Source: a virus. From it: a stretch of DNA of 64,000 nucleotides. Positions 1 to 64,000 of the stretch are shown here, piece by piece (within the stretch, counting starts at the first letter, position 1; each line of letters begins with the position of its first letter). Location: the IMG/VR virus record IMGVR_UViG_3300047472_000449; one strand, written 5' to 3'. The position numbers and the translations under genes are program-made. The notes beneath the pieces were generated by a model. It had not been told where the DNA came from. It worked only from the letters and a program-made list of their open reading frames with translations, and made no database searches.

Positions 1-624
1 TTACTTCGATGCCTGCAAGGCTGCTTGTTTGGCCTTAAAATTCATCCACTCGCTCTGGATCAGCGAGTACGGCACATAGATGAAGTTGTGGCTGTTACCT
101 TGTTCTGCGCCGATGTGCATGCCGATCACCTTGTTATCCGCGCCATAGACCGGGCCACCCGACATGCCGCCTTTGGTGCCGGTTGTGGTGGAGCCGGTGC
201 GGTAGGCGTAAGCATTGTCTTTGGAATCAGTCACGGTTTCGTTAGAGTCGGCGCCCTTAGCGAAGACAACCTGACGATCAATGTCCAGTCCGATAATTTT
301 GACCGGCTCATTGGCTACGTGCTCACGCCACTGAGGGAATGCCGCTTCGGCCTTGTGTTTGAAAAATTGCAGGTCGCAGCCCTTTTCACAGCGGTACACG
401 GCGCCGTCAACTTGATCTACGTGACCAGCAGTGACCGCATACTCGCTGTCCCATTGGACAAACGACGCGGTGCGCTCGATAGTGCCTTCGTCACGCTTGA
501 GGCTGCCATATTGCAGCCCTTTGTGGTTTTGCAACTTCTGCTCAACGAAAACGTCACTTTGTTCTGGCAGGGATGAGCAGCCGACCAGCAGGGACATAAA
601 CGCAGCCACGATGACAAGTTTCAT
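1..624 (-). CDS. Trypsin-like serine protease lipoprotein
   Basis: Lipobox LLVGC; TAGH (His), downstream Asp, GMSGGPV (Ser) motifs. Confidence 0.85.
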   Translation of the reverse strand: MKLVIVAAFMSLLVGCSSLPEQSDVFVEQKLQNHKGLQYGSLKRDEGTIERTASFVQWDSEYAVTAGHVDQVDGAVYRCEKGCDLQFFKHKAEAAFPQWREHVANEPVKIIGLDIDRQVVFAKGADSNETVTDSKDNAYAYRTGSTTTGTKGGMSGGPVYGADNKVIGMHIGAEQGNSHNFIYVPYSLIQSEWMNFKAKQAALQASK

Positions 625-785
625 TCTGACAGCCTCTGTTATTTATGGCTCTATTATATGTGATATGGCCATTTTGTCAATCACAAAAACAGTTGCTGCC
701 CAGAATATGGCTTGCATCCCCATAATAAAAAACCGGCCTACTGGGGCCGGTTCTTTGTCCTATTACTGCTTGATGCTATCGAGGT

Positions 786-1913
786 TCAGTCGAGTGGCTT
801 TCCGGTGCGCGGGTTAATCAGGACGGCATCAGGATCTTCCATGGGGCGCGTGAGGGCGCCATTCTCGTTGATGTGGGCCTTCGGGCTGCATCGATACACC
901 AAGGCGTGCTCTCCCAGCGGTCGGTTGCCGTAGTACGGGCGATTGCGTTTGGCTTCCAGCAGTGTGGCACCCTTCCCCCAATAGCCGTTCTCGGCCACGA
1001 TGTAGTGCGTCAGGCGCGGATCGATGACCTTGCCCTGTGGGTGTTCGCCAGAAACAATCAGCGCCATCTGGTCGAGGAAGTCGATGATGGCATCGAGCTT
1101 GGTGGCAGATTTGGTTTTCGACTTGATGGTCGCCTTATAAGACCACTGAAACATGTCGCCCTGGGCTTTGAGCTTGAAATCTTCCCCGGCAGCGTCCAGA
1201 AATTTCTCGATCTCGCCTTGAGCGTTTGCACCGTTATCGCCTGAGTGATAGCACAGCTCACTGAAGTCACGGGCGTACTCCGCAAAACTCGCGGTTTCTT
1301 TCGCAGAGTCCGAAGATCCGCTCAAGAAGTCCAGCCAGGAGGCAATGATGTATTGCTGTTTGTTCAGTAGCCAGCTGTGAACATGCTCGGCCTGCACGGA
1401 GCAGGTGTAAGCAAAATTGCGCGAATAGCATTCATCAAGGATGTTGCGCACCGCTTCGTTACTATCTTTTGCGTGACGAGCTACAGCGCGCAGCGCAATT
1501 TGGCCTTGCGTCCCTTTTGCATAGATCAGGGAGAGAACGCCAATCAGGCTGTGATGCGCAAGATGGCTTTCAAAATATTCCACCGCGTCGAACGTCGTGC
1601 AAAAACCGCCCACTTTGGTGTCAAGGCTTGCGCTGATCTCGTAAAACAAGGAGCCCATCTGCTCAAGGAAATATGCCTTGGCGGGATCTTGATCGGCAGG
1701 AGGAGTGCCTACAGAGGCAGGAACCTTCGGTTTGCACAGGCCCAAGGCCGTGTTGAAGTCCGGGGCGCCAGCCAGCATCGCGGCGAGTTCATCGATATTG
1801 CGTTGTTTCAGGGAAATACCGAAGTTTTTGTGCTTCATGACCTTGGCTACATGGTCACGAAAACTCAGGAATTCTTCTTTGGATTCAAAATGATCAATAA
1901 CGGGCATGCTCAA
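786..1913 (-). CDS. Hypothetical protein, glyoxalase-superfamily-like N-terminal helical domain
   Basis: 375 aa ORF with GGAG RBS; N-terminal 'ELAAMLAGAPDFNTALG' resembles the G-x-x-D-W/F-N-T motif also at 2678..3376. Confidence 0.7.
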   Translation of the reverse strand: MSMPVIDHFESKEEFLSFRDHVAKVMKHKNFGISLKQRNIDELAAMLAGAPDFNTALGLCKPKVPASVGTPPADQDPAKAYFLEQMGSLFYEISASLDTKVGGFCTTFDAVEYFESHLAHHSLIGVLSLIYAKGTQGQIALRAVARHAKDSNEAVRNILDECYSRNFAYTCSVQAEHVHSWLLNKQQYIIASWLDFLSGSSDSAKETASFAEYARDFSELCYHSGDNGANAQGEIEKFLDAAGEDFKLKAQGDMFQWSYKATIKSKTKSATKLDAIIDFLDQMALIVSGEHPQGKVIDPRLTHYIVAENGYWGKGATLLEAKRNRPYYGNRPLGEHALVYRCSPKAHINENGALTRPMEDPDAVLINPRTGKPLD

Positions 1914-2164
1914 CTCTCCATTGCACGCGTGTAGTCAGTTCTGCTCGTTACCGCCTTGCATGCTTGGAAAATAAGCAAAGTAAGGGTTTTGGATGCAAAC
2001 CACGTTTTGACCACGCCTCGCATGAGGTGAGCAGGGCAGCTTCGTCAAGCTATCGAGGTACTGATGCGCTTAGTGGCAGTCATTCCGATTCGATAGTTGT
2101 TATTATACGCCTCTTTTAACAATTGTCAATAATGAAAACATTGCGCGTTTATTATGGCGATGGG

Positions 2165-2614
2165 TTAAGCCCGTTGTGCATGTTCTTTTATTTGTTCCAG
2201 GACACTTTTCTTCAGGATGTCCACAACGATAAACGCCGCGTAGGTTTGGCTGCCCTCCGGGGAATCAATGGCGTGATCAATTTCGTGGTTAAAAGAGTAG
2301 CAGTTACCCTCCTCCATGATTCGGCACTCTTCTCCCTGCCAGATCCTGGCATTTTTTGGGATGTGAAAAGGCACACAGTACGCCGTGGCCAAAAATTCAT
2401 CTAGATCGTCGGTGTGTCTTTCGACCCCTCCGTCTCCCAATACGACCATGCTGTGAACCTGTCTTTCGGCTGGATAAGGAATGAGCTTGGCAATCGAGGT
2501 GATCGGATCTTCCAGTTGCACCTGATAAAAGTGACGGCCTGGGTGTTTTCGCGCCTTCGCTCGCAGCGCAGCTGGGATTCTCGGTTTGCTTGTAAGTGTC
2601 AAACGCCTGATCAT
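2165..2614 (-). CDS. Aspartyl/asparaginyl beta-hydroxylase-like 2OG-Fe(II) cupin oxygenase
   Basis: HTD...FNHEIDHAI gives an HxD...H facial triad. Confidence 0.7.
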   Translation of the reverse strand: MIRRLTLTSKPRIPAALRAKARKHPGRHFYQVQLEDPITSIAKLIPYPAERQVHSMVVLGDGGVERHTDDLDEFLATAYCVPFHIPKNARIWQGEECRIMEEGNCYSFNHEIDHAIDSPEGSQTYAAFIVVDILKKSVLEQIKEHAQRA

Positions 2615-2677
2615 GCGCTTTCCTTTATCGTCATTGTCGTTGTGGGAAAGGCCCGCACAGGGCGGGCCTTTTTATCC

Positions 2678-3376
2678 TCAGATCCAGGAATCGTTGGTGG
2701 TGATCTTGGTCAGGTTGAAATCGAGATAGCTGACCAAGGCGATCAGATCATCCAGGTCATTGTTCTCGACGATCCAGTCCATCAACTCACGTTCATCAAG
2801 ATTGTCGAAGTCTTCGAAATCGTCTTCGTTCGGCAGATTGATGCCGTGGCAATCCATGATGTCTGCAACCGAGCGACCATTGTGCATCACTTTGTTGAAG
2901 GCCAAGTTGGTAATGTGCTCTTTGGCTTTCTGCCAGCTGCGCACTACCTTCGTGTCGGTATGCCGAGGCGAATCGGAATCACCGTCCAGTTCGATGACGG
3001 TGATCACCACCACCTGAATTTGCTCCGGCTCTTCATTGTCAGCCGTTGCTTGCTCTGGAGCATTGGCGGCAACACGTTTGTAGGCGTCCAGCAGCGCGTC
3101 GTAGCGCTCGCCCAGGACGTACTCAAAGTGAGTGCTGCCGTTCTTCAGCATGTAGCGTTCAGGGTAATCAAAGGCGGATTCGCCGACCGATTGCTGCAAG
3201 GCAGCAGACATGGTGTTCCAGTCGTTGAAGCCGAAGATCGGCGCGGCGGTGTGCAGCGACTTTTGCAGACCCAGTGGTGGGAAGCTGCGTTGCTCGACCA
3301 GTTGGCCGTGGTAGGCCTGTAGGAATGCCTTGTAACCTTCTGGGGTGTTCAGTGCGGCAAAATTGAGATTGCTCAT
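2678..3376 (-). CDS. Hypothetical protein, glyoxalase-superfamily-like N-terminus, acidic C-terminus
   Basis: GAAGGAG RBS; 'AAPIFGFNDWNTMSAAL' motif. Confidence 0.7.
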   Translation of the reverse strand: MSNLNFAALNTPEGYKAFLQAYHGQLVEQRSFPPLGLQKSLHTAAPIFGFNDWNTMSAALQQSVGESAFDYPERYMLKNGSTHFEYVLGERYDALLDAYKRVAANAPEQATADNEEPEQIQVVVITVIELDGDSDSPRHTDTKVVRSWQKAKEHITNLAFNKVMHNGRSVADIMDCHGINLPNEDDFEDFDNLDERELMDWIVENNDLDDLIALVSYLDFNLTKITTNDSWI

Positions 3377-3653
3377 CGTATGCTCCTTCGCCTGTATTGT
3401 TTCGTGCTCCTCCGATTACACAAGACAGGCATGGCTCAAGATGAGGGGTATGCGCTGAATGTTGGTGTGTCTGCGATGTACCCGCCTTTCGGCGTTGGAG
3501 GTGTGCGGTGCAGCCCGCTTCTGCCTTGCCCGTATTTCAGAGCGAAAGCATGTTGGAAACAGGAGTGATACTACACACTAAAATGCGGTTTGTCAACCAC
3601 ATTTACCGAAAGGTGATATCAAGGAGGGTTTCTTTGGCGCGGAATGACCTGAT

Positions 3654-4082
3654 TTATTCAGGTCTGTGGGTGCGATACAGCTCAATCAGCTGTTTCAGAT
3701 CATCGCTGTCTACGGAGCGCGCTACCCGGCCTTCATCAAGCCCTGTATGCCAGAAGTGGACGGTGGTTGGCGTGAATTCTAGGTTGGCTCTGCGGGTGAG
3801 ACCGCCACGGCGTTGGCGGGAGGGGTCGTTGAGCCAATTCGACCATCCGACTGTCAAATGCCCATCGTCGGTCAGAAAGATAGCCAGATCATCCGACACT
3901 TTTCCAAACAACTCGGTGAACCGGATGAATTGCGTCATGGAGTGAGGATGAAGGGACTTGTGTGTTTCTACTCCCACGCCTTGATTGGCTTCGATCAGGT
4001 CAATCATTCTGCTTTGGCGACCTATCCCATACAGGTCACCGATGAGTTTCAACTCGTTTTTGTACTGTTCTTTTTTATTCAT
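3654..4082 (-). CDS. Hypothetical protein
   Basis: AAGGA RBS before MNKKEQY; upstream TTGACA/-10 promoter. Confidence 0.65.
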   Translation of the reverse strand: MNKKEQYKNELKLIGDLYGIGRQSRMIDLIEANQGVGVETHKSLHPHSMTQFIRFTELFGKVSDDLAIFLTDDGHLTVGWSNWLNDPSRQRRGGLTRRANLEFTPTTVHFWHTGLDEGRVARSVDSDDLKQLIELYRTHRPE

Positions 4083-4214
4083 CCTTAAATGATAATGTTG
4101 AAAAACAAGCCTGTCAATAAGGCAAACTTTATTTGTCTGATTCAACTCTCATCAACACAGAAATACCAATACGAATCCCGGTAGCATAAAAATCCCCCAG
4201 AAGGGGGATCGTGT

Positions 4215-5246
4215 TTACTGGTGAGGCTCAAGTCCTGGCCTGATGCCAAGCTCGCGCCCTACTTCCTTGCGTTGGCGTATAACATCGGCCAGCATGCGCT
4301 TCATGCTTTCAATCTCCTTGTCGATGTCGGCCAAGAACCCCGGCGACGATGCTTCCTTGGCAAAGGCAAGCTTCGATTGCAGCTCGCGCTGAGCGATCTT
4401 GGAGGCCATTTCCAGGTTGTAGTGATCATCCTGACGGGCAATCGTTGTCATGGAAGGGGCAACTTGCCGACCAATCACGTCCAGTGCCTTGGCGATAAAC
4501 TGGCCCTGGTGCAATTTGGTGATGATTTCATCGTAGTCCCTTGGTAGCTCGCGATAATCTTTGAGGTAATCGCCAACCCCATTGCCCTCGTAACCGTAGA
4601 CTTCCTCGACCATTTCGATCAGGCGGTCTGAAAAGACGCAGTGACTGTCACGAAAGAGGGCTGAACCCACCGCAGGAACTTCGATGCCGTTAATGTGGGT
4701 TTCAATCGAGGAGAAATCCAGGGCCTTTTCAAGCTTGATCATGTGGCGCTTGATGCCCTCGCTGTTGTCGCCCTCTTGATGCAGATCATAAACCCGCACG
4801 TACTCAGCGGCCAGGGCGTGGCAATTGGCGATGTCTGACTCAACAGAGGCGTTGCCCATTTTGAAATCCATACCTTTCAGGGATTTCAGCAGGTCTACAG
4901 TGCTCTCGTGGATTACCATCAGGGAATACGTTTCGCCATTGACCACGGGATCGCGTGCCAGCTTATCTTGTATTTCAATGAAGGTGCTTGGAATGGACTT
5001 TTGATTGCCCTGCCCACTCTGTACCAAAATCTCATTAAATGTTGAGCTGAACGTTGTGTCGTCGTGCGGGACAACCCGGTTGCCGTCCCAGAAGCCTTCT
5101 GTTGGAAATGACGATATTTTATGGCTAGATGTGCTGAAATGCCCCAGTGCTTTAGGTTTTGCTGCGCTGATCAGGATAGCGACAACAGCATCACCCTCGT
5201 AAATGGTTTCATGTGTTATCGCATCCGTGATGTTGGTTGTACCCAT
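4215..5246 (-). CDS. Hypothetical protein
   Basis: 343 aa ORF, AAAGGAG RBS. Confidence 0.75.
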   Translation of the reverse strand: MGTTNITDAITHETIYEGDAVVAILISAAKPKALGHFSTSSHKISSFPTEGFWDGNRVVPHDDTTFSSTFNEILVQSGQGNQKSIPSTFIEIQDKLARDPVVNGETYSLMVIHESTVDLLKSLKGMDFKMGNASVESDIANCHALAAEYVRVYDLHQEGDNSEGIKRHMIKLEKALDFSSIETHINGIEVPAVGSALFRDSHCVFSDRLIEMVEEVYGYEGNGVGDYLKDYRELPRDYDEIITKLHQGQFIAKALDVIGRQVAPSMTTIARQDDHYNLEMASKIAQRELQSKLAFAKEASSPGFLADIDKEIESMKRMLADVIRQRKEVGRELGIRPGLEPHQ

Positions 5247-5310
5247 GGCGGGCTCCTTTGTGCTTTTGTTTTATTATATCAGTAAATGGCGAGCAATTAC
5301 CCTTGAGAGC

Positions 5311-5350
5311 TGTCATTGTGATTGACAATTTCAATCTACATCACTATACT
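5311..5350 (+). promoter_or_regulatory. sigma70 promoter with TGTCA-N7-TGACA palindrome over the -35 box
   Basis: TTGACA 5322-27, 17 bp, TATACT 5345-50; TGTCA 5311-15. Confidence 0.8.
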
Positions 5351-5359
5351 GGGTGAAAT

Positions 5360-5896
5360 TTGACGAACTGGACACGCACAATGAATCGGAATTCGAAAGA
5401 CCTTCTGGCGCCCTATACCTTTGGTGACAAGGTGAAGATCCTGCTGTCCAGCGAAAATGCCCGACACAGCGTGCTGCGCTTGTATGGTAGTGCTTTTGTG
5501 CCTCTGCGCAGTCTTTCCGAGCGCGGCGAGCTGAAGATCCTTAAGGCCGAGTGGCTGAACGGCAATGACCAGCTTAAATGGATCGGCCTGCCAGTGATGC
5601 ACAATGAAGCTTGGGACGATGCGGTTCAGATCAATTACGATCTGCGCGATTACACCATTGTCGTTCAAATGGAGGATGATTCCTTCATCGAGGGGCACAC
5701 CAGTCCGCGCTGTAAATGGCTGATTCAGGGTAATGCCAAGCTGTTCAAACAACTGGTCGGTGAGCGCATCGATCATGTCCTGACCGAAATGCTGTCGAGG
5801 GCGTACGATAAAGAGCTGTCGGATGCCAAATTCGCTGGGATGGCCCGCATCTGCGCCGAGCTGAAGAAAAAATCGTCCGTCGTTGAGCAAAAGTAA
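5360..5896 (+). CDS. Hypothetical protein
   Basis: 178 aa ORF directly after the promoter. Confidence 0.7.
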   Translation: MTNWTRTMNRNSKDLLAPYTFGDKVKILLSSENARHSVLRLYGSAFVPLRSLSERGELKILKAEWLNGNDQLKWIGLPVMHNEAWDDAVQINYDLRDYTIVVQMEDDSFIEGHTSPRCKWLIQGNAKLFKQLVGERIDHVLTEMLSRAYDKELSDAKFAGMARICAELKKKSSVVEQK

Positions 5897-5911
5897 AACA
5901 ATGTGCGGCCA

Positions 5912-5955
5912 CCAATGTCATTGTAATTGACATTGGTAGCCGTGCAGGGTATACT
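5912..5955 (+). promoter_or_regulatory. sigma70 promoter with extended palindrome ccaatgtca-N7-tgacattgg
   Basis: TTGACA 5927-32, 17 bp, TATACT 5950-55. Confidence 0.8.
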
Positions 5956-5993
5956 TTTGTCTATTCCCTGACCTGCCCAAGAGAGCTTTGCTC

Positions 5994-6152
5994 ATGATCA
6001 CAGAAGCACAAAAAGACAAACTGGTGTCGGCCCTGGGTTGCCTCGTTGAGTCGGCCAAAGCCGAAACCATGGACGGACATAAGGATTGCGATTGCCAACT
6101 GTGCCGAGACATTGAGTCGGCAGAAGCTCTGCTGGACGAGCTGGGCGATTAA
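5994..6152 (+). CDS. Small Cys-containing protein (52 aa, MITEAQKDK...CDCQLC...ELGD)
   Basis: Translated by hand, below the ORF-track cutoff; directly follows the promoter. Confidence 0.6.
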   Translation: MITEAQKDKLVSALGCLVESAKAETMDGHKDCDCQLCRDIESAEALLDELGD

Positions 6153-6424
6153 CCCTCTTCGCCGTCTTCATCAAATAGGTTGTCGAGCAGGTGTCGATCT
6201 TCGACAACCTGTTCGCGACTCTCCATAAAGTCCTCTGAAACACCTCCCACCCTGTCCAGCATCTCAAAAAACTCCGTCCAGGTTCCCGTCTGCGCGGTCG
6301 AAGTGCTTCCTGTTTCCGACAGTACCTCCTGATTACCTTCGCCCGCACCCTTTCCATCTGAGCCCTTAGGTGACTCAGGGGGCTGTTCATGACTGTTTAC
6401 AGGCAGGGTAACGGTCGGAGGCAT
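6149..6424 (-). CDS. Acidic small protein with VapB/VagC-like C-terminal motif
   Basis: 'WTEFFEML...VSEDFMESREQ' resembles the AbrB-family VapB C-terminus; no AbrB N-terminal domain. Confidence 0.45.
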   Translation of the reverse strand: MPPTVTLPVNSHEQPPESPKGSDGKGAGEGNQEVLSETGSTSTAQTGTWTEFFEMLDRVGGVSEDFMESREQVVEDRHLLDNLFDEDGEEG

Positions 6425-6505
6425 CAGGTGGGCGTCCTGTGGTGGTGATGATCTATTGCTAGTTTATCACGCCATGGAGCAGGTTGAGATCGAAGGAAGA
6501 GATGG

Positions 6506-6545
6506 ACGGGACGGGACGGGACGGGACGGGACGGGACGGGACGGG
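6506..6545 (+). repeat. (ACGGG)8 perfect tandem repeat, G-quadruplex potential
   Basis: Read directly from the sequence. Confidence 0.95.
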
Positions 6546-6692
6546 AGGAAGAGCCTACTGCTGGGCCACTTCCGCTCTTTGAGCGGGCTAAAAGCCTCAG
6601 CCCGTAGTACGGATTTGTCCGTGTACCAGGGCTGATTTCGGGTCGGTAGATTGCTGGCAAATAAAACCAGTAGGATTGAGCTTGAAGATGCC

Positions 6693-7430
6693 TCAGGTGT
6701 CAGCGGGGCATGGCACGACGGTATCGAGGGTGCCATTAACGTCCTTGGTCAAAAACCCCTCTTCATCAACGTCTCGGAACCGGGTGTTGGTTGTTCCTCT
6801 CAGGCCTTCAGGAACGCCTTTCAGGGTGCCTTTGGACTCAATGTAAGCCACCATGTAGGCTGCATTGTAACAACCAGCCCGCTGGCGCTCAGCGGAAGTC
6901 ATGCGCTCCAGTTCCCTGCTGAGGTTACGACCGGCGCGGATTTGCGTGTCGTCACTGCCCATGCCGATCAGGTAGATCGTGTAGAACATCAAAGTGGCGA
7001 TGGTTCGATTGGCCTCAATCCCCTGCCCGTCTCTGAACATCACGGCAAGGTTGTTGGCTGCATCGCCATTGACTTGCCAGACTGTCAGATACATGTCGAA
7101 GGCCTTGTGATAATCCAGAGGCTTGCCTTCGCCTGTCTGATACATCTTGGCCAGGGTGACGGTGGCTTTAGAGTCACCATGCGCGGAAAGGATCTCAAAC
7201 AGGGGCGTGGCTGTTTCAAAATCGCCATCCTGATACGCTTCGATGGCCTTACGGCGAATCTCATTGTCTTGATCGTTTTTGGGTGCCATTGGCGCAACGG
7301 GTGTAGAGACCGTGACCATCTGCGCCGTATGGACTGACGTCATGGCCTGTGGCGAGAGTGCGACACAGTTCTGAATAAACGGTATCTGGAGCAGAAGGAA
7401 GGCAGTTACGAACAAAAGTCTGCGAAGCAT
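6693..7430 (-). CDS. Secreted Sel1-repeat protein
   Basis: Signal peptide; 'ATVTLAKMYQTGEG...DYHKAFDMY' and 'AANNLAVMFRDGQGIEANR' repeats. Confidence 0.85.
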   Translation of the reverse strand: MLRRLLFVTAFLLLQIPFIQNCVALSPQAMTSVHTAQMVTVSTPVAPMAPKNDQDNEIRRKAIEAYQDGDFETATPLFEILSAHGDSKATVTLAKMYQTGEGKPLDYHKAFDMYLTVWQVNGDAANNLAVMFRDGQGIEANRTIATLMFYTIYLIGMGSDDTQIRAGRNLSRELERMTSAERQRAGCYNAAYMVAYIESKGTLKGVPEGLRGTTNTRFRDVDEEGFLTKDVNGTLDTVVPCPADT

Positions 7431-7459
7431 ATACGGTTAAGTCCTGCTTAATAAGGGAA

Positions 7460-7723
7460 TTAGCGATCCAGGGTACTGATGTCCAGCTCATCGACATGCC
7501 ACTCTTCGATGCCACTTGAGACGACGATCTGCTTGCCGGTGTACCCGGAGGTGTACTGAGCTTTGCCATAGCGATCATTCAAGAACGCCAGTCCTACAGC
7601 GCCATCGGCACTTTGATCGGCCATCACCATCGCGTCTTGCCCGGCTCGAAACTCTGCATCTGGCTTCACACGAATGAAGTCACCGTATTTCAGGGCAGTC
7701 GCTGGAAGCTGTTGTGCGTGCAT
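7460..7723 (-). CDS. Small hypothetical protein, paralog of 8210..8482
   Basis: LKYGDFIRVK...MVMADQ shared with LKCGDYVRIK...CVMADQ. Confidence 0.7.
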   Translation of the reverse strand: MHAQQLPATALKYGDFIRVKPDAEFRAGQDAMVMADQSADGAVGLAFLNDRYGKAQYTSGYTGKQIVVSSGIEEWHVDELDISTLDR

Positions 7724-7746
7724 GGCAGTCTCTTCAGGCAAGGGGA

Positions 7747-7938
7747 TTAATTAATGAATTTCAGGCCGGTAGCGATTTGAAGGTTATCTTCGCCCCCTGT
7801 GCCGAGATTAAACGTCTGATTAAGGTAATGCAGGATGATTTCCGCTTCGGTGCCATTGATGTCGGTACTCAGGACGTGGCCATTCTTGAACGTTACTTCA
7901 ACGGCACGTCGGCGGATTACTTTAGGGGAAATCATCAT
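7747..7938 (-). CDS. Small hypothetical protein
   Basis: Co-oriented ORF within an operon. Confidence 0.6.
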   Translation of the reverse strand: MMISPKVIRRRAVEVTFKNGHVLSTDINGTEAEIILHYLNQTFNLGTGGEDNLQIATGLKFIN

Positions 7939-7949
7939 TTATTTTTCAC

Positions 7950-8183
7950 TTACTGCTTGGAGGGGATAATCTGCAAGGCAATCAGCTTATCCATTGCCTT
8001 CAGGCCATAAAAACTCTTGCCGTTGCCGCCCATGCGTATCTCGGCACTTTCAACGCGGTCAATGGACACCATGTGATCAGCGAAGGCCTCACGAAATTCG
8101 ACCTCTGTTTCGTTTTCACGTGGCTGGCGAAATTTACGAAAATTAGCGCCGCGTTTGAGTGATTCAAAGTCTGGGAAATGCAT
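7950..8183 (-). CDS. Small hypothetical protein
   Basis: GGAG RBS, operon context. Confidence 0.6.
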   Translation of the reverse strand: MHFPDFESLKRGANFRKFRQPRENETEVEFREAFADHMVSIDRVESAEIRMGGNGKSFYGLKAMDKLIALQIIPSKQ

Positions 8184-8209
8184 ATCGGTTCTCCGTTAAT
8201 GGGGGTGAT

Positions 8210-8482
8210 TCATTGATTAATTCGGTGCCGCGTATCAATCGAACCCAGGTCAAGCCTGGAAACAGTCCACGTCTCGATTCGCGAGCAGATCACGGCACAC
8301 CCGTTGGTGGCTCGTTGCGACTGATGATTGCGATCACGGCCAAAGTGCAACTCAACATGCCCATGGATCTGGTCAGCCATGACACAAGCATCCAGGCTGG
8401 CACGCTGTGGATCGTCGGCCTTGATGCGAACATAGTCGCCGCACTTGAGGCTGGCGGTGGTGCTTGTCTGGTCTGCTGGCAT
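8210..8482 (-). CDS. Small hypothetical protein, paralog of 7460..7723
   Basis: Start reassigned to MPADQ; paralogy. Confidence 0.65.
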   Translation of the reverse strand: MPADQTSTTASLKCGDYVRIKADDPQRASLDACVMADQIHGHVELHFGRDRNHQSQRATNGCAVICSRIETWTVSRLDLGSIDTRHRINQ

Positions 8483-8498
8483 GAAAAAAGATCCTTGT

Positions 8499-8891
8499 TT
8501 ATTCTTTTTCGCTGGGGCCGAACATCCGTGCCCGAACGCTTTCGGCGGACTCGACCAGCTCCAGCATATTCTCCACAAAACAGGTCTCACAGGCGCCGTG
8601 TCCAACGCCGTGATGGTACATGTCCTGTGAACTCGGCTTCCCTTGAGGCCGTTTATTGTAAACCTGCTGGCCAATCAACTCGTAGCGGATCGTCAGCGTG
8701 TACATTGGCTTGCCATCCTCTTCACGAGGCGCGTCATGCGTATGCACAAAGAAGCGCAGCCCGGCTGCGGGATCATGGCGCTCTGTGCGAATGACTTCCA
8801 CCATTGAGCCAATGGGGAATGCATGCGTGGGCGTGGCTTTCTTTTTCATCGCGGCGTTCTTTTCATGGCTGAGGTGGATACAAATACCCAT
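8499..8891 (-). CDS. Hypothetical protein, tandem paralog of 8863..9231
   Basis: IGSMVEV...HDP..GLRFFVHTH...YTLT...GHGAC shared. Confidence 0.7.
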   Translation of the reverse strand: MGICIHLSHEKNAAMKKKATPTHAFPIGSMVEVIRTERHDPAAGLRFFVHTHDAPREEDGKPMYTLTIRYELIGQQVYNKRPQGKPSSQDMYHHGVGHGACETCFVENMLELVESAESVRARMFGPSEKE

Positions 8892-9231
8892 GGAAGGGAA
8901 CGTTCAGTCGTACTTTGACTTCATCCGCCGTTTGAATTACACACAAACGGTGCTCATCAATTTCAGTCGGGCATGCCCCATGTCCAGCACCCTTGTGGTA
9001 CGGGATGGGGATGTCGCAATCGACAGGATGACCATAGATCTTCAGACCAATCAGCCGATGATCCACGGTCAATGTGTAGCGTAGCGGGTGCAGCACCTCG
9101 ATGCTTTCATCCGGGATGTGGCTATGCACATACAACCGAAGGCCAGTCAACGGGTCGTGGGGTTCATCATCTGATGCAATAATCTCGACCAGCGAGCCGA
9201 TGGCAATTGCGTGCTGTCTGTTGTGTCTCAT
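8863..9231 (-). CDS. Hypothetical protein, tandem paralog of 8499..8891
   Basis: IGSLVEI...HDP..GLRLYVHSH...YTLT...GHGAC. Confidence 0.7.
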   Translation of the reverse strand: MRHNRQHAIAIGSLVEIIASDDEPHDPLTGLRLYVHSHIPDESIEVLHPLRYTLTVDHRLIGLKIYGHPVDCDIPIPYHKGAGHGACPTEIDEHRLCVIQTADEVKVRLNVPFHGYLYPPQP

Positions 9232-9235
9232 GGCC

Positions 9236-9718
9236 TTATTCCATCAGATCGCTTTGAGGGTCGGCGGCGGCGCCAATAAGGTCACGCAGACTGCCTGCCA
9301 TTTCGCGGCGCCCGGTTTTCACGCCTTCTTGATAGCGGTTGTTCAGGATAATACGCATGTCGAGCATGGCTTCGACAGTGGTGCCAAGATGAAAGCTCGC
9401 CTCAGGCGCATCGTCGTTCATGTCGCGCAGTTCCAGGCGGCGTTTGGCGCCAAACCGAGATTGCTCAACGATGTACAGGTTCTTGTGGCCTTTTTCCTGC
9501 AACTGCTCATTCATCTGATCGACAGTCAGCTGCGCTGGCGTCACTTCGACGAGCGCTTTCTTTTCGGTCTGGCCTTTAATGTCCGAAATCAAGACTTGAT
9601 TCACATCAAATTCTTTAGGAGGGAAATCCATTTCTCTGTAGCGATAATCCAAGGCATCGATCACACGCGCCAGTGCGGCGTCATCGAGATGAAGGACGTT
9701 CAATTTGACCTTGGCCAT
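9236..9718 (-). CDS. Hypothetical protein
   Basis: 160 aa ORF after a minus-strand TTGACA/TATAAT promoter. Confidence 0.7.
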   Translation of the reverse strand: MAKVKLNVLHLDDAALARVIDALDYRYREMDFPPKEFDVNQVLISDIKGQTEKKALVEVTPAQLTVDQMNEQLQEKGHKNLYIVEQSRFGAKRRLELRDMNDDAPEASFHLGTTVEAMLDMRIILNNRYQEGVKTGRREMAGSLRDLIGAAADPQSDLME

Positions 9719-9935
9719 GGAAATGTCTCTGCGCTGTATGTTGAGACGATATTATAACTGAGGCACCATGTTTTGTCAATGAGAATGACGACGGCGTGCT
9801 ATGGTTAATGCTGCGGACATTCGTTCAGGTTTTGGTTCTGGGTTGACGGATTATTGTCGTATCGGGCTCCAGGCTTATTTTTGATCATTGGCACCGTGTT
9901 ACCGTAACACAGTGCCAACATTGACCAAGGAAGGC

Positions 9936-10784
9936 CTAGAACAAAATTTCCCCGTGAATAGGGATCATGGAAAGTTCGCACAGGGCAACCATGTAGCCAG
10001 CGCTGTTATAGCGACCAATGGTTGGCTGGGGGTCTTCCATATGGTGTTCGCTCATCAAGAGGTAATCGCCGCCTTCCAGCTCTTTTTCGAGCTTATCTTC
10101 ACAGCCTCCGCGCTGCGACGGCGTAAAGCCATAGCACGTGCGCGGATCGATCTGAGTCTGGCCATCTGGCGAAAAGAACGGGTAAGTGATCTGTTGACCA
10201 TTGCACATGAAACCGAGCAGAGCGGGGTCATAAGGCTCCAGATCAACCGCGCCATGCTGATTCATCTTGTGCATCGGGGCCTGCCTACACGGCGCCAACT
10301 CCATTCGCAGCCAGCAAGTTGCAACATCCTTGGTATCGCCCAGGAGCCATTTGGCATCAAACACATTGATGTCTACAGCAAAACCGAAGGAGGACACGAA
10401 TGTTGCATTGGCTTCATAGGAGCCGCACACAAAAGCTGGTGGTACGTAGGTCTGGCTGTTCGGCATTTCGAAAACCATTTCCACGCAAACGCCGTTGTCA
10501 CGTAGATATTGCAGGCGATCTTCACCAATTTCAGTGGCAACGCAATCGCGATCATTGTGGCTTGAAGTGGCATAGCAAGGCGAGGCGTCGCCCACGCGGA
10601 AGCGAATCCAGGTGGTGGCCATCAGGTCACTGCTGCTGCGCGACAGGTAGTTCGTTTCGTTGATCTTGGTGACCACGCCAAACTTCTGCAACGCACTCAC
10701 AATGTCTTCAGTCGCAAAATACTGCGCGCCATCATGCGCCGCGAGATTGATAGTCAGGTTGAGGTTGTGCGTAATCGGCTTCAT
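9936..10784 (-). CDS. Hypothetical protein
   Basis: 282 aa ORF, operon context. Confidence 0.65.
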   Translation of the reverse strand: MKPITHNLNLTINLAAHDGAQYFATEDIVSALQKFGVVTKINETNYLSRSSSDLMATTWIRFRVGDASPCYATSSHNDRDCVATEIGEDRLQYLRDNGVCVEMVFEMPNSQTYVPPAFVCGSYEANATFVSSFGFAVDINVFDAKWLLGDTKDVATCWLRMELAPCRQAPMHKMNQHGAVDLEPYDPALLGFMCNGQQITYPFFSPDGQTQIDPRTCYGFTPSQRGGCEDKLEKELEGGDYLLMSEHHMEDPQPTIGRYNSAGYMVALCELSMIPIHGEILF

Positions 10785-10868
10785 TCTTTTTCCCTAATGA
10801 TGATCAAGAGATCTTATTTCAATGCGCTCATGGTCGCCATATCGGCCATTGCCTGCGCGGAAAAAAAA

Positions 10869-11258
10869 TCAAGCCGCTTTTGCAAGGCTGGTTTCTTCAA
10901 GTGCCGCTTCATCCAGCTTCTTGAAGTGCTCGATGGCCCACTTCTCCAGCATGATCAGATCTTCCAGGGGGAACGACGACAGCGATTCTGTCAAGCAGCC
11001 ACCGGCGTAATTGTCCACGATGATCCCTTCTTCAGAAATTCCGCAGAAATCTGTGAGGTGGAAGCCTTTGAATGTGATGTCGCACCACTCGCCGTTTTTG
11101 TCTTTCGGCGCCCATAGTTTCAGGGTACGTCGGTCTGGACTGCCGATCATGCCGCCAGTGCGATAACCACTTTCCCACATGCGAGGATTAAACAGTCGGC
11201 GAATCGAATTGATCTGGCGGCGGCGAGCGCTTTTGATGATTTTCTTCAGATCGTCCAC
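10869..11258 (-). CDS. Hypothetical protein
   Basis: GAGGA RBS, GTG start. Confidence 0.6.
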   Translation of the reverse strand: MDDLKKIIKSARRRQINSIRRLFNPRMWESGYRTGGMIGSPDRRTLKLWAPKDKNGEWCDITFKGFHLTDFCGISEEGIIVDNYAGGCLTESLSSFPLEDLIMLEKWAIEHFKKLDEAALEETSLAKAA

Positions 11259-11352
11259 AGTACAGTCCTCGTAGGAGGGTAAAAAGATCGGCTAAATGCC
11301 GCTGATGTGGCTATTCTAGCGAAACCCCATCGCAATGTCAATCATATTGACA

Positions 11353-11592
11353 TCAAGTGGCGCTAGGCTTGTTGGCCTCACGATTGAGCTTTTCACAGGT
11401 GGCGATGTAGTCGTCCACGGCCTCCTCAAAAGCGCGCTTGAGGCCCGGTACGGTGTCTGCCTCGTAGCTGACCACATCGGTGATGTTGAGCAGCTTGCCA
11501 TGCAGCACGTTGTCTTCCAGGCTGACTTGAACGGAGCCAATGAAGTTGCGATAGGTGTGAGTGGTTGGCTGGGTCATGTGCTGTCTTTCCAT
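11353..11592 (-). CDS. hicB: HicB-family antitoxin, N-terminal domain only; no hicA adjacent
   Basis: YRNFIGSV...LHGKLLNITDVVSYEADTVPGLKRAFEEAVDDYIATC is a typical HicB N-terminus. Confidence 0.85.
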   Translation of the reverse strand: MERQHMTQPTTHTYRNFIGSVQVSLEDNVLHGKLLNITDVVSYEADTVPGLKRAFEEAVDDYIATCEKLNREANKPSAT

Positions 11593-11891
11593 TTGAGGCG
11601 GCTGAAATAAGTAAGGGGCGTCCTATTGGACACCCCTTGTTGTTAACGGTCTAAACCTATTATCCCGCTCACTGGCTGGGGCCGGGTGGAGAAGTCCCTG
11701 CCGGTATTGGCGCCCCTCAAAAACTAAGGTTCCGGTCTGCGCCAACTTCTTTATTATATTGCTGTGTTCATGTTATTTCAACGTAAATTATCAGGCGGCT
11801 GTCATGTTTACGAACTTGCACACGTCTTTGTTTAATTGACTTTTAATCCACCGTCGCCACACGTCATTGGTGTTGACGTGTGGCCGGAGTA

Positions 11892-12605
11892 TTAAAACTC
11901 GGTGGTGTAACCAACGAAGTTTTCGGGCTTTTCATGTGGACTTTCGGTGGTGTCCACATACTTGTAGCGCTCAAGAACTTCACCTTGGGCATCGAAAATA
12001 TCAACATATTCGTGGTTTGCGCCAAACGCAGATAGTGCGTCGAAATGAATCCGGTCTGGATATTCCGTATCACTGCCAACAAAATACTTGGCTTCTGCTG
12101 GCACTACCGGGTATTTGGCCACACGCTTTGCCAGCTCGGCGGCTTCTTCTGCTTGCTTGAGCGTTTCCGCTTGAATTGCGGGAGCCTGTTTGTTCAGCCA
12201 GATGAAGAAGTCGATGCCCAGGCCCAGTGCCAACCCGGCGATTTCACTTTTTGGATCGCTGTCGTCGTTCGGATCGCATTTGTAGACAACCTTCAGATGT
12301 TCAGTCAGAACATGCTCGGCAGAAACTTCAGGAACCACGCAGATCGGGTGGTCGTCGAGAAGCATCACCCATTGCGCGCCCACGGTGTCTGGAGCGACCT
12401 GCGGTAGTTCTTTCAACAAATCATGGACGCTCAGTACATGCGCAACCGCGATCTCAGCTTCGCCAAACTCAGGGTCATGGCCGAAAAAGTAGCTGTGCGA
12501 CAGATCCTTCAGCTTGTTTTCCAGCGGGATGTTTAGTGTGAATATTTTGCCTCGATTGCTGCCGGTGAGGAGCGTGTAATCCTGTTTTTCCGGAAACTGA
12601 CTCAT
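11892..12605 (-). CDS. Hypothetical protein
   Basis: 237 aa ORF. Confidence 0.7.
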   Translation of the reverse strand: MSQFPEKQDYTLLTGSNRGKIFTLNIPLENKLKDLSHSYFFGHDPEFGEAEIAVAHVLSVHDLLKELPQVAPDTVGAQWVMLLDDHPICVVPEVSAEHVLTEHLKVVYKCDPNDDSDPKSEIAGLALGLGIDFFIWLNKQAPAIQAETLKQAEEAAELAKRVAKYPVVPAEAKYFVGSDTEYPDRIHFDALSAFGANHEYVDIFDAQGEVLERYKYVDTTESPHEKPENFVGYTTEF

Positions 12606-12629
12606 GTTTGGGGTCTCAAAATGTTGTGA

Positions 12630-12809
12630 TTAGATTTTTTCGCTGTGGTGGATATGCCTTTCGAGCTTTTGTCGGTGCGCAATCAGCTTGTTGACCAGTC
12701 GCACCCGGTCATTGTTGTGACCAAGGATGGGGTCAAGATCGTAGAATTTGTTGATTGCCACCAGCAGATCCTGGCTCAGTTCCTTCATCTGCTCAAGATT
12801 TAGCTGCAT
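12630..12809 (-). CDS. Small hypothetical protein
   Basis: GGAGGA RBS before MQLNLEQ. Confidence 0.55.
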   Translation of the reverse strand: MQLNLEQMKELSQDLLVAINKFYDLDPILGHNNDRVRLVNKLIAHRQKLERHIHHSEKI

Positions 12810-13005
12810 CAATCGCATCCTCCTTGAACAACTCGCCACAGCCGGGACAGACGCCGTTGGCATCAACGATGTCCTGCCCGTCATGGGATTCACCACAGGC
12901 TGCGCACTTGAAGCAGTCCGAATGATCGGGCTGGGTTAGGTGGGCTTCTGACAGAATGATCAAGCCGCACGCTTCATGGTCAGGCCATAATTGATACGCA
13001 GCCAC
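12793..13005 (-). CDS. Small zinc-ribbon protein
   Basis: CAAC...CPGC; true start probably downstream. Confidence 0.55.
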   Translation of the reverse strand: MAAYQLWPDHEACGLIILSEAHLTQPDHSDCFKCAACGESHDGQDIVDANGVCPGCGELFKEDAIDAAKS

Positions 13006-13178
13006 TCACCGCCATGAATCTCGGCGTCGGATTGGAACACGGACGTGGTGAAACCGGCTTTTTTCAGGTCTCGCGGCATGTTCTGATTGCCCCAGCGCAT
13101 TGCCTGCGATTTGGTCATCGGTTTGTCCAGCTTGCCCAGGCCAACCTTCACCGGCAGTTTGCGTTCAGTCGCGCTCAT
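12960..13178 (-). CDS. Small basic hypothetical protein
   Basis: GGAGG RBS before MSATERK. Confidence 0.6.
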   Translation of the reverse strand: MSATERKLPVKVGLGKLDKPMTKSQAMRWGNQNMPRDLKKAGFTTSVFQSDAEIHGGEWLRINYGLTMKRAA

Positions 13179-13257
13179 GTGATTGCCTCCGTGTTTAATT
13201 ACCGAAATTATATCAAGGAATATGCGCGAAGTCAATCACAATGACACCAGTTCTGAG

Positions 13258-13575
13258 CTATCGCCACATGATTTCGATGGAAAACGTGCCATGGTGATAG
13301 GCAATTCTGGCGTAGTAATACTTCACGACATCGGTGAAGGGGCCAAAATTATTTTCAGTGATCAGTGCCTCCAGCATCTCCGACGACACCAGATCCCCAC
13401 CCTCTTTGAAGAAGTGGCTGTGGACGCGTTCGTACCCTGGCCACTCCTGATATTCTTCGTGATGTGGGTTGAATTTTATGCTGCCATCCGGCGCAAAAAT
13501 TCGCCCAAAATCAACGATCAGGTCGCCGTTGTTGTAGTCAAAAACCTTCAGTCCTTCAATCGTATACTGGCTCAT
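13258..13575 (-). CDS. Hypothetical protein
   Basis: GGAG RBS. Confidence 0.65.
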   Translation of the reverse strand: MSQYTIEGLKVFDYNNGDLIVDFGRIFAPDGSIKFNPHHEEYQEWPGYERVHSHFFKEGGDLVSSEMLEALITENNFGPFTDVVKYYYARIAYHHGTFSIEIMWR

Positions 13576-13613
13576 GATTTTTCTCCTACTGGAAGGTGTC
13601 TTGTGGCGACATG

Positions 13614-13994
13614 TTAGGCGCTTTTATTGGCTCGCAGGGTGGCAATTTTTTTCCAGTCGGCAAGCGCTTTTTTCACATTGCCACCACCATCGGCGGCTTC
13701 GGCAATTTTCAACAATGCGGCCAGTTCCTCGGTGTACACCAGCGATACGCCGATGTGATTAAGCGCTTGACTGACTGTTTCTTTAAGCCCGGTCTCGGTG
13801 TCTTGACTGCTGTCTTTCTTCGCGGAAGTCGATTGTGTTTGAGAGAACAGCGAGCCAATGCTGCCTAGTGCCGAAAGGGCTCTGTTGCTGGTCTCATCTA
13901 TCATTGCGCCCACTAGGCGCTTCCCCACGTAGTCAATAAACATGTTGGTGGCGTGTTCTGTTAGAGCGGTAACGGCAAAAAGAACTGCGAGCAT
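13614..13994 (-). CDS. Hypothetical protein
   Basis: AGGA RBS; hydrophobic N-terminus. Confidence 0.55.
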   Translation of the reverse strand: MLAVLFAVTALTEHATNMFIDYVGKRLVGAMIDETSNRALSALGSIGSLFSQTQSTSAKKDSSQDTETGLKETVSQALNHIGVSLVYTEELAALLKIAEAADGGGNVKKALADWKKIATLRANKSA

Positions 13995-14030
13995 TTTTTA
14001 TCCTGTTGGTTTCGTGTTATTTATTGATGA

Positions 14031-14417
14031 TTAATTGTAGTTCATGCTGGATTTATACAGTTCAGTCCAAGCCAGCAGTGTTTCACTGGGTTGTTCCAGT
14101 GCTGCTTTAACCATTTCATCTGCGCTTTGCCCAGTGCAACCATGCACCGCATTACCCAAGCGCAGCAGCTTGTCTGGAACGCCTTTATCTCGGGCTTTAG
14201 TGGCAAACTCGTAATCTTTACCTTGACCCAGAACAATCGTGGCGTCAAAACGCGAATAAAGCAGCTCAATCGCCTGCGTCTCCGTCTCAGGAAACGTGAA
14301 TGTCTCCCCGTCACAGAACAGCAGGCGGACGCCTTTGAGCGCGTCCAGTGCGGCCATGTAATTCGATGGCCTCACAGTCGCTACGGCAGAGGGGTACTCA
14401 GGATAAACATTGACCAT
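14031..14417 (-). CDS. Hypothetical protein
   Basis: GGAG RBS. Confidence 0.65.
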   Translation of the reverse strand: MVNVYPEYPSAVATVRPSNYMAALDALKGVRLLFCDGETFTFPETETQAIELLYSRFDATIVLGQGKDYEFATKARDKGVPDKLLRLGNAVHGCTGQSADEMVKAALEQPSETLLAWTELYKSSMNYN

Positions 14418-14727
14418 GTAATTTTATTTCTCCGTGAAGAATGCTTGATAAGGTGCCGAACAATTGGCTTTTGCACCGCCGCTTTATTCTTGGCTTGGCT
14501 TCTGTACATAGAGTGGCGATACCGCAGGCGCTCGTTAAACGACTCCCAGTAGCGCGGGGCTCTGAGATCGTGGCGGCGCGGCTTCTTGTTTGAGCAGGGC
14601 TTACTCAGGTTGTCGATTATCGACTGTATTTGAAAGCGCTGCTCGCGCTTATGATTCAGCCGGGTGATTTTGAATTGCCGATGTTTCCCGTAGAGCACAC
14701 CGCGTTCAATAAAGTGATGGCTCAACA

Positions 14728-15114
14728 TTAATGACCCACCGCTGTGTCACGTACTACAAGGGACGCCCAGTTGTAACGAAGAAAGTCGTATATCGACGGA
14801 CTGTAATTGACACCAAAAAACGTGGCGATGGTCAGCGATGCCTCACTGTCGAAAATACCGGCCTTGGGGTACTTTTTGGCAAGTGGAAAAATTCGCTCTT
14901 GCAGATGCGTGCGAATCATTCCCCAGGTTTTGACTTCGGGGCTTTTGCAGTAAGCCAGGGTTTCGAGCAGAGCTGCATTCAATTCGCTGATGATCAGCTC
15001 GCGTTTGACTTTGGCTCCTTCCAAGAGTTGCCAGTTGTCATTGGTCGGCATGCCTACAGTGTCTTGCAGGGCTTCATGTTTTGCGTCGAGGGTCAGGACA
15101 GGCACGCTGTTCAC
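14728..15114 (-). CDS. Hypothetical protein
   Basis: AAGG RBS, GTG start. Confidence 0.6.
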   Translation of the reverse strand: MNSVPVLTLDAKHEALQDTVGMPTNDNWQLLEGAKVKRELIISELNAALLETLAYCKSPEVKTWGMIRTHLQERIFPLAKKYPKAGIFDSEASLTIATFFGVNYSPSIYDFLRYNWASLVVRDTAVGH

Positions 15115-15157
15115 CTTAATCGAGGAGTCGGAAATCAGGTTATCAATTACGCGGGGA

Positions 15158-15397
15158 TCAGTCGATGCTTACGTTGTCCTTCAGGGTGTATTCCATCTTG
15201 AAGACAACAAATTTGCGCACCATGAAGCCATTTTGATACAGCCAATCGACCTTATGGAAATCATAAACGGCATCGCTGTCGCGATCACAGTAACAGCGGC
15301 CTTCGGCAGTTTTTCTGGCCACAAGCGTTTTGCCCTTGATCAGGGGAATGACTTCCTTGACGTTTCTTGGAATTTTGACCATGACGCTCATCCACAT
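15158..15397 (-). CDS. Small hypothetical protein
   Basis: First ORF after a minus-strand promoter (15412-15439). Confidence 0.5.
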   Translation of the reverse strand: MWMSVMVKIPRNVKEVIPLIKGKTLVARKTAEGRCYCDRDSDAVYDFHKVDWLYQNGFMVRKFVVFKMEYTLKDNVSID

Positions 15398-15549
15398 GAT
15401 TTATACAGATCATTATAGTCGCCTTTTTGTAATTGTCAATCATAATTACACCGATGCCGACTTGAATGCTTCACCAGAAAACGCCGTTTTCTGAATTGGC
15501 CAGCGGGGGCTCTTGGGGTGGCGCCCTTTCGCTCCGTTTGTCGAGATAT

Positions 15550-15589
15550 TGTCAATTGCATTGACCTTTGCGGGCTTTCCTGATATAAT
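15550..15589 (+). promoter_or_regulatory. nrdB promoter with TGTCA-N7-TGACC palindrome
   Basis: TTGACC 15561-66, 17 bp, TATAAT 15584-89. Confidence 0.8.
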
Positions 15590-15622
15590 TTACCCATAAC
15601 GAAATTACTGAGGTTGTACGCA

Positions 15623-16846
15623 ATGAGTGCTTTGAGCTGGGATGATGCCGATGAATCGAGTTCTGTGTCCGCCCCTGTGGTGAAGGCGCCAGCCGTGGAG
15701 GCGGAAGTTAATCCTGCCGTGGCGCTTCTGCGTCAACCTGATGCCGATGACAGTGACATGGTGAAGCGTGCCAAGGCAGAGCTTGACCGTCTCGACATCG
15801 CAGAAGGTCTGGCGGATCTGGAAGGCGCTGGCGTGCGAGTCAGTGTGGGTGAAAAGAGCATGATCAATGCTCGTGCCGACCTGAACCAGCTGGTGCCCAT
15901 GAAATACGACTGGGCATGGCAGAAGTATCTGGATGGCTGTGCCAACCACTGGATGCCGCAAGAGGTCAATATGACCGAAGACATCGCGCTGTGGCGCTCC
16001 GACAAGCTGAGCGAGGATGAGCGTCGCATCATCAAGCGCAGCCTGGGATTCTTCAGCACGGCTGACTCGCTGGTAGCGAACAATCTGGTACTGGCGGTGT
16101 ACCGCCTGATTACGAACCCGGAAGCGCGCCAGTACCTGTTGCGCCAAGCTTTTGAAGAGGCTATTCACACTCACGCGTACCAGTACTGCATTGAGTCGCT
16201 GAGCATGGATGAAGGCGAAATTTTCAACATGTACAAGGAGATCCCGACCGTTGCCAAGAAGGCTGCGTGGGGCATCAAGTTCACCAAAGGCATCTCTGAC
16301 CCAGGCTTCACCACTGGCACGCCGGAGACGGATCGCATGCTGCTGAAGAACCTGATTGCGTTCTACTGCGTGCTGGAAGGCATTTTCTTCTACTGCGGCT
16401 TTACTCAGATCCTGTCCATGGGTCGTCGCAATATGATGAAGGGCGTGGCAGAGCAGTTTCAGTACATCCTGCGCGATGAGTCGATGCACCTGAACTTCGG
16501 CATCGACGTAATCAACCAGATCAAGATCGAAAACCCGCATCTATGGGATCAGCAGATGCAGGATGAGGCGACAATGATGATCGTCCAGGGCACCCAGCTG
16601 GAAATCGAATACGCCCGTGACACCATGCCTCGTGGCGTGCTGGGCATGAATGCGCAGATGATGGAGGACTACCTCAAGTTCATCGCCAACCGCCGTCTGA
16701 ACCAAATCGGTTTGAAGGGCCAGTACCCGAGCAAGGAAAACCCGTTCCCGTGGATGAGCGAAGTGATGGATCTGAAGAAGGAAAAGAACTTTTTCGAGAC
16801 CCGAGTCATTGAATATCAAGCCGGTGTCGGCTTGACCTGGGACTGA
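15623..16846 (+). CDS. nrdB: Ribonucleoside-diphosphate reductase class Ia beta subunit
   Basis: [50 protein letters not shown]; Pseudomonas-type 'LSWD' N-terminus. Confidence 0.97.
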
Positions 16847-16892
16847 GATCAACGCTGCCGCCAGCCTTTTGAGGGTGGCGGCGCTGGCGGTA

Positions 16893-17159
16893 TTAGAAAT
16901 TTACCCGGCTGGCGTAGAAACGGCTCCAAAAGCTGGGATTGCGCTCGGCCTTCTTGGCGTACCAGGGGTCGTTGCCGTAGATTTCCTTAAGGCGCAGTGC
17001 TCCCCTCGCCCGCCGTTCGGCTTCTGAAAGATCAATGACGCCAGCCTCCCAAAACTGCATCCAGTATGGGTCGGCGATCAGTATCGCGGAGGGTTTTTGA
17101 CTCGCGTTCAGTGAAGCCATTGCGTCGTTCCTCGGCACTTGGCGTGCCATTTTAATCAA
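16893..17159 (-). CDS. Small hypothetical protein
   Basis: 88 aa ORF convergent on nrdB. Confidence 0.45.
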   Translation of the reverse strand: MIKMARQVPRNDAMASLNASQKPSAILIADPYWMQFWEAGVIDLSEAERRARGALRLKEIYGNDPWYAKKAERNPSFWSRFYASRVNF

Positions 17160-17278
17160 ATTATATCATCGAGTCCGCTACTGGTTAAGCCTACTGGCAA
17201 TGTCATTTTCATTGACAATTGCTGTGTGGTGCTTATAATAAACCTCCTACTCTGTTCAACCTTATTTGGGATACCTTG

Positions 17279-17608
17279 ATGACTGAGCGCACGTTTACCC
17301 GCGATGAGCTGATGCAGGCTGCTGAGGAAACTCGTTACGCCAGCAGCAAAGGTGTTCAGGATCTGCTCGACTATATTGAGCGAAAAGAGCATGCCGCGCT
17401 GGTGCAAGAATCGCTGAAGGCGCCCGCTAAATCGCCAATTCCAGAAGGCTTTCTTCGACGTGCGGTTGATGCCAACGGCTTCAATATTGGCTCTTACACA
17501 TTCGGGGCTGGCGATAAGCACTACTGGTTTCCACCTGAAGAGGCTCGCAAAGAGCGCCCAGATCTTCGGAAGGGCATCTTGCACACTGACGCCCTGTTTG
17601 CTGCCTAA
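17279..17608 (+). CDS. Hypothetical protein
   Basis: Follows promoter 17201-17239. Confidence 0.65.
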   Translation: MTERTFTRDELMQAAEETRYASSKGVQDLLDYIERKEHAALVQESLKAPAKSPIPEGFLRRAVDANGFNIGSYTFGAGDKHYWFPPEEARKERPDLRKGILHTDALFAA

Positions 17609-17640
17609 GCAATCAGGGACAGTCCAAATCCGCTTTAATC

Positions 17641-17988
17641 ATGGGTACTCAAATGCTTAAGTTCTTGCTCTCCCCTGCTTTCAACTTCACACACGATATT
17701 CTGGGCCGATTGGTCACAGCCGCTGAGGTAGAAAGTCCGTATACGCGCATTCAGGTTTATCCGGTCGCAAACGGTTTGCGCATGCGTAATCTCGCTGATA
17801 CCAAGCAGGTGCAGCTTGAGGTACAGGGCTCGATGGTTTACAGCGAGTATACGGTGCTCGATCCCGATGAATCCGAAGATGACCGTGAGCTACGTGGCCC
17901 GTTGAAGATCACCAACTCCGTAGCTGATACTGCCGTAATCGTGCAGAAGCTCACTGACTTCTTTGAAGGCAAATGGTCAATCAAGTAA
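17641..17988 (+). CDS. Hypothetical protein
   Basis: Operon context. Confidence 0.65.
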   Translation: MGTQMLKFLLSPAFNFTHDILGRLVTAAEVESPYTRIQVYPVANGLRMRNLADTKQVQLEVQGSMVYSEYTVLDPDESEDDRELRGPLKITNSVADTAVIVQKLTDFFEGKWSIK

Positions 17989-18054
17989 TGATATAGCGCC
18001 ATTCCCTCAAGAATGGCCCTGCTCTTTTTCTTTTTTCAAGGGTAATCTGGAATC

Positions 18055-18798
18055 ATGGTCAAAGTTACCGCAGACAAAAATTTGGTCTTTAACGAACGCG
18101 CCTGGAATCGGCTGTCTGCTGATCTGGGGTATGAAATCGCCATGCAGTTCAAGGATCGGTTTCGCATAATCGGTCGTGAAGACGGCGTTGAGATCGACGA
18201 AAAACTGCCGGTGTTCATCATGGGAACCATGTCGCTGCTCATGAAAGACCCTCAAGATTTTCCGGCAGTGTTCACCCCCGAGCAGTGGAGCGAATGGGTG
18301 TGTGCTTTGGGTGATGCTATGGCTAACGACCTTCAAAAAACTTGCCAGATCATCGCTCGCGCCGACCAAGATGCCAATCAGGCTGAGGCGGAGGTGACCG
18401 AGCGCGTCAATGACTGGATTGTGGGTCTGTGTGCGTTGGCTCAGTACAAGTACGTAGAAAAAAACTCGATTCATGAAAAGGTGCCAGCGCTCGTTTCGGT
18501 CGTTGGGGCTGCGCGTCCACATGACAAGCTCTTGCAGTTTGCAAACGCTGCCGATGACGGCCAGCTGGACTGGTATCGTGATACTTTGAGTGATCTGCCG
18601 GTTCAGGATCAGGACTTCATCGCTAGCGCCAGTCCGGTGGCTGTAAAGGCGGTGATCCATGATACCTACGCCCTTGCAGATGCGCTCCTGGCGCTGAGCA
18701 ATGCAAGCTGGCTGGATGCTGACCCGGCTGACACTGAAGAGCTGGCGAAGGCCAAATCCCAGGCCCGCGCCGCACTGTCAAAACACGCCACTCGATAA
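18055..18798 (+). CDS. Hypothetical protein with Ead/Ea22-like C-terminal motif
   Basis: 'DQDFIASASPVAVKAVI' resembles the Ea22 motif FIAAANP. Confidence 0.6.
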   Translation: MVKVTADKNLVFNERAWNRLSADLGYEIAMQFKDRFRIIGREDGVEIDEKLPVFIMGTMSLLMKDPQDFPAVFTPEQWSEWVCALGDAMANDLQKTCQIIARADQDANQAEAEVTERVNDWIVGLCALAQYKYVEKNSIHEKVPALVSVVGAARPHDKLLQFANAADDGQLDWYRDTLSDLPVQDQDFIASASPVAVKAVIHDTYALADALLALSNASWLDADPADTEELAKAKSQARAALSKHATR

Positions 18799-18804
18799 AG
18801 GAAT

Positions 18805-19146
18805 ATGTGCGACATGAAGCAAATTTGTGGGATGTATTTGGCGCTCGCCTCTGGTCTGGTGCTGGCGGCTGCCCAGCCGGTCGCCATTCCGGTGGAGACA
18901 TTCGATGTCCGCATCGAGTCAGTCCCGCGCTGGGAGATATTTAGCTCAATTCCTCATGAAAAAGCTGTTGGGCTGATGGATGTTGCAACGAAAGCAGGCG
19001 CGGCCTGCCATGAGATAGAGAGGCATGGCATTGTCATTTGCTACTCCATGGCCCCTGCCACCGTGGGTATCGACTGGAAAAAGCTGCATCAGGCGTTTGA
19101 TGCTCAGTCTGATCAGATACCCCCGACTAACAAGGATTTTCTATGA
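18805..19146 (+). CDS. Putative secreted protein
   Basis: Signal-like N-terminus; AAGGA RBS. Confidence 0.6.
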   Translation: MCDMKQICGMYLALASGLVLAAAQPVAIPVETFDVRIESVPRWEIFSSIPHEKAVGLMDVATKAGAACHEIERHGIVICYSMAPATVGIDWKKLHQAFDAQSDQIPPTNKDFL

Positions 19147-19493
19147 GCAATTTGCACGTTGTGGGCTCCCCAGGCGAGTGGCTAAAGACGAATAAATTCA
19201 TGCTTTACTCGCTGATGACCTTTATCGCCGCAGTCATTTATTTTCCGGTGGTGGCCGAGGATGTCGATATTTACCTAACGGTCTCCGGCCCAAACCATGG
19301 CTGCTGTGGTTTTGTCTCAGAAAACCGGCTTGCAAGGCCTGTGACCTATGCTCTGGTCGATTCATGGACAGAACCCAAGTGGACGGTCAATGCGACCCAC
19401 ACCGAACGCTGGCTGACTTCTGATGGCCTCATTGATGGTCAGGCAAAGTTCTGGCGCATCCTTGAGCGCGAGCCGGTCGTCGAATCGCCTTAA
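19143..19493 (+). CDS. Hypothetical membrane-anchored protein
   Basis: Overlaps the previous stop codon; hydrophobic segment. Confidence 0.55.
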   Translation: MSNLHVVGSPGEWLKTNKFMLYSLMTFIAAVIYFPVVAEDVDIYLTVSGPNHGCCGFVSENRLARPVTYALVDSWTEPKWTVNATHTERWLTSDGLIDGQAKFWRILEREPVVESP

Positions 19494-19609
19494 CTCCAGC
19501 TTCCAGCACCCGCCTCTGAGAATCCGAAATTTGATTGCCAAATTTCGGACTTTTTTGTATATTATTCCTGCATCTAGAATCGAGAAAGTTATACAAAAGG
19601 AGGTTTTAT

Positions 19610-20014
19610 ATGAATATCATTGTTCCGTTCTTTTTTACTTACGACAGTGGCCCATATCATGAGACTGGTCGGGCATTTGCCATTAAGTTCGATGTCACGC
19701 CAGATCGACGACTGCTTGCAATGGCCAATCATCAAGTTAGTAATTTTGATGAACGATTGGATGCGCTGTTGGACAATCTGGATATCGACTTTGCCGAAGA
19801 ATGGCGGGATGACCGTTACTTTCTTGGGTGGTTGACCAATTGCCAAGATTACCACGGCGAGGCACTGGATGAGGTGGTCAAGTTACGAGACTTTCTGCTT
19901 GCCGAGGGTTTTCGCGGTGGTGAGATTATCGATATGACAGATGAAGATTTTGAAAGATTTATTGAGGTAGACCAAACTCAAGAACTTCTTGAGGAGGCAA
20001 TTAATTCATTGTAG
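19610..20014 (+). CDS. Acidic hypothetical protein
   Basis: AAGGAGG RBS before MNIIVP. Confidence 0.7.
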   Translation: MNIIVPFFFTYDSGPYHETGRAFAIKFDVTPDRRLLAMANHQVSNFDERLDALLDNLDIDFAEEWRDDRYFLGWLTNCQDYHGEALDEVVKLRDFLLAEGFRGGEIIDMTDEDFERFIEVDQTQELLEEAINSL

Positions 20015-20061
20015 TACTTATTAGAAATCATTGAAATTTAACTTAATACTGGAAAAACAAT

Positions 20062-20436
20062 ATGAATGAGACACAACAGTTAATGGACTCACATGCAAGC
20101 AGTGTGGGTATTTTTATGATATATGCATCGGTAGTTTTTGTGTTAGTAGCGATCCCTTGGCTGCTTTATAGTTGCCGACACGAAATGGCCGCTGATAGAA
20201 AGGCCGCATCTGAGCGTGCCAAAGGTGTTGATCTGGAAAATCTTAAAAATCCAATCAACGTAGAGATCCTGTTGGATTTTCAGAATGAGAAAGAAAAACT
20301 AGGCGCACACGCCTGGAAGACCAAGGCCACTGCGGTACTGGGCAAAGAGGTCGTGAACAAGATGGTTGTGCAGGCTTTGTACGCCAAATGTGATCGGGAA
20401 TGCCCTTCAACGCCATCGATCCGCTTTGCCGATTGA
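20062..20436 (+). CDS. Hypothetical membrane protein
   Basis: One TM segment. Confidence 0.6.
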   Translation: MNETQQLMDSHASSVGIFMIYASVVFVLVAIPWLLYSCRHEMAADRKAASERAKGVDLENLKNPINVEILLDFQNEKEKLGAHAWKTKATAVLGKEVVNKMVVQALYAKCDRECPSTPSIRFAD

Positions 20437-20532
20437 ATCTCCCTCTGGTGATAAATAATGTCATTGGCATTGACATTGACATTTTCATGATGATTGCCTA
20501 TACTTGATCATTATTTATCGCTTCCCTGATGG

Positions 20533-21036
20533 ATGTCGCAGCCAATGAACGCAGTTCAGATTACCTCTGAAGACCAAATTTTCCTTGATTCAGCCAAAGC
20601 TGTTTGTCGGCATTACGCGGTTGAGCAGAAATCGGTGAATTTGCACAGCCGTGAGGCTGTGGCTATTGCTGCACTGAGCGAATTGGTGGCTGCGGGCGTG
20701 GTGGTGATTAATGCTGATCATCAAAAGCCCGTGTCGATCATCAGTGAGCTGCCAGAACCGCCTGTCAAATCGCTGAAAACGTACATCCTGGGCAATTTTT
20801 TGCGTGGTTGTTACGAAGGCGAATTTGAAACGATCGAAGCGGCCTGGGAGGTTTTGTCGGCAAAAATGCTCAGGCATTTCCCGTGCAAAAACGGGCTGTA
20901 CGTCTTGATGTGGGTGAGAGAGGACAATCGGTTCGGCTTGCCCGACACCCTTCGGTGCCGGGAGGGCTACACTTCCTTGAAGCCGGTCGATGACGAACGT
21001 GTTCAGCAATGTCGAACCAGTTTTCATCGCGGTTAA
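20533..21036 (+). CDS. Hypothetical protein
   Basis: Follows promoter TTGACA 20476, TATACT 20499. Confidence 0.65.
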   Translation: MSQPMNAVQITSEDQIFLDSAKAVCRHYAVEQKSVNLHSREAVAIAALSELVAAGVVVINADHQKPVSIISELPEPPVKSLKTYILGNFLRGCYEGEFETIEAAWEVLSAKMLRHFPCKNGLYVLMWVREDNRFGLPDTLRCREGYTSLKPVDDERVQQCRTSFHRG

Positions 21037-21086
21037 CTGGTTACTTCTGACCGAGCGCCTCCATTCACATCTTCTAGGTATAAATC

Positions 21087-21377
21087 ATGTCCAATCGCAA
21101 GTACGTTTTGGCTACCATCGTGATCAGCCGCGACTTTTGTGAAACTGATCGGCATTTTCTCATGGATGCGGATGAGTCCGCTTGTGTAAGCGATCTTTTG
21201 AATGCCATCGTTGGAAACTGGTGGAATGTTGACGCTGAACTGGCGACTAACCACGGCGGTCGAAAGATCAATCAGCGAGAAGGTAGCCAGGACGACTGCT
21301 GGCTCGACAAATACGTGGATATCAGCGAGTCTACATTTTTGGAATGCTCCGCGTTGATACCCGTGGTTAAAATGTAA
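21087..21377 (+). CDS. Small hypothetical protein
   Basis: Operon context. Confidence 0.6.
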   Translation: MSNRKYVLATIVISRDFCETDRHFLMDADESACVSDLLNAIVGNWWNVDAELATNHGGRKINQREGSQDDCWLDKYVDISESTFLECSALIPVVKM

Positions 21378-21390
21378 AAATCTGGCAAAT

Positions 21391-21422
21391 TACCCAATTA
21401 TAGTCGCGACTATAATTGGGTA
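21391..21422. repeat. Perfect 32-bp palindrome TACCCAATTATAGTCGCGACTATAATTGGGTA
   Basis: Checked by hand to equal its own reverse complement. Confidence 0.95.
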
Positions 21423-21513
21423 TAATTCGCAAGAGTATGGTAAATACCATTGACAACATGGCGTGCAGTGAGTATAGTTGGCAGAAACGCATTCAACATC
21501 ACTGGAGACATAC

Positions 21514-21897
21514 ATGACCCGCGAAGAGAGTCTGGCCAAACACCCGATCATCATTTGTGAGGTTTCCGCGTATGCCTATCACAAGTCCGGTGAGGTGATC
21601 GTGAATGTTCGGGCCAAAGCGGCGAGGCTATCCGGAAAAAACTACATTCACCCGGACAATACTCGCACCGCCGTCAGCAAGCTGATGAAGCTAGACAGCG
21701 TGTACAACGATTTCACCCTTGCTCGACAAACGCACTGCCTGGAATCCGACGTGGATGAGGCAATCCGCCGTATTCGCGACGTTTTGAAAAGCGAAGCGGA
21801 TCGTCTTGCGGCGTATTTCACCAGAATGCAAAGTGTCGTCACCGTTGAGCCGGACATTACCTATCACGGCAAAAAAGACGGCGCTTGGGAACTCTGA
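21514..21897 (+). CDS. Hypothetical protein
   Basis: GGAG RBS; promoter TTGACA 21450, TATAGT 21473. Confidence 0.65.
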   Translation: MTREESLAKHPIIICEVSAYAYHKSGEVIVNVRAKAARLSGKNYIHPDNTRTAVSKLMKLDSVYNDFTLARQTHCLESDVDEAIRRIRDVLKSEADRLAAYFTRMQSVVTVEPDITYHGKKDGAWEL

Positions 21898-21946
21898 GTA
21901 TAAGCCTCCGCCTTCCCAACCTACTGAATCGATGAGGAATCACGTC

Positions 21947-22162
21947 ATGCGCCACATGAGCAAAATCCTGGACGCCTTCTACAGTTGCAAAAAATTCAGC
22001 AATGCTGAAGCCATTGCTCTGCGTGATCACACCAAGCAAGCCGCTGATCTGCTCGTGAGCATGGGCGACACCTTCAAAATTGCCTGCAAAGAGGCGTACG
22101 CAGTTCACATGCGTGTCAGCGAAATCTGCGACGCTCGCGGCTTGGACGGTGGCGGAAAATAA
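21947..22162 (+). CDS. Small hypothetical protein
   Basis: GAGGA RBS. Confidence 0.55.
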   Translation: MRHMSKILDAFYSCKKFSNAEAIALRDHTKQAADLLVSMGDTFKIACKEAYAVHMRVSEICDARGLDGGGK

Positions 22163-22208
22163 TCGTCACCACCTCACGTTGAAAACCTCTTCTTGCCGGA
22201 ACTGCTGA

Positions 22209-23081
22209 ATGAAAAAGCAACTTGCTGTGGTGATGTTGTGCGTGTTGAGTTTGTGCTCAATAGCTCATGCTGGACTCTTGCGCACCGCTGAAATAGCTGG
22301 TGTCACATACGTGATCAAGAAAACGATTATCCCGGCTGCCTTGTCTGGCGCAGGTCGCGAAGCCGCAATTGCGGCAGTAAAAAAGTTTGCTGCCAATCCA
22401 GCCGCTCAGCATGCCGTGTACGGCAGCTTGAGCTATTTGCTCGTGGTAATGCCCAATACCCAGGCAGGCAAGTCCGCAGCCGACATTCTCTTGAAGGGTG
22501 GTGTTTTTGAAAACCCTGAAATTGCTCAATCCTATCGCGAAGAGCACGCCAACTATCAGGCCAACGTAAACGCGCTTACTGCCGAAGCGACAGCGCTAGA
22601 TAAAAGTGGCCGATCTCGATGTGTAAACACGCAGGATATATATGCCACCAGCTTGCCTCAATATCTGGACGCAATGAGCAGTTTTAATATGCCGGTGCAG
22701 GAATGGGATTACGGTTCCTATAAGCAACTTAAGGGTGCCGGTAAGCCATTCGACAAGTTGGATCATGATCATATTCCGGCGAAAGCAACAATCTATCGCT
22801 ATTTGGAAAAGCGCGATGGCATTGCTGTGCGAAACACGGCGCGGCAGAATTTTGTAATGAGCAACACTACCGCCATTGAAGTGCGAAAGACCCTGCACAC
22901 CGCAGGTCGAACCTACGGCGGCTACAAAGAGTCGGAGATCGAGGGGGATATCAAGGACTTGCGCGTTGCGACCATCAAGGATTTCGCCTACTATTTCATG
23001 ACCAGCCCCATGAGCGGGCGAGAGCTTAAGTCATTCTCAAGTGTTTACTTGAGAAACAAAGCGCTTTGCATTTATCAGTAG
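22209..23081 (+). CDS. Secreted polymorphic toxin with predicted His-Me finger (HNH-like) nuclease C-terminus
   Basis: Sec signal ending AHA; YGSY..L...D.LDHDHIP...N..AI....H..GRTYGG as in Rhs-type toxin tips. Confidence 0.65.
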   Translation: MKKQLAVVMLCVLSLCSIAHAGLLRTAEIAGVTYVIKKTIIPAALSGAGREAAIAAVKKFAANPAAQHAVYGSLSYLLVVMPNTQAGKSAADILLKGGVFENPEIAQSYREEHANYQANVNALTAEATALDKSGRSRCVNTQDIYATSLPQYLDAMSSFNMPVQEWDYGSYKQLKGAGKPFDKLDHDHIPAKATIYRYLEKRDGIAVRNTARQNFVMSNTTAIEVRKTLHTAGRTYGGYKESEIEGDIKDLRVATIKDFAYYFMTSPMSGRELKSFSSVYLRNKALCIYQ

Positions 23082-23094
23082 GGGTCTTATTTAA

Positions 23095-23565
23095 ATGACG
23101 AACAGCGATATCATACAGCAGCCAAAATTCAAATTCCTGCTGACACTTCTTGATCCAGAAGCAATCCCTTATGATTCCGCTGTGTGTAATATCGTGTCAG
23201 CACATGTGCAGGTGCTGTCTCAGGCCGCAGATCCGATGGGCGATTGTTACGACTTTAATGCTCAGATCGAGCATAAAATACTCAGTAATACGCAATTCTT
23301 CATGGCTTCTGAGAGCGGGTCTTATATTGGACTTTTTGATTTCATGGGTCAAAAAGACTTCGTGATCGAACTCGATCTTGATTGGACTATCAACGTGCTG
23401 GGTGACACACTGTCCAATTGGGCTGAGGTCCGTTATCCGAGCCCATTTTATCGCCCGGCAGTTGATAACTTTGTTGCTGAGTGCCAAAAGCATTATGGAA
23501 TTGCGCCTGATCAATGGGATCACAACCGTTACCCTGATTTCTTTTCGGGTTATGTGACCGTCTAA
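23095..23565 (+). CDS. Probable cognate immunity protein
   Basis: Small acidic/aromatic ORF 13 bp downstream of the toxin. Confidence 0.55.
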   Translation: MTNSDIIQQPKFKFLLTLLDPEAIPYDSAVCNIVSAHVQVLSQAADPMGDCYDFNAQIEHKILSNTQFFMASESGSYIGLFDFMGQKDFVIELDLDWTINVLGDTLSNWAEVRYPSPFYRPAVDNFVAECQKHYGIAPDQWDHNRYPDFFSGYVTV

Positions 23566-23745
23566 ATGAGTATCGAAAGTCTGGCTAAGCCCAGGCTTTC
23601 TTTTTCCACTCGATATAACGTCCATTTAATGAAAGGATCTCACATGCGATTTTCTTTGATCGACGCGGCGTTCTCCATCATTGTCTGTGTGTTTATTATT
23701 GGCTTGTTTTTGACGTGCATGTTTCGACCATACAAGCCATCCGCA

Positions 23746-24456
23746 TCAAGACGCACGGGCAGATAAATGCGTTGTTAGTGCTTGGCGCGACAGTGCTTCC
23801 GGGGTGTTGAGCATCCATCGAGTGCCCTTGGCGTGGGCAAACCCCAGGCTGTGGTAGAACGCATCGACTTTAGCTGTTTCGGCGGTTAAATCATCGCCCC
23901 CTTCTTTCTGGAAATTCCCAAGGTATGGCACAGCCATCAGTACAACGTAAGCCACTTTACGTCGATAATGCCCTAATTTCTGTATGAGCATTGACCCAAT
24001 GCCCATTCTTTGAAATTTCTGTTCCACTGATACCCGATAAACGTACAGCATCCGCTTGGAAAAATCGTCTTCGCCGTACATGAGTTCAAATTTAGATGGC
24101 CGCTGGTAACCGAATTCGGCAGCCAACGTCCGAAATTGGCTCCTGTATATGCGCTGACGGGCTTGATAGCGATAGGCAAGGTCACTGGCATGGCTGCCAT
24201 AAGCAAAACAGCACAAGCTGTCCATCTCATCACTTACGTCAAAGACATCACCTACATCTTCCAGCGTGGCCCCAGGCCTGTAATAGGCTGAATTGATATC
24301 CAGCATGTAGGCCGTCAGCGTTCCGGCTAACTCATTGCCAGCCCAGGCAGTGACGGTGATGCGGCGCACATGCTGATTAATCGCTGTAAGGTCATCGACG
24401 CCTAATTTGGCTGGATGATTGGCAAGCTTCAGGGTAATGGAATTGCTGGCTAACAT
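23746..24456 (-). CDS. GNAT-family acetyltransferase
   Basis: VSVEQKFQRMGIGSMLI (motif A) and FYHSLGF. Confidence 0.75.
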   Translation of the reverse strand: MLASNSITLKLANHPAKLGVDDLTAINQHVRRITVTAWAGNELAGTLTAYMLDINSAYYRPGATLEDVGDVFDVSDEMDSLCCFAYGSHASDLAYRYQARQRIYRSQFRTLAAEFGYQRPSKFELMYGEDDFSKRMLYVYRVSVEQKFQRMGIGSMLIQKLGHYRRKVAYVVLMAVPYLGNFQKEGGDDLTAETAKVDAFYHSLGFAHAKGTRWMLNTPEALSRQALTTHLSARAS

Positions 24457-24666
24457 GCATGAGTGACCTGTGGGGGATTAAAAGCACAGGCATCGACAGT
24501 GCTCGCTGAGAAGCGCGAGCCCTAAGGTGCCCAGCCGGTTGGGTGTCTCCCTTCACAACCTATAGTTTATTCGATTTTATGTCAACGAGGCAGCATTTCC
24601 GATTGACAAACGGTATGCTTTTGCCTATAATATCTATCATTCAAGCATCAAGCCTAATCACTCAAC

Positions 24667-25080
24667 GTGAGATCTCCTGTGAGTAATCAAGACGCCAGCG
24701 TCAATCCAGAGCTACCGTTCTGTTATGCCTATCGTTTCGATGATCACCATGCCGATGGCACGATCCCCAATATTCTGGCGTTTCGTGAAGGTCGCGACTG
24801 GGAGTCTCGACCGTACCCGGATGCGCGTGAGGTTCGGCCTCTTTTTACGCGCTCTGAGTCGGAAGAAATCGCCGCACTGAAAGCTGAGCTGGCTGAAGCC
24901 AAGCAGCGCATCGCGGTTGTTGAGCATGTCGCTATGGAATTTCTCGGTACGGTCGGTGAATACCAAGCCATGCCATGTCAGAGCCTGCAAGACCGCATGT
25001 TTGCGACCATCCGCCGCTATCGTTCCCGCGTCGTTGATTACCAGCCCGGCGATTACGCCAAGCTCGATCAAGACCAATAA
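24667..25080 (+). CDS. Phage-type hypothetical protein with coiled coil
   Basis: Follows promoter TTGACA 24603, TATAAT 24626. Confidence 0.6.
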   Translation: MRSPVSNQDASVNPELPFCYAYRFDDHHADGTIPNILAFREGRDWESRPYPDAREVRPLFTRSESEEIAALKAELAEAKQRIAVVEHVAMEFLGTVGEYQAMPCQSLQDRMFATIRRYRSRVVDYQPGDYAKLDQDQ

Positions 25081-25148
25081 ACACTGCTGCGCGGCGTCTG
25101 CATGGCGCCGCCCTCCTCCTTCCGGCCATTTCCTTTTTGAGGTTGTCC

Positions 25149-25574
25149 ATGAATCAAGTTACCTTCCTGCCAAAAGATGTTGCGTCTGCGCTGACCGTCC
25201 CGACCAACATGATTTCGATCAACTCGCCAAACAGCTACACCCAGTTCGCCTGCGAGCACAAGCGTTTGCTGGTGTTGTCGTTTTATCCAAACGACTTCGG
25301 TGACCTGACCCACAACATCCCGACCGAGGAAACCGCAAAGGAAATCATCGATTTCATCGAAAGCTGCAACGGTGAAGACGTGGTGGTGCATTGCGGTGAG
25401 GGCAGCATCCGTTCGTCGGCGGTGGCACTGTTCATGGAGCGCGACATGGACTATGAACTCGACACCGAGTTCAAGGGTTGCAAAGGCTCGACAGCCAACC
25501 GCAGCCGTAACCTGTACATGTTGCTGCGTCGTGAACACGCCGCACGTCACCCACGCCTACCACACGGCGAGTAA
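25149..25574 (+). CDS. Protein-tyrosine/dual-specificity phosphatase-like protein
   Basis: VVVHCGEGSIRSSAVA is an HCX5R P-loop. Confidence 0.8.
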   Translation: MNQVTFLPKDVASALTVPTNMISINSPNSYTQFACEHKRLLVLSFYPNDFGDLTHNIPTEETAKEIIDFIESCNGEDVVVHCGEGSIRSSAVALFMERDMDYELDTEFKGCKGSTANRSRNLYMLLRREHAARHPRLPHGE

Positions 25575-25660
25575 GCCCCCTTCTGCCTCCAGGCTGTCGG
25601 ATGACATTCCGCCACTTGGGGGCTATCATCCAGCCCCTCTTTACCGGCCAGGACTCTGAC

Positions 25661-25867
25661 ATGGATAACCAGTTGATTAGCGAATACCTTGCGGCATTCA
25701 AGGCAGCCAATCCTGGGGTGGCTCAGTTGCCGACTTTCAGCTATGCCGCAGGCTGGTACACCATCCATACGACCCAGGGTGGTTCAACCAAGAAGCGCGC
25801 AGCACAAATTATCGCCATGCGCGACACCTTGCTTAAACGTGTGGCAGGTACGCAATTGCCCAGCTGA
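25661..25867 (+). CDS. Small hypothetical protein
   Basis: AGGA RBS. Confidence 0.6.
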   Translation: MDNQLISEYLAAFKAANPGVAQLPTFSYAAGWYTIHTTQGGSTKKRAAQIIAMRDTLLKRVAGTQLPS

Positions 25868-25997
25868 GCGAGTGCAAAATAGGGCTTGCCGCTCATCGAT
25901 ACGCCGTCAGCATGATTGACATTGCTGGCTGACTTGAGTATACTTTAAATTATCAGGTCACCCTTCTCGACCGATCCATCACAGAGGATTCTCCCCC

Positions 25998-26156
25998 ATG
26001 AGCCAGACTCAAGAAAAACCATCCCAATCACAAGAACTCGCCTTGGGCGTCATGAATGATGACGAAGACGACTTCCTGCTCGGTGCGGACGGTGAGGCAC
26101 CGCAAGCCTGCCCCCTCGATCCAGAAGGTAAGGGCCAATGTGAATCGTGTCAGTGA
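25998..26156 (+). CDS. 52-aa acidic peptide ending ACPLDPEGKGQCESCQ (resembles NrdA C-terminal tail)
   Basis: Translated by hand; own promoter (TTGACA 25916, TATACT 25939) and AGAGGA RBS. Confidence 0.7.
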   Translation: MSQTQEKPSQSQELALGVMNDDEDDFLLGADGEAPQACPLDPEGKGQCESCQ

Positions 26157-26178
26157 CATTGACATTGACATTGACATT
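26155..26178 (+). repeat. (GACATT)4 tandem repeat containing stacked TTGACA hexamers
   Basis: Read directly from the sequence. Confidence 0.9.
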
Positions 26179-26438
26179 GTATAACATTTAGTGGCATGAA
26201 GTGATCGCGAGGCACCTGCCTTGCGATTAATCAAACTGTTTCACCGTCCGTTGGAGTGAATTATGAGCGACATGACCGATTGCCTTGACTACGGCATCAC
26301 CGAATCCGTGGTTTCGGATCACGCGTCTGAGCAGCTGGGCACGATTTTGACGGTTGTCACTGTCATCATTATGGGTCTCGTTTGCCTGCCATTCCCTGGC
26401 TAAATCATGCCAGACGACACCCACAAGATTGAATCCCT

Positions 26439-26684
26439 ATGAAATACGACCAAATGACGCTCAGCGAGCTTGAGCGAGCCGCAGCGATCTCTGACAACCC
26501 GCTGGCCAAAGCATTGGCTGCGAGGCTTGAGGAGGTGGTGGACGCACTTGAGTACGCGTTGGTGGTGGACACCGACAAAGAGCGGCTTGAGGAAATCTCG
26601 GCCCTTTATGTGCTGCTGGATCTCTCCAAAGAGGCGCCAAAGCTGCTGACCGAAGAGTGTAAGCAGAGCGAAGAGGCGGCATAG
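26439..26684 (+). CDS. Small hypothetical protein
   Basis: 81 aa helical ORF. Confidence 0.6.
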   Translation: MKYDQMTLSELERAAAISDNPLAKALAARLEEVVDALEYALVVDTDKERLEEISALYVLLDLSKEAPKLLTEECKQSEEAA

Positions 26685-26765
26685 ACGCCCGCTGGCCAGC
26701 TTCACGGAACGTGGTTAAGTGCTACCCAGGTAGATACACCATCACCCTACTAAACAAGGATTTCC

Positions 26766-27218
26766 ATGAGTAATATATCGAACGGCGCAAAGGCTCTCCT
26801 GCTGTCGAGCGTTTTGCTTATTTTCGTCAATTGCCCATTGATGATTTATTTTTACTTTGAGTCTGATCTTGCTTTTTCAACATTGACCATGTGGCAGGTG
26901 TTCTTTCGGACATCGTTTGTTTTCTTGGTTTTTTTGGCTGGGTTGTTTCTGATGCTAAGTGGCTTGATTCGCCTTTCCGAAGAGGGCGCGCTGCACATGC
27001 CAATGCAGGCGAAAGTCCCTTTGGTGTTCGTTTACGCGTTGAACATGCTCGGTCTTCTCGGCGGGGTGTTTGCAATCATGTATGTGGATTCACCATCCCT
27101 GCGCGTACTGGCATTTACGCTGTGTTGTGCGCTGGGCTTGCTCGGCGGGATGTGGATCGGCGGGGTAAAATTGATTACAAAACCATTGGTGGGTATCGAT
27201 TCGGCTACTGAATCTTAA
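26766..27218 (+). CDS. Multi-pass membrane protein
   Basis: Four hydrophobic segments; AAGGA RBS. Confidence 0.7.
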   Translation: MSNISNGAKALLLSSVLLIFVNCPLMIYFYFESDLAFSTLTMWQVFFRTSFVFLVFLAGLFLMLSGLIRLSEEGALHMPMQAKVPLVFVYALNMLGLLGGVFAIMYVDSPSLRVLAFTLCCALGLLGGMWIGGVKLITKPLVGIDSATES

Positions 27219-27227
27219 AGGAAAAAA

Positions 27228-27470
27228 ATGTCGCTTTTTACTATTGTTTCTACTGTGCTCGTGTTGTCGTCTTCGCCAAGTGGGAGTGCTGTCACTCAAA
27301 CATCGTACCCCGTGGATGAGCTTAGTTGTGCCGATGCAGTGGCCAAGATCTGGGGCTACAGTGCTGTTTTGGAGAATGGCAAAGCCACAAAGAAGGAGAA
27401 GATTGATAACAATGGTACTTTCACTGTGATTAGTACCCTGGAATGTGTTCCGCGACCCGCTGGTGTATAA
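27228..27470 (+). CDS. Small secreted protein
   Basis: Signal-like N-terminus, two Cys; AAAGGA RBS. Confidence 0.6.
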   Translation: MSLFTIVSTVLVLSSSPSGSAVTQTSYPVDELSCADAVAKIWGYSAVLENGKATKKEKIDNNGTFTVISTLECVPRPAGV

Positions 27471-27544
27471 ACTGCAATGGCGGTTCGGTGTCGTACATGC
27501 AGCAATGGTGTAAAATCGATAAAAAGACTAAAAGGGAGAGCCAA

Positions 27545-27700
27545 ATGAAACCATACGGAGCAAAGCGTCATTTCGGACGCTGCCAGACCTCTCGCCCAAA
27601 AAGCGGCGGTAAAATCCACGTGTCGTTGCACACAAAAAACCACAAGTTCGGGCGCATGTGGTCGCCGGACATGGATAACGCCTTCTGCTTGGAGGCGTAA
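27545..27700 (+). CDS. Small basic protein
   Basis: GGGAG RBS before MKPYGAK. Confidence 0.45.
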   Translation: MKPYGAKRHFGRCQTSRPKSGGKIHVSLHTKNHKFGRMWSPDMDNAFCLEA

Positions 27701-27816
27701 TATTCATTGCAATGTCAGCAGGATTGACACGCCACTGTCTTTCGGATATACTATCGCCATTAGCCCACAATCCTTCTTATTGGCAATCTTGCGAGTAAGG
27801 TACTGGACAACACCTC

Positions 27817-28308
27817 ATGAAAGATAAGCGCATTCAACTACCTGTAACGCTGAGAGAGCTAGGCGATAACGCCTTTCCAGAAAATGTTCTGGCTCAGAAT
27901 GTCCGTGTGGGTGTTGCGGTGATCATCCGCAATGAACACGATGAAATTTTGGTCGGTCGCCGTCAGGGCAGTCATGGCGCAGGGACATGGACGGTTCCAG
28001 GCGGGCATTTGGAATTTGGCGAATTCCCTGAGGTCTGTGCCTTTCGCGAGGTATGGGAGGAAACTGGTCTTTTGCTGAAAGCGGTCTCTAGGCCCTTTGC
28101 GTCCACCAACGACATTTTTATCGAAGAGCAAAAACACTACATCACGCTCTGGGTTGAGGGGGTTATTGAACAAGGTGCCATTCCCCGGAATATGGAGCCT
28201 GAAAAGTGCGATGGGTGGGAGTGGTTTGCTGGACGTGATATTCCAGAGCCACGTTTCCTGGGTTTGAAGAACCTAATGGCTCAGCACCCTGCGTTCCAGT
28301 ACACGTAG
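27817..28308 (+). CDS. Nudix hydrolase (NUDT15/MTH2-like)
   Basis: PGGHLEFGE...CAFREVWEETGL Nudix box; EPEKCDGWEWF. Confidence 0.9.
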   Translation: MKDKRIQLPVTLRELGDNAFPENVLAQNVRVGVAVIIRNEHDEILVGRRQGSHGAGTWTVPGGHLEFGEFPEVCAFREVWEETGLLLKAVSRPFASTNDIFIEEQKHYITLWVEGVIEQGAIPRNMEPEKCDGWEWFAGRDIPEPRFLGLKNLMAQHPAFQYT

Positions 28309-28345
28309 TCTCTTAACCTGTCTCCTTCAGTCAAGGCGAGTCAAC

Positions 28346-28927
28346 ATGAGTCACGACACCGAAATTGTTGAACATAAACACCCCCTCAAGACGCAAACTA
28401 TCGCCTCGCTGATCCGTCACCACACCAGCAACGATGGAGAGGCCGGTCACAGTGTCCTGCATTTTCGTGATCGCCAATTTCTGATGCCTATCGAAGGATC
28501 AGGCAACCCGGATTTGCTCATTGCTTTGGAGCGTATTAGGACGGAATTGGATCGTGGTAAACGAGACTTCGCGCTGAGCATGGTGCCCTTTCAATCGCTT
28601 CATAGCAACACGAGCTTGGATATGTACGAGCGTGTTGAGATTCCGGATTTCGACTCCATTTTTACGGGGATTATCGCGAGTCTTAAGCAATCACATGATC
28701 TTACGGGCAATTATGCCCTCTCCATCAGCATGCGCTACCAGCAATCGCTCAGCCTTCATGGTCGCAGCCTGGATGTTCCCGTGCGCAATCAATTGGACTT
28801 TTACGTTTGCCCTTCTGCTTTCACGATCAATCTTGCAGATGTGCTTGACGTGACTCAGGTCGAAATGCTGAATCGCTGGTACGCCGGTATGTTCTCAGGC
28901 GAGATTTCGACGAGTGCCAGAATGTGA
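28346..28927 (+). CDS. Hypothetical protein
   Basis: 193 aa ORF downstream of the Nudix gene. Confidence 0.65.
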   Translation: MSHDTEIVEHKHPLKTQTIASLIRHHTSNDGEAGHSVLHFRDRQFLMPIEGSGNPDLLIALERIRTELDRGKRDFALSMVPFQSLHSNTSLDMYERVEIPDFDSIFTGIIASLKQSHDLTGNYALSISMRYQQSLSLHGRSLDVPVRNQLDFYVCPSAFTINLADVLDVTQVEMLNRWYAGMFSGEISTSARM

Positions 28928-29052
28928 TGTGGTAGGCAAAGCTTTGCTTTGAACAAAGCTTTTACAAACCCTGCTCTTGATGTCATTTGTATTGACATCT
29001 TGACGGGGTATTGTCATAATGGCGCCATACCCAATGAGTCAGGAATGCGAAC

Positions 29053-36835: not shown

Positions 36836-37462
36836 TTACTCTGCCACTTGTTCCGCTGGCACGCCAGCGAAGGTGCCAGCGGGTTCTTGCGGTGCGGCCT
36901 CACACATCCGGGTTTCCACGTGGCTGTCATCTTCTTCAAAGAGGTAGCACGGGCGTGCTGTGATCGGGTGGAAGCAGTAGCCTTTGACCGTGTTGGTGCG
37001 CAGTGTGGACTTGAACGGCAAGGCGGTTTGTTTGACCACCTTGGAGCCGATGGCTGCGTACAGATGCGGGTTGGTGAAGACGCTGATCGACACTGGCTGG
37101 ATCTGCATGTCTTTCACAGCTTCTTTCTGGGCATCCATGGTAATCAGATGTTCCAGATTGTCGGTGCCGTGGTTGAGATCAATCGACTTCTCAGCGGCCT
37201 CGGAGTAGGTGTTGAACAGCTCGACCATGCGCTTGAGACGATCCTGAAGCAAATCACCACGGCGGCGCTCTTCAATGGCCAGCGCTTGCTGCTGGTGGTA
37301 GCCCTCTTCCAGCGCCAGCACGGTGTCGCAAAGCGCGGTGACGCCGCTGGTCAGTACCGGGTCAACTGCGGCTGCCTGTTGAATGCTTGGCAGCGACAGG
37401 CGCAGGTCTTTGAGCATTTTGCCGATCTTGTCAGCGCGGTTGGCTTTACTGGCTTTGCTCAT
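36836..37462 (-). CDS. Hypothetical coiled-coil protein
   Basis: GGAG RBS, ATGA overlap. Confidence 0.65.
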   Translation of the reverse strand: MSKASKANRADKIGKMLKDLRLSLPSIQQAAAVDPVLTSGVTALCDTVLALEEGYHQQQALAIEERRRGDLLQDRLKRMVELFNTYSEAAEKSIDLNHGTDNLEHLITMDAQKEAVKDMQIQPVSISVFTNPHLYAAIGSKVVKQTALPFKSTLRTNTVKGYCFHPITARPCYLFEEDDSHVETRMCEAAPQEPAGTFAGVPAEQVAE

Positions 37463-37752
37463 TGCGAGTCTCCGTTTTTGGCTGCGCTTGCAGTCGGCGC
37501 TTTATATTCGATGTGCGGGAACGACCAGCCGTGGCTGGGGTTCTCGTTCCAGCCCACGGCCTTGTTGTTTTTCAGAACAACCCAGGAGTGGACGTTTTTT
37601 GCAGCGCCGGGCCAGCGCTGCTTGAAGCCTTCAAATTCCTGAACCACTTCCACGTCCGCCCATTTGCGGGAGTAGGTGCGGTCGTATTCACATCCCATGA
37701 ATTCAGGGGGCATTACGTCTCTGAGCGTTTTGATTTTTGGTGCGTCACTCAT
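37459..37752 (-). CDS. Small hypothetical protein
   Basis: First gene after a minus-strand promoter (37782-37809). Confidence 0.65.
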   Translation of the reverse strand: MSDAPKIKTLRDVMPPEFMGCEYDRTYSRKWADVEVVQEFEGFKQRWPGAAKNVHSWVVLKNNKAVGWNENPSHGWSFPHIEYKAPTASAAKNGDSQ

Positions 37753-37828
37753 TTTCGAACCCTGCCCGTTTTAGTTCTGTGATTATAACAAAATGACAGT
37801 AAAAGTCAACAGGAATGACTGCCTTGCC

Positions 37829-38518
37829 TCAGGCCACCTTACGGCTGGCGGCGGTCACGAATCGCTCGCTGTCAGGGAATACGTTGTAAAATTTGACTCG
37901 GTTTTCAGGGTTTCTAATTTCGGCGCCGATCAGCTCTTTGGGGTATTTTACGGATTGCTTGATGTCGTTTAATTTAATGCTTTCAGAATAAGTTGCTAGA
38001 AAATCGGTGATGCTTAAGTTGAATGAGCTGTCGCCATAATTGCCCAAGGCTTTTGAGTTCCAGCCCGAGACATCGGCATAGGGTACGTAGTCGATGATGA
38101 AGGCTCTGGAGGAATACTTGGGACAGATGACACATAAATAACCGTCGCAATTGCCTGATAAATCCTTGTGTTTTGAGCCGTTGATGGCGAAGTAGCGCTT
38201 GTTGTCTTCACAGTCGAACGTTTTGACATCCAGGGACAGGTTGCGCTGGGAGATCCTGAGGTCGGCGCCGAGCTTCCCTCCCCCGCCTTCCGGCCTGAAC
38301 ATGCCCTTGATCGTCTCGTTGCGTTCCTGTTGCGTCAATACGCCTCTGAGGTACTTCATGGCAAGGATCTCGGAGATACTGCCCATGAGATCGACGTGGA
38401 TATTCTTGTCGTTGCCCCTGTCGCGTTTTCCGTTTCGGATGGAATCGTTGCTTCGTCTTCGTGCTTCGCCCAACAATGCCGCAAAAGCCCAATCTGTCGT
38501 ACTAATGTCTATAAACAT
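37829..38518 (-). CDS. Putative PD-(D/E)XK restriction-endonuclease-like protein
   Basis: GSISE (helix Glu)...GADL...LDVK catalytic pattern. Confidence 0.55.
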   Translation of the reverse strand: MFIDISTTDWAFAALLGEARRRSNDSIRNGKRDRGNDKNIHVDLMGSISEILAMKYLRGVLTQQERNETIKGMFRPEGGGGKLGADLRISQRNLSLDVKTFDCEDNKRYFAINGSKHKDLSGNCDGYLCVICPKYSSRAFIIDYVPYADVSGWNSKALGNYGDSSFNLSITDFLATYSESIKLNDIKQSVKYPKELIGAEIRNPENRVKFYNVFPDSERFVTAASRKVA

Positions 38519-38632
38519 ACTCGCCTCGATAATTTCACATATAATATCAGCGAAATTATCGAGACTGCAATTTTGTCACTTCAAATAAAAAACCACCCCT
38601 CAGGGTGGTTTCTTGTTGGCTAGCATCGGGCC

Positions 38633-39082
38633 TTATTCGGCGTCTTTGAACGCTAGAATGTCCTGCTCCAGCAGATCCTCGCAGAGGTGCTTGGTAGCCA
38701 AGCGCAAGGCAGAAGCCTTCACGCTCATTGCGGTGGCAGCATTGTTGCTCTTGGTCTTTGGGGTGTAGAGCATGGAAGTGCTGATCGAGGAGCCGTTTTT
38801 CAGCTTGTAGGTGACTGTCACCTTTTCCTCGCTGTACTTCACTTCGGCATTCAGAGCGGCCAGAACCATCTGGGTGTCGGCGGTGTTTTTCCAGGGCGCG
38901 AATTCAACCGGGCATTGGCCGTGCATCCCTTCATACGACAAGAAGGCCTGAATGTGGTCTTCAGCGACCAAATTGTACGGTCGCTCCAGGCCGATCAGTT
39001 CCGCAACGACCTTCGTAACGGCATGCACCGTAGTGGTTTTCATGATAAAGACTGTGCTGTTCATTTTCTGCTCACAAACCAA
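38633..39082 (-). CDS. Hypothetical protein
   Basis: 149 aa ORF. Confidence 0.6.
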   Translation of the reverse strand: MVCEQKMNSTVFIMKTTTVHAVTKVVAELIGLERPYNLVAEDHIQAFLSYEGMHGQCPVEFAPWKNTADTQMVLAALNAEVKYSEEKVTVTYKLKNGSSISTSMLYTPKTKSNNAATAMSVKASALRLATKHLCEDLLEQDILAFKDAE

Positions 39083-39121
39083 TTTTTAAGGGGTGGGGCC
39101 AGCTTTCTGGCCCCGGCCTGA

Positions 39122-39505
39122 TCAGGCGTAATCTTCGGCGTCAAAGCCTTCCATCACGGCGTTGAAGCCATCGGCGTCGCCTTCGGAAAGCGTCCAGTTG
39201 GCGATCATGTCGGTGTTGTTGGATGGGATCAGCTTCACGCCGTGGGAGTTTTGTTCGGCGTCCATGAAGGTCACGTCCGAGTAACCGAGGTCGTGGATCA
39301 GCTCCATGGCGTCTTTGGCGGTGTGGGCGGGCCAGTCATCACCGTCGCAGCTCACCTGCTCGACCATCCAGCCACGCTCATTCAGGTAATCGAGCAGGTT
39401 GGCGGAGATTCGGCGTTGCAGCACCATGCTTGGGGACAGCTTACGGCCTTTGTCGATGTCCAGGGTTGGAACAACTACGGATTGGGTTGCGCTCATGTCT
39501 GTCAT
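39122..39505 (-). CDS. Acidic hypothetical protein
   Basis: AAAGGA RBS. Confidence 0.65.
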   Translation of the reverse strand: MTDMSATQSVVVPTLDIDKGRKLSPSMVLQRRISANLLDYLNERGWMVEQVSCDGDDWPAHTAKDAMELIHDLGYSDVTFMDAEQNSHGVKLIPSNNTDMIANWTLSEGDADGFNAVMEGFDAEDYA

Positions 39506-39916
39506 CCTTTGCTTGATGTCTGTTTGATGTGGCCAGTATACCCATCAATTGTCAGTATGGCAAACATTATTTTGTTAATTTATCAAAACACTTCATCCTC
39601 AGGACGAGGCGCCTGAAGGTCGTGAACTTATGTAAATGGCATTGACAAAAACACCCAGAATCGGTATATTTAAGTCATCGTGAAAACTGTTCTTTTCGCA
39701 CCGGTATTCTCCGGCGCATCTCACTGCTTCATTTCATTATTGGCCTTTGCAAAGCGAGCGTTAATGCTTTCGGCGCTTTCTGACTCAAAAAGCCCTCGCA
39801 CAAACGGGCTTATGGGCTTATTTGATCGGTAGCGCGCAAGCACCCTGGACACAAAATCATCTTTGCGTCCAAGGCCTATGAATTTCAAAAATCTGCCCAT
39901 CCAATCCTTCCAGTCG

Positions 39917-40426
39917 TTAACGCGGAAGCTGTTCGATCAAGTAATCCATCAGGTCGATCTCGTGCATCCTTTCAACCCAGGCGCCAAAGTTCTCATTGAG
40001 GTAATTGAGAAATGGTTTATAGCTCTGTTGCCAAAACTCCACCAGCACGTATTGCTGCGAATCACATTGCAAGAACGCGCCAGCTTTGACCCGCAACTGG
40101 TAGTCCAGATCGGTCGTCAGGTTGGCAGTCACACTTTTGCGAACAAAGGCGCGTACCACCGGGTCTGGATCGCGCAGCTCCAGTGCTGTCATGCCGTGGC
40201 CTGACGTGGACATCCGAAAGGCGACCGGGGTCAGGGACTCCAGGTCATCGCCATAACCTACATGACCGTAGCGCTGATAGACCCATTGGCCGTCTTTTTC
40301 CGTCAGGCGAACGACACCGAATTCCTTATGGATGGCGTGCTCGCCCTCTTTGACCGGAATAAGACCATCATTGAGATCGCTGGGTTTTACAGTAAAACCA
40401 GCAATGCCTTTGACCAATACGCCCAT
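39917..40426 (-). CDS. Hypothetical protein
   Basis: AAGGA RBS. Confidence 0.65.
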   Translation of the reverse strand: MGVLVKGIAGFTVKPSDLNDGLIPVKEGEHAIHKEFGVVRLTEKDGQWVYQRYGHVGYGDDLESLTPVAFRMSTSGHGMTALELRDPDPVVRAFVRKSVTANLTTDLDYQLRVKAGAFLQCDSQQYVLVEFWQQSYKPFLNYLNENFGAWVERMHEIDLMDYLIEQLPR

Positions 40427-40438
40427 GAGAAAATGTCC

Positions 40439-40801
40439 TTATGATGCTTCGTTTTGTTGGTTGTCAGTGTACTCACCCGCACGCCGATTGTCAATGTAGA
40501 AAACACTAAACACGGTGTACAGCCAAAACCCAATACCCATCGCAAAGCCAAGGTTGTAGAAAAACCCAGAATTGGACGCGGCATAAACGGTGGTTTCTGC
40601 GAAAAGGTTGGAGATCAACGCGCAGACAGACACCAGTCCATCGGTCAGGCCGTTAAAAAAACCGAGCTTGTAGCCGAAGTCGCCCTCGCCATAAACACTC
40701 GGTTTGAAGTCATTTGCCCAATGGTACAGGTACAAGACTGGCACCAGCAGTGCGAGAGTACCGAGCAGGAGCAGAATTTTGTGTTTTACGGTGGTGATCA
40801 T
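40439..40801 (-). CDS. Membrane protein
   Basis: TM segments; 'GFFNGLTDGL...YAASNSGFFYNLGF'. Confidence 0.65.
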   Translation of the reverse strand: MITTVKHKILLLLGTLALLVPVLYLYHWANDFKPSVYGEGDFGYKLGFFNGLTDGLVSVCALISNLFAETTVYAASNSGFFYNLGFAMGIGFWLYTVFSVFYIDNRRAGEYTDNQQNEAS

Positions 40802-41361
40802 GGTGTGCCCAGGGACTTGTTGGCGTGGTCGGTAATAGTGCGCAGTTGCTCATCGGTATAGCCCAGGCGGCTGAGGTCTACGGGTTTGTTCCACGCAGTT
40901 TTGCGTTGTCTGAAGCTCTGTCGCTCGCATGCCCACTCTACCGGCACTTTGTAGCCAAGCATTCGCGACAAGCGACGACGGACTGAGCTGATGTCGTAGG
41001 CAAAATTGCGGTACTTGCCCCTCACGTTGCCGAACAACGCTTCGTCTTCGACCTCCAGTACGTAGTTGTACTGAAGGATGAGTCGCCCGCCTTTGCGCTT
41101 TTGGTAGGTTAGCCATTCATGGGGTGTTACTGGATCGGTCTTACCCGGTATCCAGCCGTTTAGAACATACGGGTATAGGGGCGTCAAAAGCCCTTTACTT
41201 TCCCAGTACGCCTTCACTTTGAGAATGACCAGTCGTGCCTTGGCCTGTCGGAAGTTCTTTCGAAACTCCGGCAGGATCTGGATATGGTTGTGTTTGAAGT
41301 GGTGCATGGCCCAGCCGGGATGCGCTCCGCTGAATTCACACAGCTTGTCGAAACCGGCCAT
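40798..41361 (-). CDS. Basic hypothetical protein, tandem paralog of 41361..41873
   Basis: CEFS..PG.M..FKHNHIQI.PE.RK.FR.AKARLVI; TAATG coupling. Confidence 0.75.
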   Translation of the reverse strand: MAGFDKLCEFSGAHPGWAMHHFKHNHIQILPEFRKNFRQAKARLVILKVKAYWESKGLLTPLYPYVLNGWIPGKTDPVTPHEWLTYQKRKGGRLILQYNYVLEVEDEALFGNVRGKYRNFAYDISSVRRRLSRMLGYKVPVEWACERQSFRQRKTAWNKPVDLSRLGYTDEQLRTITDHANKSLGTP

Positions 41362-41873
41362 TACTGCACGACTTCTTCTGGGATAGGCTTGGCCCACGCC
41401 GTTTTGCGTGTTTTGAAATTCAGACGATCACACTCCCGCTCAACCTTGATCTTGTAACCTAGCATCCGCGACAAGCGACGGCGAACATCGCTGATATTGC
41501 AAGACCAGTTGAGGTACTTCCCTTTTACTTGCCCAAGCAGTGCTGGATCTTCAACAATGAGGGTGTAAGTGTAATCGAGCACGAGGCGATGCTTCTTTTC
41601 TTTCTCGCGTTCGAGATACTCGTGCGGGGTCATGGTGACCGGTTCGCCGGTTTTGCCGCTAACCCAGCCCTCCAGATCATATGGGGACGGCGACATTGTA
41701 GCGCCGCGCATATCGAGAAGTGGCTCAATTTTATTGATCACCAAGCGAGCTTTAGCGCCGCGAAATTTCTTGCGATGCTCGGGCATGATCTGGATGTGAT
41801 TGCGCTTGTAGCGATACATATCGCGACCAGGGTATTCTTCGCTGAATTCGCAAACTGTTTCGATGCCAGACAT
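41361..41873 (-). CDS. Basic hypothetical protein, tandem paralog of 40798..41361
   Basis: Same motifs, plus VRRRLSRMLGYK. Confidence 0.75.
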   Translation of the reverse strand: MSGIETVCEFSEEYPGRDMYRYKRNHIQIMPEHRKKFRGAKARLVINKIEPLLDMRGATMSPSPYDLEGWVSGKTGEPVTMTPHEYLEREKEKKHRLVLDYTYTLIVEDPALLGQVKGKYLNWSCNISDVRRRLSRMLGYKIKVERECDRLNFKTRKTAWAKPIPEEVVQ

Positions 41874-42073
41874 GCTATTTGTCCTGAATTGTCAATTTGG
41901 CGAATATTATACATCAAAGCCCAGCAGTGTCAATGCCAAAAACACTTTAAGGGATGATGATGAGGCGGTATATCCTAATCAGCCTGGGCGCCTTCGCATC
42001 TCCACAAGCGAGCGCGTGGAGTGCGGTATTGAATCAATAGCAGACTGATCAATGGGGGCCTGTGTCGCCTTGT

Positions 42074-42451
42074 TCATTTGTCGGCTTTGCCCATTTGCAG
42101 GTATAGCGCCAGCCTTGGAGCCACCTCACTGTTCGTCGAGTAGCCATCGCAAATGAACTTCTCGCCTTCCGCAACAAAAAAGGTGTAGCCCTGGTCATCG
42201 CAAAAATCAGCAGAAAGGTAGTGCCCGGTCTGCTGGCATTGCCAAGTGACGGCAATCGAACCATCGCCACCCATCGTCAGGCTTGGCTCTTCGAATTGAG
42301 CGGCCTCGATGTTGACCAAAAAGGCTAGTACGCCTTTACCGGCATCAGGTGAGGCAGGGAGGCCACCGCAGCCATCCCAGTTCTCTTTTTCATCCAGGAA
42401 AGTCTGGAGCCGGTTATGGCTGTAGGTGAATTGAGTGGTTGTGGTGGTCAT
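42074..42451 (-). CDS. Hypothetical protein (NWDG motif), tandem paralog
   Basis: ENWDGCGG..AS...EP.L.MG.DG..V.W...ADFCD. Confidence 0.7.
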   Translation of the reverse strand: MTTTTTQFTYSHNRLQTFLDEKENWDGCGGLPASPDAGKGVLAFLVNIEAAQFEEPSLTMGGDGSIAVTWQCQQTGHYLSADFCDDQGYTFFVAEGEKFICDGYSTNSEVAPRLALYLQMGKADK

Positions 42452-42876
42452 GGCGTGTGCTCGCTAGGGGATGCTGTCGTTCGACAATGCTGATTCAGGG
42501 TCGATTGAAGTTCTGGGGCGAGATCGGTAGTCGCGCAGTGCCCCATGCTAACGGCCTTCTGATCGACTGTCGCGACAAACGTATAGCCGTCCGCGTCACA
42601 GAAATCCGCTGTGATGTAGTAATCATCGCTGATCCAGACCACGGCGACAGTGCCGTCAGCGCCCATGGCGAGGCCGGGTTCTTTAATGCCCTGCGCCTCA
42701 AGGTTCAATAGAAACGCCGTCACGGCCTCCCCCACGACTACTGAGGCGGCTTTCGCGCCAAAGCCGTCCCAGTTGTCGGACTCATTGAGGAATGTGGTCA
42801 GTCGAGCGTGTGCGCGCTTAAACGTGGTTGATGTTTTTGGGCTCAAAATCCTACTTCCTTGTGTCTTGAGTATCAA
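42448..42876 (-). CDS. Hypothetical protein (NWDG motif), tandem paralog
   Basis: DNWDGFGA..AS...EP.LAMG.DG..V.W...ADFCD. Confidence 0.7.
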   Translation of the reverse strand: MILKTQGSRILSPKTSTTFKRAHARLTTFLNESDNWDGFGAKAASVVVGEAVTAFLLNLEAQGIKEPGLAMGADGTVAVVWISDDYYITADFCDADGYTFVATVDQKAVSMGHCATTDLAPELQSTLNQHCRTTASPSEHTP

Positions 42877-43162
42877 AGTACCAAAGTACGTGAGCGATTT
42901 TCACCAGTCCTGCCGCGAAAACAAAACGAAAACCGCATGTCCACCAGAATACAAAGGGATTAGCTTCCCTGGAATACAGTTTCGCCGGGCCTCCACGATT
43001 GGCGATGGAGACTTCGCCTGTCCAGCAGCCATGCAGACCGGCCAGCAGAAACATGACCGCAGCCATCGCGATGACTACCAGAACCATCGTTGCTGTGGCT
43101 GAGCGCTTTGTTCTACCTCGCTGATTGGCAGGGCGCCTAAGTTGCCGCTGCTGGCGTTTCAC
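42851..43162 (-). CDS. Small membrane protein
   Basis: Two TM segments, basic N-terminus. Confidence 0.55.
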   Translation of the reverse strand: MKRQQRQLRRPANQRGRTKRSATATMVLVVIAMAAVMFLLAGLHGCWTGEVSIANRGGPAKLYSREANPFVFWWTCGFRFVFAAGLVKIAHVLWYFDTQDTRK

Positions 43163-43506
43163 GCCGCTGTAACCGCTTTGTTTGCCTTGATCTGCTTTAC
43201 GAGGTGCTCAGTGTCGCCATGCAGCACTTCGGCAATGTATTTTTTCAGCCCATCAGGCAGCGTTTCCCAGGCAACCACAAACGATTTTTCAGCAATTGTG
43301 AGGGTGATTGGCTTAATTGGATACCGGCCCCACTCGTAATCGGTATTCCACATGATCTCAAATGAGCCAATGCGTGGCTTTCCGGTTGAGCCAAAGCCCA
43401 AGACCTTGGCAAATCGCAATGGCGCCATTTGGCTGCTGGTGCCTGGGATAATTAGCCAATCGCCTTCGCTGATCAGTTTGCCTGTAATATCGTGATTCTT
43501 CGACAC
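43159..43506 (-). CDS. Hypothetical protein, paralog of 44151..44501
   Basis: DITG..I.EGDWL.IP. Confidence 0.7.
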   Translation of the reverse strand: MSKNHDITGKLISEGDWLIIPGTSSQMAPLRFAKVLGFGSTGKPRIGSFEIMWNTDYEWGRYPIKPITLTIAEKSFVVAWETLPDGLKKYIAEVLHGDTEHLVKQIKANKAVTAA

Positions 43507-43569
43507 AACCCTGCTCCATATTTTGTTTGCTCAACATTAGCACAGATATTAAGCCGATAAATCATTCGC

Positions 43570-44121
43570 TCAAGGATTCAATCGTCGAATCCGCTCTTCG
43601 ATGAGGTACAGATCGTCCTCGTTGTCGAATTGCTGATCGATTGCCTTGGCCTTGCGTTGTTCCTCCAAAAACTCTTGTGCGAACTGCTCTTGGCACTGAA
43701 GTTCAGTCGGCACCGTGGCCAGTTCGCCATAATGGCTTCGCACCAGCAGTGCCAAGACTGCGAGGTGTGGATTGAGTGCCTGTGCGCTGAACGAGCCGTC
43801 GAAAAACCGAGCTTCCCATAGGTTGCCCGCTTCGTCCAGCGGCATGACGCCAACCTTGTACTTGAGCACCATCTCATGCATGAAATCGTGATGATGCACG
43901 GGTTGCCAGCGAAGGTTTTCCCCAGAGTAGCTATCCCAGCGCTTGGTGCTTTCGATGATGACTTCTTTATAGCCATCGTAGATTTCGACCTGAATCGGTT
44001 CGCCCACAACTTGAGCCACTGCCCAGTTGAATGCCAGATCAGAAAGTTCATTCACCGCTACGGTCACGGTGTGGTGTGGATTGAAGGTGATTTCTTTCTG
44101 TTCGTCTTCTACGAAGAGCAT
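43570..44121 (-). CDS. NinX/DUF2591-like phage protein
   Basis: 'ELSDLAFNWAVAQ...W.P...' pattern. Confidence 0.55.
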   Translation of the reverse strand: MLFVEDEQKEITFNPHHTVTVAVNELSDLAFNWAVAQVVGEPIQVEIYDGYKEVIIESTKRWDSYSGENLRWQPVHHHDFMHEMVLKYKVGVMPLDEAGNLWEARFFDGSFSAQALNPHLAVLALLVRSHYGELATVPTELQCQEQFAQEFLEEQRKAKAIDQQFDNEDDLYLIEERIRRLNP

Positions 44122-44150
44122 GGCTGCGAATCCTGTAATTCAAATTGACA

Positions 44151-44501
44151 TTAAGCGACTTTTTTTGATCGTTTCTTCGTTTTAGGAGCGATTCCAACAT
44201 CGCCACCGAATGCTGTGTCGATGAGTTCAATCAGTCCCTTGGGCAAGGTGGATTGCGCAATGAGCCATGTTTTGGCTGGGATCATCAATGTGGTTGGCCT
44301 GTCCGGGGACTGCACCCAATGTCCGTAACTAGTCTGGAAGGTTTGCACCTTAGGCCAGCCCTGTGGGGTCATGCCCACAACTTTTCCCCAGCGGATAGGG
44401 GTCATGCCGCCGCCACTGGCGGGGATAACCAGCCAGTCTCCTTCGTTGATGACTTCGCCGGTAATGTCGTAATTCTTCGATGGATCGAATGCCTGTTTCA
44501 T
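44151..44501 (-). CDS. Hypothetical protein, paralog of 43159..43506
   Basis: YDITGEVINEGDWLVIP. Confidence 0.7.
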   Translation of the reverse strand: MKQAFDPSKNYDITGEVINEGDWLVIPASGGGMTPIRWGKVVGMTPQGWPKVQTFQTSYGHWVQSPDRPTTLMIPAKTWLIAQSTLPKGLIELIDTAFGGDVGIAPKTKKRSKKVA

Positions 44502-44698
44502 AGGTTATTCCGCTATTAAGTGAGCGCCTGAAGATAGAATGGCTGAAGCGGCGCCTATTGTGTTTGTGATATTAACCAGACTGACGGATAATGTCAATCA
44601 CAATGACTCCTTCTGATCATTTGTTATTGGTCTGTTTCCTTGCTTTTAATTGACTTTTTCGGTTTTTGTTGTTACATTATTTGCCAAATTATAGGGAA

Positions 44699-46228
44699 AT
44701 GATCATGCACGAATTCAAATGTGTTTCACTTAAGCGCAAAGGCTCCAAGGTGATCATTTCCTTGCGCGCTCCTTTTTTGCTCAAAAGCCACTGCCTGATT
44801 TTTTGGTATCTGGATTCGCTGGTCAAAATGTACGGAGGAAAAGGCTTCGGTATGGCGTTCTGTCCTGACACCCAGGCCATTTACGACGACTATGCAGCCG
44901 AGGCCGCTCAGATTGAAAGCGAATTCACGGTAGGTCAGCGCCTGCTGTTTGATGGCGTCATGAAAGACATTGGTGGCCCGGCAACTGGCGATGTGGATGG
45001 TAACTGGCCACAGCTTGAGTTGTTGCACGAGGTTATCAAGACCGAGCGTTTTGAGGGTGATAATGCACATAAGCTTCGCTACACCGCTCGTAATGGCTAT
45101 GACCGCAATCTTCGCATTCTTACCATGAAAGACGACTTGGTGACCTTGTACGGGCCTGATGTGACGGCCAGCGTCATGTCAGCACTGCGTGAAGCCTACA
45201 AGCGTGATGGCAAAAAGAACATTCACACCAATGGCCTGACACATGTCGGTATGCGGGCGGGGTTCTCAAAAGAATTGTTTCTTTACTCCAAGCTGGAGCG
45301 TGCTTTTAACGACGAGATTCAAAAGCAGGATGAGGTGTGGATCAAAGATAACTTCAAGGTAATCGTAGCGGTTGTTCGCTATTTTGAAAAGATTGCCCGA
45401 CTGGAAAAAGTGTCTCCGCGCATTGAGCCTAAGCCGCCTGTTCAACTGCTGTTTCTGGCTGACCCGTTCTCGCGCAAGCTTCCGGACAGTGCTTATTTGG
45501 AAGAATACGAAGCGGCTCAGGCCGCAGGTATTCCTTGTTCTTTGATTTCTTATGAGAGCATTGACGAGGGAGGTGTCTTCAGGCCTTTCCCTGCCCTTTT
45601 GCCAGATTTGCCGGTGGTGTATCGCGGCTGGATGTTGTCGTTTGACAAATACAAGCGCCTTTACCAATTGATTATTGGCTCCAAGCGAGTCCTTCTAACT
45701 GATCCAGGTCGTTACTTGGAATGCCATCATCTGCCTCGGTGGTATCACTCCGTCTCGGACTTGACGCCTGACACCTTGATTCTAAAGGAGGGCGATGATT
45801 TCAAAGAAGCCTTGTCTGACAAGCCTTGGGCTCAATACTTCGTCAAGGATTACGTGAAGTCCCTGACCACTGGACGTGGTTCAGTGGCGAAAAACGCTGA
45901 TGAGGTACGTGAGATCGTCAACCTGATTAAAGAATATCGGGATGAGATCGAGGGTGGCGTCTGCATTCGTGAGTTCGAGGATTTCGTCCCGGCAACCGAA
46001 GAGCGCTATTTCGTATATCAGGGCCGCGCCTATGGCAGAGATGGGTTGGTGCCAGATATCGTTCGGGAGGTCGCCTGTCGCATTCCGGTGCCCTTCTATT
46101 CCGTGGACATCGTGATGAACAGCGCAGGCAAACACCGGTTGGTCGAATTGGGTGATGGTCAAGTGTCTGACCTCAAACATTGGCCCATCAACACCTTTAT
46201 CAATATTTTCAAGGCAACCACAGCATGA
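44699..46228 (+). CDS. Unknown N-terminal domain fused to an R2K-type (DUF4343-like) ATP-grasp domain
   Basis: YRGWML, FVKDYVKS, IREFEDF, EERYFV, FYSVDI, RLVELGDGQVSDLK. Confidence 0.8.
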   Translation: MIMHEFKCVSLKRKGSKVIISLRAPFLLKSHCLIFWYLDSLVKMYGGKGFGMAFCPDTQAIYDDYAAEAAQIESEFTVGQRLLFDGVMKDIGGPATGDVDGNWPQLELLHEVIKTERFEGDNAHKLRYTARNGYDRNLRILTMKDDLVTLYGPDVTASVMSALREAYKRDGKKNIHTNGLTHVGMRAGFSKELFLYSKLERAFNDEIQKQDEVWIKDNFKVIVAVVRYFEKIARLEKVSPRIEPKPPVQLLFLADPFSRKLPDSAYLEEYEAAQAAGIPCSLISYESIDEGGVFRPFPALLPDLPVVYRGWMLSFDKYKRLYQLIIGSKRVLLTDPGRYLECHHLPRWYHSVSDLTPDTLILKEGDDFKEALSDKPWAQYFVKDYVKSLTTGRGSVAKNADEVREIVNLIKEYRDEIEGGVCIREFEDFVPATEERYFVYQGRAYGRDGLVPDIVREVACRIPVPFYSVDIVMNSAGKHRLVELGDGQVSDLKHWPINTFINIFKATTA

Positions 46229-47406
46229 AGATCATCTACTCCGATCACCCGATTCCATCGGAAATAACCAAGTCTTTGTTCTTGGCTGGCCCTTCGCCTC
46301 GCGAGAAATCCGTGATCGATTGGCGCCTTGAAGCCGTGTCCTTGCTCAAGGCAATGAACTTTGACGGTGAGGTGTTTATTCCGATCCCTGAGGCCCGGTT
46401 TGCTGGCGGCGAAGATCAGGCTGACTGGACGTATGACAATCAGGTCGAGTGGGAGTGTAAGGCGCGGAACGTCGCAGATCAGATCCTGTTCTGGATTCCG
46501 CGAGACATCAAAAACGGCATGCCAGGGTTCACCACCAACATTGAATTTGGCGAAGACCTGGGTTCCGGGAAAATCGTTTACGGTCGCCCGCCTGCCGCTG
46601 AAAAATGCCGCTATCTGGATAAGCGCATCGAAGGCCTTGGGCTGGCGGTACACGATACGTTGGAGTCTGTGCTTGCCTGCGCCATTGGCGCGCTCGGCAA
46701 AGGCGCTCTGCGTTGCCAGGGCGAGGTTAACGTCCCCCTGTTCATCTGGAATACAGTGTCCTTTCAGGTCTGGTACGACAACCTGAAGCAGGCCGGTAAT
46801 CGCCTCGACGGCGCTCACCTGTTGCACCATTTCCGCTTGCCCAACGGGAAAGTGTTGAGTTTTAACTTGGCAGTGAACATCTGGGTCGCCGCTGAGCAGC
46901 GACACAAGAGCAACGAATTCATCATCTCGCGCCCTGATGTTTCGGTTGTCGTCGCGTACTACCAGGAAAACGTCAACGTGCCGCGCAAGCAAGTGGTGTT
47001 GATCAAGGAGTTTCGCAGCACCGTCAACAGCCCCGGTGGCTACGTCTACGAGCTTCCGGGTGGCAGCGCCGTGGAAAATCCGGACGTTGACCTAGCTGGA
47101 CTGGTGAACGCCCAGCATGAGCTGCATGAAGAAACCGGTATCCTGATCGACGACATGCGGCGCTTTGAATACGTCGGCCTAAAACAACTGACCGCCACAC
47201 AGTCCACGCACCGGGCACAGGTCTATCGCGTGGCGCTGACCCAGGCGGAATATGAATCGCTGGCGCGCAGTGCTGCCGAAGGCCATGAATTTGGTGTTGA
47301 GGGTGACGGTGAGCGCACTTCGGTTCATGTGGTGGATCTCATCGATCTTGACCGTTATGCGCTGGATTTCTCAATGATCGGCATTATCCACACGGCGCTT
47401 AAATAG
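46225..47406 (+). CDS. Nucleoside-2-deoxyribosyltransferase-like domain fused to a C-terminal Nudix hydrolase
   Basis: SLFLAGP..R...WR...Q.EWE...AD.ILFWIPR...TTNIEFG; ELPGGS...AQHELHEETG; ATGA overlap with the upstream gene. Confidence 0.82.
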   Translation: MKIIYSDHPIPSEITKSLFLAGPSPREKSVIDWRLEAVSLLKAMNFDGEVFIPIPEARFAGGEDQADWTYDNQVEWECKARNVADQILFWIPRDIKNGMPGFTTNIEFGEDLGSGKIVYGRPPAAEKCRYLDKRIEGLGLAVHDTLESVLACAIGALGKGALRCQGEVNVPLFIWNTVSFQVWYDNLKQAGNRLDGAHLLHHFRLPNGKVLSFNLAVNIWVAAEQRHKSNEFIISRPDVSVVVAYYQENVNVPRKQVVLIKEFRSTVNSPGGYVYELPGGSAVENPDVDLAGLVNAQHELHEETGILIDDMRRFEYVGLKQLTATQSTHRAQVYRVALTQAEYESLARSAAEGHEFGVEGDGERTSVHVVDLIDLDRYALDFSMIGIIHTALK

Positions 47407-47414
47407 GAGGCTTC

Positions 47415-47636
47415 ATGTCAGAATGGATTAGAGTCAAGAGTCGTTATCCCGAGTACGAGGTGCCTGTGCTATGCAGGCTCAAGCACTGGTTCAAAGGCAC
47501 GATTCTAGAGGAGCGACTGATTCGGGTTGATGAAAGCGATTGCACGTGGAGAACAGTCGGTGATCGCTGTGAAGTCAGTTATGACTGGGATGTCATTGAG
47601 TGGCTTGAAACAGAGGTCAGCTCAGTTCCGAGCTGA
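47415..47636 (+). CDS. DUF551-like small phage protein
   Basis: MSEWIRVKSRYPE...VL; AGGAGG RBS. Confidence 0.6.
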   Translation: MSEWIRVKSRYPEYEVPVLCRLKHWFKGTILEERLIRVDESDCTWRTVGDRCEVSYDWDVIEWLETEVSSVPS

Positions 47637-47650
47637 CCTTTTCAGAGGGG

Positions 47651-48049
47651 TCAGTGAGGGAAGCGATTGTTCCTGTACGCTTCAAGCAGGACGGTCAACG
47701 TCCAGCTTTCCTCGCGACCCAGTGCAATGCTTTTGCCGATCAGTTCCATGTCGCTTTCAATCAGTTCGGCGATTTCATCTGAGTGAGGTTTGGAGATTCC
47801 CCCTGCGCGCAGGTGGGAGAACGAGGCCATAAACGCTTTCTCCACCGTTCTGTAGATCATGCTGAGTTCAACCAACGGAAATCGACAGGTCAATGGATCT
47901 GTTGTCTGAATGGCCTCCCACTCGCGATCCCATTGCTCCTTGAACGGGCTGCTATGCCGCGCTTTGAGCAACGTCTCCGCGTCCAGCTCTCTCAAAAAGC
48001 TGAAGTAGCGAGGGGTGAAGATCATCGCATTAAACTCAGTCAGCATCAT
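47651..48049 (-). CDS. Hypothetical protein
   Basis: AAAGG RBS, own promoter. Confidence 0.6.
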   Translation of the reverse strand: MMLTEFNAMIFTPRYFSFLRELDAETLLKARHSSPFKEQWDREWEAIQTTDPLTCRFPLVELSMIYRTVEKAFMASFSHLRAGGISKPHSDEIAELIESDMELIGKSIALGREESWTLTVLLEAYRNNRFPH

Positions 48050-48132
48050 GTCAGCGAAACCTTTCTTGCTTCCAATTTGATGCTTATTATATTAATCTTT
48101 CGTGTAATTGTCCATATAATAGGTGATTTTTC

Positions 48133-48387
48133 ATGCAAAAACAGACAGGCATCAGAGCCATGACCCTTACACTTCTACTCGGGGCGAGTGGGATCGCGCA
48201 AGCAGGCCAAGGGTTGTATACGGTCAATTGTGCGCCGAATAACATTGCTTATTGGGTCTTCTTCAGCACTAGCTGGGGGCATGACGTAAAGTTTACGAGC
48301 GGATTGGCGGTCGATAAAGAGGGTAAGCCATTGTCCTGTGAAGAAGCCAGAAAACTCGCTGATGAGGCAAAGCGCTCACGACAATAG
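48133..48387 (+). CDS. Small secreted protein
   Basis: Signal peptide ending AQA; two Cys. Confidence 0.6.
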   Translation: MQKQTGIRAMTLTLLLGASGIAQAGQGLYTVNCAPNNIAYWVFFSTSWGHDVKFTSGLAVDKEGKPLSCEEARKLADEAKRSRQ

Positions 48388-48455
48388 TTTTTATCATTGA
48401 CACTTTGGCGTTTTCTCGTTAAACTGGCCCCCTACGTTCAAAGAGACTCCGCATC

Positions 48456-48803
48456 ATGGAACAGACGATTGCCACCCGCTACGAGATTCTTCGCAACCTG
48501 ACCCCGGACAGTCTGAAAAAGATTGATCTGGCAGAAGAGCCGCTGCGGGTTGTCACCTTGATGAACGAAGCGCGGTTTCTTGAGCGTGACGGCGCCCTGA
48601 TTCACCAGTCCACGGTATTCTTCGATGATCGTGGCCATGATTGGCAGTGGGAAAACGGCAAGCTGCGCTACTTTGCGCGGGCGACGGTTTGTGATGTTCT
48701 GGTCGTTTACGAAGAGCAAGTCGTTGAGCGTGAGCCGGAAATGAATTTCTGTCCTCATTGCGGCGTCAAGCTGGCGGAAAACCCAGGCCACGCCTGTCGC
48801 TAA
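48456..48803 (+). CDS. Hypothetical protein with C-terminal zinc ribbon
   Basis: NFCPHCGVKL. Confidence 0.65.
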   Translation: MEQTIATRYEILRNLTPDSLKKIDLAEEPLRVVTLMNEARFLERDGALIHQSTVFFDDRGHDWQWENGKLRYFARATVCDVLVVYEEQVVEREPEMNFCPHCGVKLAENPGHACR

Positions 48804-48835
48804 CATCCCGTTCAATCCTCTTGTGGGGGCGCAAA

Positions 48836-49822
48836 ATGTCGTATTCCAAAGAACAGCTGCTGGTTGCCATCGACTACATTTACCGTCAGAAACGCTCCTT
48901 CAGTGTGAAGGTCATGGCAGAAAATGCCGGTGTGCCTGTGGACTTGATGGAAGCCGTGGTGGAGGCGCTGCCGCAGATCTCCTGCGCCAAACTGGACTGC
49001 ACGCCAGCCGGTAGGATCAAAAACTTCAAAATGACTTATCGTGCTGAGGGTTTTGTTTTCCTTACCCAAAGCCGCGTATGGTGCAATGGTGTTGTAACGG
49101 AATCGGCTGGTAAAGGTTGGTTCGTCAACAGTAAGTACGCCGAGCATCTTCAGACTTACCGTGATCGTGCGGCCCAAGAAGGTCTGCGATTTTATGAAGA
49201 TCTGAAGCTTGAGGTGATTGCTCAAGAGGTGTTCTTCAGGCTTTATCCTGACCAAGTGCCTAAAATCGAAGTGGTCGTGGTTGAGCACGAATTCCCGCAC
49301 CTGATTGATTTTCCTGACACGTTGGCCAGGGTGCAGGATCTGTCTGGTATTGTGGTGGCGCTGGAGCAGAAAATCGCTCATCTGGAGGCCACAGACAAGG
49401 CAAATAAGGAGACGTATGAGCGCGAATACCGTGAGGCTGAATCGGGTCGCCGGGTGAAAAAAGTGCCATACCTCGTACAAACTGGCACCGAACGACAGTT
49501 TTCTCACACGAGAGTCGAGACCTGTGACTTTTGGGGTCAAGCAGGTCAGTCGGAAGATGTTTACAGCAATAACCCTGTTTATGAAACTCGCCACCGCACA
49601 GAGCGTGATTATCCCAAAGAGCCTGACTACCACCGGGAAGAGATCCGCTCGCTAAGCCAGGATCTGACCCGTGCCCAGCGCGAATTCAGGTGGCTGAACG
49701 ACAGTCCGTCAGGCTACCAAAAAGATGCTACAGAGCGGCGCAAACAAGAACAATTGCGCAGCGACTACCAGAAAGAGCAGCGAGAACTTGACGCAAAATA
49801 CAAAAAACTGGGGATGATCTAA
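48836..49822 (+). CDS. Hypothetical protein with coiled-coil C-terminus
   Basis: Long ORF, start MSYSKEQ. Confidence 0.7.
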   Translation: MSYSKEQLLVAIDYIYRQKRSFSVKVMAENAGVPVDLMEAVVEALPQISCAKLDCTPAGRIKNFKMTYRAEGFVFLTQSRVWCNGVVTESAGKGWFVNSKYAEHLQTYRDRAAQEGLRFYEDLKLEVIAQEVFFRLYPDQVPKIEVVVVEHEFPHLIDFPDTLARVQDLSGIVVALEQKIAHLEATDKANKETYEREYREAESGRRVKKVPYLVQTGTERQFSHTRVETCDFWGQAGQSEDVYSNNPVYETRHRTERDYPKEPDYHREEIRSLSQDLTRAQREFRWLNDSPSGYQKDATERRKQEQLRSDYQKEQRELDAKYKKLGMI

Positions 49823-49878
49823 CGGTTTGGTTTTGACGTGCTTACGTCAGCAGGGGCGCCTTTCGGCGCCCTTTTGCA

Positions 49879-50139
49879 TTATGGGATAAAGGCGACGGCG
49901 TTCAGGTGGGTGGCCTGGAAGGACGGGGTGGAAAGCGCGATTTCCAGCAGGATGTTCTCGGCCATGTTGCTATCAGGCCCATCATTTTTGTCCATCTGAT
50001 CCAAAATGACCGTAGCGTTCATCTGTTCCAGTTCTTTCCTGCTTTCTGCCCAAATCGCCGAGGCTTGCTCATCGGTCAAATCCAGTTCGCAATGCGAGTG
50101 GATGATGTCTTTGATGATTTGTTTGTGCGTCATTCCCAT
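49879..50139 (-). CDS. Small acidic protein
   Basis: AAGGA RBS. Confidence 0.6.
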   Translation of the reverse strand: MGMTHKQIIKDIIHSHCELDLTDEQASAIWAESRKELEQMNATVILDQMDKNDGPDSNMAENILLEIALSTPSFQATHLNAVAFIP

Positions 50140-50367
50140 TTCCTTAGTCAGCTATCGTTTAGATATTCATTGTAACAAATTTACACACATTTCCAATATA
50201 TTATTGATAAATATCCCTTGATCAGCTCGCGCCGCAGTTGATTCCTATTTAGTGATGGCATCGATAATGGCATCACTGTCACCGTTTTTGGGGTCAGCGA
50301 CATTGACTTATAATTTAATTATGGGTATAGTTGTCATCAAATTAGTTGGGCCTGAAAAGGATTCCAG

Positions 50368-51141
50368 ATGAAGGCGTTTCGCATTGTTTTTGTAAGCCCC
50401 GTGCCGCATCAGGCTGATGCGGTGAAGGTTGATCAGTACATCGTGATGGCGCGAGAAGCCCATAATGCCCTGGCGCTACTCAAACGCCCTGCGGCACCCT
50501 ACCGGGCCTATGCCTTGCTGTTGGTCGATCCCATCGTCGGCGATCCTACCAGCACGCCGACTGCGGTAATCTCCGTTGAGGCGTTCGTTGCTCATCTGGT
50601 GAGCCAGCAGGAGCGCCCTGATCGCTATCGTTTCCTTGAGGCCAGTGAGCAGACGTTCTCTTTGCCCAAAATAGGCATCGACTACCTTGATGATGTACCA
50701 ACACCACTGGCTCCAGGAAAGCACGTTCATATTTTTCTGGAAGACCTTCATCGCTGGACGTGGGGCGGGAAAGTCATTGACCTGCAAAAGCTTGAGCAAG
50801 AGCACGAATACATCAGGTTTAGCGCCGTGAAAGCCTGCATCAGCAGCGAACCGGCCTGGATGGATGGTCGAGAATCAGGCTTTATCTACACTCGCCCAAC
50901 TGCTGAAGGCTTGGAGAGTGCATTTGTTGATTTGATCATCTACTTGGCGCCTGCTGAAGAGTACACCCAGGCCTACAGAGCCATCAGGGGCCTGCTGAAC
51001 GAGCTTCAGGATCACCCTATTGGCGCCATGATCTGGAAGACTGTGACCATCAACAAGATCGACAGCACTGAGGTTGAGTCCATCGTGGTTCGCACTCGAA
51101 TTGATTACGATGAATTCATGAAAGAACAGCGTCGTCGTTGA
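50368..51141 (+). CDS. Hypothetical protein
   Basis: AAAGGA RBS; promoter TTGACT 50303, TATAGT 50326. Confidence 0.7.
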   Translation: MKAFRIVFVSPVPHQADAVKVDQYIVMAREAHNALALLKRPAAPYRAYALLLVDPIVGDPTSTPTAVISVEAFVAHLVSQQERPDRYRFLEASEQTFSLPKIGIDYLDDVPTPLAPGKHVHIFLEDLHRWTWGGKVIDLQKLEQEHEYIRFSAVKACISSEPAWMDGRESGFIYTRPTAEGLESAFVDLIIYLAPAEEYTQAYRAIRGLLNELQDHPIGAMIWKTVTINKIDSTEVESIVVRTRIDYDEFMKEQRRR

Positions 51142-51178
51142 GAATCACCTCAGCATGCACATGACATGCTGAGGCGAC

Positions 51179-51628
51179 TTATTCCGCGAACTTGAGCAGC
51201 ATCACCAGCGGATGAATCCCGGAATCGACAAAGCCTGCCTTGAGATAAAACTGGCGGGCTTTTTCGTCTATGGCATGCGCCAGCAGCGCGGCAAAGCCCA
51301 TTGAGCTTGCGGCAATCTGAGCGCGCACCACCGCTTCACTCAGCAGGACTCTCCCAAGCCCCTGCCCTTGTGCCGACTGGCACACGGCCAGACGTTTCAG
51401 GACGATCACAGGCACTACCTTCGCGCCTTTGTACACGCAGCCCTGCGCCAGCGTATAAAAACCGGTTACTTCATCTCCAGTGCTCAACACGGACGTTCTG
51501 TCTGTCCGGTTCAGCTGCGACAAAAATCCGTGATTGATGAGCCACGAGTCAATCACCGGGCAGCCAGAATCAAAAGCTTCGACCCGGTGATGGGCTTCGA
51601 TGGGTGAAGGCGGTGCAATAGCGCTCAT
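51179..51628 (-). CDS. tacT: GNAT toxin of type II TA (TacT/AtaT-like)
   Basis: H.VEAFDSG...D.WL, GFYTL, P.I.L.RLAV....QGQGLG..LL.EA, ARQFYLKAGF; downstream of DUF1778 gene. Confidence 0.88.
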   Translation of the reverse strand: MSAIAPPSPIEAHHRVEAFDSGCPVIDSWLINHGFLSQLNRTDRTSVLSTGDEVTGFYTLAQGCVYKGAKVVPVIVLKRLAVCQSAQGQGLGRVLLSEAVVRAQIAASSMGFAALLAHAIDEKARQFYLKAGFVDSGIHPLVMLLKFAE

Positions 51629-51630
51629 GT

Positions 51631-51900
51631 TCACGCTGTGGCCCACGGTTTTGGACGGGCCAGGAGCGATTGCAAGGCGGTATTGGTGGCCATTGGGTTG
51701 CTGTCCAGAGCCTGTTCAAACGCCGCCATGGCATCGTCATCAACCAGGAAATGGCACTGATCCAGGATGGTGTCGCGGGCTTCCCGGCACGCCACATCCA
51801 GCATGAATTCGGAGCGGTTCTGATTGCGAATTTGCGCGGCGCGGTCGATCAGGTCGCGTTGTTCGGACGATGCCCGAATATTGATCATTGGTGTTTTCAT
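51631..51900 (-). CDS. tacA: DUF1778 RHH antitoxin (TacA-like)
   Basis: INIRASSEQRDLIDRAA....NRSEFML..A...A...ILDQ..F......F...LD. Confidence 0.9.
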   Translation of the reverse strand: MKTPMINIRASSEQRDLIDRAAQIRNQNRSEFMLDVACREARDTILDQCHFLVDDDAMAAFEQALDSNPMATNTALQSLLARPKPWATA

Positions 51901-52023
51901 TTTTAACTGTCCATACGTTGTGTGTACAGGGATGATAGTGATCTGTATGTACACTGTCAATACAAAAAGCCAATGACCGTGACAGTCATTGGCTTTTTAG
52001 AAAAGCGATTGCCGATTAGGGCA

Positions 52024-52578
52024 TTAGAACAGCAGGTTCGCCCGGCGCTCATTCAACTCTGCTGTCATCTTTGTGATCTCGTGTTGAAGCTTGCTCCGCT
52101 CTTTGAGTAGATAGACGCAGCGGGCGTGATTGGACAGGCCAGTGTTGACGTGGGTGCGAAGCTTGTCCCGCAAAAACAATTCCATACTGTGTTCGTCGTA
52201 GTCCGGAGCGCCAACGCGCTTGGCCAAGTCATCGAAATCAGGAAAGAAAATATCTTGCGCATCGGTCACAAGCATATCCAGCGGATGCTCAAAATTCTTG
52301 TTCTGGATCTCGATCTCAGGAAACACTCCCGTCTCGACATAACGCCCCTTGAGCAGCGGTTTGCCTTCGAGGTGCGACAGTTGCAGCTCGGTGTACAGCG
52401 ATTCGCCGGGTACAAGCGTCTTGCCATCCAGCTCGCTGAGAATGACCTCGTTGAAGTTTCCTCCAAGGCCTTTGTCGTATGGAAAATCGAACGTCAATGA
52501 ACTGCCTTTGCGGGTGAACATCAGGATGGCCAAAAAGCCATAGTTGCGTGACATCAGCAAGCCGTATTCATATTCCAT
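52024..52578 (-). CDS. Hypothetical protein, tandem paralog of 52627..53259
   Basis: YGLLMSR.YGF...LMFTR and DAQDIF.P.F. Confidence 0.7.
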   Translation of the reverse strand: MEYEYGLLMSRNYGFLAILMFTRKGSSLTFDFPYDKGLGGNFNEVILSELDGKTLVPGESLYTELQLSHLEGKPLLKGRYVETGVFPEIEIQNKNFEHPLDMLVTDAQDIFFPDFDDLAKRVGAPDYDEHSMELFLRDKLRTHVNTGLSNHARCVYLLKERSKLQHEITKMTAELNERRANLLF

Positions 52579-52626
52579 GGTTTCGTCCCTGAGTGGGTGG
52601 TTGATTGGGTTGGTTCCAAAAGATCG

Positions 52627-53259
52627 TCAGAACAGTGGTTGGGACAAGGCTTCCAAACGTTGATTTATGCGTTTCAATTCGCACTCCAGGTCACGCTTTG
52701 AAGATCGCAGATCGCTCATGGTGCGAAAAGCACTGAAGCCGTGCTGAAGGTCACGCCGCAGAGTGGCCACAACAAAAGTGCTCAACACGCGATAATCGGC
52801 ATTCATCGTGCGTGCCAGGGCAAGAAAGTTTGGGATGAAAATATCCTGGGCGTCGGAAATCAAAACGGCGCCATTATCCTCTTCAGCAGATTCATCGACA
52901 AACTCATCATCGTCATCGTCGTCATCTTTAACATACGGTGGCGGCAAGAGAATGTCAGGCAGTTTACCGGTGCTGGCGAAAAGGCCTTCCAGACGCGGAT
53001 TGCCGTCTGTGTGTCTCAGAGCAAGGTTCTGGTGAGGCGACTCAACGATATCGAATGATTTGCCTTGCATGTAGGCGTTGACGGTATCCAGCACGCTCTT
53101 TGGGTGGTAGAGGGGCATCGGCCATACGTTGCTTTCCGCGCAGGCTGGGTTGGAAGCGTCGTCCATCCCTTCGAAATGCAGCTTGCCGTCTTGACGACGA
53201 GTAAACATCAACAGGCCAATAAAGCCGTATTGGCGCGACATCAGAAGTCCGTAGATCAT
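52627..53259 (-). CDS. Hypothetical protein, tandem paralog with acidic insertion
   Basis: Same motifs; poly-Asp run. Confidence 0.7.
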   Translation of the reverse strand: MIYGLLMSRQYGFIGLLMFTRRQDGKLHFEGMDDASNPACAESNVWPMPLYHPKSVLDTVNAYMQGKSFDIVESPHQNLALRHTDGNPRLEGLFASTGKLPDILLPPPYVKDDDDDDDEFVDESAEEDNGAVLISDAQDIFIPNFLALARTMNADYRVLSTFVVATLRRDLQHGFSAFRTMSDLRSSKRDLECELKRINQRLEALSQPLF

Positions 53260-53445
53260 GCTTTATTGCCCTGTTTCAGGTACTTGGTTTTGGGTGCAAA
53301 AACGCAAACCCTACGAGCCGAATCTGGGGTATTGAATGACTGTCGGCTGAGGGTTTCAGTATAACAATTTTCGCCGCCGGTGTCAATGCAATTGACTCTG
53401 ACGTACTTGAACACTATAATGGATTCACTTAACAGGAGTTCATCC

Positions 53446-53841
53446 ATGAGCAATCGAAAATCTGCCAGCCAACTGCGACGAGAGTGGTGGATGCTGTGCA
53501 TTCGTGAGCAACTGCATGGCCGTCGAATTAACGTCGCTGGCCAAATGTATATGGATGATGACCTGCGCCGCTTGATCGCCAGTGGCGCGGTAACGTTGCA
53601 CCGTGTCAAGGCGGGATCTGGCCGACAAACAATGGTTAAGGTCGCCGATGGGCAGCCCAATCCTCCCGGCGACATTATTTGTCCGGATTGCAAACGCGGT
53701 AGCGATGCGAGCTATGCCGTTGAGCATAAGGTCGGTTGCGCCATTGGCCATCAGTACCCAGGCTCTGTTCGCTACCGTGACGCAGTGGAATCGTTTTTCA
53801 AGAAGGCTCCAAAGATCCTGTCAGCCAGTCACCGGGACTGA
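53446..53841 (+). CDS. Basic Cys-rich protein, family copy 1 (MSNRK...RREWW.LCIRE)
   Basis: AGGAG RBS; promoter TTGACT 53392, TATAAT 53415. Confidence 0.75.
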   Translation: MSNRKSASQLRREWWMLCIREQLHGRRINVAGQMYMDDDLRRLIASGAVTLHRVKAGSGRQTMVKVADGQPNPPGDIICPDCKRGSDASYAVEHKVGCAIGHQYPGSVRYRDAVESFFKKAPKILSASHRD

Positions 53842-54098
53842 TCTCCTCTTTTCTTGAAAAAGCCCTGAAGAAACGACTTGGCCCATTCCAGTCCTTGCTC
53901 ACTGAACGGATGGTCATCGTCAAATTGAACGATCAGCTTAAGTCCACTGTATGCGGGCATTGTATGAAAATCGTCATCTCCATTTCGTTGCTCATCAATG
54001 TACTGTTCAGCATCAAACCCCAGTCGATGAAAAAGATGGATTAGTGTTGCTCTGTCTTCTTCCAGTGTCTTGACGCGTTCTTCTAAATTCTCTGCCAT
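53829..54098 (-). CDS. Small hypothetical protein
   Basis: GGAG RBS. Confidence 0.55.
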   Translation of the reverse strand: MAENLEERVKTLEEDRATLIHLFHRLGFDAEQYIDEQRNGDDDFHTMPAYSGLKLIVQFDDDHPFSEQGLEWAKSFLQGFFKKRGDQSR

Positions 54099-54289
54099 AT
54101 GGATCTCCAAATTCAGAAGACAGAATAACAAACCCTGCTTATAATATGGATTATATATTTCCGTTAACTCCGGTATTCCTCCATGAGCGATTAAGTGAAC
54201 CGAATTCGCTCATGTATTTGGGGTGGGATTAAGGCAGTTCTGATGGTTGGTATTAACTTTAATTGCAGGATTGAAAGGCGGGATCGATT

Positions 54290-54538
54290 ATGGATTGGGT
54301 TGCGTATACACTAATGCTACTAGTTTTTATTGTATTGATGATTTGTTTGCTAGCATGCTTTTTTTATCGAAATAACAAAAGACGCTTGAATAGGCTGTTG
54401 TTAGTGATGGCTTTTTTGGAAGTCGTTTTTATCGCCCTGTGCTTTTATTTTCCACCACCAGTGGCCGATGGTAGCAATGACGAAATCCATTTCGACTACT
54501 GCCAGTCTCACTGTGAAGTAAACACTGATCGTTTTTAG
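54290..54538 (+). CDS. Small membrane protein (AT-rich)
   Basis: Two TM segments. Confidence 0.55.
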   Translation: MDWVAYTLMLLVFIVLMICLLACFFYRNNKRRLNRLLLVMAFLEVVFIALCFYFPPPVADGSNDEIHFDYCQSHCEVNTDRF

Positions 54539-54688
54539 TCGCAACAATTAGGATTTATCAAAACGGTGCAGAAATTTGTTGAATGCCAAGACTCTGCATA
54601 GCCGTATTTCATACGGAAAGTGGCCAGGGGGTTGTTCTGCTCTCTCGCAGCCTTGGTGTGGCCCGTTTTACCGGGCCATCGTTCCGGA

Positions 54689-55294
54689 TTAGGCCGTCTT
54701 GATGTGCTTGAACTCTTCGAAGCGGTAGATCACCCAGCCAAGGTGTACCTCGACTTCGATGATGAATTCAAAGTCATAACCCGCCTCCATTTCACCCTCT
54801 TTGTTACGGTGCATGACCACGATTACGCCGTCCGGTGACAGGGTGACGTATAGGCCGTCCGTGATACGAACCACGCCTGCGGTGTCGGCGGTTGGCTCAA
54901 CAAAGCTTTCAACAACAAAGCCTTTAAAGAGCAGGCGCTCCGCAATAGCCTGTGCAGTCACAGGCGGAAGCTTGGCAATGGTGCCGTAAGTCACGAAGCA
55001 CTCAGCATGAACGGTCGGAAACGTCTCGATCATCTTTTTGCCTTGCATGTGCTTCAGGATGGCACGCACGTCGCGCCAGTCCTTGATATTCATCTGCTCT
55101 TCAATCGCAGTGGAAATTTCTTTCCAGTGCTTTGGGCTGTCGGTGATGATGGTGTTCAGGAGGGCGAGGCACTGTTGCTGATCGGCTGCTTTCATGTGGC
55201 ACCGTATTTCGTTGTTTAGGGTTTCATAATAGTAAAATTCGCTGATTTTGTCAATGTCAAAAACTATGGTGCCGGGCAGTATTGTCATTGACAT
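54689..55294 (-). CDS. Hypothetical protein (start uncertain)
   Basis: Long ORF; annotated start overlaps a promoter region. Confidence 0.55.
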   Translation of the reverse strand: MSMTILPGTIVFDIDKISEFYYYETLNNEIRCHMKAADQQQCLALLNTIITDSPKHWKEISTAIEEQMNIKDWRDVRAILKHMQGKKMIETFPTVHAECFVTYGTIAKLPPVTAQAIAERLLFKGFVVESFVEPTADTAGVVRITDGLYVTLSPDGVIVVMHRNKEGEMEAGYDFEFIIEVEVHLGWVIYRFEEFKHIKTA

Positions 55295-55349
55295 TTACTG
55301 CCGGTTCCGTCATACTGAACGCCTTGATTGCAACGATGAGTTCGTCACC

Positions 55350-55577
55350 ATGAAAATTCAAATGACCACCGATGCTGGTTGTGCTCGCGGCGTTCTGGCC
55401 CACCAGTGGTTTAAGTCACTGGAGGAATCCAGGGATTACTGCAAGCTGGTGGTGCAGAAGACTTTCAGTGCGGTGCGGAAAAAGTCGATGCTGGCGAAAC
55501 TTGAGGCTTGTGACAGCCCTCAGGCGCTGACTAATGCCATGACCGGACTAACCCGCTACAGTTTCCATCAGGTCTAA
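55350..55577 (+). CDS. Small hypothetical protein
   Basis: Follows promoter TTGACA 55288, CATACT 55311. Confidence 0.5.
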   Translation: MKIQMTTDAGCARGVLAHQWFKSLEESRDYCKLVVQKTFSAVRKKSMLAKLEACDSPQALTNAMTGLTRYSFHQV

Positions 55578-55599
55578 TCCACAACTCCAGGTGGCCACC

Positions 55600-55995
55600 A
55601 TGAGCAATCGAAAATCGAATAGCCAAAAGCGACGGGAGTGGTGGCTGCTGTGCATTCGCGAGCGACCAGAAGGCCGTGACATCAACCGCAGCCATTGCAT
55701 GCGCCGGGATGACACCTTGAATCAGTTGATCAAGGAAGGGGTTGTTACGCTCTTTCGTCGCACCCAGTCTTCGGGTTACGCCCTCACCCGCTACAGCTGC
55801 GTCAAGATGACCGATGGCTCGGTGAATCCGCCCGGCCACGTGGTCTGCCCAGACTGCAAGCGCTCCGGCGTTCGTACCAATGACATTAGACACAAAATCA
55901 ATTGCTGCCTGACCCGCAATGCGTGGTCGCCAGTGGCCTTCGGCATCAAGGCCAATCGTGGCCCCAAACAGCTCTCGGCCACCCATCTGGATTAA
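55600..55995 (+). CDS. Basic Cys-rich protein, family copy 2
   Basis: MSNRKSNSQKRREWWLLCIRE...NPPG.V.CPDCKR...HK..C. Confidence 0.75.
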   Translation: MSNRKSNSQKRREWWLLCIRERPEGRDINRSHCMRRDDTLNQLIKEGVVTLFRRTQSSGYALTRYSCVKMTDGSVNPPGHVVCPDCKRSGVRTNDIRHKINCCLTRNAWSPVAFGIKANRGPKQLSATHLD

Positions 55996-56005
55996 GGTTC
56001 AAGCA

Positions 56006-56389
56006 ATGAGCGCACCAAAAGCAGTAAGTCAGCGGCTGATCGGCGTGGAGGCGGAGGTGCTTGAGATGGCCCTTCTGCAACTGGACGACGGCCCTCCTGA
56101 AACCAGGGCGTATGTCGTGGAGCGGCTGCGTCAGGCGCTGAACCTGTCGATTCCAGCTGAAGCCGACCATAGAACCGTTGAGGGAATGGCGCGTGCTGGT
56201 TGGCAGGTTGGCTGTGGAGCCTCGCACAACGGCCTTTGGACTATGCAGCGCGCTCGCCTTCCTTTTGAGTTTGAGAACAAACGGCACTGGTGTACACATA
56301 CCTTTCCTGAGTTGGTGGAAATCGCTGAAGGCTACGATTGGGGGCCGCGTGTCCTTGAGCCATTCGCTCATAAGAGAAGTGATCACTAG
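56006..56389 (+). CDS. Hypothetical protein
   Basis: AAGG RBS. Confidence 0.6.
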   Translation: MSAPKAVSQRLIGVEAEVLEMALLQLDDGPPETRAYVVERLRQALNLSIPAEADHRTVEGMARAGWQVGCGASHNGLWTMQRARLPFEFENKRHWCTHTFPELVEIAEGYDWGPRVLEPFAHKRSDH

Positions 56390-56471
56390 GCATAAATGGC
56401 TTATTATAGTCATCCGGATTGACATAATATCTGTTTAATGGTAATATTATTCAATCAAATGGAGAACCGCC

Positions 56472-56720
56472 ATGTCACTGACCGTCTCGCCTGTGTCCGC
56501 CTACAGTGCTCAGCACTCGGGTAATCGTCAGGCTGCTCCTGCTCAGAAAGCTGCTCAGCCTGCTGAAGCGCTGGCGTTTCAACAAGTCCTGGAGATGGCA
56601 ATGCTCGGCGTGAACCCTGCGGCCTTTGGTGGACCTTCGGTTCAGGCCAAGGCTGTTGAAAAGGCCAAGCCCTTGATTAACGCGCCGACTCCGGCGTCTG
56701 GCTCACGTGGTTACTACTAA
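56472..56720 (+). CDS. Small Ala/Pro/Gln-rich protein
   Basis: GGAG RBS; promoter TTGACA 56419, TAATAT 56442. Confidence 0.6.
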   Translation: MSLTVSPVSAYSAQHSGNRQAAPAQKAAQPAEALAFQQVLEMAMLGVNPAAFGGPSVQAKAVEKAKPLINAPTPASGSRGYY

Positions 56721-56758
56721 TCAGCTTGTTCATCCTCTTAATTTCGAGAAAAATAAGA

Positions 56759-57073
56759 ATGCTCCTGGAAAAATCCTCACCGGTCTTTTTGGCCGCTTTT
56801 GTATTTTTGTCCGGTTGTGCGACTAACTGTTCGCCGGTCATATTGGATCAGGAAATTGTGGAGGTTCATTTCACAATGCATTATCCCGAAAGCTCCAGCA
56901 AGGACTCGTGCCTGGGTGTTACCGAGCGAGTTTTCAGGTTTTCAGATTTTTATGATGCGCAGGGCGTTGAGGTGCATATCCCTCCAGTTGGGTACATTAT
57001 CAAACCTGAAGTTCCCTGTGAGGTTGATTCTCGGACTTTTAATGCGGCGATTGTTCCGATTGATTTTCCCTAG
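56759..57073 (+). CDS. Lipoprotein, tandem family copy 1
   Basis: FLSGC lipobox; FTMHYP...KDSC. Confidence 0.7.
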   Translation: MLLEKSSPVFLAAFVFLSGCATNCSPVILDQEIVEVHFTMHYPESSSKDSCLGVTERVFRFSDFYDAQGVEVHIPPVGYIIKPEVPCEVDSRTFNAAIVPIDFP

Positions 57074-57127
57074 AGCTAGCGGGTTCCTGGCTGGATCTTT
57101 GCTCTATAAATTGTCTATCAGGAAATT

Positions 57128-57448
57128 ATGTCAATGAAGCAAATTACACTTGTCGTTTCTTTGGTAGCCAGCTTCGCAGTGGTGTCGGGTTGCTCCATTG
57201 GTTTCACGAGTAAAACAACAGAAGATCTTCAGTTCACCATGCATCGTTATCCGGCCAGCGCCGGTAAAGACGACGCCTGTGTTCATGTTAGGCAGCGCCT
57301 GTTGAGCATTGAGGAATCTGTCGATGGCAGTGGTTCGAAGCTCGTTTGGCCCAAACTCCAGAACATCGTGAGCACTGGTGCGGCTTGTCAGTCGGACTCG
57401 CGCCCTTTCGATCCAAACATTGTTCCGCCTGCGTATTACCTGCTTTGA
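57128..57448 (+). CDS. Lipoprotein, tandem family copy 2
   Basis: VVSGC; FTMHRYPASAGKDDACVHV. Confidence 0.75.
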   Translation: MSMKQITLVVSLVASFAVVSGCSIGFTSKTTEDLQFTMHRYPASAGKDDACVHVRQRLLSIEESVDGSGSKLVWPKLQNIVSTGAACQSDSRPFDPNIVPPAYYLL

Positions 57449-57527
57449 TTCCAGCTCGGTGCCTGTCGTTATGGCTGGGCGCCGGTTTGTCGTTTTTTAA
57501 ACTCATTCCATTATTCAGAGAAAATCC

Positions 57528-57860
57528 ATGTCCTTGAAAAATTCTGCACTGATTGTTTTGTTGGGTGGCACTGCTCTTTTGGCCGCTCTGTCGGGCTGCT
57601 CGACACCTGTGAATCAAGCAGAACAGAAGCAAAACCATGACATCGAATTCACCATGCACCGTTACCCGGCTAACGCCGGTAAAGACGAGTGCGTGCATGT
57701 CACCAAGCGCCTCATGAGTCTTGCTGAATACCACCCGCTGCATGGCAGTGCGAGCCTGATCACACCGGAATTCGCTTACATCTTCAAGCGGGCGCCTTGC
57801 CAGATCGACTCGCTGCCGCTGGATTCGACGCTTGTACCCTACAACCTGCAAGTGCTTTGA
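57528..57860 (+). CDS. Lipoprotein, tandem family copy 3
   Basis: ALSGC; FTMHRYPANAGKDECVHV. Confidence 0.75.
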   Translation: MSLKNSALIVLLGGTALLAALSGCSTPVNQAEQKQNHDIEFTMHRYPANAGKDECVHVTKRLMSLAEYHPLHGSASLITPEFAYIFKRAPCQIDSLPLDSTLVPYNLQVL

Positions 57861-57869
57861 GGGCAAACC

Positions 57870-58241
57870 ATGAGTGATGCCAACACTGTCGGCGTGAAGC
57901 CTTACGGCTACGTCAATCCTAAAGGCTGCGGCCACACGTCCACGATCAAACCAGAGGCGGAAGGTGATTACACCCAGCCCGTCTTTACCCAGGTCGATGA
58001 TACGTCTGCTGAGCTGGCGCGTTACAAGCGTCTGTACGACCTTGAGTTGGCCCGCGCCATCAAGGCTGAGGGGGAGCTGATGGCGTTGACGTGGGCACAA
58101 GTCAACTGTGATGAAACACGCAAGCTGGCGTTGGTGATGGAAAAGGCCCGCTCCATTCTTTGTTCTGGTCAGTTCGATGAACTGGATGAATATCTGGAGC
58201 AGCTGGGTGTGATTGATGGCGCCGTCGAAACGTCAGTGTGA
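57870..58241 (+). CDS. Phage-type hypothetical protein
   Basis: GAGG RBS; coiled coil. Confidence 0.6.
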   Translation: MSDANTVGVKPYGYVNPKGCGHTSTIKPEAEGDYTQPVFTQVDDTSAELARYKRLYDLELARAIKAEGELMALTWAQVNCDETRKLALVMEKARSILCSGQFDELDEYLEQLGVIDGAVETSV

Positions 58242-58299
58242 TTGACATTGGCGGCAACATTGGCTATAATCCACTCAACTTCAAGAAGGATCTTTCTCC

Positions 58300-58986
58300 A
58301 TGACCGAGCGCTTGCTGTCTCCACTGTCCACCCTGCATGAATGCGCCAAGCGTTTGCGCGCTGTGGCAAAAGATGAGTTCGGTCTGACCGTTTCCCGTGA
58401 TGACGTGCTGAAGGCATTGTTGTCCAGTCATAACGTCAGCACCGAGGCGCAGTACAAGCAAAAGCTGGATATCCAGGGTTTGGAACGCATTCAGCCTTCC
58501 TGCAATGGGATGAACCCCATTGAAGAGATCACGCACCTGATGAAAGAAGCGCTGCGCAACGCGCTGGCCGTGGAATCGCCGACCAGTATGGTGTTGATGG
58601 AATACATCCACCGTTTCTCGCAGCGTAAAACGACCTTCAATTTTTTCTGGGAAATGGATGATTCAGGGCTGACCGCCGCACTCAATGCGGTGATGATCGG
58701 CTTGGCGGATCAACGCTTGATGGAAGTCGCAAAGACAGTCAATCAGCATGCTTACGAATTCGACGAAGAGGATTTGTCTGCAAGCGAGTATTGGGGCAAG
58801 GCGGTTAATTATGCCGTGCTCTCGTTCGAGATGAGCCTGAACATGGCGTTGAGCCGCAAGCGTCAAACCAAGCAGCTGCTGGAGTTTTACAGTGAGCACG
58901 CTGTGACTGATCTGATTCGCTCGCGCCAATACCATGCGGCGGTTGAGCATGCCGTGGTCAACCTCGATTGGTTTTGCGGTCCTTGA
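58300..58986 (+). CDS. Hypothetical protein, glyoxalase-superfamily-like N-terminus
   Basis: 'L...AKRLR...G..VSRDDVLK' pattern; promoter 58242/58265. Confidence 0.65.
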   Translation: MTERLLSPLSTLHECAKRLRAVAKDEFGLTVSRDDVLKALLSSHNVSTEAQYKQKLDIQGLERIQPSCNGMNPIEEITHLMKEALRNALAVESPTSMVLMEYIHRFSQRKTTFNFFWEMDDSGLTAALNAVMIGLADQRLMEVAKTVNQHAYEFDEEDLSASEYWGKAVNYAVLSFEMSLNMALSRKRQTKQLLEFYSEHAVTDLIRSRQYHAAVEHAVVNLDWFCGP

Positions 58987-59002
58987 TTGGCCGGGAGTCA
59001 TC

Positions 59003-59449
59003 ATGAGCAACCGAAAAACTGCCCGTCAGCTGCGCCGTGAATGGTGGCTTCTGTGTATCCGTGAGCGCCCCGAGGGGCGCTTGATCAATTGTCAGGGCGG
59101 CATGGTCATGGACGACGACTTGCGCTACCTGATTGATGAGGGTGTAGTCGGTATCAAACGCCTTGTGGCGCACGGCATGCGCAAATTCACTATGGTGTTC
59201 CTCAAGGACGGTTCAACTAATCCGGTCGGTCCGGTGGTTTGCCCCTGCTGCAAGCGGATGCATTACCAAACCAAGGGCTTGATTCATAAGATGTCCTGCG
59301 TTGTGCCTAATAGCTACAATTCGGGCGCTTACCAGGGCATCGCCCTAGAGCGCTGCAAAAGGGACATGGGGCCGCTCAGTTACGTGTCATGGACTGGTGT
59401 GAACGAGCAAAGCGAGCGCTATATCGTTCCTGGTCGAGTCATTTACTGA
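59003..59449 (+). CDS. Basic Cys-rich protein, family copy 3
   Basis: MSNRKTARQLRREWWLLCIRE...NPVG.V.CPCCKR...HK.SC. Confidence 0.75.
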   Translation: MSNRKTARQLRREWWLLCIRERPEGRLINCQGGMVMDDDLRYLIDEGVVGIKRLVAHGMRKFTMVFLKDGSTNPVGPVVCPCCKRMHYQTKGLIHKMSCVVPNSYNSGAYQGIALERCKRDMGPLSYVSWTGVNEQSERYIVPGRVIY

Positions 59450-59476
59450 TCCAGGGTCGCGATCACAAAACCCGGC

Positions 59477-59494
59477 AAATTGCCGGGTTTTTTA
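59477..59494 (+). terminator. Intrinsic terminator
   Basis: AAAACCCGGCAA-TTGCCGGGTTTT stem followed by a T-run. Confidence 0.7.
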
Positions 59495-59617
59495 TTGGCG
59501 AGTGTTTTTTCAGCGACCCGTTAGCGGTCGATCTTCCGGGTCGCTGGCAATAAAAATCCCCTAAGCGACTTCTCCGACAGCGCGGATCAGCCGATAGGGG
59601 CCATGCTTATGCGATGG

Positions 59618-60385
59618 TTACTCCGGAAAAACAGCCTTTCGAATCAGCATGTCGATGAAGATGTAGCGCGACTGAAGTCCGCGAAGGTGTCGAGGCAGGT
59701 CGTCGATTATGCCCTCAGCCAATGCTTTTGCTGCCTTTTCCGCGCTGTCGTTGCGCTGTTCAGCCAGCAGCTGCGGCGCCATTTCCTTCAATGCTTCGAA
59801 GCGTGGATCGGCGAACACGATAGTCCACATTTGCGCCCGTTTTTCGCGGGAATACGGCGAAATCAGCCAATGGGCCAATGCATTTGGGTTGATCGAACTT
59901 ACTCGCTTCGATACATCCAGCAAGTCCCCATCGGCAGAAGCCAGTAGCTTGTAGACCAGAGCCAATGCCCCGGCAATAGGCGTCACATCACTCTCGACAT
60001 ACGTCGGGTCATCGCGATACAACGAGCGTATGTAGGCACCATGGGTCTGCCAAAGGGCCGAGTTTTGCACATAGGCCTCTTTGGCGTCCTGATCATCCAG
60101 GGCAGCCCTGATCTGCTCATCAGTCTTTCGGTAATCGTTGATCAGCGTTGGCGTCCAATCCACATTTTTCTTGCTGCGCTCGTGAAGCACGGCATTGGGC
60201 GGATTGAGCGACAGGCGAATTTCGGCGTGGCAGAGCGTGTCGCGAAAGCGATGAACGCCCGGCTTGATTTCCTGCATGTAATGCATGTTTTCAGAAACGC
60301 GCCCAGGCTGAAAGCCGTGCTGTGTCTGGCATGCCGATTGTAGCGCCTCAAACAGCGAGTTGACGTGATCTGTGTCCATACTCAT
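59618..60385 (-). CDS. Hypothetical protein
   Basis: 255 aa ORF. Confidence 0.7.
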   Translation of the reverse strand: MSMDTDHVNSLFEALQSACQTQHGFQPGRVSENMHYMQEIKPGVHRFRDTLCHAEIRLSLNPPNAVLHERSKKNVDWTPTLINDYRKTDEQIRAALDDQDAKEAYVQNSALWQTHGAYIRSLYRDDPTYVESDVTPIAGALALVYKLLASADGDLLDVSKRVSSINPNALAHWLISPYSREKRAQMWTIVFADPRFEALKEMAPQLLAEQRNDSAEKAAKALAEGIIDDLPRHLRGLQSRYIFIDMLIRKAVFPE

Positions 60386-60415
60386 GCCCTGCCCTTGTAA
60401 TTGATGAGAAGCAGA

Positions 60416-60670
60416 TTACTTGACCCTGAACTGTTCAGTCCAGGTTTGCACACTGCCGCCACAGTCCATCACCTCTTTGACCCGACTGCCGCAGATGGCA
60501 ATGCCGAATTCGCGAATCCAGTTGATTCCCAGCTGGGCCATGTCCATCTGGCGAGTCAGTTCCGCTTTTGGTGGCGTTTTCTTCGCCGCCAGATCACTTA
60601 CCGTGGCCAGGGTGCAGTCCGTCAGGTAGTAGAGCGCGTCTTGCGCGGTGCGAACGTTGTGTCTGTGCAT
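60416..60670 (-). CDS. Small hypothetical protein
   Basis: Likely start MHRHNVR. Confidence 0.5.
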   Translation of the reverse strand: MHRHNVRTAQDALYYLTDCTLATVSDLAAKKTPPKAELTRQMDMAQLGINWIREFGIAICGSRVKEVMDCGGSVQTWTEQFRVK

Positions 60671-60862
60671 GAAGATTCCAGGGCAAATGGCCCGAAGAGC
60701 AGTTGTTATGATGGGATTATTATGGCCATGCGATGCAAATTTGTCAATGATGCAAACCAGCAAAGAACTCCGTTCATCGGCAATCAGAATGTTTTTGGTA
60801 TTGACAATTGAGCAGGAGTTGGTCATACTGAGCGCCTACTTCAGAACATCGAGATTCAGACC

Positions 60863-61075
60863 ATGGCTAATCAAGCGCCTCTGTACGTTGAGCAAATCAA
60901 TACCTCGCTGCTCTCGGTCGGCACGCTGTTCAAAGACCTTGAAAAAGCGTCCAGCGCCCTGAGTGCTGCCGATGTTGATGAGGCGAAAGCCCTGTTGAAT
61001 CACGTGCGCAACCTCAAGTGTGAGCTGGCCAGCCTTGAAAGCCTGCTCTCCAGTCGAATTCACGAGGAAGAGTAA
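60863..61075 (+). CDS. Small coiled-coil protein
   Basis: Promoter TTGACA 60801, CATACT 60824. Confidence 0.6.
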   Translation: MANQAPLYVEQINTSLLSVGTLFKDLEKASSALSAADVDEAKALLNHVRNLKCELASLESLLSSRIHEEE

Positions 61076-61237
61076 CCACCGCTGGCCACCTTCCATTGAA
61101 AATGGGTTACGGCCACAAGCGACACTGATGCAACAGTTACCAGCAATGACCCGGCGCAGTCCGGGTTTTGTTGTATTCAAAACAAAAAGACAAGTTCCAT
61201 CCTTTCGGTATATAATTTGCCGAAAAGGAGCCACTTG

Positions 61238-61993
61238 ATGTCACAAACTATTGATCATGATGCCTTATTGGATTACTTGCCTTCCGAGGTTTCCAAGCAA
61301 GACCCTTATTTCTATAATCCGTTTGACTTGCCACTGCCTGACTCTGGTTTATACAAGGCAGAAGAGAAAGTCGCCTCTATTATCGAGAAAATCCAGCCAA
61401 TTACCGAGCCGGTTGAAATTACTCGGTTCGATGACAAGCATCTGGTCGTCAAGATTGGGCTGCACACGGCGGTGCTCAATAAAAGCGATTTTCATCAAGG
61501 GGTGGCTTGCGAATTGGGTACAAGCACCTTGGGAGACTACACGGTAGTAACGGTCAGCGGAAACTTCGTCAAACGGTCTGACTATCAGGCAAATAGCAAT
61601 CTGGTCTTGGCATTCTCCCAGGCCGAGCACGCTGAGCAATTTAAAAACGACTTGTTGCTCGCGTACCTTGGCGGTGAAAGCCTGGAGGGGCTTACTAATC
61701 CGTCCTCGGTCGAAACTTACAGGAATAGGCCGTCTCGACCTCTTGTGGATTGGCATTACGCGAGTTTGGTTATAGGAAGTGTTATCACAGGAATTGTTAT
61801 TTCATCAGTCCTTATTGCGCTGGCAGGAACAACTAAGCCTGTGTCTGCTGAATATGATGGCCCGACCATCGAAACGATAACAAAACTGCGAGAAATGACC
61901 GATGGGCCAAGGCTTCAATTGCAGGACCGTCCAGCCCAGGATGCTGGGTTGTTCGAGCCGCCAGCCGAAGAGCCGGAACCGGAGTTGAGATAA
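61238..61993 (+). CDS. Membrane-anchored hypothetical protein
   Basis: AAGGAG RBS; one TM segment near the C-terminus. Confidence 0.7.
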   Translation: MSQTIDHDALLDYLPSEVSKQDPYFYNPFDLPLPDSGLYKAEEKVASIIEKIQPITEPVEITRFDDKHLVVKIGLHTAVLNKSDFHQGVACELGTSTLGDYTVVTVSGNFVKRSDYQANSNLVLAFSQAEHAEQFKNDLLLAYLGGESLEGLTNPSSVETYRNRPSRPLVDWHYASLVIGSVITGIVISSVLIALAGTTKPVSAEYDGPTIETITKLREMTDGPRLQLQDRPAQDAGLFEPPAEEPEPELR

Positions 61994-62027
61994 ACAAAAA
62001 TCCCCTTGTGAAGGGGATTTTTTGTGA

Positions 62028-62741
62028 TCAGGGTGTCAACAAATCAGAAAGGTTGAAGGCTTTGCGCTCTTTGAGACGCGGTGCTTCAGGCTTACCCACA
62101 CCGCTGAACTCTGCGATTTCACTGTACAGGCCTGAATTGTTGACATACGTCTTTTCATCGACCCGTACAACATCCCCGGTAACTACTCCTTTGTGTTCGC
62201 TGACCGCTTGCAGTGTTTTTTGAAGATCAAATGTATTGGGCGCTTCGATGCTGGCTCCTTTTTGGTAGTAGCCTTGGCTGTCCAGCGTTTTAACGGCGTC
62301 CGCATTACCGGCTTTAGCTTTCCACACAAGATCTTGATCAGGCGCCATTTCGTCGAGCTTATAAATGTCTACTGTCTTGCTGTACAAGGTGGGCAACGCA
62401 AACTCGAACTCATTCTTAATCGAGATTCCATGATTGATGCAGTGTTCGCGAACGGCGGTTACCTGCTCCATCAGGGACAGCACTGGTGCGCTGGCTTCCT
62501 GACGAATGTATGGCATGTTCAAGTTCCCGGAGATCAAGCGCCGAGCGATAGAAACTTCGGCAGGCTCATCCTTGTTATTGATCGATCCAATGTACTGAGG
62601 CTGATCGGAATCCAGTGTTGATGAAAGGATAAATCGTATAGAAGGTCTGTTATGACCATCTTGGCCAATCAGCTCTGTTCTGGCCAATCCAGACTCAATT
62701 GCGCCTTTGACTAATTCAAGTATTTGTTTTGTGGGGCTCAT
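62028..62741 (-). CDS. Hypothetical protein
   Basis: GGGAG RBS; 237 aa. Confidence 0.7.
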   Translation of the reverse strand: MSPTKQILELVKGAIESGLARTELIGQDGHNRPSIRFILSSTLDSDQPQYIGSINNKDEPAEVSIARRLISGNLNMPYIRQEASAPVLSLMEQVTAVREHCINHGISIKNEFEFALPTLYSKTVDIYKLDEMAPDQDLVWKAKAGNADAVKTLDSQGYYQKGASIEAPNTFDLQKTLQAVSEHKGVVTGDVVRVDEKTYVNNSGLYSEIAEFSGVGKPEAPRLKERKAFNLSDLLTP

Positions 62742-62882
62742 CTTTTACTCCCTGTGTTTTATCTATTATAGCATTTTTGGAAGTCACTAAATTAATGGTA
62801 GACCCTTCTCATTGAGAAAACACCATTGACAAAATCTGTTATTCTGAGTATAATACATACCATCAGATAATGGAGTATTCCA

Positions 62883-63191
62883 ATGCCCTTCCCTCCGGTT
62901 GCACAAGCGCTATTTGATCAAATGGGTGGTCGTCGTTTGACTGCCAAGGCCGGTGCTCTGTTCTGCGCTATCAGAGGTGGCATGGGTCTGATGATCGAAT
63001 TGCCGCCCGAAACCAGCAACGGTGTGAAGGGCGTTGAGATTGTCCTGGATAAACGGACTGATGCCTATGATGTGGTTTTCAGGAAGTACCTCGCCGATGG
63101 TGCGCAAGATCCCATTTGCGAGACCGACATCCACGTCGATAACCTCCAGGCACTTTTCACTCGCCACACAGGGCTTGCTATCCCGCTCTGA
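62883..63191 (+). CDS. Conserved small phage/plasmid-type protein
   Basis: 'A..L..Q.GG.R...D.Y.V.F...D.L...F...TGL' pattern; GGAG RBS; promoter 62826/62849. Confidence 0.65.
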   Translation: MPFPPVAQALFDQMGGRRLTAKAGALFCAIRGGMGLMIELPPETSNGVKGVEIVLDKRTDAYDVVFRKYLADGAQDPICETDIHVDNLQALFTRHTGLAIPL

Positions 63192-63256
63192 GCGCTCCCT
63201 TTGGTGCAAAGACTGAAGACAGGGCGAGGTTGGCCCTTCGCCCTGTCTTCAGGCCA

Positions 63257-63544
63257 TCAAGCCGGTGTTGGCTCAGGCGTGGTGACCGGTTGCTCAATCG
63301 GCGGATAGGCTGCAAGCCGCTCATTTATAGCCGCCCCGCTCTTTCCACCTAAGTGCTCCTTAATCATTTCCTGATAGTTTTGAACACCCACTTCTTCGGC
63401 AATGTGCTCTGCCTCAGCGCTCGGTGTCCCAGCGGCTTTCAGCATCCGTTGCAGGGCGAATGCCCCTCGGATACCGACTGATCCAACGTGCTGAATGCCG
63501 TTGATCATCCCTTGTGCATCGTCTTTATCGCTCATGTTCATCAC
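63257..63544 (-). CDS. Small hypothetical protein
   Basis: 95 aa ORF ending at a 15-bp-stem hairpin (~63215-63255). Confidence 0.55.
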   Translation of the reverse strand: MMNMSDKDDAQGMINGIQHVGSVGIRGAFALQRMLKAAGTPSAEAEHIAEEVGVQNYQEMIKEHLGGKSGAAINERLAAYPPIEQPVTTPEPTPA

Positions 63545-63695
63545 CAGCTGTTGACGTGTGAGGGTGGCTCAACCCAAGACTCTGACCGCAGCCGTGGGCG
63601 CCACCTACGGTTCTATCAGAACCGTTTGTCGCCAGCAACCCACCCCGCCAGACTGTCGTCTGAATTGGCCAGCAGGTGCTTGGGCTTCCTCCTGC

Positions 63696-63926
63696 CTATG
63701 CCGCGAGTTCATTCGCTCGTTGATTCAGGGCGGCTTTTGCTTCCAGCACCCATTGTTCGGACTCAACCATATCCAGTCGCTTGTCCAGGCTGGCCAACTC
63801 AATGATCCCGGCGATGCGTGAAAACTTCAGCGTCGCCATTACCTGTGATTGTGCCTTCTGGATCTCTTGGATGTGGCGCTCGATCAGTGCGTAGATCTGA
63901 TCTTTGTTTAATGGGTGCTCACTCAT
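63696..63926 (-). CDS. Small coiled-coil protein
   Basis: GGAG RBS. Confidence 0.55.
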   Translation of the reverse strand: MSEHPLNKDQIYALIERHIQEIQKAQSQVMATLKFSRIAGIIELASLDKRLDMVESEQWVLEAKAALNQRANELAA

Positions 63927-64000
63927 GCCGCTTGCTCCAGGAATTAATGATGATCGGCTAGCGCCGCCCTATGACCTTTTTATCGAGTCATCCCATAATT

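Follow-up and report, generated by a model that had tools for sequence, protein, structure and literature searches.

Can the redox tail of a class I ribonucleotide reductase (RNR) be encoded apart from the enzyme that it serves? This question is raised by a 52-aa open reading frame (ORF) in a stretch of viral DNA (IMG/VR record IMGVR_UViG_3300047472_000449), which was analysed at its full length of 64 kb and is called the window below. [quoted passage not shown] The tail is disordered (PMC9669993) and tethered, and for this reason its passage to the active site and the handing over of its electrons are among the least-resolved steps of the RNR cycle. If a natural system had the tail as a separate 50-residue peptide, this step would become directly testable and separable. 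The initial annotation had read the ORF as a stand-alone copy of the NrdA tail that either acts in trans or stems from a split nrdA, and this proposal is supported by homology to the tail, by linkage to nrdB, and by the tail-less nrdA genes of megaplasmids.

The ORF indeed has the consensus promoter and the ribosome-binding site of its own that had been ascribed to it (Table 1), and promoter sites of that quality were counted twice around the peptide gene, versus 0.7 expected. The -35 box is overlapped by a copy of an operator-like palindrome, TGTCA-N7-TGACA, of which 25 copies are present in the window versus 2.6 expected; the promoter of the peptide gene is of the operator-bearing type that is common on this element. 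Position 25905, where the initial annotation let its feature begin, is the start of the palindrome copy over the -35 box. The number of GACATT hexamers in the run just past the peptide stop varies among metagenome runs. No terminator was found between the peptide stop codon and the next promoter/operator, so that the peptide transcript may continue into the following small genes. The N-terminal half of the encoded peptide is acidic and starts with MS-x-T-x-x-K-P, as does the family member P0030, which has the canonical x6 spacing of its Cys residues, and the C-terminus reads ...ACPLDPEGKGQCESCQ-stop.

Table 1. Positions of the peptide gene, nrdB and their control elements in the window
Feature	Position	Strand	Basis
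Promoter of nrdB: palindrome TGTCAATTGCATTGACC, -35 TTGACC, 17-nt spacer, -10 TATAAT	15550..15589	+	
nrdB, class Ia RNR beta subunit, 407 aa	15623..16846	+	PF00268, E 2e-93
Operator-like palindrome CGTCA-N7-TGACA, overlapping the -35 box of the peptide gene	25905..25921	+	1 mismatch to TGTCA-N7-TGACA
Sigma-70-type promoter of the peptide gene, TTGACA-17-TATACT	25916..25944	+	11/12 match
Shine-Dalgarno sequence GAGGA, 9 nt upstream of the peptide ATG	25984..25988	+	read from the sequence
CDS of the putative free NrdA-tail peptide, 52 aa, ATG start	25998..26156 (stop included)	+	translation; family profile E 1.6e-18
Codons 23-27, E-D-D-F-L: near-invariant acidic D-F-L motif, candidate docking element	26064..26078	+	family alignments
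Codons 33-52, EAPQAC-x9-C-E-S-C-Q: putative NrdA redox tail homologue, three invariant Cys	26094..26153	+	hhalign, BLASTP
GACATT hexamer run and next promoter/operator, just past the peptide stop	26143..26187	+	

With respect to its distribution, the stretch is present in rhizosphere and soil metagenomes, the window itself stemming from the rhizosphere; no RNA dataset is listed among those that contain it. Contigs from four metagenome runs carry near-identical sequence without informative variants within the peptide ORF, and the exact peptide is recorded on a 1.14 Mb contig in a protein collection. A megablast search of positions 24000-28500 against phages and plasmids gave no match.

The likeness to the tail of NrdA is concentrated at the extreme C-terminus. 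The NrdA of Pseudomonas aeruginosa (PDB 5im3) ends with ...PVPQACSIDNPDCEACQ and an Acinetobacter NrdA with ...EEDGFTQAAPVPMACSIDNPDCEACQ, while the C-termini of 27 NrdAs from whole genomes of Pseudomonadales conform to APVPxACS[IL]D[DN]PDCEACQ with invariant A, C, P, C, E, A, C, and Q; the ending AC-x(6)-CEACQ, which the initial annotation had given for Pseudomonas-type NrdA, is hence correct according to both the structure entry and the genomes. The window peptide stops straight after C-E-S-C-Q and therefore has the NrdA-type C-x2-C at its very end, preceded by P-Q-A-C, with a spacing of 9 residues between the first and the second Cys versus 6 in NrdA tails. This spacing is 5-6 in P0030 and in those family members that accompany tail-less nrdA genes. 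Some members of the family bear the NrdA tail nearly letter for letter, e.g., ...VPKACSLDNPDCEACQ, and a [DE]-[DE]-G-F motif in the linker of some full-length NrdA tails is the counterpart of the acidic D-F-L of the peptide.

A comparison with NrdA C-termini had been suggested at the outset, and its outcome was positive. An hhalign run of the peptide family profile against the 27 Pseudomonadales tails gave a probability of 94.8% (E 5.1e-8) over 19 columns, anchored at both C-termini and interrupted by one 3-residue gap. In BLASTP searches, P0030 matched an NrdA tail with an E value of 1e-6 and the window peptide matched an Acinetobacter NrdA tail with an E value of 0.003. When two NrdA tails were shuffled with their composition preserved, the real profile score was reached in 7 of 5000 and 22 of 5000 cases, respectively. 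A six-frame search of 61 Pseudomonadales genomes with the peptide profile retrieved a single free peptide, and its only other matches, in two genomes, were the C-terminal codons of nrdA, as shown by their coordinates. In broader searches, phmmer over 1.84 billion protein representatives returned small family members only and no NrdA, the family profile did not retrieve 5im3 from the PDB, and a profile search among longer proteins found nothing at E <= 10 and, by that route, no fused form. The homology consequently rests on targeted comparisons of a short segment, and the misses of the generic searches are expected, since the matched segment comprises about 20 residues.

These misses and the shortness of the aligned segment are also what would be expected of an unrelated small Cys peptide that binds metal or is processed into a modified peptide and resembles the NrdA tail by convergence. 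We consider this very improbable, given that some members match the tail almost completely and that the likeness reaches beyond the Cys residues to the upstream acidic [DE]-G-F / D-F-L motif. Convergence would moreover turn the ties to nrdB and to tail-less nrdA genes, described below, into coincidence, and no modifying-enzyme genes are conserved beside the peptide gene. A simple metal-binding peptide is thus much less economical than a detached tail. Since the ORF stands alone, has its own promoter, and lies in a window without nrdA, it would represent a detached homologue of the tail and not a part of NrdA. Judged by these alignments, the peptide is homologous to the NrdA redox tail but detached from it, and it belongs to a family without an earlier name that resides on large Pseudomonas-type mobile elements.

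Profile searches delimit this family to about 30 small proteins of 46-60 aa. The protein collection holds the exact window protein and a 52-aa protein with 81% identity to it. Identities within the family range down to about 41%. The start Met, one Asp, the A-C pair, and two further Cys are invariant, and the motifs E-x-D-F-L and P-x-A-C-P-x-x-P are near-invariant; within the D-F-L region, D is found throughout and E, F, and L are each present in >=90% of the members. Most members stop straight after C-x-[AS]-C-[QS]. The window protein conforms to this pattern with an acidic N-terminal half that contains D-F-L and with G-E-A-P-x-A-C ... C-x-[AS]-C-[QS] at the C-terminus. The N-terminus of most members resembles the N-terminal motif ML[SD]W[DN] of NrdB.

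When the two closest sequences served as queries, no related loci were found in genome, viral, and metagenome collections; the wider family alignment as query retrieved nine related loci. Neither peptide type matched phages in tblastn searches, and neither Pfam (E <= 0.1) nor PHROGs returned anything for the peptide. The ESM Atlas yielded unnamed small clusters only. A match to a loop of NAD synthetase (phmmer against the PDB, peptide residues 5-34, E 0.05) was judged to be fortuitous, since it leaves the conserved part of the peptide uncovered.

The family is under purifying selection. Among nine relatives for which DNA was at hand, dN/dS is 0.02-0.28 (Nei-Gojobori), with synonymous sites saturated between distant pairs, and the gene was found in at least three unrelated gene neighbourhoods. 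The conserved frame, the low dN/dS, and the diversity of neighbourhoods indicate a gene proper, neither a chance frame nor a remnant. A decaying, functionless leftover of the nrdA 3' end would account for the descent from nrdA and for the lack of nrdA in the window, but it is hardly credible for a gene that has been conserved over so much synonymous change and in several settings, has a near-consensus promoter and a ribosome site of its own, and begins with a proper start codon and an N-terminal segment that is absent from NrdA tails. A simple in-frame deletion of an adjacent nrdA was likewise set aside as the origin of the peptide, because the gene follows nrdB and its product starts with a segment that NrdA does not have.

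The RNR connection of the window is provided by nrdB. The previous statement that the window carries nrdB and lacks nrdA holds: the beta subunit was recognized by Pfam (Table 1), and tblastn with an Acinetobacter NrdA found no nrdA within the 64 kb. The NrdB protein is 68% identical to Acinetobacter NrdB over its full length and 81-84% identical to Pseudomonas NrdB of the chromosomal and megaplasmid types. Motifs read from its translation show that it retains the iron ligands, the radical Tyr, and the C-terminal Y-Q...L-T-W-D tail, so the gene is predicted to be catalytically intact. An operator-like palindrome (15550-15566) overlaps the -35 box of the nrdB promoter just as at the peptide gene, which lies about 9.2 kb downstream on the same strand. 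A second copy of the peptide directly after the nrdB of the window was not found. Among the other products of the window, Pfam recognized toxin-antitoxin parts, a NUDIX protein, an R2K ATP-grasp protein, and an AlkB-like oxygenase; a thioredoxin or glutaredoxin was not detected by this search.

The initial annotation had made its reading depend on a conserved terminal CxxCQ and on an association with RNR loci, and both are borne out: the homologues conserve the terminal CxxC-Q, and in eight loci nrdB is followed by the peptide gene 50 bp later. This adjacency, which includes plasmids without nrdA, could alternatively point to a helper of NrdB, i.e., an acidic three-Cys peptide that brings metal or electrons for the assembly or repair of the di-iron tyrosyl cofactor, in parallel to the ferredoxin YfaE of E. 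coli. The three Cys, the many carboxylates, and the NrdB-like start of most members would suit such a role. It is nonetheless improbable, as the conserved segment is homologous to the NrdA tail and not to a ferredoxin, and no Pfam match was obtained. Furthermore, the peptide gene does not adjoin nrdB in the window or at the metagenome loci L006-L008, where nrdB was not found near the peptide within the DNA examined. A helper of NrdB would also leave unexplained why exactly this segment has been lost, in a complementary manner, from the NrdA proteins of megaplasmids.

A search for a tail-less nrdA, as had been suggested, was carried out on related elements and was positive in all four megaplasmids of about 1 Mb. 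The set, reached via the NrdB of the window, comprises the Pseudomonas megaplasmids pMPPla107, pBASL58, and pPL1 and the FeN3W plasmid (0.9-1.17 Mb), whose arrangement is termed State I here. Each of them encodes one NrdA that ends with ...TGxLNAVSA[Q] (...NAVKTV in pPL1), and the stop codon falls exactly at the boundary between the conserved body and the tail linker. Downstream of these nrdA genes, no tail was found in any frame on any of the four megaplasmids. Tailed NrdAs share 390 invariant columns, of which each of the megaplasmid proteins retains 357-365, and the losses are essentially the eight columns of the tail.

All four megaplasmids carry a free tail gene (E 0.03 to 2.7e-7) with C-x5/6-C-x2-C spacing, which follows nrdB on the same strand at a distance of 13-30 kb. 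The distance between nrdB and nrdA is about 95-120 kb, and that between the free tail and nrdA is 110-130 kb in pMPPla107, pBASL58, and the FeN3W plasmid and about 141 kb round the circle in pPL1. One large plasmid with a full-length nrdA-nrdB pair of the chromosomal type was not among the matches of either peptide search. An NrdA without a tail together with a tail encoded as a separate gene is the pattern predicted by a fission of nrdA. By this genomic pattern, the free tail would complement the tail-less NrdA in four sequenced megaplasmids, and the RNR of these relatives seems to be split into a large subunit without a tail and a separate tail gene. In the account of Smith et al. (PMC6482414), the genes for nucleotide supply on pMPPla107 and pBASL58 include a ribonucleoside-diphosphate reductase, and a split is not mentioned. 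A literature search yielded no description of a detached class I RNR tail.

A second arrangement, State II, consists of the eight loci with nrdB and the adjacent tail gene. Four of them lie on complete Pseudomonas megaplasmids of 317-483 kb (CP018048, CP096823, CP093017, and pKF715A) and the others on four further contigs, including scaffold 6 of Pseudomonas sp. HS-2. All four complete plasmids lack nrdA. On the HS-2 chromosome, nrdA and nrdB form a normal pair, and the tail of the encoded NrdA is intact. The State II peptides have C-x9-C-x2-C spacing. The window combines traits of both arrangements. Its layout, with nrdB and the separate peptide gene on the same strand of a contig of about 1.1 Mb, is that of State I, and the x9 spacing of its tail is that of the plasmids without nrdA, unlike the x5/6 found beside tail-less nrdA genes. 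An nrdA of this element, if present, would probably lie far beyond the window. Two large proteins of the window had no match on five known megaplasmids, so that the element is at most a candidate member of the pMPPla107 family, and among the local ORFs only nrdB is shared between the window and the megaplasmid loci.

Since the host NrdA of State II strains is already tailed, there is no obvious need for a free tail in these strains, and it could equally compete with the resident one. The main rival to a shuttle is hence an inhibitory competitor or decoy, which would block the docking site or the active-site entrance of the host NrdA, or titrate thioredoxin or glutaredoxin, and thereby damp or rewire the dNTP synthesis of the host. 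The four complete plasmids without nrdA fit this proposal, because a second tail would compete with an intact one; the diverged window type with its 3-residue insertion between the Cys would also fit the loss of a shuttle function. A precedent exists in yeast, where a C-terminal fragment of an RNR large subunit supplied in trans is harmful and associates with Rnr1p in a non-reducible complex (PMC3618301). We nevertheless regard competition as unlikely. The peptide accompanies a catalytically intact nrdB, which suggests more RNR activity and not less, and the presence of a free tail on every megaplasmid with a tail-less nrdA is the pattern of a needed part. In addition, all three Cys and their position at the extreme C-terminus have been retained, as for a working redox tail.

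Overall, the balance of the sequence evidence leans slightly toward the peptide being a trans-acting thiol-disulfide shuttle for class Ia RNR. The detached tail would be made as a separate, acidic 52-residue peptide from its own strong promoter and would dock on the body of NrdA via the acidic D-F-L segment, a candidate docking element that may stand in for the lost covalent tether. By homology with the NrdA tail, the C-terminal C-x2-C and the third Cys upstream of it would then swap disulfides with the Cys pair of the active site, after which the thioredoxin or glutaredoxin system of the host would re-reduce the peptide. The NrdA body served in this way may be a tail-less NrdA encoded elsewhere on the element, as in megaplasmids of the pMPPla107 type, or else the NrdA of the host, and the peptide would cooperate with the NrdB of the element itself.

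Docking was addressed by a complex prediction for HS-2, in which the NrdA body (residues 30-925, tail removed) was paired with the plasmid peptide. The prediction reached 0.48 versus 0.00 for the best control, graded as weak support and without a given interface; the runs agreed in at least 65% of the contacts, and the pLDDT of the partner was 51-61. The mark applied was reached by 58 of 80 solved complexes and by 2 of 110 mismatched pairs, and values of 0.60 or below comprised only 7 of the 80 complexes along with both mismatches, these counts being rough because own alignments were used for the HS-2 pair. The result fits a competitor equally well.

If the shuttle exists, its consequences could go further. 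One extension, which we offer tentatively, as possible but doubtful, is that the redox tail has become a diffusible and separately regulated subunit of RNR, so that the operator-controlled promoter would let the element switch RNR turnover on or off while leaving the catalytic subunits alone. A free tail would also be able to plug into the host NrdA, and a set of NrdB plus tail could thus command host dNTP synthesis even where the plasmid has no nrdA. Should the tail act on the host enzyme, mobile elements would have a novel means of adjusting the nucleotide supply of their hosts. A split of this kind would also show that megaplasmids reshuffle housekeeping enzymes at the sub-domain level, and it would assign a function to RefSeq "hypothetical proteins" of Pseudomonas megaplasmids, some of which come from clinical isolates of P. 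aeruginosa.

Among known systems, the closest by sequence is the NrdA redox tail itself, as found in the class Ia enzymes of Pseudomonadales (5im3). Both have a disordered, acidic linker rich in Ala and Pro and end with P-x-A-C ... C-E-[AS]-C-Q, and all three Cys are invariant in both. The peptide differs in being unattached, in having an independent gene with its own promoter and an extra N-terminal segment, and, in the window subfamily, in the nine residues in place of six between the first two Cys. A comparable small Cys-containing protein is the [2Fe-2S] ferredoxin YfaE of E. coli, whose gene directly follows nrdB, but the peptide has no Pfam ferredoxin match (E <= 0.1), three Cys and not four, and homology to the NrdA tail.

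Yeast Sml1 is an inhibitor of RNR that acts in trans through the C-terminus of the large subunit. A further case is the PA incompatibility domain of Neurospora UN-24, a toxic C-terminal domain of an RNR large subunit (PMC3618301). As proposed for the peptide, both are small or fragmentary proteins that act in trans at or via the C-terminal region of the large subunit; the likeness drawn here concerns the mode of action, and both are eukaryotic and either inhibitory or toxic. The genomic context of the peptide, with an intact nrdB and with tail-less nrdA genes in relatives, points to supply and not to inhibition. In the Grx-NrdB fusion reported for Facklamia ignava (PMC6187632), an electron-delivery component of a class I enzyme has been moved next to or onto the beta subunit, similarly to the eight loci with the free tail 50 bp after nrdB. 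The component there is a fused, folded glutaredoxin, whereas the present case would be a fission of the alpha tail without a glutaredoxin fold.

The best reading, by analogy, is that the peptide may be the class I counterpart of the split class II pair NrdJa/NrdJb. NrdJb is a protein of about 25 kDa, whereas the free tail comprises 46-60 aa, matches no Pfam family, and is present even on plasmids without nrdA. In the split class II enzyme, NrdJa contains the catalytic machinery and NrdJb serves for thiol-disulfide exchange (PMC4520616). The two genes form one operon, nrdJab, in gamma-proteobacteria (PMC4520616), whereas the free class I tail lies about 100 kb or more from nrdA on the megaplasmids. 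In both cases, however, the body and the Cys-bearing exchange part are on separate polypeptides, and the body of NrdJa alone lacks a redox tail, as do the NrdAs of the megaplasmids. The free tail described here would accordingly extend the idea of a split RNR from class II to class I.

In the clade to which the class Ia NrdB of the window belongs (the window itself and the compared loci L002, L049, and L054 to L056), the beta subunit begins with ML[SDN]W[DEN] and ends with GGAL[ST]WD immediately before the stop codon. A similar motif, [LIFM]-x-W-[DEN], lies near the N terminus of most free tail peptides, the exception being the subfamily of the window's own peptide, which has Q or M at that position. 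The motif common to NrdB and the free tail peptides may represent a candidate docking motif for NrdA. Residues 5 to 34 of the tail peptide (positions 25998-26100) also showed a weak likeness (E value of 0.05) to residues 213 to 242 of PDB entry 1ee1, a loop of NH3-dependent NAD synthetase, which was dismissed as chance because the matched part lies outside the conserved core of the peptide.

The palindrome TGTCA-N7-TGACA, with at most one mismatch, occurs 25 times in the window against 2.6 expected copies, and most copies overlap a TTGACA -35 box; the promoters of nrdB and of the tail peptide gene are among those with such an overlap. It looks like a putative element-wide operator for some repressor. 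At the 3' end of the tail peptide gene, a row of GACATT hexamers supplies both the operator and the -35 box for the promoter that follows (TTGACA-17-TAACAT); contigs from other rhizosphere runs have gaps of 6 and 12 bases in this row. These gaps amount to a copy-number polymorphism, and a change in hexamer number would shift the register of operator and -35 box for the downstream peptide gene.

Coordinates of the features discussed (window, unless another record is named)
Feature	Position	Remark
NrdB terminal motif codons	15623-15640; 16826-16843	start; end
GNAT acetyltransferase	23746-24456	opposite strand
Dual-specificity-phosphatase-like ORF	25137-25574	weak; Pfam E value of 5e-4, under family cutoff
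GACATT hexamer run	26143-26187	5' end inside last codons of tail peptide gene
46-aa membrane-like peptide gene	26263-26403	downstream of GACATT run
Palindrome sites (examples)	5311, 15550, 17201, 25905, 26148, 27713, 28981, 32253	
Thioredoxin domain-containing protein (annotated)	L055 (CP136011.1, FeN3W megaplasmid) 319-999	2 kb upstream of orphan nrdB

The phosphatase-like ORF and the GNAT acetyltransferase gene are among the neighbors of the tail peptide gene in the window, and none of these neighbors was found again beside the peptide in the other loci compared. The 847-kb "plasmid" of P. aeruginosa (L048; NZ_CP131792.1), which gave no match in the tail peptide tblastn searches, carries a full-length nrdA-nrdB pair of the chromosomal type that adjoins a transposase gene and immunity genes of the pyocin S6 type. 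"Acinetobacter phage MD-2021a" (L001; CAKLQF020000011.1), from the phage collection, contains genes such as rstAB, nrdA, nrdB, and one for a LysR regulator and looks like an Acinetobacter chromosomal contig rather than a phage. On the FeN3W megaplasmid, the thioredoxin domain-containing protein may be a reductant dedicated to this plasmid's split RNR, in which a tail-less nrdA is accompanied by a free tail gene.
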